NCBI GenBank assembly: GCA_038897215.1
Contig: JAWAWX010000001.1
Location: 832,001 to 896,000 of the forward strand
From: Acidilobaceae archaeon
GTDB taxonomy: Archaea; Thermoproteota; Thermoprotei_A; Sulfolobales; Acidilobaceae
Direction: 5' to 3'
Length of the DNA: 64,000 nt
In this document: positions 1 through 64,000 of the stretch, in pieces
Layout: every line of letters begins with the position of its first letter
Position numbering within the stretch: position 1 is the first letter of the stretch
Translations under genes and position numbers: made by a program
The notes under the pieces: generated by a model
Seen by the model: only the letters and a program-made list of their open reading frames with translations
Told to the model about the DNA's origin: nothing
Database searches by the model: none

Positions 1-41
1 AGGAGCAGGACCTGACGCGTGATGAGCTTGTGTGCTCCTGA
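1..41 (+). ncRNA. Box C/D guide sRNA, 5'-truncated by the window edge (candidate)
   Basis: Guide AGGAGCAGGAC, D' CTGA (12-15), C' GTGATGA (19-25), 12-nt guide GCTTGTGTGCTC, D CTGA (38-41). Spacing is canonical; the C box would lie just upstream of base 1. Confidence 0.6.
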
Positions 42-198
42 GCCAGCTGTCCGCTCTCCGCTCTCTCAAATCCTAGGGTGTGGAGCGGAATCAGGCAACG
101 CTCTCTCCGAGACCCCAGCGTCTCCCGAGAGGCTGCTGGATGCAGCATAGAAGACACGTTTGCTATACGATTCTTCACTACACCGGCATGCTCAGAGC

Positions 199-290
199 GT
201 GGAGCTAGGCCCGGTTTGCGGTATGCCGCAGACCTCACGAAATCCTAGATAAAGCGGGGAAGCTCGTGGAGCTATCGCTACAAAAGTTGC
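199..290 (+). pseudogene. Possible YHS/TRASH metal-binding domain relic
   Basis: GTG at 199 reads VELGPVCGMPQTSRNPR-stop, resembling the DPVCGM start of YHS domains; the frame is broken. Confidence 0.25.
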
Positions 291-367
291 CACCATCAAG
301 GCGGGAGAGCGAGCCCTAGGCTCTCGCTATAGGCTCTCGCCCGTTCTCCCAGTCTGGGACTCCGCCC

Positions 368-571
368 GTGGATCTCGAGAGCTTCAGGGTTGTCGAGAGC
401 AGGGTCGTGGTTGAAGAGCTGGGAGAGCTGAAGGTGGCTGTGGATGAGTACCTGGAGGTCTACGTGAATGGGTCCAGGTACTCGGCGATAGTCCTGAACC
501 CCGCTCACCTAGAGGAGACAGTAGTGGGCGTCTTATTGGGCGACGGTATCGTCGAGTCTAGAGGAGGCTAG
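368..571 (+). pseudogene. fdhD: FdhD (formate dehydrogenase accessory sulfurtransferase) N-terminal fragment
   Basis: VAVDEYLEVYVNG...NPAHLEETVVGVLLGDGIV matches the FdhD N-terminus (V.vE.pl.i.vNg...tP..LeeLavGfL..eGii); only 67 aa of a ~250 aa protein. Confidence 0.7.
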
Positions 572-572
572 A

Positions 573-851
573 GTGGTAGCGAGAGACCTGGAGATGCAGG
601 GCAAGACCGTCTACGGCTTCAACCTCGGAGGCTACATAGGCGATGGCGTTAGATGGATATACGCTATATCCAAGGAGAAGGCTGACCACGTGCTGCCACT
701 AGTTCTCCCGAAGGTGCCCGTGAACATCAACAGAGTGAGAGACACGATAGAAGCCATAGCCCCGCCGGTCTTCGGAGCTGCTGCTCTGGTCGCCGCCGCT
801 GTCCTAGCTCTGTCCTGGTGGCGCGCCTCGAGATCGGGTGAGAGAAAGTGA
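573..851 (+). pseudogene. C-terminal fragment of formate dehydrogenase Fe-S (beta) subunit with membrane anchor
   Basis: No Cys clusters. The VYG...G.G..WIY segment plus a C-terminal TM helix and basic tail resembles the FdnH/FdoH C-terminus. Overlaps the start of the cytochrome b gene (GTGA). Confidence 0.55.
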
Positions 852-1573
852 AGCATGTGGAGAAGATAGAGCTGATGAGCATCCATTACAGAGTAATGCA
901 TATGATCAACCTAGTTCTCTTCACTATATTGGCGCTCACAGGGGCTCTGATCATGTACTCTGACGACTACGCCATACTGCAGACCATGCTGAAGCCTCTG
1001 GGAGAGCCCGTAGCCGTGTTCATGGGCTTAGACCCCGACGAGTACGCTGTCTCGTCAGCCCTCCTGCTGATCAGAATAGTGCACAGGATCACAGCGTTCA
1101 TATGGGGCGTATTGGTGGTCGTCTACATTCTAGTGCTTCTACTAACGAGAAACATCAGGGTGTTCGACGGCCTCTTCAGGAGCCCCTCTATAGTAATAGC
1201 TGAAGCCAAGGCAGTCATACTGCACTATGTAGCCGGAGCCCCCATACCCGAGGAAGTCGAGGCCAGGATGGAGAGACACAACGCTCTAGTAGGGCTCGCT
1301 GTCATACTCCTAGTGATCGGAGCCGGGCTACTAGCCGTATCGGGCACCGCGATGGTACTACTAGACCTGACCCCGGAGCAGTACAGGCTCTTCCTCACAC
1401 TCCACGATATAGGCTTCTATCTGGCCATGACGTTCCTGATAGCTCACCTCTTCGCCACACTCCACCCAGGCAACCTGCCTCTCCTCAAGGCGATGTTCGG
1501 AGACGGGAAGGTCAGCCTGGAGTACGCTGAGAAACATATGAGAGCCTACCTGAAGAAGATAGGGGCCATCTAG
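848..1573 (+). CDS. Formate dehydrogenase gamma subunit / cytochrome b (FdnI-like)
   Basis: 4 TM helices with heme-ligand His in RVMH, VHR, LHD and AHL; C-terminal AMF.DG.V..EYA..H motif. Confidence 0.85.
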   Translation: MKHVEKIELMSIHYRVMHMINLVLFTILALTGALIMYSDDYAILQTMLKPLGEPVAVFMGLDPDEYAVSSALLLIRIVHRITAFIWGVLVVVYILVLLLTRNIRVFDGLFRSPSIVIAEAKAVILHYVAGAPIPEEVEARMERHNALVGLAVILLVIGAGLLAVSGTAMVLLDLTPEQYRLFLTLHDIGFYLAMTFLIAHLFATLHPGNLPLLKAMFGDGKVSLEYAEKHMRAYLKKIGAI

Positions 1574-1581
1574 CTCCACGA

Positions 1582-1624
1582 CTCTATCTCTCTTTCTCCC
1601 TTCCTCTTTCCCCCTCCTCTATTT
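1582..1624 (+). terminator. Polypyrimidine tract after the cytochrome b gene (likely archaeal terminator region)
   Basis: About 40 nt, almost all C/T, immediately after the TAG and convergent with tRNA-Val. Confidence 0.35.
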
Positions 1625-1670
1625 GCTCACACCGCTTCTCGAAGCATTAGCGAGGAGAGAGGACTCGTAG

Positions 1671-1747
1671 TGGTGGGCCCGCGGGGACTTGAACCCCGGA
1701 CCTCCGCCGTGTGAGGGCGGCGTCCTGCCAGGCTAGACGACGGGCCC
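1671..1747 (-). tRNA. tRNA-Val(CAC), intronless, CCA encoded
   Basis: Reverse complement GGGCCCG..CCGCC-CT CAC AC-GGCGG..GTTCAAGT..CGGGCCC-ACCA forms a full cloverleaf. Confidence 0.97.
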
Positions 1748-1794
1748 TCCTCTCTACTCGCTCTATGCTAGAGTCTAATAAGCATTAGATGCCT

Positions 1795-3153
1795 CTAGTC
1801 ACCGAACACTGACCTCTGTCTGCAGATAACGCACATCCTCAAGTATCTGGCCTCTACTCCGGTTCTCCTAAGCCTCTTCTCGACGTTCTCCACGAGCTTC
1901 TCGGGGCCTAACAGTGCTCCGCACTTTACGCATCTAGCGAGGGGGCTCGAGGCCAGAGTCCTTCTGGCCGAGTCTGGCTTGTAGAGCCACTCGACTCTAG
2001 CCGCTCTCTCCGGGCATACTGCTTCGCACTCGCGGCAGCCTATGCAGAGCTCCGGCTCGAAGACTAGAGAGGCTGACCTCTCGTCCTCAGCCAGGCTTAG
2101 GGCTCCTGTGTGGCATGAGTTAACGCAGGCTCCGCATAGAGTGCAGAGCTCCTCGTTGACGAAGATCTCGCTGGTTAGCGGGAAGCTTAGAGAGAGTTCT
2201 GCTCCGCGCTGCGATAGAACTAGCCGGGAGAAGGCTCTAGACCTGGTAGGGTCTCTGTTGACTGAGGCGAACTTGAATCTCGGCTCTCGGAAGAGCCCCT
2301 CTCTGAGCTCGCTCACGCTCTTGTAGCCTGAGACTAGGCCCGCTTCCTCTACCTCCTTCAGCCAGAGCGGGGGGCTCTTGTAGACCACGTGAGGAGTGAA
2401 GCCGTAGCTTGCTAGGATCGCTACGTGTATCGGCGTTAGAGCTCTCGCAGACTCCACGGGGAGTAGCACTGTGGGGTGCTCTGCCTCGATGGAATCAGCC
2501 TCGGCTAAGTCTCTGTAGCTCGCTATAACCACGTGAGCTGGCTCGAGAGACCTCTTTCTTAGAGACTCGCAGAACTCTCTAACAGACCTCCACGTGAGGA
2601 GGGGGGAGGATATAGCTTCGAGAGGGCAGACGCTGTAGCAGACCCCGCAGGATACGCACTTGCCGTCATCGACCTCGGGGGGCTTGCCGGAGAGAGCTCT
2701 CGAAGGGCAACGGGATACGCAGAGAGAGCACCTCTCTAGGCTCGAGCAGAGAGTAGCGTTAACCACAGGCTTGTCTAGCAATACTTGAGCAGCGTACGGC
2801 CCCCGGGTCAGGATGCTCCTCCTGCTCACAACCTTCTCGGGCTCCAGAGCTCTCCTGGCTTCGCGCCACCTAGACTCCGAGATCTTGGCTAGCCTCGCTT
2901 CAGCCAGATCTTCTAGAGTGAAGACTCCCCGGGAGAGTCTAGGCTCTATGCTTGCATCCACCAAGTCTACTAGAGCTTCGTAGACTCCTAGGTCTTCTAA
3001 GAGAGCTCTGACTTCCCCGGCTCTAGAGAATGCTTTCTCAGAGACCACCACGACGGGGGGCTCTAAGCTCGGCGACTTCTCTCTCAGCTCCTCGAACCCG
3101 GATACCTCTATCGCTCCTCTCAAAGAGACCCCGACGGCTATCAGTGACCCCAA
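1795..3153 (-). CDS. Polyferredoxin-like 4Fe-4S binding protein
   Basis: Four CxxCxxCxxxC-type motifs plus C-terminal CxxC...CxxC. Confidence 0.85.
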   Translation of the reverse strand: MGSLIAVGVSLRGAIEVSGFEELREKSPSLEPPVVVVSEKAFSRAGEVRALLEDLGVYEALVDLVDASIEPRLSRGVFTLEDLAEARLAKISESRWREARRALEPEKVVSRRSILTRGPYAAQVLLDKPVVNATLCSSLERCSLCVSRCPSRALSGKPPEVDDGKCVSCGVCYSVCPLEAISSPLLTWRSVREFCESLRKRSLEPAHVVIASYRDLAEADSIEAEHPTVLLPVESARALTPIHVAILASYGFTPHVVYKSPPLWLKEVEEAGLVSGYKSVSELREGLFREPRFKFASVNRDPTRSRAFSRLVLSQRGAELSLSFPLTSEIFVNEELCTLCGACVNSCHTGALSLAEDERSASLVFEPELCIGCRECEAVCPERAARVEWLYKPDSARRTLASSPLARCVKCGALLGPEKLVENVEKRLRRTGVEARYLRMCVICRQRSVFGD

Positions 3154-3256
3154 CTCTACGAACCCAGGTAGAGAGCCCCGCCTACGCTATTAATCTTCTA
3201 GCTATTAAGCTCCGCGTCCTCGACTAACCGAGATTCTAGGCGAGAGGAGTTCGGAC

Positions 3257-4486
3257 ATGTCTGCGAGAAAACTCGGAGTAATAGGAGGGGGCTTCGTGGG
3301 AGTCAACGTGGCCGTCTTAGCGGCTCTCAGAGGCTTCGAAGTCGTGGTCGTGGACACGAATAAGGAGGTCGTGGAGGCGATCAACAGAGGAGACTCTAGA
3401 GTTAGAGACTACTTCGTCGAGGAGAACTGGGGTAGAGTAAGGGATAGGATAAAGGCTACTCTAGACTACTCAGAGCTCTCCGACGCTCAGAGGATAGTAG
3501 TGGCTGTCAACACCCCCCTCAAGGCTCACGGTAGAGAGCTAGTGAAGCTGATCGAAAACGATGAGATAAACATGGATAGCTACATCGACCTGAAACCTCT
3601 AGAGGAAGCAGGGAGGAGACTAGGGGAGGTCGTCAAGCCAGGCACGCTGATAGCATCAGAGACTACCATCTACCCAGCTGGCACAGCTGAGAGACTAGTG
3701 ACATACTTCGTAGCAGTAGCTGGGGAGAGCGTAGCGGAGAAAGTCTCCTTCGTTCACTCTCCCGAGAGGCTGGTAGCGGAGAGCAGAGAGTGGACAGTGG
3801 CCAACATACCGAGAGTAGTGGGCGCCTTCGACGCGGAGAGCTTGAAGGATGGTGTGAGATTCTATTCTGAAGAGCTACAAGTGCCTGTAGCCAAGGCTAC
3901 CGGCATGCTAGAAGCAGAGCTATCGAAGCTACTGGAGAACGCGCACAGGCTGATAAACATAGTCTTCGTTTCCGCGGCTAGAGCGGCCACTGCTCTCACA
4001 GACATAGACTTCTACGAGACTCTAGAAGCGGCTGCAAGCAAGCCCTTCGGCTATACTCCATTCAATCCAGGCTACGCAGGAGGCCCCTGCCTGGTCAAAG
4101 ACTCGGTGATGCTGTACGTTTGGATGAAGTCTAGAAACGTTCACCGCTACTTCACAGACGTCCTCAGACAAGCGATCATAGCCAACGAGTACTACGTCTT
4201 ATTCCTAGCGCTCCGAGTAGCAGACCAGGCTAGGAGGAGGAGAGCCAAGAAGATCCTCATCCACGGCCTAGGCTACAAGCCGGGCTCTAGGAACTTCATG
4301 AGCGAGGACGTGAACATAGCCTGGAGGATCAGGAGAGAGCTCTCAGACCTGGGCTTCGACGTCAGAACATTCGATCCAGCGATACCGGAGAAGAGCGACT
4401 TCAAGAGCTACGAGGAGGCGAAAGCGTGGGCAGATATGATTGTAGGGTGGGGGAGAGAGGGGGACGTGAGGCTAGAGAGAATCTAG
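3257..4486 (+). CDS. Nucleotide-sugar dehydrogenase (UDP-glucose/UDP-ManNAc dehydrogenase family)
   Basis: GGGFVG Rossmann motif, VNTP, SPER, KLLEN, catalytic GGPCL, GLGYK. Confidence 0.9.
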   Translation: MSARKLGVIGGGFVGVNVAVLAALRGFEVVVVDTNKEVVEAINRGDSRVRDYFVEENWGRVRDRIKATLDYSELSDAQRIVVAVNTPLKAHGRELVKLIENDEINMDSYIDLKPLEEAGRRLGEVVKPGTLIASETTIYPAGTAERLVTYFVAVAGESVAEKVSFVHSPERLVAESREWTVANIPRVVGAFDAESLKDGVRFYSEELQVPVAKATGMLEAELSKLLENAHRLINIVFVSAARAATALTDIDFYETLEAAASKPFGYTPFNPGYAGGPCLVKDSVMLYVWMKSRNVHRYFTDVLRQAIIANEYYVLFLALRVADQARRRRAKKILIHGLGYKPGSRNFMSEDVNIAWRIRRELSDLGFDVRTFDPAIPEKSDFKSYEEAKAWADMIVGWGREGDVRLERI

Positions 4487-4863
4487 CCTGGCAACACGGG
4501 CTCCAGCTTCTCCGACACTATCCCGACTACTGGGGGCCTCTTGTACTGTCCCGTGATAGAGTAATAGATCCCTATCAGCCAGATGACGAAAATAGCTAGT
4601 CTCAAGATCAGGGCTACGATGTCCCCGACCGCTGGCACCACTCCTATCACTAACGATATCAGGTAGACTATCAGGGCTATCACGAAGAAGGATATGGATT
4701 GCGCAACCCAGAATCTAGCATACCTGTCTTTTCTCCTGGTCAGCAGGAGCACCAGCAAGACTATGATCGCTCCGACCAATCCTAGGAGCCACGCGATGAA
4801 GCCCAGCAGAATGCTATCGATGCCGGGCTTCTCGGAGGAGCCTGGGGTCGTCAACTGCTGCAC
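4483..4863 (-). CDS. Small membrane protein (DUF4870-like)
   Basis: 3 TM helices; RFWVAQS and G.Y.RPPVVG motifs. Confidence 0.7.
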   Translation of the reverse strand: MQQLTTPGSSEKPGIDSILLGFIAWLLGLVGAIIVLLVLLLTRRKDRYARFWVAQSISFFVIALIVYLISLVIGVVPAVGDIVALILRLAIFVIWLIGIYYSITGQYKRPPVVGIVSEKLEPVLPG

Positions 4864-4937
4864 CTCAATAACCTCCTAGTGCTCAAGACTTAAAAATACC
4901 TTCATCGCGGAAACTGCATTCTCGAGCGAGATAAGGC

Positions 4938-4987
4938 TCAGAGGATAGTCGGTCTTCACCGTGTCAGCGTCGCTCCACCCTCCTCAC
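4938..4987 (-). ncRNA. Box C/D guide sRNA targeting the 16S rRNA decoding region
   Basis: C GTGAGGA, guide GGGTGGAGCGACG, D' CTGA, C' GTGAAGA, guide CCGACTATCCT, D CTGA; 50 nt. The D' guide is the complement of CGUCGCUCCACCC in the crenarchaeal 16S consensus. Confidence 0.9.
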
Positions 4988-5082
4988 AGCCCACCGATAT
5001 GTAGCTACTCTCCTCGAGCCTAATCTGCTATATGCTTAAGAACGCACAAAACGCTTAAGCTCTCCAGAGGACTCTACGAGAC

Positions 5083-5132
5083 GGGATGACCACTGTAGCC
5101 CGCTCTGAGTGGTGAAGAAGCCTCTGATATGA
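5083..5132 (+). ncRNA. Box C/D guide sRNA (16S rRNA ~1230-1240 region)
   Basis: C GGGATGA, guide CCACTGTAGCCCGCT, D' CTGA (5105-5108), C' GTGGTGA or GTGAAGA, D CTGA (5124) or ATGA (5129). TTAA box about 25 nt upstream. Guide is complementary to the 16S consensus GCGGGCUACA(A)UGG. Confidence 0.75.
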
Positions 5133-5166
5133 GACCGTTGTCTTGCAGAGCGCGGAGCACACTCTA

Positions 5167-7149
5167 TTACACTCTACGCTTAGCTTCTACTACGACTCTC
5201 GTTGGGATTCTGAATCTCGCGTACTCAAGAAATCTGTTACCACCCGTGTAGAACTTTGTTGAGACCTCGTAGACACAGAGTCTTAGAGTATGCGCGAACG
5301 CCGCTATAGTAGCAAGCACTAGCCCTAAAGCGTGCCCTCCGACTAGTATGGGGATGCTTGCTAGCGGAGATACGGACGCTACGGCTAGAGCAGCGTCGTT
5401 GACTAGGTTTGCTAATAGAGAGGAGCCGAAAGCTAGAGCGGCTATCCTCATGAACGATAGAGTCTCTGACACGAGCCCTGAGAGGTCGAAGACCCATAGG
5501 AAGAGCCCTAGAGCCCCGAAGACTGAGACCTTGGAGGCGATCAGCCCTACTAGCCCTGTAACGAAGACCGCATAGACTAGGACCTCTAGCTGACTGTGCG
5601 CGAGCGGTCTCTCGAAGAGCAGAGAGGAGACTACGTGGGGTCCTGCTAGAAGTAAAGCTATCATCGAGGCCGACGATATAATATCTAGAGCTGACCTAAG
5701 CTTCACGAGAGCTCTCACAAGTCCTAGAGCATAGGAGGCTATGAGCCATGCCCAGCCAAAGACGATACTGTAGACTATGAGGTCCGAGATGTCAGCAATC
5801 GGGTCAGCGAGCTTCGGTAGACTCAAACCGAGACTAGCGTAGAGCAGGTCGCCGAAGAAGCTTCCGAAGACAAAGAGTCCGGCTATCGTTGACGATGCTC
5901 CGCATAGAGCCATTACAGGCCTCGCTTTCTCCCCGACATCCACATCGAGCCCCAGCTTTGGAGCAAGCTTGGGGAGTAGCGGTGAGAGAGCTAGAAGGAG
6001 GAGACCGTAGCCCGCGTCTCCCACCATTAAGCCGAAGAAGATAGCGAAAGCGTAGGTCAGGATGGGGGTTGGGTCCCAGTCTTTGGTAGAGGGTGCTCCT
6101 ACGAGTCTAGTGATTGACTCAAATGGCTTGAATATTCTGAGATTCCTCAGCTCGGCTGGAGGGTCCTCCTCAGGCTCGCAGAAGCTGTAGACCGGCAGGT
6201 CTCTCAGAGACCCGCCGAGGTCTGGGCAGAGAGAGCTGGGGACTAGCCCTGACACTATAGCCAGCATTCTAGAGCTTAGAGCATTCTTCAGAAGCGTTGC
6301 TCTCGAAGACTCGGCTTGGAGTATCGCTAGAAGCGAAGCGTAGTCTCTAATGTTTTCTCTCACAACTCTCCTCTTAGTCTCTAAGACCTCCTCCAGCTCT
6401 CTCCTAGCTCTAAGAGCCTCAGCCCTAGCCCACTCAGCTACCTCACCGAGGCTTCTCCGTGGCGCCTCTCTAGCAAGCTCTAGAGTCTTCGCGCCCTCGG
6501 GGAGCTCAAGACTCCTAGCTGTTTTGGTGTAGAAGAGGAGAGATGCTACCGCTTGCTTCTCGAACTCTACGTACGCGAGAACCTCGAGAGCTCTCGAGCT
6601 GACCTCTCTAACAGCACCAGCGTCCCCGTAGAAGACTATGGTGGAATAGACTTCACCCTCGTAGCTTAAAAGCGATGAGTCACCACTCCCTCTCTCCTCC
6701 AGGAGCTTGAGTGAGAGAGCTCTAAGCATCTCGGCTTCGAGGAGTCTCTTCTCTAAAGACTTCGAGGCTTGAGCGAGAGACTCGATCTCGGCTAGAACTC
6801 TCTCCAGCTTTTCTACGAGATTCTCTAGGATGAGTGGAGACTCCTCGGGCGAAATCTCTCCAGCTAGCTCTATCTCGTGTCTGCCCTCGATGTGCTCTGC
6901 TAGCTTAGAAGCCAGGGTTTCAGCTCTCTCCACTAGCCTAACGTAGCTCTCGAGTCTAGCTACGAGAGGCTCCCCTTTCTCCAGTAACTCTCCCTTCTTG
7001 ACCACAGCGACCTCCACTACTCCCCAGCTAAGGAGTCTCGAGACGAGAGCATTGGATAAATCGAGAGGAGCTATGATGTAGAGTCTGGAGGCGAAATCGG
7101 GCTCTGAGACTATCAGAGATAAAGGGCTTAATGGTCGGCTATGAGGCAT
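5167..7149 (-). CDS. atpI: A/V-type ATP synthase subunit I (a)
   Basis: N-terminal coiled coil, WDPTP, FFGLMVGDAGYG, essential Arg in SFMRIAAL, HTLRL.VYE..KFY.G. Confidence 0.93.
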   Translation of the reverse strand: MPHSRPLSPLSLIVSEPDFASRLYIIAPLDLSNALVSRLLSWGVVEVAVVKKGELLEKGEPLVARLESYVRLVERAETLASKLAEHIEGRHEIELAGEISPEESPLILENLVEKLERVLAEIESLAQASKSLEKRLLEAEMLRALSLKLLEERGSGDSSLLSYEGEVYSTIVFYGDAGAVREVSSRALEVLAYVEFEKQAVASLLFYTKTARSLELPEGAKTLELAREAPRRSLGEVAEWARAEALRARRELEEVLETKRRVVRENIRDYASLLAILQAESSRATLLKNALSSRMLAIVSGLVPSSLCPDLGGSLRDLPVYSFCEPEEDPPAELRNLRIFKPFESITRLVGAPSTKDWDPTPILTYAFAIFFGLMVGDAGYGLLLLALSPLLPKLAPKLGLDVDVGEKARPVMALCGASSTIAGLFVFGSFFGDLLYASLGLSLPKLADPIADISDLIVYSIVFGWAWLIASYALGLVRALVKLRSALDIISSASMIALLLAGPHVVSSLLFERPLAHSQLEVLVYAVFVTGLVGLIASKVSVFGALGLFLWVFDLSGLVSETLSFMRIAALAFGSSLLANLVNDAALAVASVSPLASIPILVGGHALGLVLATIAAFAHTLRLCVYEVSTKFYTGGNRFLEYARFRIPTRVVVEAKRRV

Positions 7150-7453
7150 TGACTCCCGCCACCAGAGAAGCCAGTTTCCTCACATACTTCTCGATGAGCT
7201 TCGACGCTCTCGACTCCACTTCTCTCGCCACTCTCTCAGAGTCTCTCACTATCTTCTCAGCCTCTTCTCTCGCCCTCATCTCAGCCTCTTCAAGCAGTCT
7301 CTGGATCTCGACCTTGTAGCTCTCGTCAGCAAGAATATCTCTCGCCCTCCTCCTAGCTTCTTCTATCACCTCTCTCGCCCTCCTCTCAGCCTCCTCTAGA
7401 ACTCGCCTGGCTTCAGCCTCAGCTTTAGCAATAACCTCAGCCAAGACCCGCAA
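7139..7453 (-). CDS. atpH: A-type ATP synthase subunit H (peripheral stalk)
   Basis: E/A/R-rich coiled coil of 104 aa directly upstream of atpI. Confidence 0.75.
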   Translation of the reverse strand: MRVLAEVIAKAEAEARRVLEEAERRAREVIEEARRRARDILADESYKVEIQRLLEEAEMRAREEAEKIVRDSERVAREVESRASKLIEKYVRKLASLVAGVNAS

Positions 7454-7595
7454 CCCCCTCTACAGCCATATACTCTAACCCTATATGCGTAGGAAGCTTC
7501 TCCCAGCCGGTCGCCAGCGTGACCGCTGGACGCTTTGCAGAGAGCTCCTAGTGAGAGGGTTCTCGCTATTCACTGATATCAGGAGAAGCGGCTAA

Positions 7596-7603
7596 CTTAT
7601 AAT
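7596..7603 (+). promoter_or_regulatory. TATA box of tRNA-Thr
   Basis: CTTATAAT about 32 nt upstream of the mature tRNA. Confidence 0.55.
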
Positions 7604-7634
7604 AGCTTCGCTAAGGCCCCTCAATGAGGGAGGA

Positions 7635-7712
7635 GCCGCGGTAGCTCAGCCCGGCTAGAGCGCCGCCCTGGTAAGGCGGAGGTCCCGGGTTCGAATCCCG
7701 GCCGCGGCTCCA
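7635..7712 (+). tRNA. tRNA-Thr(GGT), intronless, CCA encoded
   Basis: GCCGCGG..CCGCC-CT GGT AA-GGCGG..GTTCGAAT..CCGCGGC-TCCA cloverleaf. Confidence 0.97.
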
Positions 7713-7914
7713 TACTCTCGCTGAGCTAGAGGAGGCTGAGCTAGAACTCGCTAACATTAGGATTAGGAGTGGGGAAGCTTCTTCTCCGAGCCGGAGAGCG
7801 GAGAGCCTGGATTGCGGCTACTACTCTATTCTCGTCACTTCACGAGATATTTTATGCACAATGGAAGTATATAAGAGAAGGGGCTCTCTTCTAGGAGTTA
7901 TCTCGGAGAAAGAG

Positions 7915-8403
7915 ATGGTATTAGAGCTAGAGCTAGCTAGAGCTATGGGTACAGCCGGCCTCTTCCTGTGCTTAGGGCTGGCTGCTTTCGGGTCGGCTAT
8001 GGGTATGATGAGAGCGGCGAGAGCCGCTATTGGTGTCCTCTCGGAGGAGCCTAGATACTTCTCTCTAGTATCAGTCCTAGTCTTCCTGCCTATGACTCAG
8101 ACTCTAGTCTACGGCTTCGGCTTCTTCATCCTAGCTAACGATATTCTCGCTAAAAGCGAGAACTTAACCATCCCCCTAGGCGTGGGGGTCGGGAGTCTAG
8201 CAGCACTATTCGTCGGCTTCGCTGAGCTCTCCTCAGCCTACGCTCAGGGCTGTGTGTGCGCCGACGTCATCGCAATGTTGCCGAAAACGAGAGGAGCTAT
8301 ACTGGTTAGAGGCTTGATCCTAGCAGCGTATCTAGAGTTCATAGGTCTGCTAGGTCTAGCGTTGGGCTACATGCTCTTAATGATCTCGGGGCTTGTGAGT
8401 TGA
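7915..8403 (+). CDS. atpK: A-type ATP synthase subunit K (c), duplicated 4-TM proteolipid
   Basis: Two hairpins: LPMTQ..YG (no Glu) and SAYAQG...YLEF (Glu). Start moved to ATG 7915 because a TATA box (GTATATAA 7867-7874) lies inside the longer ORF. Confidence 0.9.
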   Translation: MVLELELARAMGTAGLFLCLGLAAFGSAMGMMRAARAAIGVLSEEPRYFSLVSVLVFLPMTQTLVYGFGFFILANDILAKSENLTIPLGVGVGSLAALFVGFAELSSAYAQGCVCADVIAMLPKTRGAILVRGLILAAYLEFIGLLGLALGYMLLMISGLVS

Positions 8404-9032
8404 GTGGAGCAGAGCCTGGAGTAGATAGACTGATAGAGCATATAGTGGAGAAAGCGAGAGAGCAGGCGAGAGACATAGTTAGGAAAGCAGAAGATGAAGC
8501 TAGAAGACTCTTAGAGGAGGCTTTAGCGAAGAAGCACGCGCTCGTAGAGGAGGAGAGGAGAAGAGCAGAGATCGAGGCTAGATGGAGGAGAGAAGCCATA
8601 CTCTCAGAGGCTCGTAGAAGAGCCTCGATGCTATTAGTGGCTTCAGCTAGCAGAGTCTTGAACGAGATAGAGGAGAGAGCCTGGAGGCTCTTGGATAACT
8701 TGAGCCCCGAGACTAGGAGGGCTTCTCTACGAGTATTAGCCGCAGAAGCTCTCGCCTTAATCCGAGACCAGAGAGGTCGGCTCGAATCCAAGCATTTGAC
8801 TATGGTTGTCTCAGCTAGAGACTACGATAGCGCTGTAGAGATAGCTAGAGAGCTTGAGCGCGACTACGGGGTCTACATCGAAGTGAGAAAGGGAGGCATC
8901 AAGGGGGGAGTAATATTAGAGGATGAAGCGGAGGGAGTTATCGTAGATAACAGCTACGAGGCTCGCATGGAGAAAGCTAGGAGAACAGTGTATCTCGATG
9001 TGGGGAGAGAGCTACGGCATGAAGTTGTCTAG
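8400..9032 (+). CDS. atpE: A-type ATP synthase subunit E
   Basis: N-terminal coiled coil, IKGGVIL...VDNSYEAR. Confidence 0.9.
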   Translation: MSGAEPGVDRLIEHIVEKAREQARDIVRKAEDEARRLLEEALAKKHALVEEERRRAEIEARWRREAILSEARRRASMLLVASASRVLNEIEERAWRLLDNLSPETRRASLRVLAAEALALIRDQRGRLESKHLTMVVSARDYDSAVEIARELERDYGVYIEVRKGGIKGGVILEDEAEGVIVDNSYEARMEKARRTVYLDVGRELRHEVV

Positions 9033-9840
9033 AGACGCTGCTAAGGGGTATCTGGCTAGCATTCTGTCCAAGTCTAGCTCTCCCTGGGAGCTCTTGAGCC
9101 TCAAGACTCGAAAAGTAGAAAATCTAGTGTTCCCAGGTCTCGCTATATCTGAGATTCTACAGAAAGGCTATAGAGACCCCGCCCCCGCAATAGTGGCTAC
9201 CTCGTTGAAAAACATAGCTCCAGTCCTGCCCGCGGAGTGCGAGAAGATGGCGCTAGCTCTCTCCTCGATGACTGCTCTCGAGCCTCTAGCGTTAGCGATA
9301 ACCTCAGGCATGAGCTTCCAGGAGGCTACACTCTGGCTGAGAGAGCATGGTGTAGAGTGGAGGTTGCTACTAGAGCTGGTAGAGCCTCCTATCTACGAGA
9401 GGCTCTCTGTCTGTGAGAGCTCTAAATGCCTCTATTTCGCTCTAGCCGATATAGTCGTGGAGACGATTCTGGGATGTGATGAATCCCGGTCGGCTGAGCA
9501 ATTCTCAATCGCTCAGCTCGCTTTAAGGATAGGCGTAGACTCGGCTCTACTTAGCGATAACAAGCGAGCGTATCTAGAGCTTCTTGAGAAACATGGGGTC
9601 GACAGGAGGCTCGTCGAGATAGTCGAGAAAACCGTTGTGAGTTCGAGAGAGAACCCGCTAAAGAGGCTGGAGTTCGAGCTAGAAGCTTGGAGAAGGCTCT
9701 ACGCTGAGTCCGGAGTCTCTCTCTGGGTTTCTCTCGCAGACCTCGTGTCTTTCTACGCTACACTCATTCACTACCTGGGGGTAGCGGCTAGGAGAGTTTT
9801 GCTTGGTGGAGAGCCTTGGCTAGAGAAGCTCAGAGAGTAG
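9019..9840 (+). CDS. atpC: Highly diverged ATP synthase subunit C (assigned by position)
   Basis: Helical ~275 aa protein between atpE and atpF in the K-E-C-F-A-B-D order; no recognisable motif; start may be 8998. Confidence 0.55.
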   Translation: MKLSRDAAKGYLASILSKSSSPWELLSLKTRKVENLVFPGLAISEILQKGYRDPAPAIVATSLKNIAPVLPAECEKMALALSSMTALEPLALAITSGMSFQEATLWLREHGVEWRLLLELVEPPIYERLSVCESSKCLYFALADIVVETILGCDESRSAEQFSIAQLALRIGVDSALLSDNKRAYLELLEKHGVDRRLVEIVEKTVVSSRENPLKRLEFELEAWRRLYAESGVSLWVSLADLVSFYATLIHYLGVAARRVLLGGEPWLEKLRE

Positions 9841-10148
9841 CAGGGATAGCTAGCAGGGGTTTCTCGCTCTTCCTAAAGAATCTGGGTGTTAGAGAGCTCT
9901 GTCTAGCCGAGGACTCTCAAGAAGCTTTCTCTAAGTGCTCGCACATCCTAGACAGAGACGACGTAGCTCTAGTCATAGTCCAGAAGTCTCTCTACTCTAG
10001 AGAGCTCGAGAACAGAGTAGGAGAGCGGAAAGACCTACTAGTAGTCGTGATGCCGGAAAGCCTAGCGGAGCTGAGAGAAGACCCAGCCTTGACATACGAG
10101 GAGTTATTGAGGAAGGTTCTAGGATTTAAGGTGAGGCTAGTCTACTAG
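9816..10148 (+). CDS. atpF: A-type ATP synthase subunit F
   Basis: 110 aa, LGV...DDVALVIV...RKVLG, immediately before atpA. Confidence 0.85.
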   Translation: MAREAQRVAGIASRGFSLFLKNLGVRELCLAEDSQEAFSKCSHILDRDDVALVIVQKSLYSRELENRVGERKDLLVVVMPESLAELREDPALTYEELLRKVLGFKVRLVY

Positions 10149-10161
10149 CCTGGGTGCTTTC

Positions 10162-11958
10162 ATGGAGGTAGCGCGACAGCAGAGACAAGCCAAGGTAAGA
10201 AGAGTGCTCGCCTTCAGAGGAGTCTACGGCCCTCTCGTAGTGGTTGAGGGAGAAGGTCTGAGCATGTACGAGATCGTTCTGATAGGAGAAGAGGAGCTCG
10301 TAGGCGAGGTAGTTGCGATTAGAGGAAACAGAGCCTACGTTCAGGTATACGAGGACACGACGGGAATAGGTCCCGGAGATAGAGCGGTCGCGACTGGAGA
10401 GATGCTCTCTGCAGAGCTAGGCCCGGGGCTTCTAGGCTCTATCTACGACGGTCTCCAGCGAAACGAGACAGAGATGTTCAACCTGACGAGAGATATATTT
10501 GTGAAGAGAGGAGTTAAAGTAAAGGCTCTAGATAGGAGCAAGAAGTGGGCGTTCGAGAAGACGAGAGAGCTAAAGATAGGAGATAAGGTGAGCCCAGGAG
10601 ACGTTATAGGCTATGTTCAGGAAGGGAGAGCTATCACTCATAAAGTCATGGTCCCCCCAGGGGTCAGCGGAGAGCTGAAGTGGATAGCTAGCGATGGAGA
10701 CTACGTGGTCGAAGACACTATTGCTCTAGTGGAGTCTGAGAGAGGAGTCTACGAGGTCAAGCTTTACCAGACGTGGCCTGTCAGAATGCCTAGACCCTTT
10801 AAGCAGAGACTAGAGCCTACGGAGCCCCTAGTGACAGGAATAAGAGTGATAGATTACCTCTTCCCTCTAGCTAAAGGAGGCAAGGCCGCTATCCCGGGAG
10901 GCTTCGGCACAGGTAAAACAGTCTTACTGCAGGAGCTCGCTAAGTGGAGCAACGTCGACGTTGTCGTCTTCGTGGGATGTGGTGAGAGAGGCAACGAGAT
11001 GAGTGATGCTCTAACAAGCTTCAAGAAGCTAGTAGACCCGAGAAGAGGCATACCGATGCTAGAGAGGTCTATCTTCATAGCTAACACTAGCAACATGCCA
11101 GTCATAGCTAGAGAAGCCAGCGTTCTCTTGGGCGCCACGCTGGCAGAATACTATAGAGACATGGGCTACGACGTGCTCCTAGTAGCCGACTCTACTAGCA
11201 GGTGGGCTGAAGCAATGAGAGAGATAGCTGGGAGAATGGAGGAGCTTCCGGCTGAAGAAGGCTACCCAGGGTACCTCGCGTCTAGGCTAGCGGAGTTCTA
11301 CGAGAGAGCAGGCAGAGTGGTAGCACTAGGCAAGCCCGAGAGAGTAGGGAGCGTCACCGTGGTCGGAGCAGTGAGCCCGCCCGGAGGAGACTTCAGCGAG
11401 CCCGTTACCAGAGCGACCATGAGGCTAATCCACAGTCTCTATGCTCTCGACTACTGGCTAGCTACCAGGAGGCACTTCCCCGCGATAAACTGGCTCTTGA
11501 GCTACAGTCTCTACGTTCCCTACGTTGGAGAATGGTGGTCTAAGCTCACTGGAGGATCTTGGGCTAGGCATAGAGAGGAGATGCTCAGAGTCCTCCAGAG
11601 AGAGGCAGAGCTCCAGGATGTTGTTAGAGTAGTGGGCCCAGACGCTCTCCCAGAGGAAGACAAACTAGTCTTAGAGATAGCTAGGATGATAAGAGAATCT
11701 TTCCTCCAGCAGAGCGCCTACGACCCTAGCGACGCGTACTCGCCACCAGAGAAGACAGCTCTTCTAGCCAGAGCCGTGATGGAGTTCTACGAGAGGTCTA
11801 GGAGAGCTCTCAGAAGCGGGGTTAGAGTCTCGGAGATCCGCGAGCTCAAGAGCAGAGCCTTTATCGCGAAGCTGAAGTTCTACGCTGGAGACGAGTTCAG
11901 GAAAGCCTACGAGACGCTAGCCGAGACGATGAGAGAGGAGTTCGGTGAAGCGGTATGA
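10162..11958 (+). CDS. atpA: A-type ATP synthase subunit A
   Basis: [36 protein letters not shown]; no intein. Confidence 0.98.
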
Positions 11959-13367
11959 GTCTAGCCACGCTGGCTACTACGAGAGTATTGGGGGCTAAGG
12001 GGTCTCTTCTCCTGGTCAAGACACCAGGCAGGGTTACGTATGGAGAGCTAGCTGAGATAGAGGTAGAGGGCGAGGTCAGGCTAGGCCAGGTTGTCTCCGT
12101 GGACAGAGATGTCACTGTCATCCAGATCCTAGGCTCCTCAGCTGGCATAGGCCCCGGAAGGACTGTAGTCAGGTTCGCTGGAGAGCCTATCCGTGCTCCA
12201 GTCTCGGTAGACATGCTGGGGAGGATAATGGACGGTCTCGGTAGACCAGTAGATGGAGGCCCCTCTATAGTTCCCGAGGACTATGTGGATATCCACGGAG
12301 CCCCCCTAAACCCCGCTGTGAGAGTGCCGCCGAGCGAGCCTATAGAGACGGGGATCTCCGCCATAGACGGGCTCCTGACTCTAGTTAGGGGGCAGAAGCT
12401 CCCGATATTCAGTGGCTCCGGTCTACCTCACAACAAGATCGCCATGCAGATAATCGAGCAGGCATCTGTTAGAGGCTCTCAGGAGAGATTCGCTGTCATA
12501 CTCGGAGCCATCGGGGTAACCCACGAAGACGCATACTTCTTCATGTCGCGATTCGAGAGCATGGGGGCAACTGATAGGACAGCCGTGTTCATAGCTCCGG
12601 CCTCGGCCAAGCCTGTGGAGAAGCTGGCTCTACCTAGAGTAGCTCTGACTCTAGCAGAGCACCTGGCTTGGAGGCATGACATGCACGTTCTGGTCATACT
12701 AACCGATATGACGAACTACTGCGAGGCTCTCAGAGAGCTCAGCATAGCTAGAGAAGAAGTGCCCGGGAGGAGAGGGTATCCTGGCTACATGTACAGCGAC
12801 TTAGCAAGCATATACGAGAGAGCTGGTAGAGCTCAGGGGAAGAGGGGGAGCGTGACGATAATGCCTATGCTCACAATGCCAGACGACGACATAACCCACC
12901 CTATCCCAGACCTGACAGGCTACATAACCGAGGGTCAGATAGTGCTCAGCAGAGACATGTTCAGGAAGAGCATATACCCTCCAGTAGACGTCTTCCTCTC
13001 GCTCTCTAGGCTCATGAAGGACGGGATAGGGCCTGGGAAGACTAGAGAAGACCACAGAGAGGTCTTCTACCAGCTCATGTCTTCGTACGCTGAAGGGCAG
13101 TATCTCAGAGAGATCGTGGCGATAGTGGGAGAGGAGAGTCTGAGTGCTAGAGAGAGGAGGTATCTCGAGTTCGCTGACCTCTTCGAGAGGAGATTCATAA
13201 ACCAGGGGGAGAGGGAGAGGAGGACGTTCGAGGAGACTCTAGACATAGCGTGGGAGGTCCTATCAGTCCTCCCAGAAGAGGACCTCACACAGGTCAGAGA
13301 CGAGACTCTGCAGAAGTACCACCCCAGGAGGCGCGGGAGAGCTGGGAGCAGTGTCTCTCCAGCCTAG
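11955..13367 (+). CDS. atpB: A-type ATP synthase subunit B
   Basis: [41 protein letters not shown]. Confidence 0.98.
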
Positions 13368-13983
13368 GCTACCTAGAGCAACCAAGATCGAGCTACTCAG
13401 GCTCAAGAGGAGGCTGAGACTAGCCGAGAAGCTGAGAGACCTTCTCCACGATAGGATGACAGTGCTCCTCCAAGAGCTCTACGCTACAGCTCTTCGAGCA
13501 ACAAGACTCAGGAGGAGGCTCAACGAGCTTCTCCAAGAGGCCTACCCGAGCTTCGCTGAGGCATACTCGACTAGAGGAGAGGCTTGTCTCGAAGCGGCAG
13601 CTATGAGCGCCCCCGAGCCAAAAGTGAGGGTTATGACTAGAAGCTCTATGGGCGTGACGCTCCCCCTTGCGGAGCTCGAGAACGCGGGAGTAGCGCTAGA
13701 AGTCTCTATCGTAGAGCTCTCCAAGCTATACTCGATGAGAGCAGAGATCCTGGAGGTGCTCGTAGAACTCTCTGAGGCGGAGAAGTCTCTGAAGACTCTA
13801 GCTACAGAGATACAGAAGACTAGGAGGAAAGTAGAGGCTCTCGATAAGATCCTAATACCTAGACTCAAGACTCTGATAAGGAGTCTGACGATCAAGTTCG
13901 AGGAGATAGAGAGAGAGGAGAGGGTTAGGTCGATAAAAATCAAGAGGATGCTTGAATCCAAGCATGGAGAGTACTCGCTATGA
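13351..13983 (+). CDS. atpD: A-type ATP synthase subunit D
   Basis: [12 protein letters not shown]...[20 protein letters not shown]...ERE. Confidence 0.95.
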
Positions 13984-14450
13984 GCGAGCCAGGAGATATA
14001 GTGGACAAGCTCTTCAAAGCAGAGCTAAGGTATGTGAACAAACACCTTCCCGTAGCGCGCAGAAGCCTAGAGGAGCTCCTCAGCGACCCTCTACCCTGTG
14101 TTCTGCTAAGAGATGGAGGCAAACACTGCTTCAAGAGGAGAGAGCTGGAGAAGCTAGCTGGGCAACTAAGCCCCGAGGATAGGAGGAGACTCTTACTGCC
14201 TATAATCATCCAAGCGAGAAGAGGGGAGAGAGAGCCTCAGTTCGTGGTCGAGGGTCTACTGGAAGCGATAGTAGTTGAGACTCTGCTCGGGCAAAGTCTA
14301 GGAGCTAGAGAGAGAGGCTTCCTAACCCTCTATCCTCTACAAGTGCAAGAACTTCTATCCAGATACCCTACCCTCTTCCAGACCACAGTAGCTCCTCCTG
14401 CCTCGGAGATAGTTGAAGAAGATTTCGGAGAAGTCTCGAGATATGCTTAG
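13980..14450 (+). CDS. DUF61 family protein
   Basis: NKHLP..RRSL.ELL...RDG..H.F...EL, LPII. Confidence 0.8.
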   Translation: MSEPGDIVDKLFKAELRYVNKHLPVARRSLEELLSDPLPCVLLRDGGKHCFKRRELEKLAGQLSPEDRRRLLLPIIIQARRGEREPQFVVEGLLEAIVVETLLGQSLGARERGFLTLYPLQVQELLSRYPTLFQTTVAPPASEIVEEDFGEVSRYA

Positions 14451-15010
14451 AGGAGTTCGAAGAAGCCTCCTGCGCTATGCTGTCTTATCTTCAGCTCGCT
14501 GAGCCTCCTATCGAACTCGCGAACCCACCAGGGGACTCTTAGAGCGCTCCTCTCGACGATCCTAGAGAAAGTGTAGGGCTTTAGGTCTAGCACAGGGGTC
14601 CCGTTGTAGAGGTCGAGCCCCCTTACTCTTATCTCGCTCCTGCCTACTTCGAGTATCTCTACTATCGTTAACGCTATGGGGTTAGGTCTGTGAGGAGAGT
14701 CTGTCGCGAAAACCCCGACCTCAGGTAGCTCTTCGAGCTTGAAGCCGAAAGCAGTAAGCCTCCTAGGCTTCACGGTAAGCGTCCTCCTAGCCTCCGGGGG
14801 GGTTTTGTGCAGGCAGGCTATCACTATGAGGTGGGAGAACTCCTCGAGCCCCCTTAGCCCGCTAGAGTACTCATCGAAGACTACTATGTAGCCTTCTACG
14901 CCGAAGAATGAGGACCTAACCTCTTCATCGCTAGCGTCCGTCTTAACGAAGCCTATAGGCTGGAAGCACTCGCAGCCACGAGTCTCTTCAGCATTGCGAC
15001 ATCTCATCAC
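14447..15010 (-). CDS. tsaA: tRNA (t6A37-N6)-methyltransferase TrmO/TsaA
   Basis: PIG.V, GL.GLEEFSH, GVFATDSPHRPNPI, GLD..NGTPVLDLKPY. Confidence 0.92.
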   Translation of the reverse strand: MMRCRNAEETRGCECFQPIGFVKTDASDEEVRSSFFGVEGYIVVFDEYSSGLRGLEEFSHLIVIACLHKTPPEARRTLTVKPRRLTAFGFKLEELPEVGVFATDSPHRPNPIALTIVEILEVGRSEIRVRGLDLYNGTPVLDLKPYTFSRIVERSALRVPWWVREFDRRLSELKIRQHSAGGFFELL

Positions 15011-15035
15011 AAGTCAGCACCCTAGGGCTCAACAT
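14988..15035 (-). ncRNA. Box C/D guide sRNA overlapping the tsaA start codon
   Basis: C ATGTTGA, guide GCCCTAGGGTG, D' CTGA, C' GTGATGA, guide GATGTCGCAATG, D CTGA; 48 nt. Confidence 0.8.
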
Positions 15036-15124
15036 CGAGTCTTACTCTAAGCTCTCTCCTCCAGTCTCGAGAAAAGCTAGAACAGTTTTTAGCTTAGCTC
15101 TAGCAGATCACACTAGGCTAGCCG

Positions 15125-16327
15125 ATGTTCTCGATAAGCGTTTCTCAGATCGCTCGAAGCGTTTATCTCCTAAGGCTCGAAGATAGAGAGACCTCGTACT
15201 TCGAAGGATTGTGGAGGATGCCGGAAGGCATCACCTACAACGCGTACCTGGTCACGGGACCGGAGGGAGTGGTGGTCGTCGATGGGTGGAAGAGAGGCTG
15301 TGGAGAGCTCTTAGTGAACACTATCAGAGACATCGTAGACCCTAGAGACGTGAGGTTCGTGATAGCAAATCATCTAGAGCCCGACCACAGTGGCTCGCTT
15401 CCCGAGCTGGTCGGCGAGGCGAAGAACGCTGTAGTCCTAGCTCACCCGATAGCAGGGTGGATGCTTGAATCGTTCTACGGGCTCGGCTCCCGGTTTAGGA
15501 GCGTTGCCGACGGCTCGACTCTAGAGCTCTGCGGACTCAGGTTTAGATTCATACACACCCCCTGGCTCCACTGGCCGGACACTATGGTGAGCTACCTGGA
15601 GGACGAGAAGATCCTGTTCACTTGCGACATATACGGCTCCTACGGGGTCCCCTCCGCTGTCTTCTACGAAGACCTGCCCGAGGAGGAGAGAGCGCTGTTC
15701 GAGCGCTACTCCAGGAAGTATTTCGCCAACGTGATAGGAGGGTATCGAGACTGGGTGTCGAAGAATCTAGCTAAGCTCGAGAGCGTTGCCAGAGAAGCTG
15801 GGACCGTGGCGACAGGACACGGCCCCCTCTACAGAGACCCGGGCATCCCATTGAGCCTCTACAAGAGCTTGGCTTCAGAGAAGCCGGCTAAAGGTAAGGC
15901 TCTGGTTGTCTACGGGTCTATGTACGGTTTCTCCGAAGACACGGCTAGACTCGTAGTCGAGGGCTTGAAGCGCAGAGGCTTGACTGTTGTCCTCGCCGGG
16001 TTTACCGATAGGAGGAGAGACGATGAGAGCGAGATAGTGAGCGAAGCCTATGACAGCGAGTACCTTGTCTTCGTATCGCCAACCTACGAGACAGAAGTCT
16101 TCCCTCTACTACGCTATATTGTTGAACTCTTATCCCGCAAGACTCCCGCTTCGAGCAAGAAGACTCTAGCGGTTTCCGTTTACGGGTGGGCGGGAGCGGG
16201 GAGGAAGCTGGGAGAGCTTCTGGCCGGCAGCGGGTTCAGGGTAGTGGAGGTAGTCGAGATAAAAGGGTCTCCAGTCGGGTACGTTGACAAGCTAGAGAAG
16301 GCATTAGACAAGCTAGTCGAGAGCTAG
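15125..16327 (+). CDS. fprA: Flavodiiron protein (FprA, MBL + flavodoxin domains)
   Basis: GITYNAY, HLEPDHSGS, WLHWPD, TCD, GHG, YGSMYG, YGW. Confidence 0.93.
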   Translation: MFSISVSQIARSVYLLRLEDRETSYFEGLWRMPEGITYNAYLVTGPEGVVVVDGWKRGCGELLVNTIRDIVDPRDVRFVIANHLEPDHSGSLPELVGEAKNAVVLAHPIAGWMLESFYGLGSRFRSVADGSTLELCGLRFRFIHTPWLHWPDTMVSYLEDEKILFTCDIYGSYGVPSAVFYEDLPEEERALFERYSRKYFANVIGGYRDWVSKNLAKLESVAREAGTVATGHGPLYRDPGIPLSLYKSLASEKPAKGKALVVYGSMYGFSEDTARLVVEGLKRRGLTVVLAGFTDRRRDDESEIVSEAYDSEYLVFVSPTYETEVFPLLRYIVELLSRKTPASSKKTLAVSVYGWAGAGRKLGELLAGSGFRVVEVVEIKGSPVGYVDKLEKALDKLVES

Positions 16328-16338
16328 AGTCTAGGAGG

Positions 16339-16391
16339 TCGGCACCGGGATCTAACCTCAGCCCCTCGGCCCAGTATGCGGTCCTCATCCC
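16339..16391 (-). ncRNA. Box C/D guide sRNA candidate
   Basis: C GGGATGA, 15-nt guide, D' CCGA, C' GGGCTGA, 15-nt guide, D CCGA; intergenic, 53 nt. Confidence 0.5.
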
Positions 16392-16442
16392 CTCTCTGTC
16401 GAGAGCTGAGGAAAGGTTATAGTCTCGAAGAGAGCGCCTCAC

Positions 16443-18083
16443 TTGGGAGCAATCAGCTTGAGCTGGGCTGAGCTAGTGGTAGAGTACTCGCTAGCGATAA
16501 CCGCTATGGTCGTGGCGCTAGAGCTAGCTACTGCTAGAGTGGGCTCCAAGCTCCCCGGCTTGCTCTCCCTCCTCTACTCAGTCGTGGTGTCAGCCGGGTT
16601 CGGGGCTGTAGCACTCGATGTGGTTAAGCGCGGAGAGCTTCGAGAGCTCAGCCTGGAGGTGGGGCTTTTCAGCCTCCCTCTCGTAGTGACCCCCATATCT
16701 GCTCCGATAATACTGATCACGTGCCTAGTAGCTCCCTTCATATCTCTGTACTCCATAAACTACCTCAGCTACTACGGCCTCCCTGTTGGGAGATTCTACC
16801 CCATATACTCTGCCACCATTCTCTCGATACTTGTCTACTTTGCTGCCGGAGACCTCGTCACCTTCCTGATAGCTATGGAGGTCGCCTCAATCCTGACAGG
16901 GCTTCTAGTAGCCTACAAGCTGGGCTACGAGGAGATCTCCTCTGCTCTCAAATACATCTTCGTATTCGTAGCCGTCGACAAGTTAGCGATAGCCGGAGCG
17001 GGGATAGCCTGGGCGCACACTGGGTCTCTGAGGATACCCGACTCCCTAGCGTTACTCGGAGCTATCCCGGACTCGGAGGTAGCGGTCCTCTCCCTGCTCC
17101 TCCTCCTAACCGCCTTCATCACGAAAGCCACTCTAGCTCCTATGAGCTTCTGGCTCATATGGGCTATGGATGCTCCCTCTAACGTCTCCGCTCTCTTCCA
17201 CTTCGGGATCATAATACTGATGGGGGTCTATGGTATCGCTTTGACAGCGCTCCCCGCTCTGTCGTCGGAGAAGCTAGCGCTAACAGCTGGCTGCCTAGTC
17301 GTCCTCGGGGGCGCTGTGGGAGCGGTAATAGCGTCAGCAATGATGCTCGTCACGAGAGACGTGAAGCACCTCGTAGGCTTAAGCACTATAGAGAACGCTG
17401 GGCTTACAGCAGTGTGCCTAGGCGGCTCTATAGCCTTACTCCACACGAACCCCTGGCTCTCATCTATGCTCTTAGCAACTGCTTACCTGCACTCGCTAGC
17501 GCACGCTTACTCGAAGGCAGCGATGTTCATGAGTGCTGGTTGCCTCGTCACTCTAGCTCACCACTCTAGGGAGATCGACGACCTCGCGGGGCTCTCCAGA
17601 TTAGCCCCTGCTACCGGCGCCTTCCTCGCGCTCATAGCTCTATCTATGGCGGGTGCTCCACCCTCCCTCATGTTCGCCAGCACTCTCCTCATAGCCGCGT
17701 CTACGCTAATGGCTGCTCTCGAGTTTATGTTCATGGCTGTAGGATTCGCTTCAGTGATCCTAGCTCACGTATTCGCTTCTCTAGCGTACCTAAGGCTGGT
17801 GAAAAAGGTAATCTTCGAGGAGGCTAGAGTAGAGGAGCCCGTGGTGGTTGGCGACGACGCGGTTATGCTCGCTCCACAAGCCGGACTGATGGCAGCGAGC
17901 TTCGCAAGCCTAGCCCTCCTGCCCGCTATATCGGGGCTCTTCGAGGCTCCAGCTGAGTACCTGGGGCTCCCCGTAGCTCTCCCGGCTCGCGTTCTCGAGG
18001 CTCTATCAGTAGCTGCTCTAGCGACAGCTATCCCAGCTCTAGCCGTGCCTATAGCGCTGGCTTTGAGGAAGGAGAGGTGGTAG
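16443..18083 (+). CDS. Antiporter-like membrane subunit (MrpA/NuoL/HyfB family)
   Basis: AMEVAS, TKATLAP..FWL..AM.AP..VSALFH, KHLVGLST, AHA.SKA..F, G.PP. Confidence 0.88.
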   Translation: MGAISLSWAELVVEYSLAITAMVVALELATARVGSKLPGLLSLLYSVVVSAGFGAVALDVVKRGELRELSLEVGLFSLPLVVTPISAPIILITCLVAPFISLYSINYLSYYGLPVGRFYPIYSATILSILVYFAAGDLVTFLIAMEVASILTGLLVAYKLGYEEISSALKYIFVFVAVDKLAIAGAGIAWAHTGSLRIPDSLALLGAIPDSEVAVLSLLLLLTAFITKATLAPMSFWLIWAMDAPSNVSALFHFGIIILMGVYGIALTALPALSSEKLALTAGCLVVLGGAVGAVIASAMMLVTRDVKHLVGLSTIENAGLTAVCLGGSIALLHTNPWLSSMLLATAYLHSLAHAYSKAAMFMSAGCLVTLAHHSREIDDLAGLSRLAPATGAFLALIALSMAGAPPSLMFASTLLIAASTLMAALEFMFMAVGFASVILAHVFASLAYLRLVKKVIFEEARVEEPVVVGDDAVMLAPQAGLMAASFASLALLPAISGLFEAPAEYLGLPVALPARVLEALSVAALATAIPALAVPIALALRKERW

Positions 18084-18086
18084 AGA

Positions 18087-19472
18087 GTGCAGAGCCCAGC
18101 TCTAGAGATTGCGGTTGCTCTAGCCGCGTCGCTACTAGTGGCTCCAGCGTATCTCTACGTGAAGCTACTAGGGTGGAGAGCGGGCCGCCTCGCTGCTCCA
18201 GCGGGCTTCGCTCTGCTCTCTCTCTACGCTCTCCTCTACCTCGAGGACCCCTTCCAGAGAGCTCTCGCCGCGGTAGCTGGCATCGAGTGCGCTATAGTCT
18301 CTCTCTATACTCTAGAGTACGCTGAAGCCAAGTACGCAAAGTACTCTGAGAGCGCTCCCGGGATCCTTTACACTCTCACCAACATCTTCGGCTTGACGAT
18401 AGTCCTCTTCCTGGCATCCGGCACTGTCGTAGGGTTCGCTGCGCTCTTCGCTCTAGCGGGGCTCGTGGGCTTCCTCCTCGTAGCCTTCGACTCCTTCTTC
18501 GGAGCGTCTCGAGAAGCCTGGAGCGCAGCAGTCAGGTACCTGGCTGCCTCCATGGTGCCCTCAGATATAGCTGCTCTCTCTCTAGCCGGGCTCGCTTTAG
18601 CTCAAGGAGCGGGATTCACTAGCCCTACTAGGCTAGAGCTAGCAATAGAGCCTCTCGTCTTAGCCTTGATCCTCCTAGGCTTTCTGGCTAAAGCTGCAGT
18701 CGCTCCTCTCCACTTCTGGATAGCTGATGCTCACAGCGCTGCTCCAGCTCCCGCTTCCGCTATACTCTCGGGACTCATGGTCAAAATGGGAGTCTACGGT
18801 ATCTACGTTGTCTTCAAGGCTTCAGACTCCCCGCAATCCATCGCTGTGTCTGTAGCTGTTCTCGCGTCTCTGACAACTATCTACGGTGGTTTAGCGGCAT
18901 TACTCCAAGACGATATGAAGAGGCTTCTGGCTTACAGCACGATGTCTAACACTAGCGCTATGGCTATGCTCGCAGCTCTCGGAGAAGCTGTGGAGATAAG
19001 CCCTGCGAGCGTCTTAGCAGTCTACGCTGTGGCACACTCTGTCTTCAAGTCATCGCTATTCCTCGACTCGGGCTTCGTGGAGCTAGTCTTCGGGACTAGG
19101 AGCATCTCTCAGGTCAGAGGCGTAGCTCGAGCATCTCTACTCGAGTCGGCAGCAACAACTCTATCAGTGCTCTCCCTCATAGGGACTCCTCCTACTCTAG
19201 GCTTCCTCTATAAGCTCCTTATGTTCACCTACATAGCCGGAGGTCTCAACGACTCCAGCCTAGCGGCTTTAGTGCTAGCAGTCGTAGCGCTGAAGATAGC
19301 GCTGAGCGCAGGCTACGGGTTGAAGTACATCATGCCACACGTGGCGAGAAGTGAGGAAACACTCTCAGCAGGTAAAGCCGAGAGCCTGGTGAGGTACACT
19401 ACGGCCTCCTCTCTTCTCAATATCGCCGGCCTCGCTATAGTACTTATCGCGACCACGGAGCCCAGCATATAG
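18087..19472 (+). CDS. Antiporter-like membrane subunit (MrpD/NuoN/HyfB family)
   Basis: KAAVAPLHFWIADAHSAAPAPASAILSGLMVKMGVYG, KRLLAYST, G.PP..GF..K. Confidence 0.88.
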   Translation: MQSPALEIAVALAASLLVAPAYLYVKLLGWRAGRLAAPAGFALLSLYALLYLEDPFQRALAAVAGIECAIVSLYTLEYAEAKYAKYSESAPGILYTLTNIFGLTIVLFLASGTVVGFAALFALAGLVGFLLVAFDSFFGASREAWSAAVRYLAASMVPSDIAALSLAGLALAQGAGFTSPTRLELAIEPLVLALILLGFLAKAAVAPLHFWIADAHSAAPAPASAILSGLMVKMGVYGIYVVFKASDSPQSIAVSVAVLASLTTIYGGLAALLQDDMKRLLAYSTMSNTSAMAMLAALGEAVEISPASVLAVYAVAHSVFKSSLFLDSGFVELVFGTRSISQVRGVARASLLESAATTLSVLSLIGTPPTLGFLYKLLMFTYIAGGLNDSSLAALVLAVVALKIALSAGYGLKYIMPHVARSEETLSAGKAESLVRYTTASSLLNIAGLAIVLIATTEPSI

Positions 19473-19577
19473 AGCGACGTGTGCTAGTGATGAGAGCGTT
19501 CAGAGGAGGCTATGAGGGTCCTTGATACTCAATAGTTAAACTCTGGTCTGAAACGCTTTCTAGCCGGGGAGCGGAGA

Positions 19578-20585
19578 GTGATCTACCGCATCTCGGTGCG
19601 CGATTTTAGAGGAATCAGGAGCCTAGATAAGCCTTTAGAGTTCTCGAAACACACGATCGTAATAGGTCCCTCGGGGTCTGGTAAGACTACTCTGCTCGAG
19701 AGCTTGTTCATGGTGCCACCCATCAACGTCTCCATACCTCTAATCTCTGTCACTAAAGTCGACGCCATAGGTAAGCATAGGCTGTGCCCCTCGCTAGTCT
19801 ACAGGTACCATGGTGTAGCTAAGCTGTGGGGCGAGCTAAAGGGGAGAGGCTTCGAGTTCTTGCTGAAGTGCGATTCGCGAGAAGGGTGGCCCGAGGTTTC
19901 GGGCATGATCGGGAATACTGCTGTAGACTTGACAAGAGAAGCTCTCCAAGACCACGAGGAGGTAGATGAGATCATAGAGAAGCTAGAGCTGGAACTAGGA
20001 GTTCATCCCTCTAGTCTAAGCGTCTACTTCCCTAACGATTTGAGATTCCTCTTGATGATGGAGAAAGAGCTAGCTAGAGAAGATAAGTGGGTCTACGTGG
20101 AGAGAAGCGGGTTATCCGTTAAAGTAGTGCAAGAACTCGTAGACAAGGGGTCTCTCAGCGAGAGATACACTGATGCCACTATAAGGAGGAGCAGTATAGC
20201 GTTGAGGAAGGAGACTCCCAGAAACGTGACCTACGTCTACAGCTTCGATCTAGGAGAGGGCTTGATGAGATTCCTCCTGGGCAGGATGTACTTGGAGCTA
20301 GCTAAGCCGAGCATAGTCCTCTGGGATGTGATCGAAGCTGGGCTCAGCCCGCCTCTCATCGCCACGCTGATAGACTACCTGCTCTCAGGAGACTGGCAGA
20401 GCGTGATTACTACTCACTCCATAGACGTGCTCCGACACATAGCATACACTCAGAAGAGCGGCGTCAAGATCGTGCAGATCCATAGAGGCATAGATGACAC
20501 AGTGAAATGGAAGGAGTTCAGCGTAAGCGAGCTCGCAGAGCTTCTAGACAAGGGGATAGACCCGAGACGCACTATAATATCCTGA
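19578..20585 (+). CDS. Stand-alone ABC-type ATPase (AAA_15/AAA_21-like)
   Basis: N-terminal I..FRGI, Walker A GPSGSGKT, LGEG signature, VLWDVIE Walker B, TTHS H-loop. Confidence 0.8.
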   Translation: MIYRISVRDFRGIRSLDKPLEFSKHTIVIGPSGSGKTTLLESLFMVPPINVSIPLISVTKVDAIGKHRLCPSLVYRYHGVAKLWGELKGRGFEFLLKCDSREGWPEVSGMIGNTAVDLTREALQDHEEVDEIIEKLELELGVHPSSLSVYFPNDLRFLLMMEKELAREDKWVYVERSGLSVKVVQELVDKGSLSERYTDATIRRSSIALRKETPRNVTYVYSFDLGEGLMRFLLGRMYLELAKPSIVLWDVIEAGLSPPLIATLIDYLLSGDWQSVITTHSIDVLRHIAYTQKSGVKIVQIHRGIDDTVKWKEFSVSELAELLDKGIDPRRTIIS

Positions 20586-20590
20586 ACAGT

Positions 20591-22642
20591 CTAGTAGCTC
20601 GATAGGAAGTCAGCTAGACCCTCTGGAGGCTCTCCGCTCACGCGAGCCTCCTGGGAGAGCTCTTGAGGCTTCGAAGCTAGCATTGCGCGTGCTCTCTCCA
20701 AGACCTCCTCGTGAGTCTCTCTGGAGGCTCTAGTCCAAGCGTAGAGGTCTCCTAGTAGCACAGGAGCTAAGACGTGCTCTCCGAAGACCTCCGCTATGGG
20801 GCAGTTTCTCAGGCAGAGCCTGCAGCTTACGCAGCGCGAGGAGTCGACTCTAGGTCTCGGTCTACCACCAGTCTTCTCTACTCTGATCGCTCCAGTAGGG
20901 CAGATAGTCTCGCAGGACAAGCAGCCCACGCACTCTCTCCACCTATAGTAACTCTTAATCGAGTCTAGAGCAGTCTCTAGCCCCCCATCGCTAGAGTACG
21001 CTAGCTCGAGCTGAGACCCCTTCGCTCTCAGCGTAGCCGAGTCCCAGCCGGCTTCGAGGAGACCGTGCTCGACTTCGAGCCGTCGAGGCTTCAGAATAGA
21101 GAGCTGGTTCTCGAAAGCCTCTAGGTCTAAAGGCTCAGAGAGCGTTATCTTGAGAGTGTTCTCGCTCCTCTCGACTTCTCTGATTAAGCGAACTCTAGCC
21201 CTATAGAGTCGCTGCCAGTCATCTAGGAGACTACTGAGCCCCAGTTTTCGAGCCATGCTTTCTCTATGACCAGCGGGGCTATGCCATCTCCAGAGAGCGT
21301 AGTCCACGTACTCTCTGGGAGCTCCTAGCTTCTCAGTCCACTCTTCCAGAGCTCTGGTCCACTTAGCCCAGAGGTCGGGATGGGTTCGCGAGACCAAGTC
21401 GAATTCCGCTAGGTAAGACGCTGGACACATGAAGCACCCTATCCTCTCGTAACCCATGTAGTAGAGAGGATTGACTCTCAGGTTCTCCGAGATTATGTAG
21501 AGCCACTCCTCGAACTGAGTCCAGTACATTATGGGAGAGACGTTCAGAACGTAGGGCGCCCACCTGAGCCTCCATGCTATGGAGCCTCTCGCTCTATCTA
21601 TAGACTCGTAGGCTCTCTGAGCAACTATGTTGAGAGCTCCTCCAGCCCACCTCTTCTTGACTACTCTAGCTAGCGGGGTCAGCTTGCATATCTTGCAGCA
21701 CCACCTATAGTCTCTCGCTGGAGGCCCGAATACCTTGAGAGACTCCCAGAAGTCGGCCTCGGGCTCGGCTACGACTAGCTCTAGACCATTCTCCTCAACG
21801 ACTCTCGTAACAGTCTCAAGGGTTTCAGGGAGCTCTAGCTTCGTGTCGTTGAAAAGCACCTGGGGCTCTACTCCCGTCTTGAGCGCTATGTGTAGAGCTA
21901 TGTGGCTATCCTTGCCTCCGCTGAAAGAGACTATAGTCGGGCCCCCTAGTCTCTCAGCATAGACCGCTATGGTTTTCGCTGCTTTAGCCTCGAGTATCCT
22001 CAAATGGTCTCTGTGAGCTTCGAGTACGTCGTCGAGAGTACTCTTCGAGCTAGGAGGCTCCCGGATTCTAGAGTCTCCCCACCAGCTGTGAACTCGAGCT
22101 CTCCCACCGCCTAGAGAGTAGGCTAGCCCCACTGGCTCCCAATTTTCTCTCACTAGGAGTACAGCTCTCCCCTTCTCTACATCTCTTCCGAGGCTGATCA
22201 GTCTTGGGGGCAGTATCTTCGCTCTCGTTACGACCACCTTCTCTACAGCGTCAGGGTCTGCTTCGAGGAGCGCTACTGCTCCTGCTTTGCTCGGTCTGAA
22301 TCTCCACTTCCTGAGAAACGGGTCGAAGTAGAGCCTCCCCACGCTTCTCCCATCTACGTAAACTTCTCTCATCTCATCGAAGTATGGGACTTTGTTTAGG
22401 AGAGCCGGCGACCTGCCTGATAGCGCGGAGAAGAACCTTCTAGCAGCGTCCCCGAACTCTCGCTGGAGAGCTTCGAGGAGAAGCTCGTAGTCTCTCGGGA
22501 GAGCTATTCTAGCGTCTCCTGGCTCGCTTAACTCTAGCCTCTCGGCCTCTCCTCTGCACTTAGGGCACGCCCTCATAGCTAGCGGTATGTTGCACGACTT
22601 GCACCAGAATAGTTTAGCTCTGATAGGCCATCTCTGCTTCAC
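20591..22642 (-). CDS. PAPS-reductase-family protein with N-terminal Zn ribbon and C-terminal 2x[4Fe-4S]
   Basis: CxxC..CxxC N-terminus, SFSGGKDS, RWCCKICK, RIGCFMCP, two ferredoxin motifs. Confidence 0.9.
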   Translation of the reverse strand: MKQRWPIRAKLFWCKSCNIPLAMRACPKCRGEAERLELSEPGDARIALPRDYELLLEALQREFGDAARRFFSALSGRSPALLNKVPYFDEMREVYVDGRSVGRLYFDPFLRKWRFRPSKAGAVALLEADPDAVEKVVVTRAKILPPRLISLGRDVEKGRAVLLVRENWEPVGLAYSLGGGRARVHSWWGDSRIREPPSSKSTLDDVLEAHRDHLRILEAKAAKTIAVYAERLGGPTIVSFSGGKDSHIALHIALKTGVEPQVLFNDTKLELPETLETVTRVVEENGLELVVAEPEADFWESLKVFGPPARDYRWCCKICKLTPLARVVKKRWAGGALNIVAQRAYESIDRARGSIAWRLRWAPYVLNVSPIMYWTQFEEWLYIISENLRVNPLYYMGYERIGCFMCPASYLAEFDLVSRTHPDLWAKWTRALEEWTEKLGAPREYVDYALWRWHSPAGHRESMARKLGLSSLLDDWQRLYRARVRLIREVERSENTLKITLSEPLDLEAFENQLSILKPRRLEVEHGLLEAGWDSATLRAKGSQLELAYSSDGGLETALDSIKSYYRWRECVGCLSCETICPTGAIRVEKTGGRPRPRVDSSRCVSCRLCLRNCPIAEVFGEHVLAPVLLGDLYAWTRASRETHEEVLERARAMLASKPQELSQEARVSGEPPEGLADFLSSY

Positions 22643-22670
22643 TAGAGCTTCTCCCTTGTAGTCAGAGAGC

Positions 22671-24677
22671 CTAGCTGGAGTAATCTAGAGCTATGTGTAT
22701 CTTCCCGCTCCTCGGGTACAGCTTTAGGCTCTCTAGGTTCTCGGGTATGGCGACTTCTGGAGGCGCCTGGAATCCTAGCTTCTCCCAGCTCTTCTTGACC
22801 TCTACTCCAAGACTGAGGAGACTCGAGGGCTCTCCGTGGCACAGTATTATAGAGCGAGGCTTGGGCTTCAGGTGTCTCAAGAAGCTCAGCAACTCGTCTC
22901 TAGTAGCGTGCCCCGTAAAGCCCTCTATAGCTGTAACCTCCATGTTGACCTTTACCCTCTTGACCTTCCCATCTTCCGGCAAGTCTACCTCTCGCAACCC
23001 TTCTACAAGCTTTCTAGCAAGAGTTCCTGGAGCTTGATACGTCACGAACGCCAGAATATTCCTCTCATCGGATGCTAGATTCTTGAAGTACTCGAGCACA
23101 GGCCCTCCCGTCATCATCCCGCTAGTGGAGAGTATTACAGCGGGACCTTGTGACTCTATGGCTTCAACTCTCTTAGAGTCGTCGCTCACATAGACTGTCG
23201 TAGGCCCTAGGAAGATGTTCTCTCCCTGGTACATCATCAAGTCTCTCGGTTGCTTAGCTAGAAGCTCGGGGTACTCTGTGTATATCGCTGTAGCCTCGTA
23301 GATCATACCGTCAACGTATATCGGGACCTCGGGGATCTTCTTCTCCTTAATGAATGTATTCAGGATGTAGAGCATCTCCTGACTCCTCCCGACAGCCATT
23401 ACTGGTATGAGGACTTTCCCTCTCCTATCTACAGCCTTCTTGATTATATTCACTAGCTCCTCTTCAGCCTTCTCTCTAGGCTGGGGGCTCTTAGCGCCGT
23501 ATGTGCCTTCTAGTATTAAAGCCTCTACTCTATGGAATGTCTCGTCTGCTGGAGGTAGGAGTCTTAGAGTTCTATCCGTTTTAATCCTATAGTATTTTAT
23601 GTCACCGCTATAGACTATGTTGAAGAGCCCTTGCCCTATGTGTAGATGGACTAGGCTAGAGCCTAGAACGTGGCCAGCGTTTATGAAAGTAAGCTTTATG
23701 TCTGGAGCCACGTCTGTCACGCTATCGTAGCCTATGGTTACGATTCTACTCATCATCAAAGACAGCTCCTTCATAGTATAGAGAGGCTCTCTACCCTCCT
23801 TCTTCGCTAGCTCGATGAAGTCTGTGAGCAGGAGGAGAGTCAAGTCTCTCGTGGGAGGAGTCATGAAGACTGGTCCTCTATACCCGTACTTGTACAGGAG
23901 GGGGAGGCTGGCTATGTGGTCTAGGTGAGCGTGAGTGATGATCACAGCATCTAGGTCCTCTACTCTGAACTCTGGAGCGTCGAAGCTGGGGAGACCTGAT
24001 GCTGACGAGTCAGCGGGCGACATTCCAGAGTCTAGTAGGACCTTGCTCTCGCCCGTATCGATCAAGATCGCTGAGCGGCCGATCTCGCTGAAGCCTCCGA
24101 GCCCTATTATCCTTATGTACTTCGTGCCCACCACTGGGTCTCTGAAGATCCTCTCTCCTATCTCGAGTAAGGTCTTCCTCCTGATGCTCGCTGCTACACT
24201 CAGATGCCTGAGGACTCCTTCGAGAACCTTGCTTCTCATCATGGGCTTCCTGTAGACCTCTAGCCTCCACCCTGTCTCAGCCAGGACCCTGTACCTTAGC
24301 TGAGCCCCCTTGCCTAGAAGCTTGCCCGGCTTGTCGGTCAGCACTCTAACCTCTCCCATTATCTCATCGAACTGAATGTCCTCCGGAGAGACTGCCACAT
24401 CTTCCGGGACATTGGCTAAAATGAAGTCTATAGTCTGCTCTTTAGGAAGTCTTATCCTTGGGTCTGTTCTAATCACTATCCTCTTCTTGAGAGTCTTAGC
24501 TAGCTCTTTCAGCTTCTCCTCGTTCTCAGCTATGAATCTCGGGTTCTTGACGTATACCGCTATATCGGCTCCCTCGAACTCTATGCTCGATACTCTCGCC
24601 TCTCCTAGGTGCTCCAGCACCTCGGCTACCACACGCTGTCTGTAGCTAGCAGAACTCTCTACAGCCACTTCTCCCAC
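22671..24677 (-). CDS. fttA: beta-CASP ribonuclease aCPSF1 / transcription termination factor FttA
   Basis: N-terminal KH domains, THAHLDH, AGHVLGS, EGTYG, GH, HGE. Confidence 0.96.
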   Translation of the reverse strand: MGEVAVESSASYRQRVVAEVLEHLGEARVSSIEFEGADIAVYVKNPRFIAENEEKLKELAKTLKKRIVIRTDPRIRLPKEQTIDFILANVPEDVAVSPEDIQFDEIMGEVRVLTDKPGKLLGKGAQLRYRVLAETGWRLEVYRKPMMRSKVLEGVLRHLSVAASIRRKTLLEIGERIFRDPVVGTKYIRIIGLGGFSEIGRSAILIDTGESKVLLDSGMSPADSSASGLPSFDAPEFRVEDLDAVIITHAHLDHIASLPLLYKYGYRGPVFMTPPTRDLTLLLLTDFIELAKKEGREPLYTMKELSLMMSRIVTIGYDSVTDVAPDIKLTFINAGHVLGSSLVHLHIGQGLFNIVYSGDIKYYRIKTDRTLRLLPPADETFHRVEALILEGTYGAKSPQPREKAEEELVNIIKKAVDRRGKVLIPVMAVGRSQEMLYILNTFIKEKKIPEVPIYVDGMIYEATAIYTEYPELLAKQPRDLMMYQGENIFLGPTTVYVSDDSKRVEAIESQGPAVILSTSGMMTGGPVLEYFKNLASDERNILAFVTYQAPGTLARKLVEGLREVDLPEDGKVKRVKVNMEVTAIEGFTGHATRDELLSFLRHLKPKPRSIILCHGEPSSLLSLGVEVKKSWEKLGFQAPPEVAIPENLESLKLYPRSGKIHIALDYSS

Positions 24678-24740
24678 TTCACCTCATAATCCTAAGGTAA
24701 GACTCAAGCTTCTAAGGCAAAACTCTAGCGGGAGGTAAGC

Positions 24741-25361
24741 CTATCCAGAGAGGAGGGAGGAGAAGGGTATAAACTTTTCGCTATAACTTTCTCTGCTTAT
24801 CACAGCCACGTCTACGCCATCACCTGAAGCCGCGTCTCTCAACATAGCCGACCTTATGGCAGAGACTGCGAGCTTAATGGCTTCATCGATACTCATATCG
24901 CTTCTGTAGTGCTCCTCGAGGACTCCGTACGCTACGGGAGACCCCGACCCTGTAGCTGTAAATAACTCTTCAGTTATGCCCCCGAAGGGGTCGAGAGTAT
25001 AGAGTCTAGGCTTAGTGTCATAGCCCCCTACTATGATCTGCACGAGGAAGGGGAACCACTTGTAGGAGAAGAGTATCGTCGATAACAGTGTAGCCATGCT
25101 CTTAATGCTCATCCTAGTACCCACCTCGATCTCGTACCTCTTAGCTTCAAGGCTGAGGATGTCTGCTAGGACTTGAGCGTCGGCTACGAGACCCGCGATC
25201 GTTATAGCGGCATAGTCTGTAACCTTGACTATCTTCTTGACCCTCCTGCTAGCTATCATGAAACCCGCTGTAGCTCTCTTATCGGCCGCTAGGACGACCG
25301 AGTCTCCGACAATTAATCCAACAGTAGTGGTTCCAGTGCTGAGAGCTTTCACCTCTTGCAC
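24741..25361 (-). CDS. psmB: Proteasome beta subunit
   Basis: Propeptide followed by GTTTVG, AADKRAT, GSGS, RDAASGDG. Confidence 0.97.
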   Translation of the reverse strand: MQEVKALSTGTTTVGLIVGDSVVLAADKRATAGFMIASRRVKKIVKVTDYAAITIAGLVADAQVLADILSLEAKRYEIEVGTRMSIKSMATLLSTILFSYKWFPFLVQIIVGGYDTKPRLYTLDPFGGITEELFTATGSGSPVAYGVLEEHYRSDMSIDEAIKLAVSAIRSAMLRDAASGDGVDVAVISRESYSEKFIPFSSLLSG

Positions 25362-25415
25362 CCTCTCGCTCCAAGTAGCCTAGAGCCTTATTAGCGACTC
25401 GCTTCAAGCCGCTAC

Positions 25416-26006
25416 CTAGTCTTGCTTCAGTCTCAAGTCTCCCAGGAGTCTCTCTACTAGCTGAGTCTTCACGTCAAACATCTCGAGTAGTCTGAAGAAC
25501 TCCTCGCGTCTCATCAAGCCCTCTGAGAAAAGTGATAGAAGCCACTTCAGGGCTATGAGCGAGCCTGGCGGGAGGGCTATTGATATGATATTAGATGATA
25601 GAGACTTAAGCGCGTTCTCGAGCACCTCAGGGACTTTACCGCTACCTGATATCACGAGGACATCTCTTCCAGAAAGCCTGACTAGCTGGGCTTCGAGATA
25701 GCTCCACCCACTCCTCAATGCTAGCTCGTGGAGTCTCCTAGCTAAGGCTACTGAGAGGTAAGACATGTTTAGTAATACTTCTGCTCTACTTCTCTCAAGC
25801 AGAGACCAGAGTGGTCGGAGCTCGTCATCGCTTCTCAGAGCTATGATGACGCTCGAGAACTCGCCTTCGTGACGAGCGATATCTAGCTTGTTGAGGAAGC
25901 GGGGTAGGCTCTCCGAGAGTATCTCGTATAGAGGAGGCCAGTCCCAGAGGTAGACCTTGACACCGTGACCCGCTAGAACAGCAGCTAGCCGCATGCTCTG
26001 AGGCAC
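25416..26006 (-). CDS. Degenerate NAD(P)-binding protein (6PGD / 3-hydroxyisobutyrate DH N-terminal-like)
   Basis: G..V.LWD, L..D, LNMS, YLEA.L and G....LK pattern; the GxGxxG motif is degenerate. Confidence 0.5.
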   Translation of the reverse strand: MPQSMRLAAVLAGHGVKVYLWDWPPLYEILSESLPRFLNKLDIARHEGEFSSVIIALRSDDELRPLWSLLERSRAEVLLNMSYLSVALARRLHELALRSGWSYLEAQLVRLSGRDVLVISGSGKVPEVLENALKSLSSNIISIALPPGSLIALKWLLSLFSEGLMRREEFFRLLEMFDVKTQLVERLLGDLRLKQD

Positions 26007-26114
26007 TAGCCCGGCTATCAGACTAGATTCTAATCCAGCTCACCTAGCTTGTGTAATCTGATAACGGCTATAAAGCTGGCCATTAGAGAGCAGAGTCTCG
26101 GGAGCGCTCGAGCT

Positions 26115-26999
26115 ATGGGGAGAATGTGTCCCCGATGTGGTAGAGAGAACACTCAATTCGTTGGACCTCTCTGCTCCGACTGCTACATCCAGTTGAGGGG
26201 GGTAGCTGAGGCCCCGGCATCGATAGACTTCGTGTACTGCCAGAGCTGTGGTAGCTATAGAGCACAAGGAGTCTGGGTCGAGGGGCGAGAGAGCCTAGAG
26301 GAGACGCTGGCTGAGTACGTGCAACTATTCCTACCCGGTAAGCTCAAACGCTCTCCCGAGATAGATGAGCTCTGGATCTCCGGCATCAGGATACTCGGTC
26401 CAGCCCCCACTCGAGGACTACTCGAGATAGAGATAGAAGTCTCGGGTAGGTCGGGGGACGTTGCTCTCGTTGAGCGCAAAAAGATGAAAGTCAAGATAGA
26501 CGGGAGACTTTGCCCGCTCTGCTTGAAGAGAAAGACTAGAACAGGCTACGCTGGCATAGTTCAAGTGAGGTCTCTCACGGGAGGCTACACGAAGACCCTC
26601 GACTCGAGAATCAGGAGAGTTCTCGGCGAGCTAGAGTCTAGAATAGCGTCAGCTATAATAGCTATAGATGAGCATAAACATGGCATAGACATACTGGTGG
26701 TAGACCACGCGACCGCTAGACTCATAGCTAGCAAGATGAGGTCCACTCTAGGCGGAGTCGTCAGAGAAAGCTACAAGATCTCGGGGGTCGACTCTCGAGG
26801 GAGGAGACAGTCGATCCTATCGATCTCCGTGAAAGTCCCAGACCTAGAGCCTGGAGAGAGCATAATGCTCGAAGGCAGAGTCTACAGAGTAGTTGCTTTA
26901 GGTAGTGAGAGAGCGGTAGTAGAAGACCTGGAGGCGGGAGAGATTAGAGAAGTGAGCTTCGAGAAGCTCGCTGAAGCCAGAAGGCTTCACTCAACCTGA
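26115..26999 (+). CDS. NMD3 family ribosome biogenesis protein
   Basis: Four CxxC pairs, GIVQVR, GIDI; start taken at ATG 26115. Confidence 0.9.
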   Translation: MGRMCPRCGRENTQFVGPLCSDCYIQLRGVAEAPASIDFVYCQSCGSYRAQGVWVEGRESLEETLAEYVQLFLPGKLKRSPEIDELWISGIRILGPAPTRGLLEIEIEVSGRSGDVALVERKKMKVKIDGRLCPLCLKRKTRTGYAGIVQVRSLTGGYTKTLDSRIRRVLGELESRIASAIIAIDEHKHGIDILVVDHATARLIASKMRSTLGGVVRESYKISGVDSRGRRQSILSISVKVPDLEPGESIMLEGRVYRVVALGSERAVVEDLEAGEIREVSFEKLAEARRLHST

Positions 27000-27060
27000 C
27001 GACCTAGAGCCAACTATATTTATTTACGCTTACCAGAGGCTACGAGGATGGTGTGTTGCA

Positions 27061-27384
27061 GTGATAGAGAGGGAGGGAGGCGAGAGTAAAGAGATACCTC
27101 TTCCGAGCGAGAACGAGGGCACGCTGGTTTGCGTAGTCCGCAGAATAGTTGGAGCAGGGTTTGCTGAAGTTGTGTGCACAGATAACGAGATATACATGGC
27201 TAGAATACCTGGAAAGATGAGGAGAAAGGTCTGGATAAAAGAGGGAGACGTGGTTCTCTTCATGCCCTGGGGTACTAGAGACAAGAAGGGTGAGATACTC
27301 CATAAGTATGAGAAAAGCGACATCAAGACCCTCATAGAGAGCGGTGTGCTACCAGAAGAGCTCCTAGAGGTGGCTCAGAGTTAG
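27061..27384 (+). CDS. eif1a: Translation initiation factor aIF-1A
   Basis: ARIPGKMRRKVWIKEGD.V...W...KGEI..KY. Confidence 0.96.
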   Translation: MIEREGGESKEIPLPSENEGTLVCVVRRIVGAGFAEVVCTDNEIYMARIPGKMRRKVWIKEGDVVLFMPWGTRDKKGEILHKYEKSDIKTLIESGVLPEELLEVAQS

Positions 27385-27442
27385 AGAAGAGATAAGACCC
27401 AAGGCTAGAAGGCTGTGGAGAGAGAGGAGAGACTTAGAGAAG

Positions 27443-28177
27443 GTGAAAGACGAAGACGCCTTCAAGATAGTTGAGGAAGTATTCGATTCAACCACACTAG
27501 GCTTCGTTTACAAGCTGGAGAGAAGAGGGGTCCTAGCAGAGCTCAAGGGTGTTGTGAGCGCAGGCAAGGAGGCTCGAGTATACTGGGGTAAGTCGAGAGA
27601 CGGGAGAGACTTAGCGGTAAAGATATACATGATTGAGACCAGCGATTTCAGGAAGAGCATCAAGAAATACATCGTGGGAGACCCGCGCTTTGAGAACATA
27701 CCCGAGTCGAATATAAGGAAGCTCATATACCTATGGACTCGGAAAGAGTTCAAGAACCTGAAGAGACTCGAAGAAGCAGGAGTTAGAGCCCCGAGACCGA
27801 TAGATGTCGAGGGCAACGTTCTCGTGATGACGTTCATCGGAGAGAAGGGGGTTAGAGCTCCCCTTCTAGCCGAAGCAGTGGGAGAGCTCTCCGAGGAAGA
27901 CATGAGAGAGTTCTGGCGCCAGCTCGTCGACCAGCTCAAGCTCATAGTGTGCAGAGCTCGGCTTGTGCACGCAGACTTGAGCGAATACAACTTAATGGTG
28001 TGGAATGGCGAGCTCTGGGTCATAGACGTGGCTCAAGCAGTAGACGTGAGCCACCCGATGGCGATGGAGTTCCTGGAGAGAGATATAAGGAACCTCTATA
28101 GATTCTTCTCAGAGTACGTGAGCGTGGAGGAGGGAGAACTCAAGGAGGCTGTTCTACTATGCCTGAACAAGAGATAG
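27443..28177 (+). CDS. rio1: RIO1 serine kinase
   Basis: SAGKEARVY, AVKIY, KEFKNL, LVHADLSEYN, IDVAQ. Confidence 0.95.
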   Translation: MKDEDAFKIVEEVFDSTTLGFVYKLERRGVLAELKGVVSAGKEARVYWGKSRDGRDLAVKIYMIETSDFRKSIKKYIVGDPRFENIPESNIRKLIYLWTRKEFKNLKRLEEAGVRAPRPIDVEGNVLVMTFIGEKGVRAPLLAEAVGELSEEDMREFWRQLVDQLKLIVCRARLVHADLSEYNLMVWNGELWVIDVAQAVDVSHPMAMEFLERDIRNLYRFFSEYVSVEEGELKEAVLLCLNKR

Positions 28178-28749
28178 CGCGGCACGGGCCCAGAATGTAC
28201 GTTAAGATCCCCCCGGAGAGACTGGGAGCAGTGATAGGAGAGCGGGGCTCAGTTGTTAAAGAGATAGCTTCAAGACTAGGGGTAGCTATCACTGTAGACT
28301 CCGAGAACTCCGTGGCGGTGATCGAGAGCGAAGCTCCGGGCGTTAGAGCAGATAAGGTTATGAAGGCAGCTGAGATAGTGAAAGCGATAGCATACGGGTT
28401 CCCGCCAGAGAAAGCCATGGCTCTCCTCAACGACAACTACATACTGGTAGTGGTGGACTTGAAGGAGAAGGTCGGAGATAAACCGAATCACCTCAAGAGA
28501 GTGAAGGGTAGGATCATAGGGGAGAGTGGTAGAGCTAGGAGGACTATAGAGGAGATGACTGGAACCTACATCCATGTTGGCGAAGACTATGTCGCGATAA
28601 TTGGAGACTACGAGAGAGCTATGGCTGCTAGAGAAGCTGTAGAGATGCTCGCTGAAGGCAGGATGCACGGCACAGTCTACAGGCATCTAGATACGCTGAT
28701 GAGAGAGATCAGGAGGAGAGAGCGCCTCAAGCTATGGGAAGAGGTTTAA
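28159..28749 (+). CDS. KH-domain pre-rRNA processing protein Dim2/Krr1
   Basis: VIGERG, GF.PEKA, RVKGRIIG..G. Confidence 0.93.
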   Translation: MPEQEIARHGPRMYVKIPPERLGAVIGERGSVVKEIASRLGVAITVDSENSVAVIESEAPGVRADKVMKAAEIVKAIAYGFPPEKAMALLNDNYILVVVDLKEKVGDKPNHLKRVKGRIIGESGRARRTIEEMTGTYIHVGEDYVAIIGDYERAMAAREAVEMLAEGRMHGTVYRHLDTLMREIRRRERLKLWEEV

Positions 28750-28821
28750 GCCCGCACCTCTATAAGATACCAGCAGGGCTGTGATAGAGCCTGCGACGAT
28801 TCGAGCCCGGGAGGCAATGAG

Positions 28822-29247
28822 ATGGAAGAGCCGAGAGAGCCCCCGCGAGAAGACTGCAGAGTCAGAGTGGTTGGCGGAGGAGCAGTTATAGACATGCTTC
28901 TAGACGGCTTGAGAAGAGCTATCTACGAGTACAACTCTAGAATAAAGCACACAGGGTACTATTTGAAGCCTCTTCACAAAGTCTACAAGACCACCGAGAA
29001 GGGGTCTAGGAGAGTCTACGAGTACTATGGCGTCTACTGGTGGCGTCTAGTCAAGACCGAGAAGGGAGTTAGGTACCTCTATGTGGGGAAGGAGACTCCT
29101 CCAGAGCTACCCGAGCCTCCGATACTGCCGATCCCCCACGGGCTCTCTCTCATAAGAGAGGGGAGAGACGTAGTGCTAGACTGCAGAGTCTATGATAGAT
29201 TCAGAGAGCTCTTCAGAGGGCTTCATGTGAGTAGAGAGGAGTCCTGA
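28822..29247 (+). CDS. Hypothetical basic/aromatic protein
   Basis: Good SD (GGAGG) with ATG; YYLKP.H.V...YYG.YWWR...YVGK. Confidence 0.75.
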   Translation: MEEPREPPREDCRVRVVGGGAVIDMLLDGLRRAIYEYNSRIKHTGYYLKPLHKVYKTTEKGSRRVYEYYGVYWWRLVKTEKGVRYLYVGKETPPELPEPPILPIPHGLSLIREGRDVVLDCRVYDRFRELFRGLHVSREES

Positions 29248-30076
29248 GCGCGCTCAGCACCACCTGCTCTCCCACGCCTACCCCGAGCTTTTTGCACGCG
29301 CTTCCCTGGTTTACCGCTATCTCGACGAAGCCAGAGCTGTTCTCGTAGACTACTAGGTGGCCTGGAGAGACGTCTGAGAACGTTCTGCCAACCTCAGCCG
29401 GGAAAGTCCCGGCTCTTGTCGTGATGTAGAGGCTACTATAGCTATAGAGCCCTATGTTTTGCGGTTTAGAGCTTAGAACTATGTTGCCGAAAGCGTCTAC
29501 GTAGATGACTGTTAGTTGGAAAGAGTTCTCTCCTAGCCGAGCTACCTTCTCGAGAATCAGAGGCTCCAAGTCGTCCTCCGAGATCTCTTCTCCGAGATCT
29601 GCAAGGTCTACCCCATTGTATATCAGTGCCGCCGCTGGACCCATGACGTCTCTGCCATGGAAAGTCTTTGAGATCCTCCAGATACCCTCCTCCAGCTTGC
29701 CGCGAAAGCTCTCTCGAGCTAGCTCAGCTACTCTCCTATAGTCTAGGGATACTCCTCTCTTGAACCCCTCGTTTTTAACCGATGGATATAGTATCCCGTT
29801 ATCGGGACCTATGAACACGTAGTCTCCAGCCTCTACCGCGACTATGCGCCTAGGGCCTCCCACAAGCGGGTCTACGATACTCAAGAGGATAGACCCTCTC
29901 GGGAGCCATCTGTAGCTAGAGTACAGCACGTACGCGCCCGAGAGCACTCTGAATGGGGGGACCGAGTGGTCTATGTCTATTACCTCAGCTGATGGAGCGA
30001 TGCTCTTGATTACAGACTTCAGTTGCCCAGCGTACATCCCGTAACCGTAGTCCGTGATGAGGCCTATTACTCTCAA
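29213..30076 (-). CDS. SAM hydrolase / SAM-dependent halogenase family (DUF62)
   Basis: ITDYG, VDP.VG..R, GPDNG, TFHGRD, VD.FGN, EIAVNQG. Confidence 0.93.
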   Translation of the reverse strand: MRVIGLITDYGYGMYAGQLKSVIKSIAPSAEVIDIDHSVPPFRVLSGAYVLYSSYRWLPRGSILLSIVDPLVGGPRRIVAVEAGDYVFIGPDNGILYPSVKNEGFKRGVSLDYRRVAELARESFRGKLEEGIWRISKTFHGRDVMGPAAALIYNGVDLADLGEEISEDDLEPLILEKVARLGENSFQLTVIYVDAFGNIVLSSKPQNIGLYSYSSLYITTRAGTFPAEVGRTFSDVSPGHLVVYENSSGFVEIAVNQGSACKKLGVGVGEQVVLSALRTPLYSHEAL

Positions 30077-30261
30077 GCCAAGCCTACCCAGTAGTCTCCC
30101 AGTCGTGAGCGCGGCTAATAGATAGATGGGAGCGAGGATTTGGTTTTGCTTGGTGGAGAGAGCTCCTCAGACCCGTTCCTCCTCATTGAAGAGCACTCGG
30201 CCGAGTTCGAGCGCCAGTCACAGCTCTCGAGTTCTCTGGATAGACTTGAGAGCCGATAAGG

Positions 30262-31126
30262 TTATGTCTCGAAACGCGGGGGTCTGAGCCCTGGTCGCGT
30301 TTTGAGCAAGAGGCCTACGATACAGAGGACGGCTATCGTGGCCACATAGGGAGACACGTCGGCCACCCACCCGGGGACTCCGAGAGCCCCCAGGTAGGGT
30401 CTAGAGGCTCTCAGAGAGCCTATGAGGTAAGCGGCTAGAGCTGCCCCGATGGGGTTCCAGTAGCCTAGAATCACGCAACCTATGGCAACCCACCCCATCC
30501 CCATAGTTATACCCGACCAGTACTTGCCCCCGTAGACAGCGAGAGAGATGTATGCTCCAGCCATCCCTGCTAGCATACCGTTGAGTAGAGCGGCTACTGC
30601 TCTAAGCTCTCTCACTCTAAGCCCTCTCTCTCGAGCTATGAGAGGGTCCGAGCCTATGGCTCTAACCTCGACTCCAATCCATGTCTTCGAGAGAATCAGG
30701 GTTGCTATTATAGCAAGAGCTATGGGGAGAACTTGTAGAGCTCTGTGTACGAGAGAGCCTGGCTCTAGGGGAAGCCCGAGCGGTCTATGGGGAAGCCCGG
30801 CTACGAGGTCTGCTAGACCTAGCCCGAGGAAGCCTAAGAGTAGACCGATAGCTAGCTGGTTGAAGGGGAGGTAGACCGCTAAGACTATGTAGGCTAGAGA
30901 GAAGAGGGCTCCAGCGATAGCTGCTGAAACCACACCCACTCTCGGGTCGCCGGCGTAGATCGAGGCTACTACCGCTACCGAAGCCCCTAGAGCCATCGTG
31001 CCCTCGAGACCTAGATTCACTCGCCCCGTTCTCTGTAGCACAGACTCACCGACGGCTGCGAGAGCTAGATACGTGTACGTTGTTAGCGAGTAGAGAGCAA
31101 TCCCCATTATCATCTCAAGCAACACC
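30262..31126 (-). CDS. Nucleoside/sugar ABC transporter permease (NupC-like)
   Basis: GE...QRTG.VNLGLEG.M, RA.G..P..A...G, G.GW.A, PY; start placed after the SD GAGGTGG. Confidence 0.9.
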
Positions 31127-32122
31127 AGCCACCTCTCTCCTGAGATATCTAGCCGCGTACGCTCCGACAAGTGAGAAAACCACAACTATTGTCTGCGAGC
31201 CTAGAACGAACCCCTCGTGGACTCCCTCAGCCATCATGGCGTACGCCCAGACCCTCATGTATGAGAGTAGAAGCGATGAAGCTACAGCAACGGGAGGACT
31301 GAATCCCGAGAGCCAGGCAGCGAGGACCCCCGAGTAGCCGAAGCCTACGGGAGGCTTGGCTCCCAGGAAGTACTGGAAGACTAGCATTGCTAGAGCTCCC
31401 CCGATGCCAGCTAGGGCTCCTGAGAGCGCGGAGAGCTTGAAGAAGAGTGCTAACTCGCTAACACCATAGGTTACAGCTGTTCTCCTCGAGGAGCCGTAGA
31501 CTTTAGCAGCCAGACCGAGACTAGTCCTGGACTCTATGAACCAGACTATTACGAGAGCTATCGCGAGAAAGATTGGAGCCCAGACCCAGCTTAGCCTAAA
31601 ATGCTCGGGCACGGGTTTCGTTATCACGAAAGCCCCTACTCTCAGATAGGAGCTCACAATCTCGGCAACCATGAAGACTATGGCTAGATTCATCATTAGC
31701 GTGACTAGAATCTCGTTGGCGTTAAAGTATACCCTCAATACTACTGGAACCGCTCCCAGCAATACCCCTACTAGAGCGGAGATAGCCAGAGCTAGAGCTA
31801 TGCCCAGAACTGGGTCGGCTTCCGGTACGACGTAGGCGAGAAGCCAGAGAGATACAAGCATTCCAGCGAGTATCTGCCCCTCCACGGCTATCGTGATAAA
31901 GCCTGCTCGATAGCAGAGAGTCAAGCCTAGCGCTGCTAGCCCCACGGGACCCCAGAGAGATACTAGATACTCAAGACTTCTGGGGCTCGTCAGTGTGTAG
32001 TACGCTTTCGTCACCACCGCTACAGGGTCTCTGGTAGCGGCTACTGCTAGAAGCAAGACTATAACGTAGCCTACGATAAGCCCCAGTAGCGCTCCCTCTA
32101 CCGCCTGCCTGCTACTCTGCAT
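31115..32122 (-). CDS. Nucleoside/sugar ABC transporter permease (NupB-like)
   Basis: RAG..TI..EGQ, NEILVTLMMN, SGALAG.GG, G.GY.G. Confidence 0.9.
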   Translation of the reverse strand: MQSSRQAVEGALLGLIVGYVIVLLLAVAATRDPVAVVTKAYYTLTSPRSLEYLVSLWGPVGLAALGLTLCYRAGFITIAVEGQILAGMLVSLWLLAYVVPEADPVLGIALALAISALVGVLLGAVPVVLRVYFNANEILVTLMMNLAIVFMVAEIVSSYLRVGAFVITKPVPEHFRLSWVWAPIFLAIALVIVWFIESRTSLGLAAKVYGSSRRTAVTYGVSELALFFKLSALSGALAGIGGALAMLVFQYFLGAKPPVGFGYSGVLAAWLSGFSPPVAVASSLLLSYMRVWAYAMMAEGVHEGFVLGSQTIVVVFSLVGAYAARYLRREVAGVA

Positions 32123-32142
32123 CGTCTAGCGCCTCCAAGCTT

Positions 32143-33648
32143 CTAGGATACCATGGCTTTAGCTATAGCTTCTGTATCGAAAGGCCTCGCGAAAACTCCT
32201 GTCACCGAGCCTCTACTAATCACCGCTATCCTGTCGGAGAGCTCGAGCAACTCGTCTAGGTCTTCAGATATCAGCAGGATAGCTATGCCTCTCGAAGCCA
32301 TCTCCACGAGAGTCCTCCTAACTTGTAGCGTTGAGCTGAAGTCGAGACCAGCTGTTGGATTCATAGCTACAACTAGCCTCGGGCGAGACTCTAGCTCTCT
32401 CCCAACTATCAGTCTCTGCATATTGCCTCCACTGAGAGCTTCCACGTTCTCCTCGATGCTTCTCACATCGACTCTCATGCTCTCGACTACTCTACTAGCT
32501 AGAGCTTTGATCGACTCGTGGTCTAAGACGAAGCCGAGCCTCCCCGAGCCTAAAAGAGGTAGGGCTACATTCAAGTATACCGGGAGACCTCTAGCGAGAG
32601 CCCAGTCTAGCCTCTCCTCTGGTATCAGAGAGACCCCTAGCTTAAGCCTTTCTCTCGGCCCTCTTCTCGTGACGTCTACACCAAAGATAGTGATGCGCCC
32701 TCTCTCAGGTCTTCTGAGTCCAGCTATGGCTTCGAAGAGCTCTCTCTGACCGTTCCCCGTCACTCCAGCCACTCCTACTATCTCGCCTTCTTTGACCGCG
32801 AGGCTGACTCCTCTGACTGCTAGATGCCCTCTATCGTCTCTAACCCAAAGGTCTTGGATCACGATAGCGTTCACGCCTGACTCTCGACGAGATCGCGAAG
32901 GCTCTACTCGAGCTTGCTCGACTATCTTCTCGCCGAACATCAGCTCGACTAGCTTGTCTACTGTCACTTCTCTCCTATCGAGTACTCCTACTACCTCTCC
33001 TCTCCTCATCACCTGAATTCTATCAGCTACCTCTAGCGCTTCTCTTATCTTGTGAGTTATGAAGACTATGGCTCTCCCCTCACTAGCAAGCTCTCTCAGC
33101 ATCTTGGAGAATCTCCTAGCCTCGAGAGGGGTCAGGTGGCTCGTCGTCTCGTCAAACGCTATAGCCTTAGACCCTATTATCAGAGCCTTGGCTAGCTCCA
33201 CCTTGTGCTTCTCCCCAACGGAGAGAGACCAAATGGGTCTCTCCGGGTCTAGCCCTAGCTCGTAGCGCTCGCTTATCTCAACTATCTTGCTCTTAACCCA
33301 GCCGAGAGATACGTTGAGCCCGGCTTCTCTAACAGCTAGCCCGACGTCCTCGGCTACGCTTAAGTCCTCGAAGACTAGAGGGTGCTGGGTGACTAGAAAG
33401 AACCCTGCTCTAAGAGACTCAGCGGGGTCTCCGAGTCTTAGAGTATAGCCGTCTACTCTGACCAAACCTTTAACGGGCTTGACCATCCCTGCTGCTACCT
33501 TGACTAAAGTAGTCTTGCCGGCTCCGTTTTCGCCCAGGAGGGCTACTACCTCTCCTCTCTTTACTCTAAGAAACGCGTTCTTGTTAGCTACCACTCCTCC
33601 GGGATACACTACCGTAATGTTCTCGAGTTCAAGCAAAAAAGAGGACAA
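32143..33648 (-). CDS. CUT2-type ABC ATPase with duplicated NBD (NupA-like)
   Basis: GENGAGKTT, LSVGE, GV.GNGQ.EL, LSGGN.Q, ISEDLDEL. Confidence 0.95.
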   Translation of the reverse strand: MSSFLLELENITVVYPGGVVANKNAFLRVKRGEVVALLGENGAGKTTLVKVAAGMVKPVKGLVRVDGYTLRLGDPAESLRAGFFLVTQHPLVFEDLSVAEDVGLAVREAGLNVSLGWVKSKIVEISERYELGLDPERPIWSLSVGEKHKVELAKALIIGSKAIAFDETTSHLTPLEARRFSKMLRELASEGRAIVFITHKIREALEVADRIQVMRRGEVVGVLDRREVTVDKLVELMFGEKIVEQARVEPSRSRRESGVNAIVIQDLWVRDDRGHLAVRGVSLAVKEGEIVGVAGVTGNGQRELFEAIAGLRRPERGRITIFGVDVTRRGPRERLKLGVSLIPEERLDWALARGLPVYLNVALPLLGSGRLGFVLDHESIKALASRVVESMRVDVRSIEENVEALSGGNMQRLIVGRELESRPRLVVAMNPTAGLDFSSTLQVRRTLVEMASRGIAILLISEDLDELLELSDRIAVISRGSVTGVFARPFDTEAIAKAMVS

Positions 33649-33683
33649 GGTGGGAGGTCCTCGCGGATGCTAGAGTGATTCCT

Positions 33684-35021
33684 CTAGACTCTCTCTATCT
33701 TCCAGTAGAACCAGTCCATGTACCAGAGGTCGTCTCGCGAGGCTCTCCTACCCTTGGGTATCTTCAGAGTCTGTTTCTCCAAGGGGTTTCCGTCGAAGTC
33801 TATCTTGTAACCGTAGATCCCGTCTCTGTCGTCTAGAAGCTCTCCAACCTCTCCCGAGAAGGGCTCAAACATGAGCTCCTTCATCTCCTCGTAGAGCCTC
33901 TTGATCTCTCTGATCACAGCTGGAGGAATGACCTCAGTGTTGAGTTCAGCCAAGTACACAGCGCCCTCGGGCTTCCCAGCTCTTGACTCCTCCGGCTTCC
34001 TAGCCCACTTGAATGGCGAGAAGTCGCCCAGCCTAGCCCAGACGTCTTCGCTCTCGAAGAAGCCAGCATAGAGCTTTGCTAGAAGGTAGGCCACTATGGG
34101 GGTCCAGTCTGCCACCTGCCCAGTTAGGTGAGACCTGTATCTTCTACCGTACTTTCTCAGGTAGTACGTGTACATGTCGCTGTAGTGGCTGAAGCTGTAG
34201 ACTCTCCTGCCTCTACCCCAGTATTCCTCGGCTACGTCTAGAACAGCCGTGGTGTCCTCAGTGTAGGCTAGGACGTCTACGTTGTAGCTCTCTACGAGGT
34301 ATCTGGCATCCTCCTTAGCTTTATCCGGAGCGAACCAGCTCTTCAGAGGCTTGGTCACGTAGATCTTCAGGTCTCTGCCTCCGCCGCACTTGCCGGCTAG
34401 CTTGGCCCCATAGACTGCTCCTAGAGCGAACGCGTTGATGTGCCTGACGACCTCGGGTATCAGGAATGCTGGGACATAGCCTACTCTACAGGTCTCTGTG
34501 ACGGCTCCTCCAGCGACACCGTTGAGGAAGTAGAGCTGGTAGAACTCAGCGAAGTATGTGGCTACGTTATTCAACCCCTCCTTAGCGAAGTCCTCGTACT
34601 CTCCGCTACAGTGGTAGAACTTCACGTCGGGATACCTCTTGGCGAGCGTTTTAACAGCCTCCTTGAAGCCGTAGCTCGTAGCGAACACAGCGTGATACTC
34701 CTCGGCTCGAAGCTCTGCCTCTATGACTCTCAGAGCCTCCTCTTCTCTAACGCTCGGTATGTGCTTAGCTTCGAGCCAGTCGAACATCTTCGAGACGTTC
34801 TCCTTGGACTCGTGGTGAGCAGCGGTCCACCCGATGTCCTCTATGGGGCCTACGTATATCCAGAGAGCCTTGATCTTCCGTCTAGCCTCAGCTTCGGCCT
34901 CGGCTACCCTTCTTCCTATAGTGTAGCCTCCCCCTAGGCCTACTGCGAGACCTAGGAGACCGGCTCCGGCTAGCTTAAGTAGTTCCCTCCTACCTACATT
35001 CTGAGCCATCTCAGAGACCAC
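33684..35021 (-). CDS. BMP-family nucleoside-binding protein with Tat signal
   Basis: GRRELLK twin-arginine signal, YVGPI.D.GW..AH, TS.G, IPEV.R.INAF.LG. Confidence 0.9.
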   Translation of the reverse strand: MVSEMAQNVGRRELLKLAGAGLLGLAVGLGGGYTIGRRVAEAEAEARRKIKALWIYVGPIEDIGWTAAHHESKENVSKMFDWLEAKHIPSVREEEALRVIEAELRAEEYHAVFATSYGFKEAVKTLAKRYPDVKFYHCSGEYEDFAKEGLNNVATYFAEFYQLYFLNGVAGGAVTETCRVGYVPAFLIPEVVRHINAFALGAVYGAKLAGKCGGGRDLKIYVTKPLKSWFAPDKAKEDARYLVESYNVDVLAYTEDTTAVLDVAEEYWGRGRRVYSFSHYSDMYTYYLRKYGRRYRSHLTGQVADWTPIVAYLLAKLYAGFFESEDVWARLGDFSPFKWARKPEESRAGKPEGAVYLAELNTEVIPPAVIREIKRLYEEMKELMFEPFSGEVGELLDDRDGIYGYKIDFDGNPLEKQTLKIPKGRRASRDDLWYMDWFYWKIERV

Positions 35022-35076
35022 CTCGACCGATCTAGCTACTCGATTGATTACGTGATTTAAGCTATCTGTTCTTGGG

Positions 35077-35099
35077 CTAGTAAATAGGCTGTTTACTAG
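35077..35099. promoter_or_regulatory. Inverted repeat CTAGTAAA-N7-TTTACTAG (candidate operator or hairpin)
   Basis: Perfect 8-bp arms about 16 nt upstream of the minus-strand TATA (CTTAAAT, 35055-35061) of the BMP operon. Confidence 0.45.
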
Positions 35100-35113
35100 T
35101 GCGATTCAACGAG

Positions 35114-35842
35114 CTAGGTTTTACTCACTACAGCTATAGCCTCTATCCTGTCTATTGAAACCCTCTTTCTCCACTCATTCCCGATCACTATCAGAGCCGC
35201 TACGCCAACCAGGCTTGCTCCAGCTCTCTCGACTATCCTCTTCATGATAGCTAGAGTTATCCCGCTTTGAACTACATCGTCTACGATTAAGACGCGGTCA
35301 TCTCTCCTTATACTACCCTTAGGCACGTAAAATATGCACTTCACTGAGGGAGGCTCGACTAAGTGCTCTTCGAGATAGTCTAGTAGGGGGTTCTCTTTAC
35401 TCCTCCTAGCTATCACTAAAGGCACCTCGAAGACTAGCGCTAGAGAGGTGGCTAGAGTTATCCCCCCGGCTTCGGGGACCAGGATCTTAGTTACATTGTC
35501 GTCTCTGAATCTCTCGTAGAACTCTATGGATAGAAGCTTGAGCATGAAGGGATCGCTCAAGACTGGAGTGAGGTCTATTAGCCCTTTCAGCTCGCCTGCT
35601 CTACTCAAGACTAGTCTAACTGGGTCCAGAACCTCCTTTATGCTCTTCAGCAACTCTAGAGACTGCTCGTAGCTCGGTATAGTTATCCCGCTAGCATACC
35701 TAGCTAGCAGAGTCTCGTCGAATCCCATCATTCTAGCTAGTTGCCTGTAGGAGTAGGGTAGAGTGCGCCTAACCGCCCTGAGAGCCTCGACAGCAAGCAT
35801 TCTGGTCTTCAGCTTCTCCACCTTACTCAGCGCTCTAGACAA
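35114..35842 (-). CDS. HTH + phosphoribosyltransferase protein (PurR-like regulator)
   Basis: N-terminal HTH (SYRQLA...ETLLARY..G...PS), PRPP loop VLIVDDVVQSG.T. Confidence 0.85.
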   Translation of the reverse strand: MSRALSKVEKLKTRMLAVEALRAVRRTLPYSYRQLARMMGFDETLLARYASGITIPSYEQSLELLKSIKEVLDPVRLVLSRAGELKGLIDLTPVLSDPFMLKLLSIEFYERFRDDNVTKILVPEAGGITLATSLALVFEVPLVIARRSKENPLLDYLEEHLVEPPSVKCIFYVPKGSIRRDDRVLIVDDVVQSGITLAIMKRIVERAGASLVGVAALIVIGNEWRKRVSIDRIEAIAVVSKT

Positions 35843-35972
35843 CTCTAGTCTCCGAGCCTCTAGCCAGTCATTCAGAGAAAATATAGTGTATAGTCGGATG
35901 AACTCAAAGAGGTCTTAGAAGTAAGCGATAAGTATCTCTGTCTAACCCAATGCTAGAGCCCGGGGGTGTAGC

Positions 35973-37553
35973 TTGAGCGGTTTGGATGACGTGAAGACGA
36001 GGATTAGAGAGCTATCCAGCAGAGGACTCGACCCCTACCTAGCAGCATACCGCTACCCGGTTACCGCTACAGCTGAAGAGGTCAAAGCCAGATACTCTAG
36101 CCTCCCTCCAGGCTCGGAGACAAGCGATAGAGTAAGTGTAGCTGGAAGAGTGTGGCATATAAGGAGGCATGGAGGCATATCATTCATAGACCTCTACGAC
36201 CACACAGGCAGGATCCAGCTAGTAGTTAGAAGAGACGTTCTAGCTGATAACGAGAAACTCAGAATTATCTTCGAGAATCTAGGTAAAGGCGACCTGATAG
36301 GCGTCAAGGGAAGGGTCGTGAAGACTAAGATGGGAGAAGTGTCTGTACTCGTAGAGGATGCAGACATCCTAGCTATAGCGTGGAGAAGCATACCGTTCCA
36401 CGAGTTTGGAGTAAAAGACCCCGAGCAGAGGTATAGGGAGAGGTATCTCGATATAATGCTCAACAGTAAGGTCAGGAGAGCGATAATAGGACTGTACAGG
36501 ATAGAGTACGTTATGAGGAGACTGCTAGACGAGAAGGGATTCGTGGAGGTACACACGCCCAAACTCCAGCCTGTCTATGGAGGCGCTCTAGCTAAGCCCT
36601 TCACGACCAAGGTCAACGCTCTCGATAGAACAGTGTACTTGAGTATATCCCCCGAGACGTATCTCAAGAGACTCGTGGTAGCGGGACTCTTCAGAGTCTA
36701 CGAGATAGCAGTATGCTTCAGAAACGAGGACATCGACGCTACCCACTACCCGGAGTTCGTTCAACTCGAGGCCTACCAGGCTTTCGCTGACTGGAACGAC
36801 ATGATGGAGCTAACCGAGGAGCTGATAGCGACTTCCGTAAAAGAGGTTCTAGGAGACTACAAGATAGAGGTCGAGTACGGCGGAGAGCAGAAGACTATAG
36901 ACTTCTCTAGACCCTGGAGGAGAGTCCAGCTAGAGGAGTCTGTAGAGGAGGTGCTGGGCGAGAGGATAAGAGAGAAGAGTAGAGAAGAGCTAGTCGAGAT
37001 AGCTAGAAGCTATGGGATCGAGGTAGCTGACCCTAGGAGAGGCAAGATAGTAGAGAAGCTCTTCGAGAGACTCGTTGCTCCAAAGCTAGCAAACCCGACT
37101 TTCGTCACCTTATTCCCGAGAGATATATCGCCACTAGCTAGACCCTATAGAGGCGACCCGAGGTATTCTGAGAGATTCGAGCTATACATTAGCGGGCTCG
37201 AGATCGCTAACGGGTATACGGAACTCAACAACCCCTTTGTCCAGCTATACTTCTTTAGAGAAGAGGAGAGACTAAGGAGCTCTATGGGCGTAGAGGAGGC
37301 TCACCCTATAGACAGAGACTACGTTAGAGCTCTCGAGTACGGGATGCCGCCGACGGGAGGAGTCGGGATAGGCCTCTACCGTCTAGCCATGGTGGTTTTC
37401 GGCTTGCCGACGATAAAGGATGTGATTCCATTCATTATGACGTTCACCGAGAATGTTGAGCTCGTTAGCGAGAAGTTCAAGGAGGTATACGACTACTACG
37501 TTGAGAAGCTAGGCTTGAAGACCGGAGGCAGAGAAGGTAGCATTGTATACTGA
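35973..37553 (+). CDS. lysS: Lysyl-tRNA synthetase, class II
   Basis: OB anticodon domain, RYRERYLD, GGALAKPF, FRNE, YGMPPTGG.GIG..R. Confidence 0.97.
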   Translation: MSGLDDVKTRIRELSSRGLDPYLAAYRYPVTATAEEVKARYSSLPPGSETSDRVSVAGRVWHIRRHGGISFIDLYDHTGRIQLVVRRDVLADNEKLRIIFENLGKGDLIGVKGRVVKTKMGEVSVLVEDADILAIAWRSIPFHEFGVKDPEQRYRERYLDIMLNSKVRRAIIGLYRIEYVMRRLLDEKGFVEVHTPKLQPVYGGALAKPFTTKVNALDRTVYLSISPETYLKRLVVAGLFRVYEIAVCFRNEDIDATHYPEFVQLEAYQAFADWNDMMELTEELIATSVKEVLGDYKIEVEYGGEQKTIDFSRPWRRVQLEESVEEVLGERIREKSREELVEIARSYGIEVADPRRGKIVEKLFERLVAPKLANPTFVTLFPRDISPLARPYRGDPRYSERFELYISGLEIANGYTELNNPFVQLYFFREEERLRSSMGVEEAHPIDRDYVRALEYGMPPTGGVGIGLYRLAMVVFGLPTIKDVIPFIMTFTENVELVSEKFKEVYDYYVEKLGLKTGGREGSIVY

Positions 37554-38531
37554 AACTCCCGGAGCGTACTCTAGAACTTCTCTGCAGTAGAGCTCCTCAA
37601 CTCTCCTACAGCACCTAGCTAGCCTCGAGTAGAGGTCTTCGAGAGCCTCTCTGCAAGACGCTGCTCTCACGTAAACGTGGACGATAGCGTCTCTTGCCGC
37701 GAGCCTGCACGCTTCTCCAACGAAGTATCTGGAGGCTGTGGGGTGGTCTAGGATCAGTCTGGTGAACACAGGCTTCAGTACGAGCGGAGCAAGTGAAGCA
37801 TCGAGCCTGAGAGGAGTCACTGAGCCTCTGAGAGCTCTCTTATTAGCGGCCACGTTCTTAGCGAGATAGTATACAGCTATCTCGTTCAAGTCCGAGGCTA
37901 CTACTCGAGCTGGCTTTAGGCTAGCTATGTGAATAGCGTAGCCCCCTACTCCAGCGAACATATCGAGCACGATGTCGTCGCCTGAGGATTCCTCAGCTAT
38001 CCTCCTGTGCTCTGTGGATAGCCTTGGGTTAAAGTAGACTCTAGCTATGTCTACGTGGAAGACGAGCCCGTACTCTCTATGCGCAGTCACTGTTCTATTC
38101 TCTCCAGCTAAGTGGACTAGCTTCTGGACTCTCAGCTCGCCCCAGGTCTCCGTCTTGAGGAAAGCCGCCTTCACTCTAGGCTGCTGTCTGAGCAACTCTC
38201 TCGCCGCTAGCTCGTACTCTTCTAGCTCAACACCCGACCTCCAGCTGAAGACAGCTATGTCTCCCACTAGGCTGAAGCTGGAGACCCTGGGTGAGACCTC
38301 CGAGAGAGGTCTCGGCTTCTGAGGAGCAGTCTCGAACTCTTCTTCAGCTAGCTCTGCCTCAACTCCAGCCTCGGCTAGAGCTCTGACTGCTCTCTCAGCG
38401 TCGAGGACTGGGATTACGATGAAGCCCTCTACCCTCTTGATCTTCAAGGAGGCGTTTATGACGTTCTCTCTCCTCAAGACCCCTATAGCTTTCTCAGCTA
38501 GCTCTCTTCTCACGCGAACTCCGAGAGTCAC
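37509..38531 (-). CDS. trm5: tRNA G37 methyltransferase Trm5/Taw2 family
   Basis: D1 domain, GDIA, HRE.G, VYFNPRL..E, DMFAGVG, DLN. Confidence 0.88.
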   Translation of the reverse strand: MTLGVRVRRELAEKAIGVLRRENVINASLKIKRVEGFIVIPVLDAERAVRALAEAGVEAELAEEEFETAPQKPRPLSEVSPRVSSFSLVGDIAVFSWRSGVELEEYELAARELLRQQPRVKAAFLKTETWGELRVQKLVHLAGENRTVTAHREYGLVFHVDIARVYFNPRLSTEHRRIAEESSGDDIVLDMFAGVGGYAIHIASLKPARVVASDLNEIAVYYLAKNVAANKRALRGSVTPLRLDASLAPLVLKPVFTRLILDHPTASRYFVGEACRLAARDAIVHVYVRAASCREALEDLYSRLARCCRRVEELYCREVLEYAPGVSVYNATFSASGLQA

Positions 38532-38534
38532 GAG

Positions 38535-40103
38535 CTATCTCACCAGCTCTCGCTGAAGCTCCTCCACCTCTAGCCAGAGTCTCTTCAAGTGTGCTCTAGT
38601 CTGCTCTGCTAGCTTGAGGGGGGTGATCGAGCTCCCGGCTGCTCCCCTGAGTCTATACAGGAGTCTCTCCTCGCCAGCAACCCACACCTCGATGGGGGGC
38701 TCTCCTTCTCTAAGCTCTCTCAGTATCCGAACGTAGCTTGAGACTTCAGGAAACCACTCTGCCTCTATGTCTGTCTCTTTCCTGCACCCGTAATCGTAGA
38801 GAACGGGTTTGAGGAATCTCTTGGCGAGCTCTGGGAAGAGTCTATCCCATCCGACTCTAGATGCTAGAGCTGAGAGAACGTAAGCAACTCTTCTCGCCTC
38901 TAGAGGGCCCTCGCTGAGAGCTGAGACCACGGCTTTCTCCAAGCTCGAGTAGTCAGGCTCATCGGAGGCTATCCTAACGGCTTCTACCACAGCTAGAGAG
39001 GCTTCCTCGAAGTCTACAGCGTTCTCGGAGTCTCTGGGCGTGTGATATATCCTCTTGAACTCCTTAGACCACATGCTGTGAAGAGATAGAGAGGGAGTTC
39101 CTAGAGACGCGAAAGAGAAGCTGTCTGTCTCAGGGCTCTCGCAACACCTCTCCGTCAGGATAGACTTGCTCACATACTGGGGAGCTCCGGATACTCTGAG
39201 AGGCTTGAAGCCTGCTGTATCGAAGTTCACGTATAGCTTCACGGTCTCGAGCAAACCCGAGACTGCTAGCTGCTCAGCGTAAAACCTGCTCCCCCAAGCC
39301 CAGTACCAGGACGCATAGCCTGGAGCCCCGTACTCCTCAGAGCCGAAGAGGAGTAGCCTGACTCTCAAGCCCTTCTCTGAGAGAAGCTTTGCTGCTACTA
39401 TTGCTTGAGCTATCCCCAAGACGTCATCTAGAGCACCCATAAACCATCTATCTATGTGAGCACCCACGAGGACTAAGTCGTCGCCCTCTCCCACCTCAGC
39501 CTCCACTATAGCGCTCCTAGACTCTCTGACTTCAGCCTCGACTTCTATGCTGACGCGCTCGCTCCACGTCCTGGAATAGTATCCCTCCTCTACTACGACT
39601 ACCGGGATATCGATAGGAGAGCCTGAAGTGTAGCTGAAGCCTTTGTAAGCGTTAACCACTATGACTCTAGGAGCGCTAGGAGACTCTACCATGAGCCCTA
39701 AGGCTCCCGCGCGAGCAGCATTAATAGCCGCTAGCTTCAAGTCGTCGGGATTCCCCGGTTCTCTAACTACAGCAATCCTCCCCTCAGGGAACCCTCTCCA
39801 AGTCTCTTCACACGAAGGGTCTCCCTCGAGCTTGAATAACGCTCCTTCAACCGACGAAGACACAATACCGGGAGATGCTACTACACTGTGAGGCTCTGGA
39901 GTGATGCTGAGAGACTTTAGGACCCACGAGTCGGAGGGGAAGAGTCTAATCTTAGCCATAGTCTTCAACGAGTCCTCGACAATCCCCGCTAGCCTTCGAG
40001 CCTCTGCTAGCTCTACGAATGAGCCTGAGGTGATGTTCTCTGGTCCGTAGACCTTCCAGAACAGCTCTCTAACAGCATCTCTCACCTCGGAGACCGCTGT
40101 CAC
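38535..40103 (-). CDS. M28 family peptidase with PA domain
   Basis: GAHID, GALDD, SEE.G, NFD, YHT. Confidence 0.85.
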   Translation of the reverse strand: MTAVSEVRDAVRELFWKVYGPENITSGSFVELAEARRLAGIVEDSLKTMAKIRLFPSDSWVLKSLSITPEPHSVVASPGIVSSSVEGALFKLEGDPSCEETWRGFPEGRIAVVREPGNPDDLKLAAINAARAGALGLMVESPSAPRVIVVNAYKGFSYTSGSPIDIPVVVVEEGYYSRTWSERVSIEVEAEVRESRSAIVEAEVGEGDDLVLVGAHIDRWFMGALDDVLGIAQAIVAAKLLSEKGLRVRLLLFGSEEYGAPGYASWYWAWGSRFYAEQLAVSGLLETVKLYVNFDTAGFKPLRVSGAPQYVSKSILTERCCESPETDSFSFASLGTPSLSLHSMWSKEFKRIYHTPRDSENAVDFEEASLAVVEAVRIASDEPDYSSLEKAVVSALSEGPLEARRVAYVLSALASRVGWDRLFPELAKRFLKPVLYDYGCRKETDIEAEWFPEVSSYVRILRELREGEPPIEVWVAGEERLLYRLRGAAGSSITPLKLAEQTRAHLKRLWLEVEELQRELVR

Positions 40104-40185
40104 ACCGAACCCCGAAAGTATCGAGTCTAGGCCTGCTAGCCCTTAAGGCTAGCCGTGGCTTCTCCTATGAAGGGAGTAGCTGGGA

Positions 40186-40869
40186 GTGTCTCTAGAGGAG
40201 CGTAGAAGAGTTCTCGTAGAGTTCCTGAAGATGGTGGGATTCATCAGAGACCCTGAGGTCGAGAGAGCAATCCTAGTAGTCCCCAGAGAGCTCTTCGTCC
40301 CCGAGCAGTTCAAAAGCTTAGCCTACGAGGATAGACCTCTCCCCATAGGCTTCGGTCAGACGATAAGCGCTCCGGGAGTCGTGGCTAGGATGACTGAACT
40401 ACTCAGACCTAGGAGAGGCCACAAGGTCTTAGAGGTCGGGACTGGCTCGGGCTATCAGGCAGCAGTGCTCGCTGAGCTAGTGAAACCTGAGGGTCACGTG
40501 TGGAGCATCGAGAGGATACCTGCTCTAGCTGAGAGGGCTAGAGAGAACCTAGCTAGAGCCGGCTACCTGGAGCACGTTACGGTAATTGTCGGCGATGGGA
40601 GTAAAGGTTATCCTGAAGCAGCTCCATACGATAGGATAATGGTGACCGCAGCGTGCCCCGATATCCCTAGACCTCTGCTAGAGCAACTGAAACCCGGGGG
40701 GAGACTCGTGGCTCCAGTAGGTGGCCCCGACATCCAGATACTAGTGGTGGTCGAGAAGGAGAGTGATGGAAGACTGAGTTATAGCTACGACATCGAGGTA
40801 ATCTTCGTCCCACTCATAGGAGAGTATGGGTGGAAGAGCGAGGATGAGTTCTACAGATCGGTTTCATGA
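40186..40869 (+). CDS. pcm: Protein-L-isoaspartate O-methyltransferase
   Basis: GQTISAP, LEVGTGSGY, APYDRI, FVPL. Confidence 0.97.
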   Translation: MSLEERRRVLVEFLKMVGFIRDPEVERAILVVPRELFVPEQFKSLAYEDRPLPIGFGQTISAPGVVARMTELLRPRRGHKVLEVGTGSGYQAAVLAELVKPEGHVWSIERIPALAERARENLARAGYLEHVTVIVGDGSKGYPEAAPYDRIMVTAACPDIPRPLLEQLKPGGRLVAPVGGPDIQILVVVEKESDGRLSYSYDIEVIFVPLIGEYGWKSEDEFYRSVS

Positions 40870-40967
40870 AGTGGTCTCCAGGACTTAAAGACTAGCAACC
40901 GGCAAGACGCTAGCTCTCGGAAAGAGCGATAAGCCTTACTCGGATCCAGGAGTCTACATAGGAGGCA

Positions 40968-41018
40968 GTGAAGAGTGTGGTGGACACCGAGAAGACGTGA
41001 GGACTAGGAGCCCTCGGA
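40968..41018 (+). ncRNA. Box C/D guide sRNA candidate
   Basis: C GTGAAGA, 12-nt guide, D' CCGA, C'-like GACGTGA, 14-nt guide, D-like CGGA; intergenic, 51 nt. Confidence 0.4.
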
Positions 41019-41090
41019 GCCTCCGTTAAAGCTCTAAAGGGCTTAAAAAGAGAGAGTGAGAGACGTGGACAAAGCGGGGGCCCGATTCCA

Positions 41091-42131
41091 GTGATTCCAG
41101 AAGCTGGCTCGAAGAGAGTGCTAGTGATAGCCGATTGGGATGCCGATGGCACTGTATCTGCCGCTATGATCGTGTATGCTCAAGAGAAGCTAGGAGTCTT
41201 CCCCGCTAGACAGAAGACAACCGTTAGCTTAGCCCCAAGCGGGCCTCGAGACTTGAGAGAAAAACTGCAAGGCTGCTGGGACTACATCGTAGTCCTAGAC
41301 ATACCGTGCACTCCAGAAGTCGAGGCTAGCCTAGCTGAGCTGAAGAGAGGCGGCTGCAACTCCACCATAATATACTTCGACCACCACGACTCAACTCTAG
41401 AGAGCAAGAGCAGGCTAGAGGGAGAGCTCGAAGCAATAGTCTTCTACGATAAGGGGCCTACTGCCATGATAGTCAGGAGTGTTCTCGAAAAACAGGGGAT
41501 AAAGCTCCCCCAGAGGCTGAGACTACTCTCAGAAGCTGTAGCCGCGATAGAGGGGAAGGCGAGAAACCCGAGAGACGTGGGGGAGAAGCTTATCAAGATA
41601 GCTCTAGGGATATCGAAGTACATGAATAAAGAGAAAGACTCCTCAGCCTGGTGTACTCTAGTCAAGAAGCTAGCCGACGTGATCCCCTTTGATGCTCTAG
41701 ACGCTGAGCTAGGAACGGAGATTCAGAGTCTTGTAGCTAGAACACTTGAGGTCTCGAGAGAGGCCGATGAGGAGATGAAAGCGGTAGCGATGGAGTTCGC
41801 TATGAGCGCTAAGAGAGTAGGCTACGTGAGACTCGTAGACGCTAGGAAGAAGTGGGAGGGGCGTGGAGCATCAGCTCTAGCCTCTGCGATCCACAAAACA
41901 GTAGGAGAACCCGTGGTTCTTCTCGTAGAGAAAGACGACGGGACTACTCTAGTAATAGCTAGGTCGTCGAGAGGAGAAGCTCGCAAGATAGTAGAGATGC
42001 TGGCTGATGCTGGAATAGTGGAAGACAAGGGAGGTCATGACAATATAGCGACGGGAAGACTCTCGGCAAACATCTCTCTGGAAGACTTTGAGGAAGCATT
42101 ACGTAGAATATCTCTACGCTTGAGGAGCTGA
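41091..42131 (+). CDS. DHH/DHHA1 phosphoesterase
   Basis: DWDADG, VLD, FDHH, GGH. Confidence 0.88.
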   Translation: MIPEAGSKRVLVIADWDADGTVSAAMIVYAQEKLGVFPARQKTTVSLAPSGPRDLREKLQGCWDYIVVLDIPCTPEVEASLAELKRGGCNSTIIYFDHHDSTLESKSRLEGELEAIVFYDKGPTAMIVRSVLEKQGIKLPQRLRLLSEAVAAIEGKARNPRDVGEKLIKIALGISKYMNKEKDSSAWCTLVKKLADVIPFDALDAELGTEIQSLVARTLEVSREADEEMKAVAMEFAMSAKRVGYVRLVDARKKWEGRGASALASAIHKTVGEPVVLLVEKDDGTTLVIARSSRGEARKIVEMLADAGIVEDKGGHDNIATGRLSANISLEDFEEALRRISLRLRS

Positions 42132-42132
42132 G

Positions 42133-43164
42133 ATGAGAGAAGAGCCTAGAGCAACATATCGAGCACTCCCGCCTGAAGCGGCTAAGAGCATAAACATCCC
42201 CTCGTACGAAGAGCTATTGAGAGAAGTGTCGTCGAGAATCCTCAAGACTAGAGATTGCTCTTCGAGACTCGAGACTGTATTCAATATGCTCTACTCGAGA
42301 ACAAGCGGAGTCGAGAGCCTGTATAGAGTCTACAAGACTATGCACTCATTCTACCTCGACTTACTGAGCACAGAGATAAGCCTCGAAGAGATAGAGAAGG
42401 CGTTCTCCTGCGTCTTCAAGGCTAGAAAACTCTCTAGGAGATTCTGGGATACGTACAGATACAGAGTCCTAGCCTCCTCGACTGCGAGAGAAGCCTGTCG
42501 AGAAGCCAGAGAAGGCGTTGGGAGAATGCTCTCGCTATTCAGGAGGTGTAGGAGAATGCTCCTCACTCTCAAGAACGCAGCTATCTACCTGAGCAAGCTG
42601 CCATCAGTAGACACGAGTGCACCCATAGTGATAATAGCGGGCGCTCCTAACGCGGGTAAATCGACTTTCGTGAGAGCAGTGTCTACGGGGAAGCCTGAGG
42701 TAGCAAGCTATCCCTTCACGACGAAGAACGTGACGCTAGGACATAGGGTAGTAGATGGGTTCAAGGTTCAGTTCATAGACACTCCAGGACTCCTAGATAG
42801 GCCTATCGAGGAGATGAATAAAATCGAGAGGAGAGCTGTAGCCGCTTTATCGAGGCTAACTGGGAGCGTGTTCTTTCTCTTCGACCCCAGCCCTGGAGCA
42901 TACTTGAGTCTAAGAGCTCAAAGAGACCTCTTCGTCAACGTGCTTAAGATGATTGAGAACAAGCCTGTCTTCATAGGGATAAACAAAGTCGATGAGGCGA
43001 CTCCAGCTCTTCTCGAGGAATCTAGGAGAATAGCGCTAGAGTTCGTTAAGTCCGGCGTGGCCATCAAGAGCTACGAGCTCTCCGCTATAGACAAGGAGGC
43101 AGCCGAGGCTGTAGCCGAAGACCTCTGTAGAGAGACTCTTAGACTCCTCGGCTTTCGACCCTGA
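42133..43164 (+). CDS. NOG1-family GTPase
   Basis: [28 protein letters not shown]. Confidence 0.93.
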
Positions 43165-44203
43165 CCGTGAAGGGGCTACCGAGACCTCCCTCGATCACCT
43201 CGTATCTGTAGTTTTCGAGCATTAGCCTCAATAGCTCTAGTACTGTGTAGGCGTGCATAGTCAAGACTGCTCCTCTCACTACGCTAGCGCCCCCAGCTAG
43301 AGCTAGGTAGAGGGGGATCATGTCTGAAGCGTGCCTATCTAGAGCCGCTCCAGTACCTATGTCTTCTACTAGAGCTCTGGCCGCCTCCTCTCCCACAACC
43401 TCAGCCCTCTTTCCCGGAGCTCCGAGACTATCGGAGCCCATGACTGTCTCCTCGAAGAGAGCCCACGCTGTGACCCCGCTACCTGGGCCTAGATGGGGGT
43501 CTCTTGAGGGCTCGTAGCTCTCCACCTCTACTCTCGGCTTGACTCCGAGCGCTTTCTCGATGATGGAAGACGCGCTAGCCGCCTGTCTCTCGGCGACGTG
43601 AGCAGGTAGCTTGACCGCGTGGCTCCTCAGATAGACTCCTAGAAGCCTCCCTCTCTCGAGGAAGCTCCTGGACCTCAGCTTGGCTGGAGCTACGACCTCC
43701 AGCGTGACCACGCCTCCTCCTCTAGGATAGTGCCCTCTTCTCTCTACGGAGATAGCGATATCGGCACCGAGAGACTTCAGCAACCTCGACAAGACTTCTC
43801 TCATGTAGTCTATAGTCGGTGCTTTCGGGACATCAGTCCCACCTCTCACTCTGACTCTAGAGGGTCTCTCAGCGTAGAGGAGCACTGGGAGCAACGCTTG
43901 GAGGACTAGAGAGACGCTTCCAGCAGTGCCTATATCGAAGTCGAAATCCCCGCCTCTAACCTCACCGGGGTAGAACTCTATCACCGTGCTCCCTACTCTA
44001 TCGCCCTCTACTCTAGCGTTACAGAGTCTGGCTATCGCCTTGACCGCTGTCAAGTGTTGCGGGCGGAGCCCCGGGTTGTCTCTCTTGGCTCTTATATTGT
44101 ATATCCTGACGGGGGTCTTCGTGACAGCCGAGATAGCTAGAGCCGTCCTCAGTATCTGGCCGCCGCCCTCGCCCATGGAGCCGTCTATCTCAACGATTCT
44201 CAA
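43139..44203 (-). CDS. rtcA: RNA 3'-terminal phosphate cyclase
   Basis: [26 protein letters not shown], catalytic D.H..D. Confidence 0.96.
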
Positions 44204-44735
44204 TCCCGCTCAGCCTCCGCACTCTATCCGGGAAGCCTATCTCGAGAAGCTTCTCTCTTATAGACTCAGGGATGCACTCCATCCAGTTGCCTCCCTCTAG
44301 GATCTTCTCTCTTATCCTAGTCCCGTTACACTCCTCAGGCTTGTAGAATGGAGGCTTTATCGCAACTAACCCCATATCTTCGAAGAGCATTAAGACTAGC
44401 TCGTTGCCTGAGACAACGCCGTCAAAAGAGGGTAATAGCATCTTGAGGTACTGAACCCAGACTTTGTTCATAGCAATATCGGGGACTGGGACGATGTATA
44501 CTCTGGAGTAGTCATCCGGGCTCAGCTCTTTCGAGAGCGCTATCCTCAAGAGCTCTATCCTCTCGCCGGCAGTGAGAGGATTCTTCAGAGTGTAGGACTC
44601 TTGAGCTGAGCCAACGACCACGATGACCTCATCAGCTAGAGAGAGCGCGTGCTTAACCACCTCTAGATGGCCTCGATGAGGGGGCTGGAATCGCCCCGGT
44701 ACTAGTAGCCTCGAGTATCTCCTCTCTCGAGGCAA
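44190..44735 (-). CDS. nadM: Nicotinamide-nucleotide adenylyltransferase
   Basis: [25 protein letters not shown]. Confidence 0.95.
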
Positions 44736-44810
44736 CCTCGCGCCCGAGCCTTCGTGGTGGTAGAGGGCTTCTTTTAAGCTCTAATAGCTGAGCTGAGTGG
44801 GGCTGAGGGG

Positions 44811-45389
44811 TTGAGGTCGGAGAGCATTACGCTAAGACTGGGCTTCCTCTTGATGCTACTAGCTCTGCTAGCTCTCCCAGTATATCTAGCTGTGAGAGCT
44901 TTCGAGGAGCTTCTCTCTCTTCTAGCGTTGACAACAATGATCGTGATGGCTCTACCTGGGCTGGGCTTGATAGCTATGAATTTACGGAGGCTAGAGCACA
45001 AGTCTAAGCTGTATCTGCTAGCGTGGCTCTGGGGGGTAGCTAGAGCCGTAGTAGCGGGGCTGGTAGCGGGGCTCGCTATTCTAGCTGTCTCAGTCGCTGG
45101 CGTCTTCGAGCTAAGCTATAGAGGAGTCTTGCTCGTAGCCTACGCTGTGTTCTACCTGTTTCTGCTACTCTCTATCCCCCGCTTGGTCAAGGTTTTCGCT
45201 AGAATCTCGAGAGTCTACGAGTCAAGGATGGCTTATCGAGCAGGCTGGGTCGCGATAGTAGTGATGGCTCTGATAGCGCTCTCGGCAGTGCCCGCTCTCG
45301 CTGGCTACGCTATAATGGCTTACCTCCTTCTAGCTCTAGCCTACGCTATCACAGTACTGCTCCTAGCCGCTCTCTCCTTCAAGCTCTGA
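44811..45389 (+). CDS. Hypothetical membrane protein (~6 TM)
   Basis: Hydrophobic ORF filling the gap; TATA-like TTTTAA upstream. Confidence 0.65.
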   Translation: MRSESITLRLGFLLMLLALLALPVYLAVRAFEELLSLLALTTMIVMALPGLGLIAMNLRRLEHKSKLYLLAWLWGVARAVVAGLVAGLAILAVSVAGVFELSYRGVLLVAYAVFYLFLLLSIPRLVKVFARISRVYESRMAYRAGWVAIVVMALIALSAVPALAGYAIMAYLLLALAYAITVLLLAALSFKL

Positions 45390-46743
45390 ACACTACAAGC
45401 TCTCCTCTACAGCCAGGATACCCGATGCACAATCTCCCCTCTAGGAGTAGTCTAGCCAAGTCTTCGGCCGCCTCGGGAGCCAGGATGCTCGCTATAGAGC
45501 GAGCCTCCGCTAGGTCTTGGAGTCCGCACGCTATGAATCCCGAGGATGTAGCCGAGCCTCTAGGAGCTAGTCTCTGAGCTCCCCAGGGGAGGTCGGAGAG
45601 CAGAATCACGAGGCTTCTAGCAAAGCGAGGAGCCTCGGAGACTATATCCTCTAGCCTCTCTCGCGGCACGAAACACTCGCTGGCATCTATCACGACCACC
45701 CTAGCCACGCCTCTCTCAGCGAGCTCTCTAGCTACGCTAAGAGCGTAGGCTACTCTAATCTCGACTGGATTCAGAGACCCCAAGTCTACGACTATGTCTC
45801 TCTCATCACGCCTCCTAGCCACAGCTTCTTCGAGAGCCTTCTCGATATCCGAGACCCTAGGTCCCTCTCTGCAGAGACTGAGGATTGCTCGAGAGCCGGG
45901 CATTACTCTCTCTAGCGCGACAGCTCTAGCCAGACTCCCGTAGCCCCAGAGAATCCACGGCTCTGAGAGCTTCAGAGTAGCTCTCGACCTCTCTGTGCAA
46001 GCCAGAACTCTCGATGCTCCGCTATGGTATGGTATTAGTCCTCTCGAAGTGCTGACTCTAGCCTCTATTGCGATAAGCTCTCCTACGAAGACCCCCTCGC
46101 AGGAGTCTACGCGTAGCGGTTTTAGAGAAAGCCGCGTGCTCGTGATAGCCAGCCCTAGCGGGCCTAGAGCAGAGACTACTCCTAGAGTCAGAGACTCCGC
46201 TAGAGAGCTAGAGGACGCTGAAGCGAGCAGAGCCGAAGCCGCTACTGCGAGAGAGTAGACAGCATCCTCCCAGGGCTCTAGACTCCACTCTAGGAGAGTC
46301 CGCGAGAGGTAGAATGTGAGAGCCGCCGAAGCCAGAGCTGTAGGCGACCACTTCGAGATATCGAGTGTCAGAGTGTCGAGAAGAGGCTCGTGAGAGAATC
46401 TCCTAAGCCTAGACACAGCCCAGAGCGTGCTCGCTGAGAGTAGAGCTAGGAGAGCGAAGACTGCTAGAGAGAGGTCCATCAAGACTAGAGAGAATACGAG
46501 GAAACTAGTCGAGGCTACAATGCTACCCGTTAGGAGAAGAAGAGCTAGAGAGGCAGCAAAGGCTAGAATGTAGCAGACGATAGGAGAAGCCTCTAGAGCA
46601 ATACCCGGAACTACTCTAACCCAAAGCTCGAGAGTAGAGAGAACAATGAGAGCTGAGGTAGCGGCGAGTAGCAGTATCAGCGATAAAGCTAGTCTAGGCG
46701 CGTGACTACACGGCTCTCGCAACAAGCCACGCCTACCACCCAT
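45379..46743 (-). CDS. Membrane protein with C-terminal degenerate P-loop (HerA/VirB4-like) domain
   Basis: About 7 N-terminal TM helices, then ILWGYGSLAR, IVVDLG.L, VVVIDAS, SEAPRFARSLVIL. Start ATG 46743 (the ORF track starts at 46827). Confidence 0.55.
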   Translation of the reverse strand: MGGRRGLLREPCSHAPRLALSLILLLAATSALIVLSTLELWVRVVPGIALEASPIVCYILAFAASLALLLLTGSIVASTSFLVFSLVLMDLSLAVFALLALLSASTLWAVSRLRRFSHEPLLDTLTLDISKWSPTALASAALTFYLSRTLLEWSLEPWEDAVYSLAVAASALLASASSSSLAESLTLGVVSALGPLGLAITSTRLSLKPLRVDSCEGVFVGELIAIEARVSTSRGLIPYHSGASRVLACTERSRATLKLSEPWILWGYGSLARAVALERVMPGSRAILSLCREGPRVSDIEKALEEAVARRRDERDIVVDLGSLNPVEIRVAYALSVARELAERGVARVVVIDASECFVPRERLEDIVSEAPRFARSLVILLSDLPWGAQRLAPRGSATSSGFIACGLQDLAEARSIASILAPEAAEDLARLLLEGRLCIGYPGCRGELVVFRA

Positions 46744-46843
46744 AGAGGCTATCCTAGAGCACAAAAAAGATAGCAGTATACTTAAGGCGCTAGAACAGCT
46801 TCTAGAACCGCCGCGGGGTAGAACCACAGGGGAATCGAAGTCT

Positions 46844-49720
46844 ATGGCTGAGAGTAGCGCTCTAAGCTTGCTACATCCGAGAGTCAGAGAAGCGCTGAGA
46901 AAAGCCGGCTACGAGCGGCTCCTGCCAGTGCAGGAGAAGGCTCTACCTGTGGTGCTGAGAGGCTCGCATACTCTAATCGTGGCTCCTACTGGTAGCGGGA
47001 AGACGGAAGCCGCGTTACTACCAATCCTTTCACTAATGCTTTCAGAGGAGCCGGAGAGTAGGGGTCTGAGACTCGTCTACGTGACTCCTCTGAGAGCACT
47101 AAATAGAGACGTCGCGCTGAGGATAGAGAAGCTCGCATCGCTCTGCGGCTTTAGCGTACTGGTTAGACACGGAGACACAGGGCAAGCCGATAGGAGGAGA
47201 TTCCTGAGAGAGCCGCCAGACATAATGGTGACTACTCCCGAGACTCTGACTCTACTACTGACTCTCAGAGAGCACAGAGACCTTTGGTCTAGAGTCGGTT
47301 GGGTGATAGTGGATGAAGTGCACGAGCTCCTAGAGAGTGAGAGAGGAGCAGAGCTCTCTATAACGCTAGAGAGGCTGTCTCTCGCGTCGAGAAGAAGGAT
47401 TCAGAGAGTAGGGCTCTCGGCAACTCTCTCAAAGCATAGCATAGAGAGAGCCAAAGAGCTTCTAGCTGGGAGGAGGAGGGTAGAAGTCGTTGAAGACCAC
47501 TCAGCTAAAGAGTACAGGATAGAAGTGATTCCAGTTAACGCTACCGAAGACAAATATGTGCAGGAAGCGGTGGGCAAGATAGCTGAACTCTCTTCTAGAG
47601 CAAGGTCTACTCTAGTCTTCGTCAATACCAGGCACGCTGCAGAACTCCTAGGGGCTCTCCTATCGAGAGTCGCGGAAGCCGGGAAAACAGCCGTACACCA
47701 CGGGAGTCTCTCGAGAGAAGTTAGAGAAAGCGCTGAGAGAAGATTTAGAGAAGGCATAGTGAAGGTTTTAGTAGCTACATCGAGCATGGAGTTAGGCATA
47801 GACATAGGCTCTATAGACCAGGTAGTTCAGTTCATGTCTCCTAGACAGGTTCTAGCAATGACTCAGAGAGCTGGCAGAGCTGGGCATAGATACGGAGACG
47901 TGAGCATAGCTTACATCATAACCCCTAATAACGTCTACGAGATGCTAGAGTCAGCAGTCATAGCCTGGAGGACGGAGAGAGGGCTCATAGAGGACGTGAA
48001 GCCTCATAGAGAAAGCTTGGATGCTCTAGCTCACCAAATCGTAGCCATGGTATCCGAGGGCTCTGCCAGTAGCGTAGACGAGATTCTCAGCATAGCCTCC
48101 AGGTCGGGTCTATACTCAGACCTCTCTAGAGAGACTGTTGAAGAGATAGTATCCTTCCTGGAAGAGCGGAGGATCCTCAGAGTCAACGAGAAGAGAGGCA
48201 TAGGCTTAGGCTCGAGAGCCTTCAAGTATCTCTACGAAGTCTCAATGATACCCGATGAAGTGGACTACGAGGTCTACGATATAGTGAGCGGTATTAAAAT
48301 CGGGTCTCTCAGCGAGCGCTTCATCACGGATAAGACGAGCAGCCCGTCTCCACGAGACTCTGGGAACAGATTCAGATTCGTGCTCTCTGGGAGGATGTGG
48401 GAGTGTCTGGAGATAGACACAGAAGCTAAGAGAGTCCTAGCCAAGCCTGTAGCTGAGGTCGAAGGCTATCTGCCAAGCTGGGAGGGTGAACTGATACCCG
48501 TCGACTTCAAGGTAGCTAGAGAAGTCTGCTCTATTCTAGCTCTAGCAATGGAGAGCCCAGAGAGAGCTAAGAGCCTTCCGGCTATGAGGAAGCTTGGAGA
48601 GAGAGCAGACGACGTGGTGAAAGTTGCTACAGAGACTGCTAAAATGTGGGGAGCTGTGCTCAGCTTCAAGAACCCAGTGATTGAGGCGCTAGAGAGAACG
48701 AGTATTCTCTACTCCTGCCTAGGCTCAAAGGGGAACTTCGGGTTAGCGCTCCTCATCTCGGAGATAGCGTCGAAGTGGATAGGGCTAGAGTTCAAGCACA
48801 TACCGTACGCTATAGTGTTCTCTGGCTTATCGCTACACACGTATAGCATAATAGCTAGAGCTCTCTTAGAAGCTAAGAGGTTAAACCGTGCTGATAGGCT
48901 TGCACTAATACAGTCTTCTCTTAGGAGGAGTAGAGCGTTCATCATCAGATTCTACCACGTAGCTAAGAGGATGGGGGTCCTAGACCCAGATGCTAGAGTA
49001 AGCGTGGCTCTTCTCGAGAAGATAGCCAGAGAGAATGCTGGAAGCGTAGCTGAGAGAGAAGCCATAAGAGAAGTCCTAGTAGACAAGGTGGACCTCGAGG
49101 CCGTGAACGAGTTCCTAGACGACCTCGAAGCTCCCGTGGTGGTGAAGCCTCCGAAGCCGAGCCCTCTAGCTGAGCAGGTAATGAGCAACCCGTATATTAG
49201 GAGCGACGTGGCGGTCAGCATAAAGACTATAGCCATGGATAAGCTCATAGAGGCGAAGAAGAGACACCTCAAGAGCAAGAAGGTAGTGATGCTGTGCATC
49301 AGCTGCCTCTACTGGGAGGAGCTCCACGTAGCTTCAATCGAGAGAAGCTATAGATGCCCTAGATGCGGGAGCCTCAGCATAGCCCCCCTCCCCACGACAG
49401 AGTGGGGAGCTAGCGCTAGAGAAGCGTTCACGCGCCTCACTCGAGGAGAGAAGCTGGGAGCAGAGGAGAAGGAGTTAGCGGAGGAGGTGAAGAAGAGAGC
49501 AGAGCTCTACCTCAACTACGCTGGGCAAGACCTGGGAGACTACGTGGTCATGGCTTTAGCAACTCATGGCGTGGGACCGGCTAGAGCTAAGAGAGTCATG
49601 GCTGCACTCATCGAGAGAGGAGAGAGAGGCTTCTTCGAGGAGCTCCTGAAAGCTGAGGAGGAATACATCACGACCAGGAGGTACTGGAGCGATAGGAGGG
49701 GAGAGGATAAAGGAGGCTAG
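46844..49720 (+). CDS. lhr: Lhr-family SF2 helicase
   Basis: APTGSGKT, PLRALN, DEVH, SAT, HHGSL, QRAGRAGH, WEGE, C-terminal CxxC..CxxC. Confidence 0.95.
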   Translation: MAESSALSLLHPRVREALRKAGYERLLPVQEKALPVVLRGSHTLIVAPTGSGKTEAALLPILSLMLSEEPESRGLRLVYVTPLRALNRDVALRIEKLASLCGFSVLVRHGDTGQADRRRFLREPPDIMVTTPETLTLLLTLREHRDLWSRVGWVIVDEVHELLESERGAELSITLERLSLASRRRIQRVGLSATLSKHSIERAKELLAGRRRVEVVEDHSAKEYRIEVIPVNATEDKYVQEAVGKIAELSSRARSTLVFVNTRHAAELLGALLSRVAEAGKTAVHHGSLSREVRESAERRFREGIVKVLVATSSMELGIDIGSIDQVVQFMSPRQVLAMTQRAGRAGHRYGDVSIAYIITPNNVYEMLESAVIAWRTERGLIEDVKPHRESLDALAHQIVAMVSEGSASSVDEILSIASRSGLYSDLSRETVEEIVSFLEERRILRVNEKRGIGLGSRAFKYLYEVSMIPDEVDYEVYDIVSGIKIGSLSERFITDKTSSPSPRDSGNRFRFVLSGRMWECLEIDTEAKRVLAKPVAEVEGYLPSWEGELIPVDFKVAREVCSILALAMESPERAKSLPAMRKLGERADDVVKVATETAKMWGAVLSFKNPVIEALERTSILYSCLGSKGNFGLALLISEIASKWIGLEFKHIPYAIVFSGLSLHTYSIIARALLEAKRLNRADRLALIQSSLRRSRAFIIRFYHVAKRMGVLDPDARVSVALLEKIARENAGSVAEREAIREVLVDKVDLEAVNEFLDDLEAPVVVKPPKPSPLAEQVMSNPYIRSDVAVSIKTIAMDKLIEAKKRHLKSKKVVMLCISCLYWEELHVASIERSYRCPRCGSLSIAPLPTTEWGASAREAFTRLTRGEKLGAEEKELAEEVKKRAELYLNYAGQDLGDYVVMALATHGVGPARAKRVMAALIERGERGFFEELLKAEEEYITTRRYWSDRRGEDKGG

Positions 49721-50448
49721 CTTTGAGACTCCTGCTCTCTAGGCTTCTCCTCCGGCTTCTTGTAGTAGGCTTCGATCACGATCTCGAGCTTCTCGGGGTC
49801 TAGAGAGTCCTTCACGTAAGTTATGAGAAGCCTCAGTCTAGCATCGAGGTCGCTCATATTGAGAACTACTAGGGGGAGCTTAACTCTAACTACTCCGCCT
49901 TCGACCTCGGCCTTGACCACGTCGTCTCTCAGCCCTAGAGCTCTCGCAACCAGCAGTCTAGCCTTCTCCACGGGGTCCTCGACTACCTTCTTCAGCTCGA
50001 GAACTATCTTGAGAGTCTTCCCGGCTAGCGGATGGTTTAAGTCTATGTAGGCGAATCTCTCAGTAACTCTAGCTATGACCCCCCTCCTCCCCGCTATCTC
50101 GACCTCCGCGCCCACTCTAGCAGGGACTCCTGCTCTCTCGAGTTGCTTGATGGGGACCCTTACTATCAAGTCTTCTCTCCTCTCTCCATAGGCTCTATTG
50201 GGGGGGACTATTACCTCCTTGACCTCTCCAGGCGACATTACCGCTAGAGCTTCCTCGACAGCTTCTAGTAGTCCTCCTCGGCCATATACTACAGCTAAAT
50301 CGCCATAGCTCTTGGAGGGGTCGTAGATGCCAGCTTTTTTAGCTACATCCTCATAAGTAGTCTCAACTACTCTCTCCCCCTTCTCGTCTATAGCATAGAT
50401 AGTGTAGCCTATGAGCACGACGTCGCCCGCTTTCAAAGCCGGCACCAC
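49717..50448 (-). CDS. slyD: FKBP-type peptidyl-prolyl isomerase (long archaeal SlyD type)
   Basis: GD.V.I.Y, P..AYGER, D.NHPLAGK.L. Confidence 0.93.
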   Translation of the reverse strand: MVPALKAGDVVLIGYTIYAIDEKGERVVETTYEDVAKKAGIYDPSKSYGDLAVVYGRGGLLEAVEEALAVMSPGEVKEVIVPPNRAYGERREDLIVRVPIKQLERAGVPARVGAEVEIAGRRGVIARVTERFAYIDLNHPLAGKTLKIVLELKKVVEDPVEKARLLVARALGLRDDVVKAEVEGGVVRVKLPLVVLNMSDLDARLRLLITYVKDSLDPEKLEIVIEAYYKKPEEKPREQESQS

Positions 50449-50556
50449 AGCAAGCGATTCCCAGCCCAGAGCCTATGAATTCTCCGGAGATGCTCTAAGC
50501 TAGCGCCAACGCTATAGGCTGAGCCACTCTGCTGAAGCTACCTGGGAGTCTCGCTG

Positions 50557-51006
50557 TTGAAAGTTTTGGACTCCAGGTGGCTGGTCTTCAGAGCCGAAGG
50601 GCACCCCAACGTGAGCGCTAGACACGAGACCACCATAGAGGTGACTAGAGAAGACTATCTGACTCCCAGAGGAGACTGCATTATAGGAGTCAAGTCTGAG
50701 CTCTCGGCGAGAGACTTGCCGGAGTGGTTTAAGGAAGAGGCTAGAAGAGGCTCTCTGATAGTAGCGGTCTTCTGCGCTGAGAGCGTGTGTGATAGCGTGG
50801 TAGGGCGCGGCTCGCCAGAGATGAGCTTCGCTGACGATAAGAGGATTGTGCTCAGAAGATCGGCCTACGTTGGCCCCGAGACGGTCATGATTAAAGCATC
50901 GCGTGCTGCAGCACACTTGAGTAGAGAGCTCGTAGCCCGCCTCTCTAGAGGAGCAGAGCTAGAAGTGTTCCTAGCAGCTATCCCAGTAAAACGTAATAGC
51001 GATTAG
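50557..51006 (+). CDS. DUF371 family protein
   Basis: GHPNV.A.H.TT.E.T...LTPRGDCIIGV. Confidence 0.9.
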   Translation: MKVLDSRWLVFRAEGHPNVSARHETTIEVTREDYLTPRGDCIIGVKSELSARDLPEWFKEEARRGSLIVAVFCAESVCDSVVGRGSPEMSFADDKRIVLRRSAYVGPETVMIKASRAAAHLSRELVARLSRGAELEVFLAAIPVKRNSD

Positions 51007-51035
51007 TTCTACCTCCTCGATCTCAGGGGAGGCGC

Positions 51036-51866
51036 TTGGAGGTAGGAGTTGTAGTAAAGCGCGGAAGCCTCCTAGCGCTAGAGCTCGCTGAGAAAGCAGT
51101 CGAGGTCCTCAAGAGTCACGGAGTGAGAGTGCTTGTCGAAGAGAAGAGCGTCTTCGGGCCTCTCAGCTCTCTACCTAGATTCAGTCTAGTGGAGGAGAAG
51201 CCAGAGTACATAGTAGCCATAGGAGGAGACGGGACTCTACTGAGGACTGCTCTCCACATAAGAGAAGAGTCGGCAATACTCGGGATAAAGGCCGGCAAGA
51301 GAGGCTTCCTCATGGAGATTGATAGATTCGAGGTAGAAGAGAGGCTTAAAGACTTCGCTGAAGGCAGGTTCAAGATAGTCGAGTACTCTAGACTAGACGT
51401 ATCGCTTAACGGCGAGAGGTTCGCGTGTATTCTCAACGACGCTGCAGTCTTATCAACCATGGCTAAGATCGTGAGACTCAACACTCTCATAGATGGAGAG
51501 GTCGCGATGAGGCTAGACGGGGATGGAGTGATAGTGGCTACGAGTGTTGGGAGCACTGCTCACAGTCTGAGTGCTGGAGGGCCTATTGTCGACCCTAGAC
51601 TCGATGTGGTTATAGTTGTTCCCGTAAACCCGATCCAGCTCTACCTCAGACCCATAGTGGTGCCATACGGCTCCCAGATAGACATCCATGTGAGCGAGCA
51701 GAGCAACGAGGCGGTACTCAGTCTAGACGGCCAGATCCAAAACGTTGTAAGACCGGGCTCTATAATAACCGTGTTGCCGTGTAAGTGGAAGCTTAGAGTA
51801 GTTAAGCTGAAGGGGCTCGAGGGGTTCTATGAGCGTGTCTACTCGAGAATACTCATGTATTGGTAG
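51036..51866 (+). CDS. nadK: NAD kinase
   Basis: GGDGT.L, GF, LND, DG...AT..GSTA..LSAGGP. Confidence 0.95.
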   Translation: MEVGVVVKRGSLLALELAEKAVEVLKSHGVRVLVEEKSVFGPLSSLPRFSLVEEKPEYIVAIGGDGTLLRTALHIREESAILGIKAGKRGFLMEIDRFEVEERLKDFAEGRFKIVEYSRLDVSLNGERFACILNDAAVLSTMAKIVRLNTLIDGEVAMRLDGDGVIVATSVGSTAHSLSAGGPIVDPRLDVVIVVPVNPIQLYLRPIVVPYGSQIDIHVSEQSNEAVLSLDGQIQNVVRPGSIITVLPCKWKLRVVKLKGLEGFYERVYSRILMYW

Positions 51867-52266
51867 AGCCATAGTGCTCGATACGGGAGCTCTGCTAGCA
51901 GGGATTCATCTAAGCTCGCCATGCAAGACCTACACTACCAGCCTGGTTTTGAGAGAAGTTAGAGATGAGGAGAGCCGAGCGGCTCTAGAGAGAGCCCTAG
52001 AGTCCGGGAAGCTCGAGGTTCTCGACCCGCCGCCAGGCGTGGTAGAGTCTCCGACTAGCAGGAGGCTCAGTGAGGCAGACGTCTCGATCCTAGCTCTAGC
52101 TCTCTACTTCAAGAGACTAGGGCTAGAGCCTCTAGTCTTCACAGACGATTATGCTCTCCAAGAAGAGCTCGCTTCGAGAAACGTGAGCTTCAGACCAGTG
52201 AGATACAAGGGCTCGAGAGCCTACAGGAGAGCAACGAGGGGAGAGAGCAGTGTCTATGAGGCTTAA
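51829..52266 (+). CDS. nob1: Nob1-like PIN endonuclease lacking the Zn ribbon
   Basis: VLDTGA, EVRD, LS.AD, TDDYALQ. Confidence 0.8.
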   Translation: MSVSTREYSCIGRAIVLDTGALLAGIHLSSPCKTYTTSLVLREVRDEESRAALERALESGKLEVLDPPPGVVESPTSRRLSEADVSILALALYFKRLGLEPLVFTDDYALQEELASRNVSFRPVRYKGSRAYRRATRGESSVYEA

Positions 52267-53299
52267 GGTAGTCTATGACGACATACATACACTCCATAGA
52301 GACGAGTGGGGGTTTCACGTCGAGAAGCCTGAGAGACTCGTTGCCCCCAAAGCTGTCCTCGAGGAGCCTCTCTTCGCCGAGATCGTAGAGTGGAGGAGAG
52401 CGCCGAGACCAGACGAGAGCTCTCTCTCTAAAGTCCACTCTAGAGACTACGTGGATTTCATTAGAGAAGAGTCGAGAAAAGGGTTCCACTACGTGGACCC
52501 AGACACCTATGTGACTAAGTACACCTACGAGGTGGCTCTCTCATTCTCTACAGCTGCTAGAGAGGCTGCTCTCGACTCTCTGGAGACCGGAGACCCCTGG
52601 CTTATCCTCCCGAGGCCTCCAGGCCACCATAGCGGGAGGAGGGGTTGGGCTATGGGCGCTCCCACCTTGGGCTTCTGTATATTCAATCACTCAGCTGTAG
52701 CCACTCAAGCTCTCCTAGAGAGAGGCTTTAGCGTCATGGTGATCGATTTCGATGCACACCACGGAAACGGGACTCAAGACATACTATGGAATGAGCCTAG
52801 AGCTCTCCACATAGACGTACACCAGAGAGGCATCTATCCGGGGACGGGCTGGGTCACGGATAAAGGCGGAGGAGAGGCGGAGGGCACCAAGATAAACATA
52901 CCTCTAGCCCCCGGGAGCGGGGATAGAGAGATAGCGTGGGTAGCTGAGAAGGTCGTGAAGCCCGTCTCAGAGGCATTCAAGCCAGATGCCGTCATCGTCT
53001 CAGCCGGCTTCGACGGACACTACAGCGACCCTCTCACATCGCTCACGATAACGGAGGCAGGCTACAAGATCCTGGGGCGTTTAGTCAGAGAAGTCTGGAT
53101 GGCGTCAAGGCGGAGAGCTCTAGTTATAGTCCTTGAGGGAGGGTATGCTCAAGGGTTAAGCAAAGGGTTCAGGAGCTTTCTCGAAGGGCTTCTGGGAGTA
53201 GGAGAGGAGCAGAAGATAGAGCCCCGTATGGAGGAGAGCGTTTCGGAGCTCTTAACTAGAGAAGTTCTAGGTAAGTACTGGGGGCTCAGAGTAGCCTGA
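52250..53299 (+). CDS. Histone deacetylase family protein
   Basis: H.E.PER, RPPGHH, GFC.FN, D.DAHHGNGTQ, SAGFD, EGGY. Confidence 0.95.
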   Translation: MSMRLKVVYDDIHTLHRDEWGFHVEKPERLVAPKAVLEEPLFAEIVEWRRAPRPDESSLSKVHSRDYVDFIREESRKGFHYVDPDTYVTKYTYEVALSFSTAAREAALDSLETGDPWLILPRPPGHHSGRRGWAMGAPTLGFCIFNHSAVATQALLERGFSVMVIDFDAHHGNGTQDILWNEPRALHIDVHQRGIYPGTGWVTDKGGGEAEGTKINIPLAPGSGDREIAWVAEKVVKPVSEAFKPDAVIVSAGFDGHYSDPLTSLTITEAGYKILGRLVREVWMASRRRALVIVLEGGYAQGLSKGFRSFLEGLLGVGEEQKIEPRMEESVSELLTREVLGKYWGLRVA

Positions 53300-53375
53300 C
53301 AATAGCCTTGCTAGTCTAGAGAGCTCTCCCAGACTCCTCCCGCTGAGAACCTCGCTCTATAGGGCTCTCGCGGGT

Positions 53376-54377
53376 CTAGGGGGAGGTTTTAACGATGTCT
53401 ATGAACACTCCTAGCTTTCTCTCTAGAGCCTTCCCGTAGACTAGCCGGGCTGTAGCCACATCCTGTATAGCTAGCCCCGTGGAGTCGAAGATCGTTATCT
53501 CTTCGTCTAGCACTCTGCCGGGCTTCTTGCCCGCCACGACTTCTCCTAGCTCAGCATAGATGTCCTCCATCGATATGATCCCCTGAGATAGCGGCACGTT
53601 GATCTCACCGCTGTGAGAAGCTTGCTCTAGGTCGTCGACTACTATCTTGGCTGTCTTCAAGATAGCCGGGTCTAGCTCCTGCTTTCCGGGAGCATCTGCT
53701 CCTATCGCGTTTATGTGTGTACCCGGCTCCACCCACTCCTTCTTCACCACCGGTCCTCTCGCTGGGGTAGCTGTAACCAGGACGTCTACTCCTCTGGTAG
53801 CGCATTCCGCGTTATCGCATACGATCACGTCTACTCCGAGAGCTCTCTCGACTTCTCTCTTGTAGTTTTCTGCTTTAGAGCGGATTATGTCGAAAATCTT
53901 GACTTTCTCGATCTTCATAACCCTAGAGGAGTAGACTGTTTGAATGTGCCCCTGAACCCCGGCTCCTATCACTCCGAGAATCCTGGAGTCTCTTCTAGCC
54001 AGGTACTTGATAGCTATCGCTCCTCCAGCTCCTGTTCTGTGATTCGTAATCAGTGTCCCGTCCATGACCGAGAGAGGAGTCCCAGTCTCGGGGTCTACGA
54101 GGAGTATCGTAGCCATCACTGTAAAGATCCCTCTCTTGGGGTTATCTGGGTGAACGTTGACAACCTTGACTCCCGCCATCCCCAGTTTGGGTATGTATGC
54201 AGGCATGACTCTCAAGTCTCCGTTGTACTCTGTGAAGAATAGATACATTTTCGGAGGCATCTGAACCCTGCCTAGCCCCTTCTCCCTGAAGGCCTCCTCT
54301 ACAGCAGATATCACCTCATCGGGGTCTAAGAGGGGCTCTATGTCTTTCCAGGAGAGAACCAGGACTCCCGTAGCCAT
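53376..54377 (-). CDS. ala: Archaeal alanine dehydrogenase (ornithine cyclodeaminase / mu-crystallin family)
   Basis: MPPK.YL, GDLRVMPAY, KVVNVHP.N, RTGA, GAG.Q, AIGAD.PGKQE, FDSTGLAIQD; start ATG 54377. Confidence 0.88.
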   Translation of the reverse strand: MATGVLVLSWKDIEPLLDPDEVISAVEEAFREKGLGRVQMPPKMYLFFTEYNGDLRVMPAYIPKLGMAGVKVVNVHPDNPKRGIFTVMATILLVDPETGTPLSVMDGTLITNHRTGAGGAIAIKYLARRDSRILGVIGAGVQGHIQTVYSSRVMKIEKVKIFDIIRSKAENYKREVERALGVDVIVCDNAECATRGVDVLVTATPARGPVVKKEWVEPGTHINAIGADAPGKQELDPAILKTAKIVVDDLEQASHSGEINVPLSQGIISMEDIYAELGEVVAGKKPGRVLDEEITIFDSTGLAIQDVATARLVYGKALERKLGVFIDIVKTSP

Positions 54378-54630
54378 CCATATCAGCCGATCTAAGAGTA
54401 TGCGAGTGGCTTTAAAGAATGCTCTACTCTCGAGAAGAGAGCTAAGAGCTCTCTCCCATGAAGCCCTGAAGGGCTGTCGAGACGAGTTCTCTCTGACCTC
54501 CCGCGAGGTAGAGAGTATGAGAGAGCACACTCAGCCATAGGCTCAGCTACTTCTCGCTAGCTTTAACGCCAAGCTTCTATAGCTCGAGCCCAGCTTGTGA
54601 GATGAGCTATTAGGGTATGAGTATCGAATA

Positions 54631-55821
54631 CTAGACTGCTAGAAAGACCGCTGATGTGATCAGCAAAAACGCTAGAGACGCTGGGACTAGGAGCTTGTAC
54701 GCATCGATTAAGCTCACGTTGTAGTATCTCAGAGTGTAGACCAAGCATAGGTGGAGAGGAGAGACCATGTAGCCTGTGAAAGCCGCCACGTATATGAGAG
54801 CGACTTCATTCACAGTGAGAGTCTTGAGAGCAGAGACCATAGGTATGGAGACAGAGACGCTCACACTAGCTGCTCCCGAGAGAACCCCGAATAGAGCGGG
54901 GACTGCTATGAGAGCTAGAGCTCCCACCTTAGAGCCTATCGAGTTTATGCTCGAGTAGTCGGCTACAGCGAATACCTCTCTGAGAACGAGAGCTGAGAAC
55001 GTTACCATCACTATATCCCAGACTGTGTGGTCTCTGATAGGGGAGAGAGCCTTGGAGAACGAGGAGCCCGATGCTATGATGAAGACGGGTATCGATAACG
55101 CTACTCCGACTAAGACAGCGAGTCTAGAGCTCAGACCAGCCATCTCTCCGCATATAGCTATAGATATGGATGTAAGCATGGGAGCCAAGCTTCTAGCCAG
55201 CTTCCCGAAGTCGGGGGAACTCTTCTCGAGGACTCCGTCACTCTCTCTTATCGCTATGAGTCCTATCAAGACCATTACTAGAGAGGCTACCAGAGCCCAA
55301 GCTACAAGAGCCCAGAGGCTGACCCCAGCTAGGCTAGCGGTCATCACTATAATCGAGTTGAGGGGGTACGCTATCACCAAAGCGTGCCTAAACCATACGT
55401 TGACGAAAAGCTTCTTCAGAGAAGTCCATCCGAGCCTATCTCCAATCTCGTTGACCACGGGAGCCGACATTAGCGCGCCTCCTGGAACAGGGAGGAGTCC
55501 GAGAACAGCAGGGATTCCCGCTGCTGCCACTCTCGGGCTCCTCAGAGCTCTCGATAGCTCTTCTCCGAGAACTTCAGCGACTCCCGTGTTCCTATAGAGT
55601 GAGACAAGCCAGGCTACGGCGGCTACTCCGGCTATGGCTTCGAGAGTGTAGTAGTTTGAGAGAACGCTCGCGTAGACCTCAGGTATGCGAGCTAGGCCGC
55701 TGGTAACAGCTATGGCGATAAGCGAAGCTGAAGATATAGCTATAGAGGGTGGTAGTCTAGCTAGAGATGCTGCTACTACGACCACTACAACTAAGACCCC
55801 TACTGCTAGCGCGTCAGCCAA
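54631..55821 (-). CDS. DUF401 family membrane transporter
   Basis: PA.LGLLPVPGGA.MSAP, N.WFRH, GY..SP.HLCL. Confidence 0.88.
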   Translation of the reverse strand: MADALAVGVLVVVVVVAASLARLPPSIAISSASLIAIAVTSGLARIPEVYASVLSNYYTLEAIAGVAAVAWLVSLYRNTGVAEVLGEELSRALRSPRVAAAGIPAVLGLLPVPGGALMSAPVVNEIGDRLGWTSLKKLFVNVWFRHALVIAYPLNSIIVMTASLAGVSLWALVAWALVASLVMVLIGLIAIRESDGVLEKSSPDFGKLARSLAPMLTSISIAICGEMAGLSSRLAVLVGVALSIPVFIIASGSSFSKALSPIRDHTVWDIVMVTFSALVLREVFAVADYSSINSIGSKVGALALIAVPALFGVLSGAASVSVSVSIPMVSALKTLTVNEVALIYVAAFTGYMVSPLHLCLVYTLRYYNVSLIDAYKLLVPASLAFLLITSAVFLAV

Positions 55822-55823
55822 GT

Positions 55824-56456
55824 CTACTCGACCTCGATTGCTGAGAACCGGAGAGAGTAGAAGGCTATGAGGAGAAATACTGCCCCAAGGAGCTCGAGAA
55901 GAGGAGCTATAGCTATCGTGAAGACTAAGATTATCGAGATAGAGCGGCTCAAGAAAGCTAACCCAGCTTTTCTAAACGAGTCTATACCCGTGGCTCTAGT
56001 CGCTGAGCTCATGGCTTTATACAAGAAGAAGCCGTTTGCTAGAAGACCGAGAGCTATGAGAGCAAGAGACGCAACTCCAAACAAGAGAGCTGCTAGAAGA
56101 CCGAGGACTAGCGACCGAGAGAACGCTATGGCGACCGCTACGATGAGAGCAAGCCCCCACGCTGAAGCTAGCAGCGAGATGAATGCTAGCAGAGCGTCTC
56201 TGAAGATAGAGGGTCTTCTGGCTACTCGAGAAACAGCGCGCAAAGCCAGCAGAACAAGCAACCAGCCAGTAATCCACAACGCCGGCGACGCGAGCAAGAG
56301 AGTGCGAGACCAGGAGCCCAATAGACTCCTTTCTCTCTCGAGCTCTACGATAGTAGCGTACACGGCTAGAACTACAGCCAGAAAAGCTAGCAGAAGCGAT
56401 GCGAGCACGAGAAGCGAGCCCGCGAGCCCCAGTAGCCTAGCAGTGCTCGAGGCCAA
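55824..56456 (-). CDS. DUF996 family membrane protein
   Basis: ARLLG..GS.L N-terminus, L.AL..VS.....IF, TG...F..AG, IAF.SL; true start TTG 56456 rather than 56750. Confidence 0.75.
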   Translation of the reverse strand: MASSTARLLGLAGSLLVLASLLLAFLAVVLAVYATIVELERERSLLGSWSRTLLLASPALWITGWLLVLLALRAVSRVARRPSIFRDALLAFISLLASAWGLALIVAVAIAFSRSLVLGLLAALLFGVASLALIALGLLANGFFLYKAMSSATRATGIDSFRKAGLAFLSRSISIILVFTIAIAPLLELLGAVFLLIAFYSLRFSAIEVE

Positions 56457-56643
56457 CTCAGACTCTGCCCTCTCGGAGTCGGCGAAGCGAGAAGACCTAA
56501 TAGCAGATATTGCTGAGAACTCTCTTCCACTTTTAGCGGACTCTATGAGACTCGAGAATAGCTCCGCAGAGAGCGAGAGGTCTGCGCGCGAGGAGGAGGT
56601 CGAGAAAGCTTTAAAGGGTAATAGCCGGTCTTCAATAACGAGG

Positions 56644-56697
56644 GAGATGAGGAGTTCGGCAGGACCCGAGGTTGGTGAAGAGATACCCATGGACCGA
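56644..56697 (+). ncRNA. Box C/D guide sRNA candidate with its own TATA box
   Basis: C GAGATGA, guide GGAGTTCGGCAGGAC, D' CCGA, C' GTGAAGA, guide GATACCCATGGA, D CCGA. BRE/TATA-like GAAAGCTTTAAA about 28 nt upstream. Confidence 0.6.
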
Positions 56698-56727
56698 TCC
56701 TCGAGTCGAGACGCTAGAGCCGAGGCT

Positions 56728-57288
56728 CTACCAGAACTTAGCGAGGCCAAGAGCTAGCCCTATGATAGCTGAGACGACTATGAGTATCACGGGGTCTGCT
56801 CTAAGCAAGTGGAACGCTACGAAGCAGGCGAAAGCTATGAGAGCTGTCACCATGACCTGAGACTGGCTTAGCCCTGAGATGGACGCATTCGCTATCGATA
56901 TCAGTGCTCCAGCAACCAGCCCCACCACCGCCCCCCTGACTCCCTTGAGAGCACTCTGTACTAGAGGGCTGTCGTAGTACTTGAGGAGAGCGGACGCTAT
57001 AGCCAGTATTATCGCGAAAGCCGGCAGAGCTAGAGCCGTAGTCGCTACTAGAGCCCCAAGGATACCCGCCTTCTTGAAGCCAACGTAGGTAGCTATGTTT
57101 AGAGATATGGGTCCGGGGGTTGACTCAGCTATAGCCAGTATGTCTAAGAACTCCTTATCGCTGAGCCACTTCCTCTTAATGACGAGCTCATACTTAGCCA
57201 GAGAGATCATAGTGTAGCCTCCGCCCATCATGAAGAAACCGATCTTGAAGAAGACGAGGAAGAGTTCAGCGAGCACTCCGAAGTCCAA
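56728..57288 (-). CDS. chrA: Short-chain chromate transporter (CHR family)
   Basis: FFKIG...GGG, W....F....AIAESTPGP...N.AT.VG...G..GA. Confidence 0.9.
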   Translation of the reverse strand: MDFGVLAELFLVFFKIGFFMMGGGYTMISLAKYELVIKRKWLSDKEFLDILAIAESTPGPISLNIATYVGFKKAGILGALVATTALALPAFAIILAIASALLKYYDSPLVQSALKGVRGAVVGLVAGALISIANASISGLSQSQVMVTALIAFACFVAFHLLRADPVILIVVSAIIGLALGLAKFW

Positions 57289-57341
57289 AGCTAAGCCCTT
57301 CTAGCGCTCGATAAGGAAGAGAGGCTTAAATCTTGCTCCGT

Positions 57342-58883
57342 CTAGTCTCTGGGCCAGTATCTATCGTAGATCTCGCGGGCTCTCTCGAGAGCAGGCTCGA
57401 TGTAGGACTGGTAGTCGATAGCCTCTATGGCTACAGGCTCTAAGACTAGCTCTCTAAGCCAGAACACTCCGATTCCTAGAGCGAGGCTAGCTACTACGCT
57501 CAGAGAAGCGAGTAGCAACTGAGCTAAGACCCACATTCTCGCGCTATCTCTCTGCTCTGATGAGGCTCTCAGGATCGCTATGAGAGGCGCCAGACTACTG
57601 ACCACGACTGAGGCGGCGAATAGAGCTAGCGAAGCAGGCTTGTCTAAAAGAGCTAGGAGAGCTAGGAGCTTGCCGAAGAAGCTCGAGAACGGTGGAGCTC
57701 CAGCAGCTACCAGAGCTCCTGCTGTCGCTAAGAGAGGTCTTCCTATCGCCTGCGGGCTCTCCAGGATATCGCAGAGAGAGAAGAGAGCTATGGAGAGCAC
57801 TACGTGACTTAGAGCGAGATACACGAAAGCCTCGATAGCTCTAGGCCCGCCGGCTGAGAGCACGACGAAGATAATCCCCGCGTCCATAACCAGGTAGTAC
57901 GCCAGCATCCTCCTGAAGCTCTGCCTAGCTAGAATCGCTAGAGCTCCGTATACGACCCCGCCTAGCCCTAGAGCGAAGAGCGCCACCTTGACCGTGGCTA
58001 GAGCCTCGCCAGCGTAGGGATGGCTGGAGTGCACGGTGTAGAGCATCCTGGCCACCACGTACACAGCAACCACCTCCTTGCCTCCAGCTAAGAGTATCGC
58101 TACAGGCGTAGAGATCCTCTCGTAGAGGTCGGGCATCCAGAAGTGTAGAGGGAATAGCCCAGCTGAGAGCCCGAAAGCTAGCACGACGCTAGCCAGCAAC
58201 AAGCCCGAAGCCAGCTCGGGGCTCCCCGCGACCCCCCCGCTTATCATAGCGACCCCCGCGGAGTGCAGGGATTTTGCTATGTAGTCGGGTATGCTCAGCG
58301 TCCCGTAAGACCCGTAGACTGTTATCGCTACTATGAACATGTAGAATGCAACAACTAAACTCGAGCTGATGACATACCTGAAGGCTGCTCGGACGACTCT
58401 CCTATCGAGCCCGCCCACTACTGCTAAGCCGACGCTGGCTACGCTAACAACCTCCCACATGACGAAGAGGTGGAAGAAGTCGGCCGTGAAGAGAACTCCT
58501 AGCAGACCAGCCTCCACGACTAGAGCGAACGCCTGGAAGAGTATCTTGGAGCCAGGAGAGCCTCTTGAAAGCCAGAAGACAGCTATGGAGATCGTGGTCG
58601 TGAGAGATACTAGCAGAGCTATAGTAAAGCTCAGAGAGTCAGCCACGTAGACTATGCCGAGAGGGAGCGGCCAGCCTCCAAACATGTAGACTAGAGGCTC
58701 TCCTCCCATTAGAGTTGTGTGAGCAAAACCAGCGATGACTAACACTGTGACTAGAAGCTGGGCTATGGAGAAGACGGAGACCGCATAGGCGACTCGGAGC
58801 GCTCCAGGTAGCACTATTCCCGCGAGGCTAGCGAAGCTCGCGGCGAGCAAGATTATGGGAGTAGTTAAAGCTAGCTCCTTCAC
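57342..58883 (-). CDS. mnhD: Mrp/Mbh antiporter subunit D (MnhD/MbhH-like)
   Basis: Y.FGGW..PLGI...D, D.F.LFV.WE, FPLHFW.PD, RRMLAY, G.PP...F.GK. Confidence 0.85.
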   Translation of the reverse strand: MKELALTTPIILLAASFASLAGIVLPGALRVAYAVSVFSIAQLLVTVLVIAGFAHTTLMGGEPLVYMFGGWPLPLGIVYVADSLSFTIALLVSLTTTISIAVFWLSRGSPGSKILFQAFALVVEAGLLGVLFTADFFHLFVMWEVVSVASVGLAVVGGLDRRVVRAAFRYVISSSLVVAFYMFIVAITVYGSYGTLSIPDYIAKSLHSAGVAMISGGVAGSPELASGLLLASVVLAFGLSAGLFPLHFWMPDLYERISTPVAILLAGGKEVVAVYVVARMLYTVHSSHPYAGEALATVKVALFALGLGGVVYGALAILARQSFRRMLAYYLVMDAGIIFVVLSAGGPRAIEAFVYLALSHVVLSIALFSLCDILESPQAIGRPLLATAGALVAAGAPPFSSFFGKLLALLALLDKPASLALFAASVVVSSLAPLIAILRASSEQRDSARMWVLAQLLLASLSVVASLALGIGVFWLRELVLEPVAIEAIDYQSYIEPALERAREIYDRYWPRD

Positions 58884-58893
58884 GTACCGCCAC

Positions 58894-59418
58894 CTAATCT
58901 ATTATTCTACGAACATAGTCCTCCATCCACCCAACGATCTCTCTCTTGGCTACATCGTCGCTGAGCGCTTCAGGGTTAAGCCAGTGGACGTGTAGAATGC
59001 CCTCAGGCCCTTTCTTCTCAAAGTCCACTACAGCAGTCCCCGGCGTGCTGGTTATGAGGTGAGCTAGAGCAGCGAGAGTGTACTCACTACCATAGACCCT
59101 AACTGGGACTATCGCCGCGCTGATCTGACTCCGGGGGTCTAGTATGGCTTTAGCTATCTTGAGATGAGATGTGGCCATTGCTAGGAGGAATCGCGCGTTT
59201 AGGATAACGAAGAGAGCGACCCTACGGGGGTCTATCGCTTTGTATGGGTTGAAGGGGAGGAACTCTGAGAGAGCTATGGCCACCACTAGAGTGACTGCAG
59301 CTACCTTGACTAGAGCCTCGACGAGAGGCTCGTAGGGTGAGGTAAATGCTATCGTGTAAGCGGAGGCGAATAAAGCCCAGAGGACTAGCGTTCTGAGCAC
59401 TCTCTCCCTCCAGCTCAT
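58894..59418 (-). CDS. mnhE: Mrp subunit E (MnhE/MbhA)
   Basis: A.LA..IT.TPGT..VD...L.VHW; start ATG 59418 overlapping the mnhC stop. Confidence 0.88.
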   Translation of the reverse strand: MSWRERVLRTLVLWALFASAYTIAFTSPYEPLVEALVKVAAVTLVVAIALSEFLPFNPYKAIDPRRVALFVILNARFLLAMATSHLKIAKAILDPRSQISAAIVPVRVYGSEYTLAALAHLITSTPGTAVVDFEKKGPEGILHVHWLNPEALSDDVAKREIVGWMEDYVRRIID

Positions 59419-59783
59419 TCTCCCGCACTCTCCTCGCGCTCTATCTGAGTAGCCAGGAACGTCATGAGGACCAGCGACGCCAGCCCCACTACTAGAGCCG
59501 TTATCACCAAGCACTGAACTAGAGGGTCTACGGAGCTCTCTACAACAGTCTCTAGAGCTGTCTCGCCAGCCTTGGGCACGATGGGAGGCAGAGGCTTTTC
59601 GCTAGCTATCCTGTAGCCTAAGAAGACTATCGTTATGCAGAACAGGTCTGCGAGCATTGAGAAGGCTACTATCCTACTGAGACTATGAGACCTCACTGCT
59701 ACCCCGTAAAGCGCTGCCGCCATGGAGGCGATGAGGATCGCGTAGACTGAAGCTCTGAAAGCTAGACTCTCCCAGGACTCCAT
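59415..59783 (-). CDS. mnhC: Mrp subunit C (MnhC/MbhG)
   Basis: DPLVQCLVITALVVG. Confidence 0.88.
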   Translation of the reverse strand: MESWESLAFRASVYAILIASMAAALYGVAVRSHSLSRIVAFSMLADLFCITIVFLGYRIASEKPLPPIVPKAGETALETVVESSVDPLVQCLVITALVVGLASLVLMTFLATQIEREESAGE

Positions 59784-60829
59784 CTCAGCCTCCTCCTTAT
59801 CCCGGAGTAGACCTCCTCGGGGGCCAGGAGGAGGAGGAAGGCTAGAGAGAAGCCGCTCGCTGTCACCACCGCCTCGAGGACATCGTATATCTTTATGGAC
59901 TTGTCTATGCTCACGAAGAAAAAGTCTATTCTGAAGCCTCCGAACTCGAGCCAGGGCTTAGCTTGGTTCTGTAGAGCTGCCCCTCCTAGAGCTATGGGAG
60001 CAAGAGCTACCAGAGCTAGACCCAGGACTCCTAGCGTGAGCCCTGCTGCTAGCCTCCACTCCTTGAAGCCTAGCCGCCTGAAGTAGAGTCCCGAGAATGC
60101 AGCCATGAGTATCGCTGGGGCTATCGCTAGAGTGACGCCACTCTGAAAGCCCCCGCCCGGGAGGTGGTCTGATAGAAGTAGAGCGATCGCTACTACGATA
60201 GTGATCGCTGAGACTATCTTGACGCTGATCTTCGACAACACTGAAAGCTCTACTTCTCTCTCCTTACCCGACTTCAGCTTGAGGAATCTAAAGGAAGCAA
60301 CTCCAGCCAGGATGGCGACAGTGAGCACTGTTATCTCGAAGAGCGTGTCTACACCCCTGTAGTCCCAGAGTATGGAGACTACTACCTTGTTCTCCCCGCT
60401 CCACCAATCTCTCGCTGTCTCGTTGTAGGCTATCTGGAGATACCTCTTTCCCAGCTCCTTGATCTCCTCTGAAGGAGACCCGCCCGTCACATCGTAGACT
60501 ATCACGGATAACGCTATCAGAGCTGCGATAAGCGCGAAGAGAGTCGAGGAGGCTAGCTTGAAGGACCTCGCGGGCTCTCCGCGAGTCTCGTGCCTCGGCG
60601 TTCTTCTAAGAGCGTCGACGAATAGTATTGTGTAGGCTCCAACGCTTATAGGGAGGTACACTAGGACTAGCTCTGGAGCTTGGAAGACCACTAAAGCCAT
60701 GACAAGAGATAGCGATTGAAGAGAAGACTTTACTATCAGTTTGAGCACGTCTCTCTCTAAGACCGCTGAGAGGGTAGCTGTGAAGCAGATGAGTAGGAAG
60801 TAGAGCAGGATAACCTCGTCTAGCCTCAT
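59762..60829 (-). CDS. mnhB: Fused DUF4040 + MbhE-like + MnhB subunit
   Basis: ERD......APE (DUF4040), V.SILWDYRG.DTL.E, PGGGFQ.G. Confidence 0.85.
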   Translation of the reverse strand: MRLDEVILLYFLLICFTATLSAVLERDVLKLIVKSSLQSLSLVMALVVFQAPELVLVYLPISVGAYTILFVDALRRTPRHETRGEPARSFKLASSTLFALIAALIALSVIVYDVTGGSPSEEIKELGKRYLQIAYNETARDWWSGENKVVVSILWDYRGVDTLFEITVLTVAILAGVASFRFLKLKSGKEREVELSVLSKISVKIVSAITIVVAIALLLSDHLPGGGFQSGVTLAIAPAILMAAFSGLYFRRLGFKEWRLAAGLTLGVLGLALVALAPIALGGAALQNQAKPWLEFGGFRIDFFFVSIDKSIKIYDVLEAVVTASGFSLAFLLLLAPEEVYSGIRRRLRWSPGRV

Positions 60830-61197
60830 CCGCTCCCCTCTAGCCTCTCTCTCAGAGAGTCTCTTAGCAAACCCACGGGTTTGACCTCACCGCTCCTATA
60901 CGCTGCTCTAGCTAGAGCGTGAGACGCTACAGCTGACACGACCACGATGGTGACCGATGTGAGTAGACATGTAGCGAATATCGTGAAACGTATTGCGCTC
61001 AAGCTGTCGACGCCTAGAGCTAGAAGACCGATGCCTAGTAGCGGTAGAGACGCTCCACCAATAGCGCCTATGGTGGCAGCGTGAAGCCTAGAGTAGAAGT
61101 CCGGCAGTCTCTGGAACCCTATGGCTGCAATCAGGTCGAAGAGAGCCCCCACAGTAGCCAGAGCCAAGCCCGCGGCTACTACCAGAGTGTCGATCAA
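60826..61197 (-). CDS. mnhG: Mrp subunit G (MnhG/MbhC)
   Basis: G..RLPDFYSRLHAAT, SHALARAAY. Confidence 0.9.
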   Translation of the reverse strand: MIDTLVVAAGLALATVGALFDLIAAIGFQRLPDFYSRLHAATIGAIGGASLPLLGIGLLALGVDSLSAIRFTIFATCLLTSVTIVVVSAVASHALARAAYRSGEVKPVGLLRDSLRERLEGSG

Positions 61198-61520
61198 GAC
61201 GCTTCAACCCTCCGTGCAGCCCTGTACTCCAAGTATTTGGCCACGTAGAGGTCCATAGTGAAAGTCCAGAGAGCTAGGAAGAGTGAGGCTACAGCCGGGT
61301 AGTGAGACCTGTAATATATAGCGAGAACGGCTAGAAAGAAGCAGGTGTTAAACGAGAGGCTCGATAGAGCCAGAACCATGTCGGGGACCGTGGGGCCTCT
61401 CAGCACTCTGATGATGTAGAGGATGGAGGAGACTATGTAGAGAGGTACGATCACGTAAGCTAGATAAGCGTCAACTAGTCCCGCTAAGCTCAACCACGTG
61501 TCACCACAATGCTCCCCCAT
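61194..61520 (-). CDS. mnhF: Mrp subunit F (MnhF/MbhB)
   Basis: R..RGPT.PD.VLA, AKYL. Confidence 0.88.
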   Translation of the reverse strand: MGEHCGDTWLSLAGLVDAYLAYVIVPLYIVSSILYIIRVLRGPTVPDMVLALSSLSFNTCFFLAVLAIYYRSHYPAVASLFLALWTFTMDLYVAKYLEYRAARRVEAS

Positions 61521-61522
61521 TC

Positions 61523-62860
61523 TCAGCCTATAAACCTAGTGAAATACGCAGCGAGAACAAACCCTCCAGCTATTAGAACGAGAGAGAGAAGAGAGACCGA
61601 GACCAGCGTTAGAGCCGGTGAGGCCCTGGGCTCCGCCTCAGTCTCTGATCTCACCCAGACCACGTAGATGAATCTGACAGCTATGGCTACAGCTAGAGCT
61701 AGGCCTAGTGCTAAGAGAGCCGCTATAGCTATAGACATCGTGCACTCAGAGGGAGCCATGAGGATCAAGAAAAGTTCGCTGAAGAACTTGAGGGATGGCG
61801 GTGAGGGGAGTATCATGAAGAGCGTTGTCAAACCTATCGTGTACAAGACTGGGTGAGACCTAGCGCTACCTCTCAGCTTGTCTAGAAGCATGTCTCCCGA
61901 CGTCTTCTCCAACGCTCCAGAAAGCAGAAACCACGCTGACTTCGATATAACGTAGGCTACAACGTAGTAGCCGGCTATGTCTAGTAGCTTGAGAGAGTCA
62001 ACTGGGTCCTCGAGAACAGAGGCCGCTAGAACCAAGAGGACGGCGTTAGCGTGCGCTATAGAGGAGAAGGCTAGGACTTCTCTCGAGGTCTTAGATGCTA
62101 GACCTTGTAGAGACGCGTACACCATCGACAAGGCTCCTATCGCTGAAAGCAAGAGAGCTAGGCTAGACTCGCAGCCTGCTTCTCGTAGAGCTGGCAGTAT
62201 TAGAGTTCTACCCGCTACTTCTAGCATGAAGAGCATTGTCGCGCCCTCGAGAGAGACCGCGATAACTCCGAGATGAGGGGGGACAGCTGAGTATACGAGA
62301 ACAAGCCAATAGTGGAGAGGTATGGCTGGCAGTTTCAGGATGAGACCAGCGGCTATGAGCGCTCCTGCTAGAAGAGACCCCTCTCTCTCAAAGTCTTCAA
62401 ACCAGAAGCTGGCTCTCTCAGAGTAGGCTATGAGCACGCCTAGAGCTATGACTATGCCCGAGGCTACAGTAAAAACTGCTAGGAGCATTGCTGCAGTAGA
62501 GGCTCGTTCTCGAGCTCTAAAGAGGTAGAGGATTAGGGGGAAGCTGGAGAGCTCGTAGAAGACAAGCCACGCTACGAGATGCCTCGAGGCAGCAGCTAGG
62601 ACTAAGAGGAGAGCCGTGAGGACAAAGAGGGCTACCGTAGTTGCTCTATCTTCTCTCTCGAAGTCCCCCATGGCCAAGATGGATGATAGCACGGCTATGG
62701 TTATCGCTACGACTACTAGGAGAGAGGCTCCACTGAGATGAAAAAGAGAGGAGCTAGAGCTATCGCTAGAACCCTGAGAGACCGCGAGAAGAACTAGCGC
62801 TGACATGAGGGCAGCTACGAGTACGAGTCTAAAGCCGGTAACGGAGCCCAACTGTTTCAC
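61523..62860 (-). CDS. Antiporter-like membrane subunit (NuoM/MnhD-like, short)
   Basis: FYEL, KLP..PLH.WL, LAFSS..H, PP...F.SE. Confidence 0.8.
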   Translation of the reverse strand: MKQLGSVTGFRLVLVAALMSALVLLAVSQGSSDSSSSSLFHLSGASLLVVVAITIAVLSSILAMGDFEREDRATTVALFVLTALLLVLAAASRHLVAWLVFYELSSFPLILYLFRARERASTAAMLLAVFTVASGIVIALGVLIAYSERASFWFEDFEREGSLLAGALIAAGLILKLPAIPLHYWLVLVYSAVPPHLGVIAVSLEGATMLFMLEVAGRTLILPALREAGCESSLALLLSAIGALSMVYASLQGLASKTSREVLAFSSIAHANAVLLVLAASVLEDPVDSLKLLDIAGYYVVAYVISKSAWFLLSGALEKTSGDMLLDKLRGSARSHPVLYTIGLTTLFMILPSPPSLKFFSELFLILMAPSECTMSIAIAALLALGLALAVAIAVRFIYVVWVRSETEAEPRASPALTLVSVSLLSLVLIAGGFVLAAYFTRFIG

Positions 62861-63768
62861 CTAACGGCAAGCAACACTCCTAGCATTAATGCTAAAGCTA
62901 CAAAGGCTATTGCTATCACGTGATGCCCCAGCTCTGCTCTCACATAGCTCTCTAGAAGTGGGGGGAGGCGAGCGAAAGCGCTTCCAAGAAGCCCATAAGG
63001 TGCTCTTAGCGACTCCTCGATTATCCTCGATGCTCTGACAACCTCTCCGAGTCCTCTCTCGAAGAAAACAACTATAGCCATGACTGTTGAAGTCATGGCG
63101 CTAAAGCCCCAAACAGCTAGAGCTCTAGCTGGGTCCACGTTTTGGATCACGTGTGCTAGGAGAGTAACGGCTTTCGACAAGTCTATGTGCTGAAGAGTAA
63201 ACGCTAGACTACGCAATGCTCTCAAAGGGCCCTTGACGAGCTTGATATAAGAGGCTAGACGAGCGCTCAATACTCTCCTATCTGGTTTCGAGATAACGAG
63301 AGCTAGAGTCAGCAGGATAGCTAGAGTAGTGGAGAGAGCTACATGCGGTCTGTTTAGACTAGTGGCAACTACTATAGCCCACATTGATGAGAGAGCGGCC
63401 TGTCTAGCAACCCTAGGAGCTAGAGGAGACTCCTTCTCGTCAGCCGAGGCCAACAAAAGCCCGGCTGTTGAGGCAACGATAGCTAGGATAGCTAGAGGAA
63501 GCTCTAGGTGGATGTGGACTACGACTATCGAGTAGTAGGGTGCAGCTAGGAGAATGAATACGAGTAGAGCATCGTAGAGAGCTATATCGAACTCGTCGAA
63601 GAGACCTCTGTAGAAACTCCTGGCTAGAGACATCACGTAAGCTGAGAGAGCTAGAGATGCTAGAAGCTCCTGAGCTAGATGACTCCCGGAGAGAGCTAGA
63701 GGAGCAGTCGCTACAGCTAAGAGAGCTAGAGATGTCTCTACTCCGGTGAGAAACCTCGAGACGCGCAA
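62857..63768 (-). CDS. Hypothetical membrane protein coupled to the Mrp cluster
   Basis: Several TM helices, a long amphipathic segment and a final TM; GTGA overlap with the downstream gene. Confidence 0.6.
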   Translation of the reverse strand: MRVSRFLTGVETSLALLAVATAPLALSGSHLAQELLASLALSAYVMSLARSFYRGLFDEFDIALYDALLVFILLAAPYYSIVVVHIHLELPLAILAIVASTAGLLLASADEKESPLAPRVARQAALSSMWAIVVATSLNRPHVALSTTLAILLTLALVISKPDRRVLSARLASYIKLVKGPLRALRSLAFTLQHIDLSKAVTLLAHVIQNVDPARALAVWGFSAMTSTVMAIVVFFERGLGEVVRASRIIEESLRAPYGLLGSAFARLPPLLESYVRAELGHHVIAIAFVALALMLGVLLAVR

Positions 63769-63777
63769 CTAGCCTCC

Positions 63778-64000
63778 CTACAGGGTCCTCGTCTCGTTGC
63801 TTACGCGCACGTAGCTAGACCTCCATATGTGGAGAGGTATGTCGTAGCGCTGTAAGTCGTGAGGACTAACGCCCCTCTTGACATACGATGCCTCTACTAG
63901 CCCTACTACTAGCCTATGGTCTCCTCCTAGCTCTATGTCGCTGTGAAGCTTGGCCTCGATGACGGCTACGGATTCAGCGATTATGGGCGCTCCGATCACC
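63778..64000 (-). CDS. Flavin reductase family protein, C-terminal part (5'-truncated)
   Basis: AP.I.E....IE.......GDH.LVVG.V. Confidence 0.85.
   Translation of the reverse strand, partial: VIGAPIIAESVAVIEAKLHSDIELGGDHRLVVGLVEASYVKRGVSPHDLQRYDIPLHIWRSSYVRVSNETRTL

Follow-up and report, generated by a model that had tools for sequence, protein, structure and literature searches.

In an Acidilobaceae archaeon, the first codons of the tRNA methyltransferase gene trmO (tsaA) coincide with the C′ box of a putative box C/D sRNA. This coincidence raises the question of whether such a guide RNA exists at this locus, what it guides, and whether its overlap with the start codon was selected as a link between rRNA methylation and TrmO synthesis. 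A preliminary description of the window (the whole 64-kb stretch of DNA analyzed here) had favored such a link, proposing that one transcript yields either sRNA or mRNA and that L7Ae binding would occlude initiation.

The trmO start and the boxes of the overlapping RNA

The trmO/tsaA gene is an open reading frame of 187 aa on the minus strand (14447–15010), and its product matches TrmO_N (PF01980) with an E value of 4.6e-27 and 95 bits against a cut-off of 26.8, the PIG motif aligning with that of relatives. Before PIG, the only in-frame ATG, GTG or TTG codons are GTG 15010–15008 and ATG 15007–15005, both of which lie in the C′ box. The preliminary description was thus right to identify the C′ box GTGATGA with the GTG-ATG start and to find no other in-frame start before PIG; it had placed the RNA and the gene on the same strand, which is the minus strand for both and needs stating.

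A box scan, the alignment with a copy in a sister species and sub-threshold Rfam matches delimit a putative sRNA of 48 nt (14988–15035, minus strand). From its 5′ end, it consists of the C box AUGUUGA (15035–15029), an 11-nt D′ guide, GCCCUAGGGUG (15028–15018), the D′ box CUGA (15017–15014), the 3-nt spacer CUU (15013–15011), which forms the K-loop spacer between the D′ and C′ boxes, the C′ box GUGAUGA (15010–15004), a 12-nt D guide, GAUGUCGCAAUG (15003–14992), and the D box CUGA (14991–14988), which the sister species shares. Both the D′ and the C′ box are perfect, their spacer is 3 nt long here and 4 nt long in the sister species, and both guide lengths fit the criterion of about 12 nt for archaeal C/D sRNAs. 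Read as coding sequence, the TGA within the D′ box (15016–15014) closes the trmO frame on its upstream side as an in-frame stop, the C′ box supplies codons 1–2 and the first base of codon 3, the D guide lies inside codons 3–7, and the D box falls in codons 7–8. The layout of the frame therefore bears out the earlier statement that the D guide and D box occupy roughly codons 3–8.

The box architecture is rare in this genome. A strict pattern (a C box with at most one mismatch, 10–13 nt, CTGA, 2–9 nt, an exact RTGATGA, 10–13 nt and CTGA) was found at 3 loci of the 1.16-Mb genome, the present feature included, and at none in a reversed-genome control; the analytic chance expectation is about 0.001 per genome. 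When up to two box mismatches were allowed, the scan returned 11 loci against 0 in the control. At gathering thresholds, the Rfam search of the 64-kb window returned two tRNAs only and did not match the sRNA. In E-value mode, eleven archaeal C/D families matched exactly 14986–15039 (minus strand), all below threshold, the best being sR5 with 27.5 bits and an E value of 1e-4 against a gathering score of 40 bits. Such sub-gathering scores are expected because C/D families are defined by their guides. The boxes align over the full length with sR5 (RF01304), sR33 (RF01120) and others at the same coordinates, but the guides differ, and the predicted sRNA is outside every curated Rfam family.

The weak point of the architecture is the C box. 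The D′, C′ and D boxes are canonical, but the preliminary description needs a correction for the C box, which matches RUGAUGA at 6 of 7 positions and carries an A-to-U change at position 4. The sister species has C at this position (GUGCUGA), and no register of the C box yields a canonical GA core in both species. All other C/D candidates in the genome retain GA at C-box positions 3–4. The A at position 4 normally takes part in one of the two sheared G·A pairs of the terminal K-turn, and without it the sRNP may assemble weakly or in an atypical way at the C/D end. No convincing terminal stem was seen on inspection of either species or in a fold of the copy from this genome. The genes for the sRNP proteins are present, with fibrillarin (PF01269), Nop5 (PF01798) and L7Ae (PF01248) all above their cut-offs.

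The relaxed scan also produced ten further C/D candidates, each with at most two box mismatches (control 0) and none found by Rfam at gathering scores. Two of them concern the window, at 4938–4987 (minus strand) and at 1–41 (plus strand), the latter beginning 8 nt before the window. The others lie elsewhere on contig C1 at 786184–786234, 831333–831381, 170263–170314, 254997–255044, 583979–584028, 1116457–1116506, 366360–366408 and 288218–288269. Position 5 of the C box is often variable in this genome (GUGAGGA, AUGAAGA). An upstream ORF of 103 codons takes its TGA stop from the C box of the candidate at 831333–831381. The sRNA with the best score in the genome, C1:786184–786234 on the minus strand (locus L103:459–707), has a C′-box GTG-ATG that opens an 82-codon ORF. 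We considered this as a second overlap of a C′ box with an ORF start and rejected it, as the ORF is of low complexity and probably spurious; the case shows how easily RUGAUGA makes apparent ORF starts.

Predicted targets of the two guides

The single 23S gene of this genome spans the contig junction (C1:1157294–1159524 joined to 1–1006), and the contig ends repeat 127 nt, which indicates a circular assembly. With the gene split over the contig ends, a search for rRNA targets on the linear contig misses domain V and with it the target of this sRNA. The 23S sequence was therefore reassembled across the junction before the target search, and E. coli numbering was checked on an E. coli rrl copy, anchored at Um2552.

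The D guide forms 10 contiguous Watson-Crick pairs with UUGCGACAUC in the genome's own 23S. An exact complement of 10 nt was equaled by 31 of 5000 shuffled guides; the duplex energy alone is marginal, its value being reached by 11 of 150 shuffles. The N+5 rule selects a nucleotide within the duplex, the G equivalent to E. coli G2494. A stronger argument for the predicted target than these shuffle statistics is the covariation of guide and rRNA between families. Position 2496 of 23S is G in this genome and in the sister species, where the guides carry C, and it is U in genomes of two other families, where the guides carry A. With both guide forms, N+5 selects the same G2494 in every genome compared. 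The D guide thus probably directs formation of Gm2494 in 23S, beside the peptidyl-transferase center. Helices 90–93 of domain V are a known hotspot of archaeal methylation (PMC7994747).

The guides of the other families belong to dual-guide sRNAs (loci L073–L090) that resemble the sRNA studied here in carrying a 10–11-nt guide to UUUGC(U/G)ACAUC, which matches each lineage's own rRNA and points by N+5 to the same G2494. They differ from it in three respects: the G2494 guide is in the D′ position, whereas here it is in the D position; the second guide is a different one (GGGGCUCU.. or GGGGCUGCUGG), pairing with 23S within about 50 nt; and none of them stands beside trmO. Loci L073–L087 come from family f5 and L088–L090 from family f2, and the f2 versions have a GC-rich hairpin of about 30 nt between the D′ and C′ boxes. 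The predicted G2494 site is conserved as a target across families, while orthology of these sRNAs with the putative trmO-linked one is unproven.

The D′ guide presents a different picture. Its best sites are LSU 2704 in the genome's own numbering, where N+5 corresponds to C2521 of E. coli, and SSU 1102 (own position), and the two score about equally. At the LSU site, the pairing comprises 8 Watson-Crick pairs, 2 G·U pairs and 1 mismatch. Dual-guide C/D sRNAs usually target neighboring sites, and the LSU site, 27 nt from the D target, would fit this habit. However, both sites were rejected as targets, since shuffled guides equaled them in 55 of 150 cases by energy and in 4429 of 5000 by exact run. 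No tRNA target was found for the D′ guide, and its sole full complement in the genome is its own antisense strand. The preliminary description had both guides pairing imperfectly with 23S and had named a D′ target there. Imperfect pairing holds for the D′ guide, at a level no better than shuffles, but not for the D guide, which is perfect over 10 nt, and the D′ target at C2521 is statistically indistinguishable from chance.

The D′ guide is nevertheless conserved at 10 of 11 positions in the sister species, and we regard it as a conserved yet effectively orphan guide as far as its predicted pairing goes. Its 11 nt (15018–15028, minus strand) hold a perfect 8-bp palindrome, CCCTAGGG, which is likewise conserved in the sister species and could serve guide-guide dimerization or act as a DNA site. 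They also hold an SD-like GGGUG (15022–15018), 7 nt upstream of the GUG, whose duplex with the anti-SD is weak (−6.3 kcal/mol).

Comparison with the sister species

The comparison genome was the only same-genus genome (locus L031, also labeled L002), and its gene order matches that of the present genome: flavoprotein, divergent spacer, sRNA, trmO and DUF61. Between them, the sRNA block is identical at 43 of 49 positions (88%), against 41 of 100 in the upstream spacer, 13 of 28 (46%) in the linker from the D box to PIG and 313 of 477 in the trmO nucleotides (protein identity, 65%). At 4-fold degenerate sites of trmO, only 22 of 58 (38%) are identical, which places synonymous sites near saturation. 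Within the locus, conservation is thus strongest in the RNA. The conservation spans all four boxes and the D guide and extends beyond the palindrome alone.

The start codon behaves differently. In the sister species, trmO has a TTG start four codons before PIG and 14 nt after the D box, with an in-frame TAA before it, and the C′-box GUG-AUG is in another frame from trmO and is closed by a stop. The sRNA there is wholly upstream of trmO. An SD-like GAGGG precedes the TTG. A TATAAG also occurs there (L031:1487–1492), but at only 3–8 nt upstream of the TTG, it is too close to be the trmO promoter. The linkers from the D box to PIG measure 28 nt here and 26 nt in the sister species. Since the start of the sister gene lies 14 nt past the D box and in another frame, the overlap is lineage-specific. 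The preliminary description had called for a comparison of boxes and codons in relatives: the boxes proved to be conserved, and the start-codon overlap did not. Taken together, the two aligned sequences argue that the sRNA is under selection and that its overlap with the start codon is not.

The protein sequences agree with a start that is peculiar to this genome. The first 15–17 residues of TrmO form an N-terminal extension encoded by the 3′ half of the sRNA and the 28-nt linker (14960–14987), and relatives align with TrmO only from residue 15–16. Start candidates lie 3–13 codons before PIG in relatives and 16–17 codons before it here, a longer distance than in any of the relatives examined. 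For annotation, this means that the trmO start call and the extension of about 15 residues are dictated by the RNA gene and not by the protein.

Upstream of the sRNA, the 114-bp divergent intergenic region contains a GCTAAAAA box (15086–15093) that is conserved in the alignment with the sister species. To judge by spacing only, this box is probably the TATA element of the divergent neighbor, a flavoprotein gene with ODP/metallo-β-lactamase and flavodoxin domains (15125–16327, plus strand; ATG at 15125) that is syntenic in the sister species; the element is possibly bidirectional. About 27 nt upstream of the C box, the sister species has a TTATAT, whereas no clear TATA box was found at the corresponding place (−27) here.

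We also searched more widely for further copies. Pattern searches across the order and the family, which covered other genera of the family, found the sRNA in this form only in the two species of the genus. Of two metagenome scans, the first gave no match, and the second gave one chance match in an unrelated AT-rich ORF. None of about 60 other trmO loci had a C/D sRNA upstream of trmO; one of them, locus L040, has a C/D sRNA about 150 nt downstream of the gene.

Origin of the overlap and known systems

Overall, we consider it quite likely that 15035–14988 (minus strand) is a genuine, previously unannotated and functional archaeal box C/D sRNA, and that its overlap with trmO is specific to this lineage and a by-product of genome compactness and of the start codons present in RUGAUGA, a consensus that itself contains GUG and AUG. 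The first part of this explanation upholds the preliminary claim of a genuine C/D sRNA, which is supported by conservation in the sister species, by the fit of the D guide to 23S and by the covariation of guide and target.

We suggest the following putative course of events. The sRNA would have stood in the 5′ leader of trmO throughout the genus, that is, in both species. Because it immediately precedes trmO in both, and on the same strand, the two are probably co-transcribed, and sRNA and trmO would come from one primary transcript. Assembly of L7Ae, Nop5 and fibrillarin would shield the 48 nt, while the remainder of the transcript is trimmed off. The proximal start of trmO may have been lost in this genome, and a 2-nt change in linker length would have brought the C′-box GUG-AUG into frame. 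TrmO would then borrow the start codon of the sRNA, its extension of about 15 residues reading through the D guide and D box, and unprocessed transcripts would be translated from the C′-box start. As a side effect, each transcript would probably become either an sRNA or a translatable mRNA, and an sRNP, or L7Ae at the K-loop, would probably lower TrmO output. The direction of the start-codon shift, and with it the question of whether the overlap was gained or lost, is read from two genomes only and may be the reverse.

An arrangement of this kind was unfamiliar to the preliminary description but is already published. Lui et al. 2018 (NAR 46:5678, PMC6009581) describe 17 Pyrobaculum sRNAs that overlap the 5′ ends of ORFs in sense (category 1), their C′ box or D guide containing the start codon; they suspect co-transcription of sRNA and mRNA and discuss interference of L7Ae, Nop5 and fibrillarin with initiation. 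According to Tripp 2017, as cited in Breuer 2021 (PMC7994747), 5′ overlap occurs in 7% of sRNA genes, and expression of a downstream reporter was reduced. In addition, L7Ae represses mRNAs through k-turns (Daume et al. 2017 mBio, PMC5539422). The preliminary remark that sRNA/ORF overlaps and L7Ae regulation of mRNAs are known in archaea is thus covered by published work (PMC6009581, PMC7994747 and PMC5539422).

The present case shares with category 1 of Lui 2018 the strand of the gene, the start codon in the C′ box and the presumed co-transcription; it is a further member of this already published class (sense 5′ overlaps) and involves no new mechanism. It differs from the Pyrobaculum cases in the order to which the organism belongs and in the gene concerned, trmO. 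Moreover, the overlapped guide has an rRNA or tRNA target in only 2 of the 17 Pyrobaculum sRNAs, whereas here the overlapped D guide has a strong, co-varying target, and it is the non-overlapped half (C box and D′ guide) that is degenerate, with an orphan D′ guide. The locus also resembles L7Ae-repressed mRNAs (PMC5539422; Huang et al. 2019 RNA, PMC6298567) in having a K-turn/K-loop at the start codon, a leader and an SD-like element. However, the published k-turns serve only as leader elements and are conserved along with the gene that they regulate, whereas the predicted motif here is part of a guide RNA, and its placement with respect to the start codon differs between the two species: the K-loop overlaps the start here, but the start of the sister gene is 14 nt past the D box and in another frame.

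An alternative to the by-product explanation is that the overlap is a selected switch, in which L7Ae or the sRNP on the C′/D′ K-loop and C/D motif occludes the start, tunes TrmO to the free capacity of L7Ae or sRNP and commits each transcript to sRNA or mRNA. The start codon does lie within a perfect C′ box, a D′ box that is also perfect stands 3 nt away, and the SD-like GGGUG of the D′ guide precedes the GUG by 7 nt. The adjacency of sRNA and trmO is conserved in the genus, and Sulfolobus L7Ae represses its own and other mRNAs via k-turns in leaders and coding starts (PMC5539422). However, the only sister species lacks the overlap, its trmO start lying 14 nt past the D box in another frame, and the roughly 60 other trmO loci have no upstream sRNA. 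The idea is also generic to all 5′-overlapping sRNAs and has already been discussed (PMC6009581). A switch of this kind would moreover connect TrmO with rRNA methylation, two activities between which we know of no functional link. We therefore consider a selected switch unlikely, and the preliminary proposal of a designed coupling device fares poorly against the sister species, whose sRNA is wholly upstream of the gene. We give similarly little credence to the more specific form in which the sRNA captured the trmO start, and sRNP assembly on a perfect K-loop beside a weak C box chooses between guide and TrmO for each transcript. If true, translation would be switched by a natural sRNP whose guide keeps its function even as it is read as codons 3–7. 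There is no evidence of a selected regulatory circuit, and the coupling is unproven.

A second alternative holds that trmO is poorly translated or not translated at all, either as an incipient pseudogene after loss of its start or because an assembly indel in the 28-nt linker hides a true start elsewhere. The unusual length of the N-terminal extension, 16–17 codons before PIG against 3–13 in relatives, would agree with this, as would the mere 2-nt linker difference that separates the frames of the two species, and pseudogene sequences may remain downstream of sRNA genes as a result of 5′ overlaps (Breuer 2021, PMC7994747). Against it, all 187 codons of the ORF are intact, the product matches TrmO_N strongly and shares 65% identity with the protein of the sister species, the linker has no homopolymer run that would suggest a sequencing error, and there is a start codon, with a weak SD, from which to initiate. 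We regard a silent trmO as quite improbable. Least credible of all, and very improbable in our judgment, is that no sRNA exists and the boxes are chance motifs or a conserved DNA element with the CCCTAGGG palindrome as a protein operator: the degenerate C box, the palindromic D′ guide without an RNA target and the lack of any Rfam match above the gathering score would allow it, but the expectation of about 0.001 per genome with a control of 0, the conservation of all four boxes and the D guide beyond the palindrome, and the covariation of the D guide with its 23S target across families speak against it.

The locus adds a putative, unannotated guide RNA for a nucleotide next to the peptidyl-transferase center (23S G2494, the predicted target) in a little-studied Acidilobaceae lineage, and the guide/rRNA covariation indicates that G2494 is targeted across several families of the order. 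The two sister species, which carry the same putative sRNA with and without the start-codon overlap, form a clean natural experimental pair. This pair could serve to test an idea that has been published but not yet tested, namely that translation is hampered when an sRNP or L7Ae assembles on a sense-overlapping sRNA.
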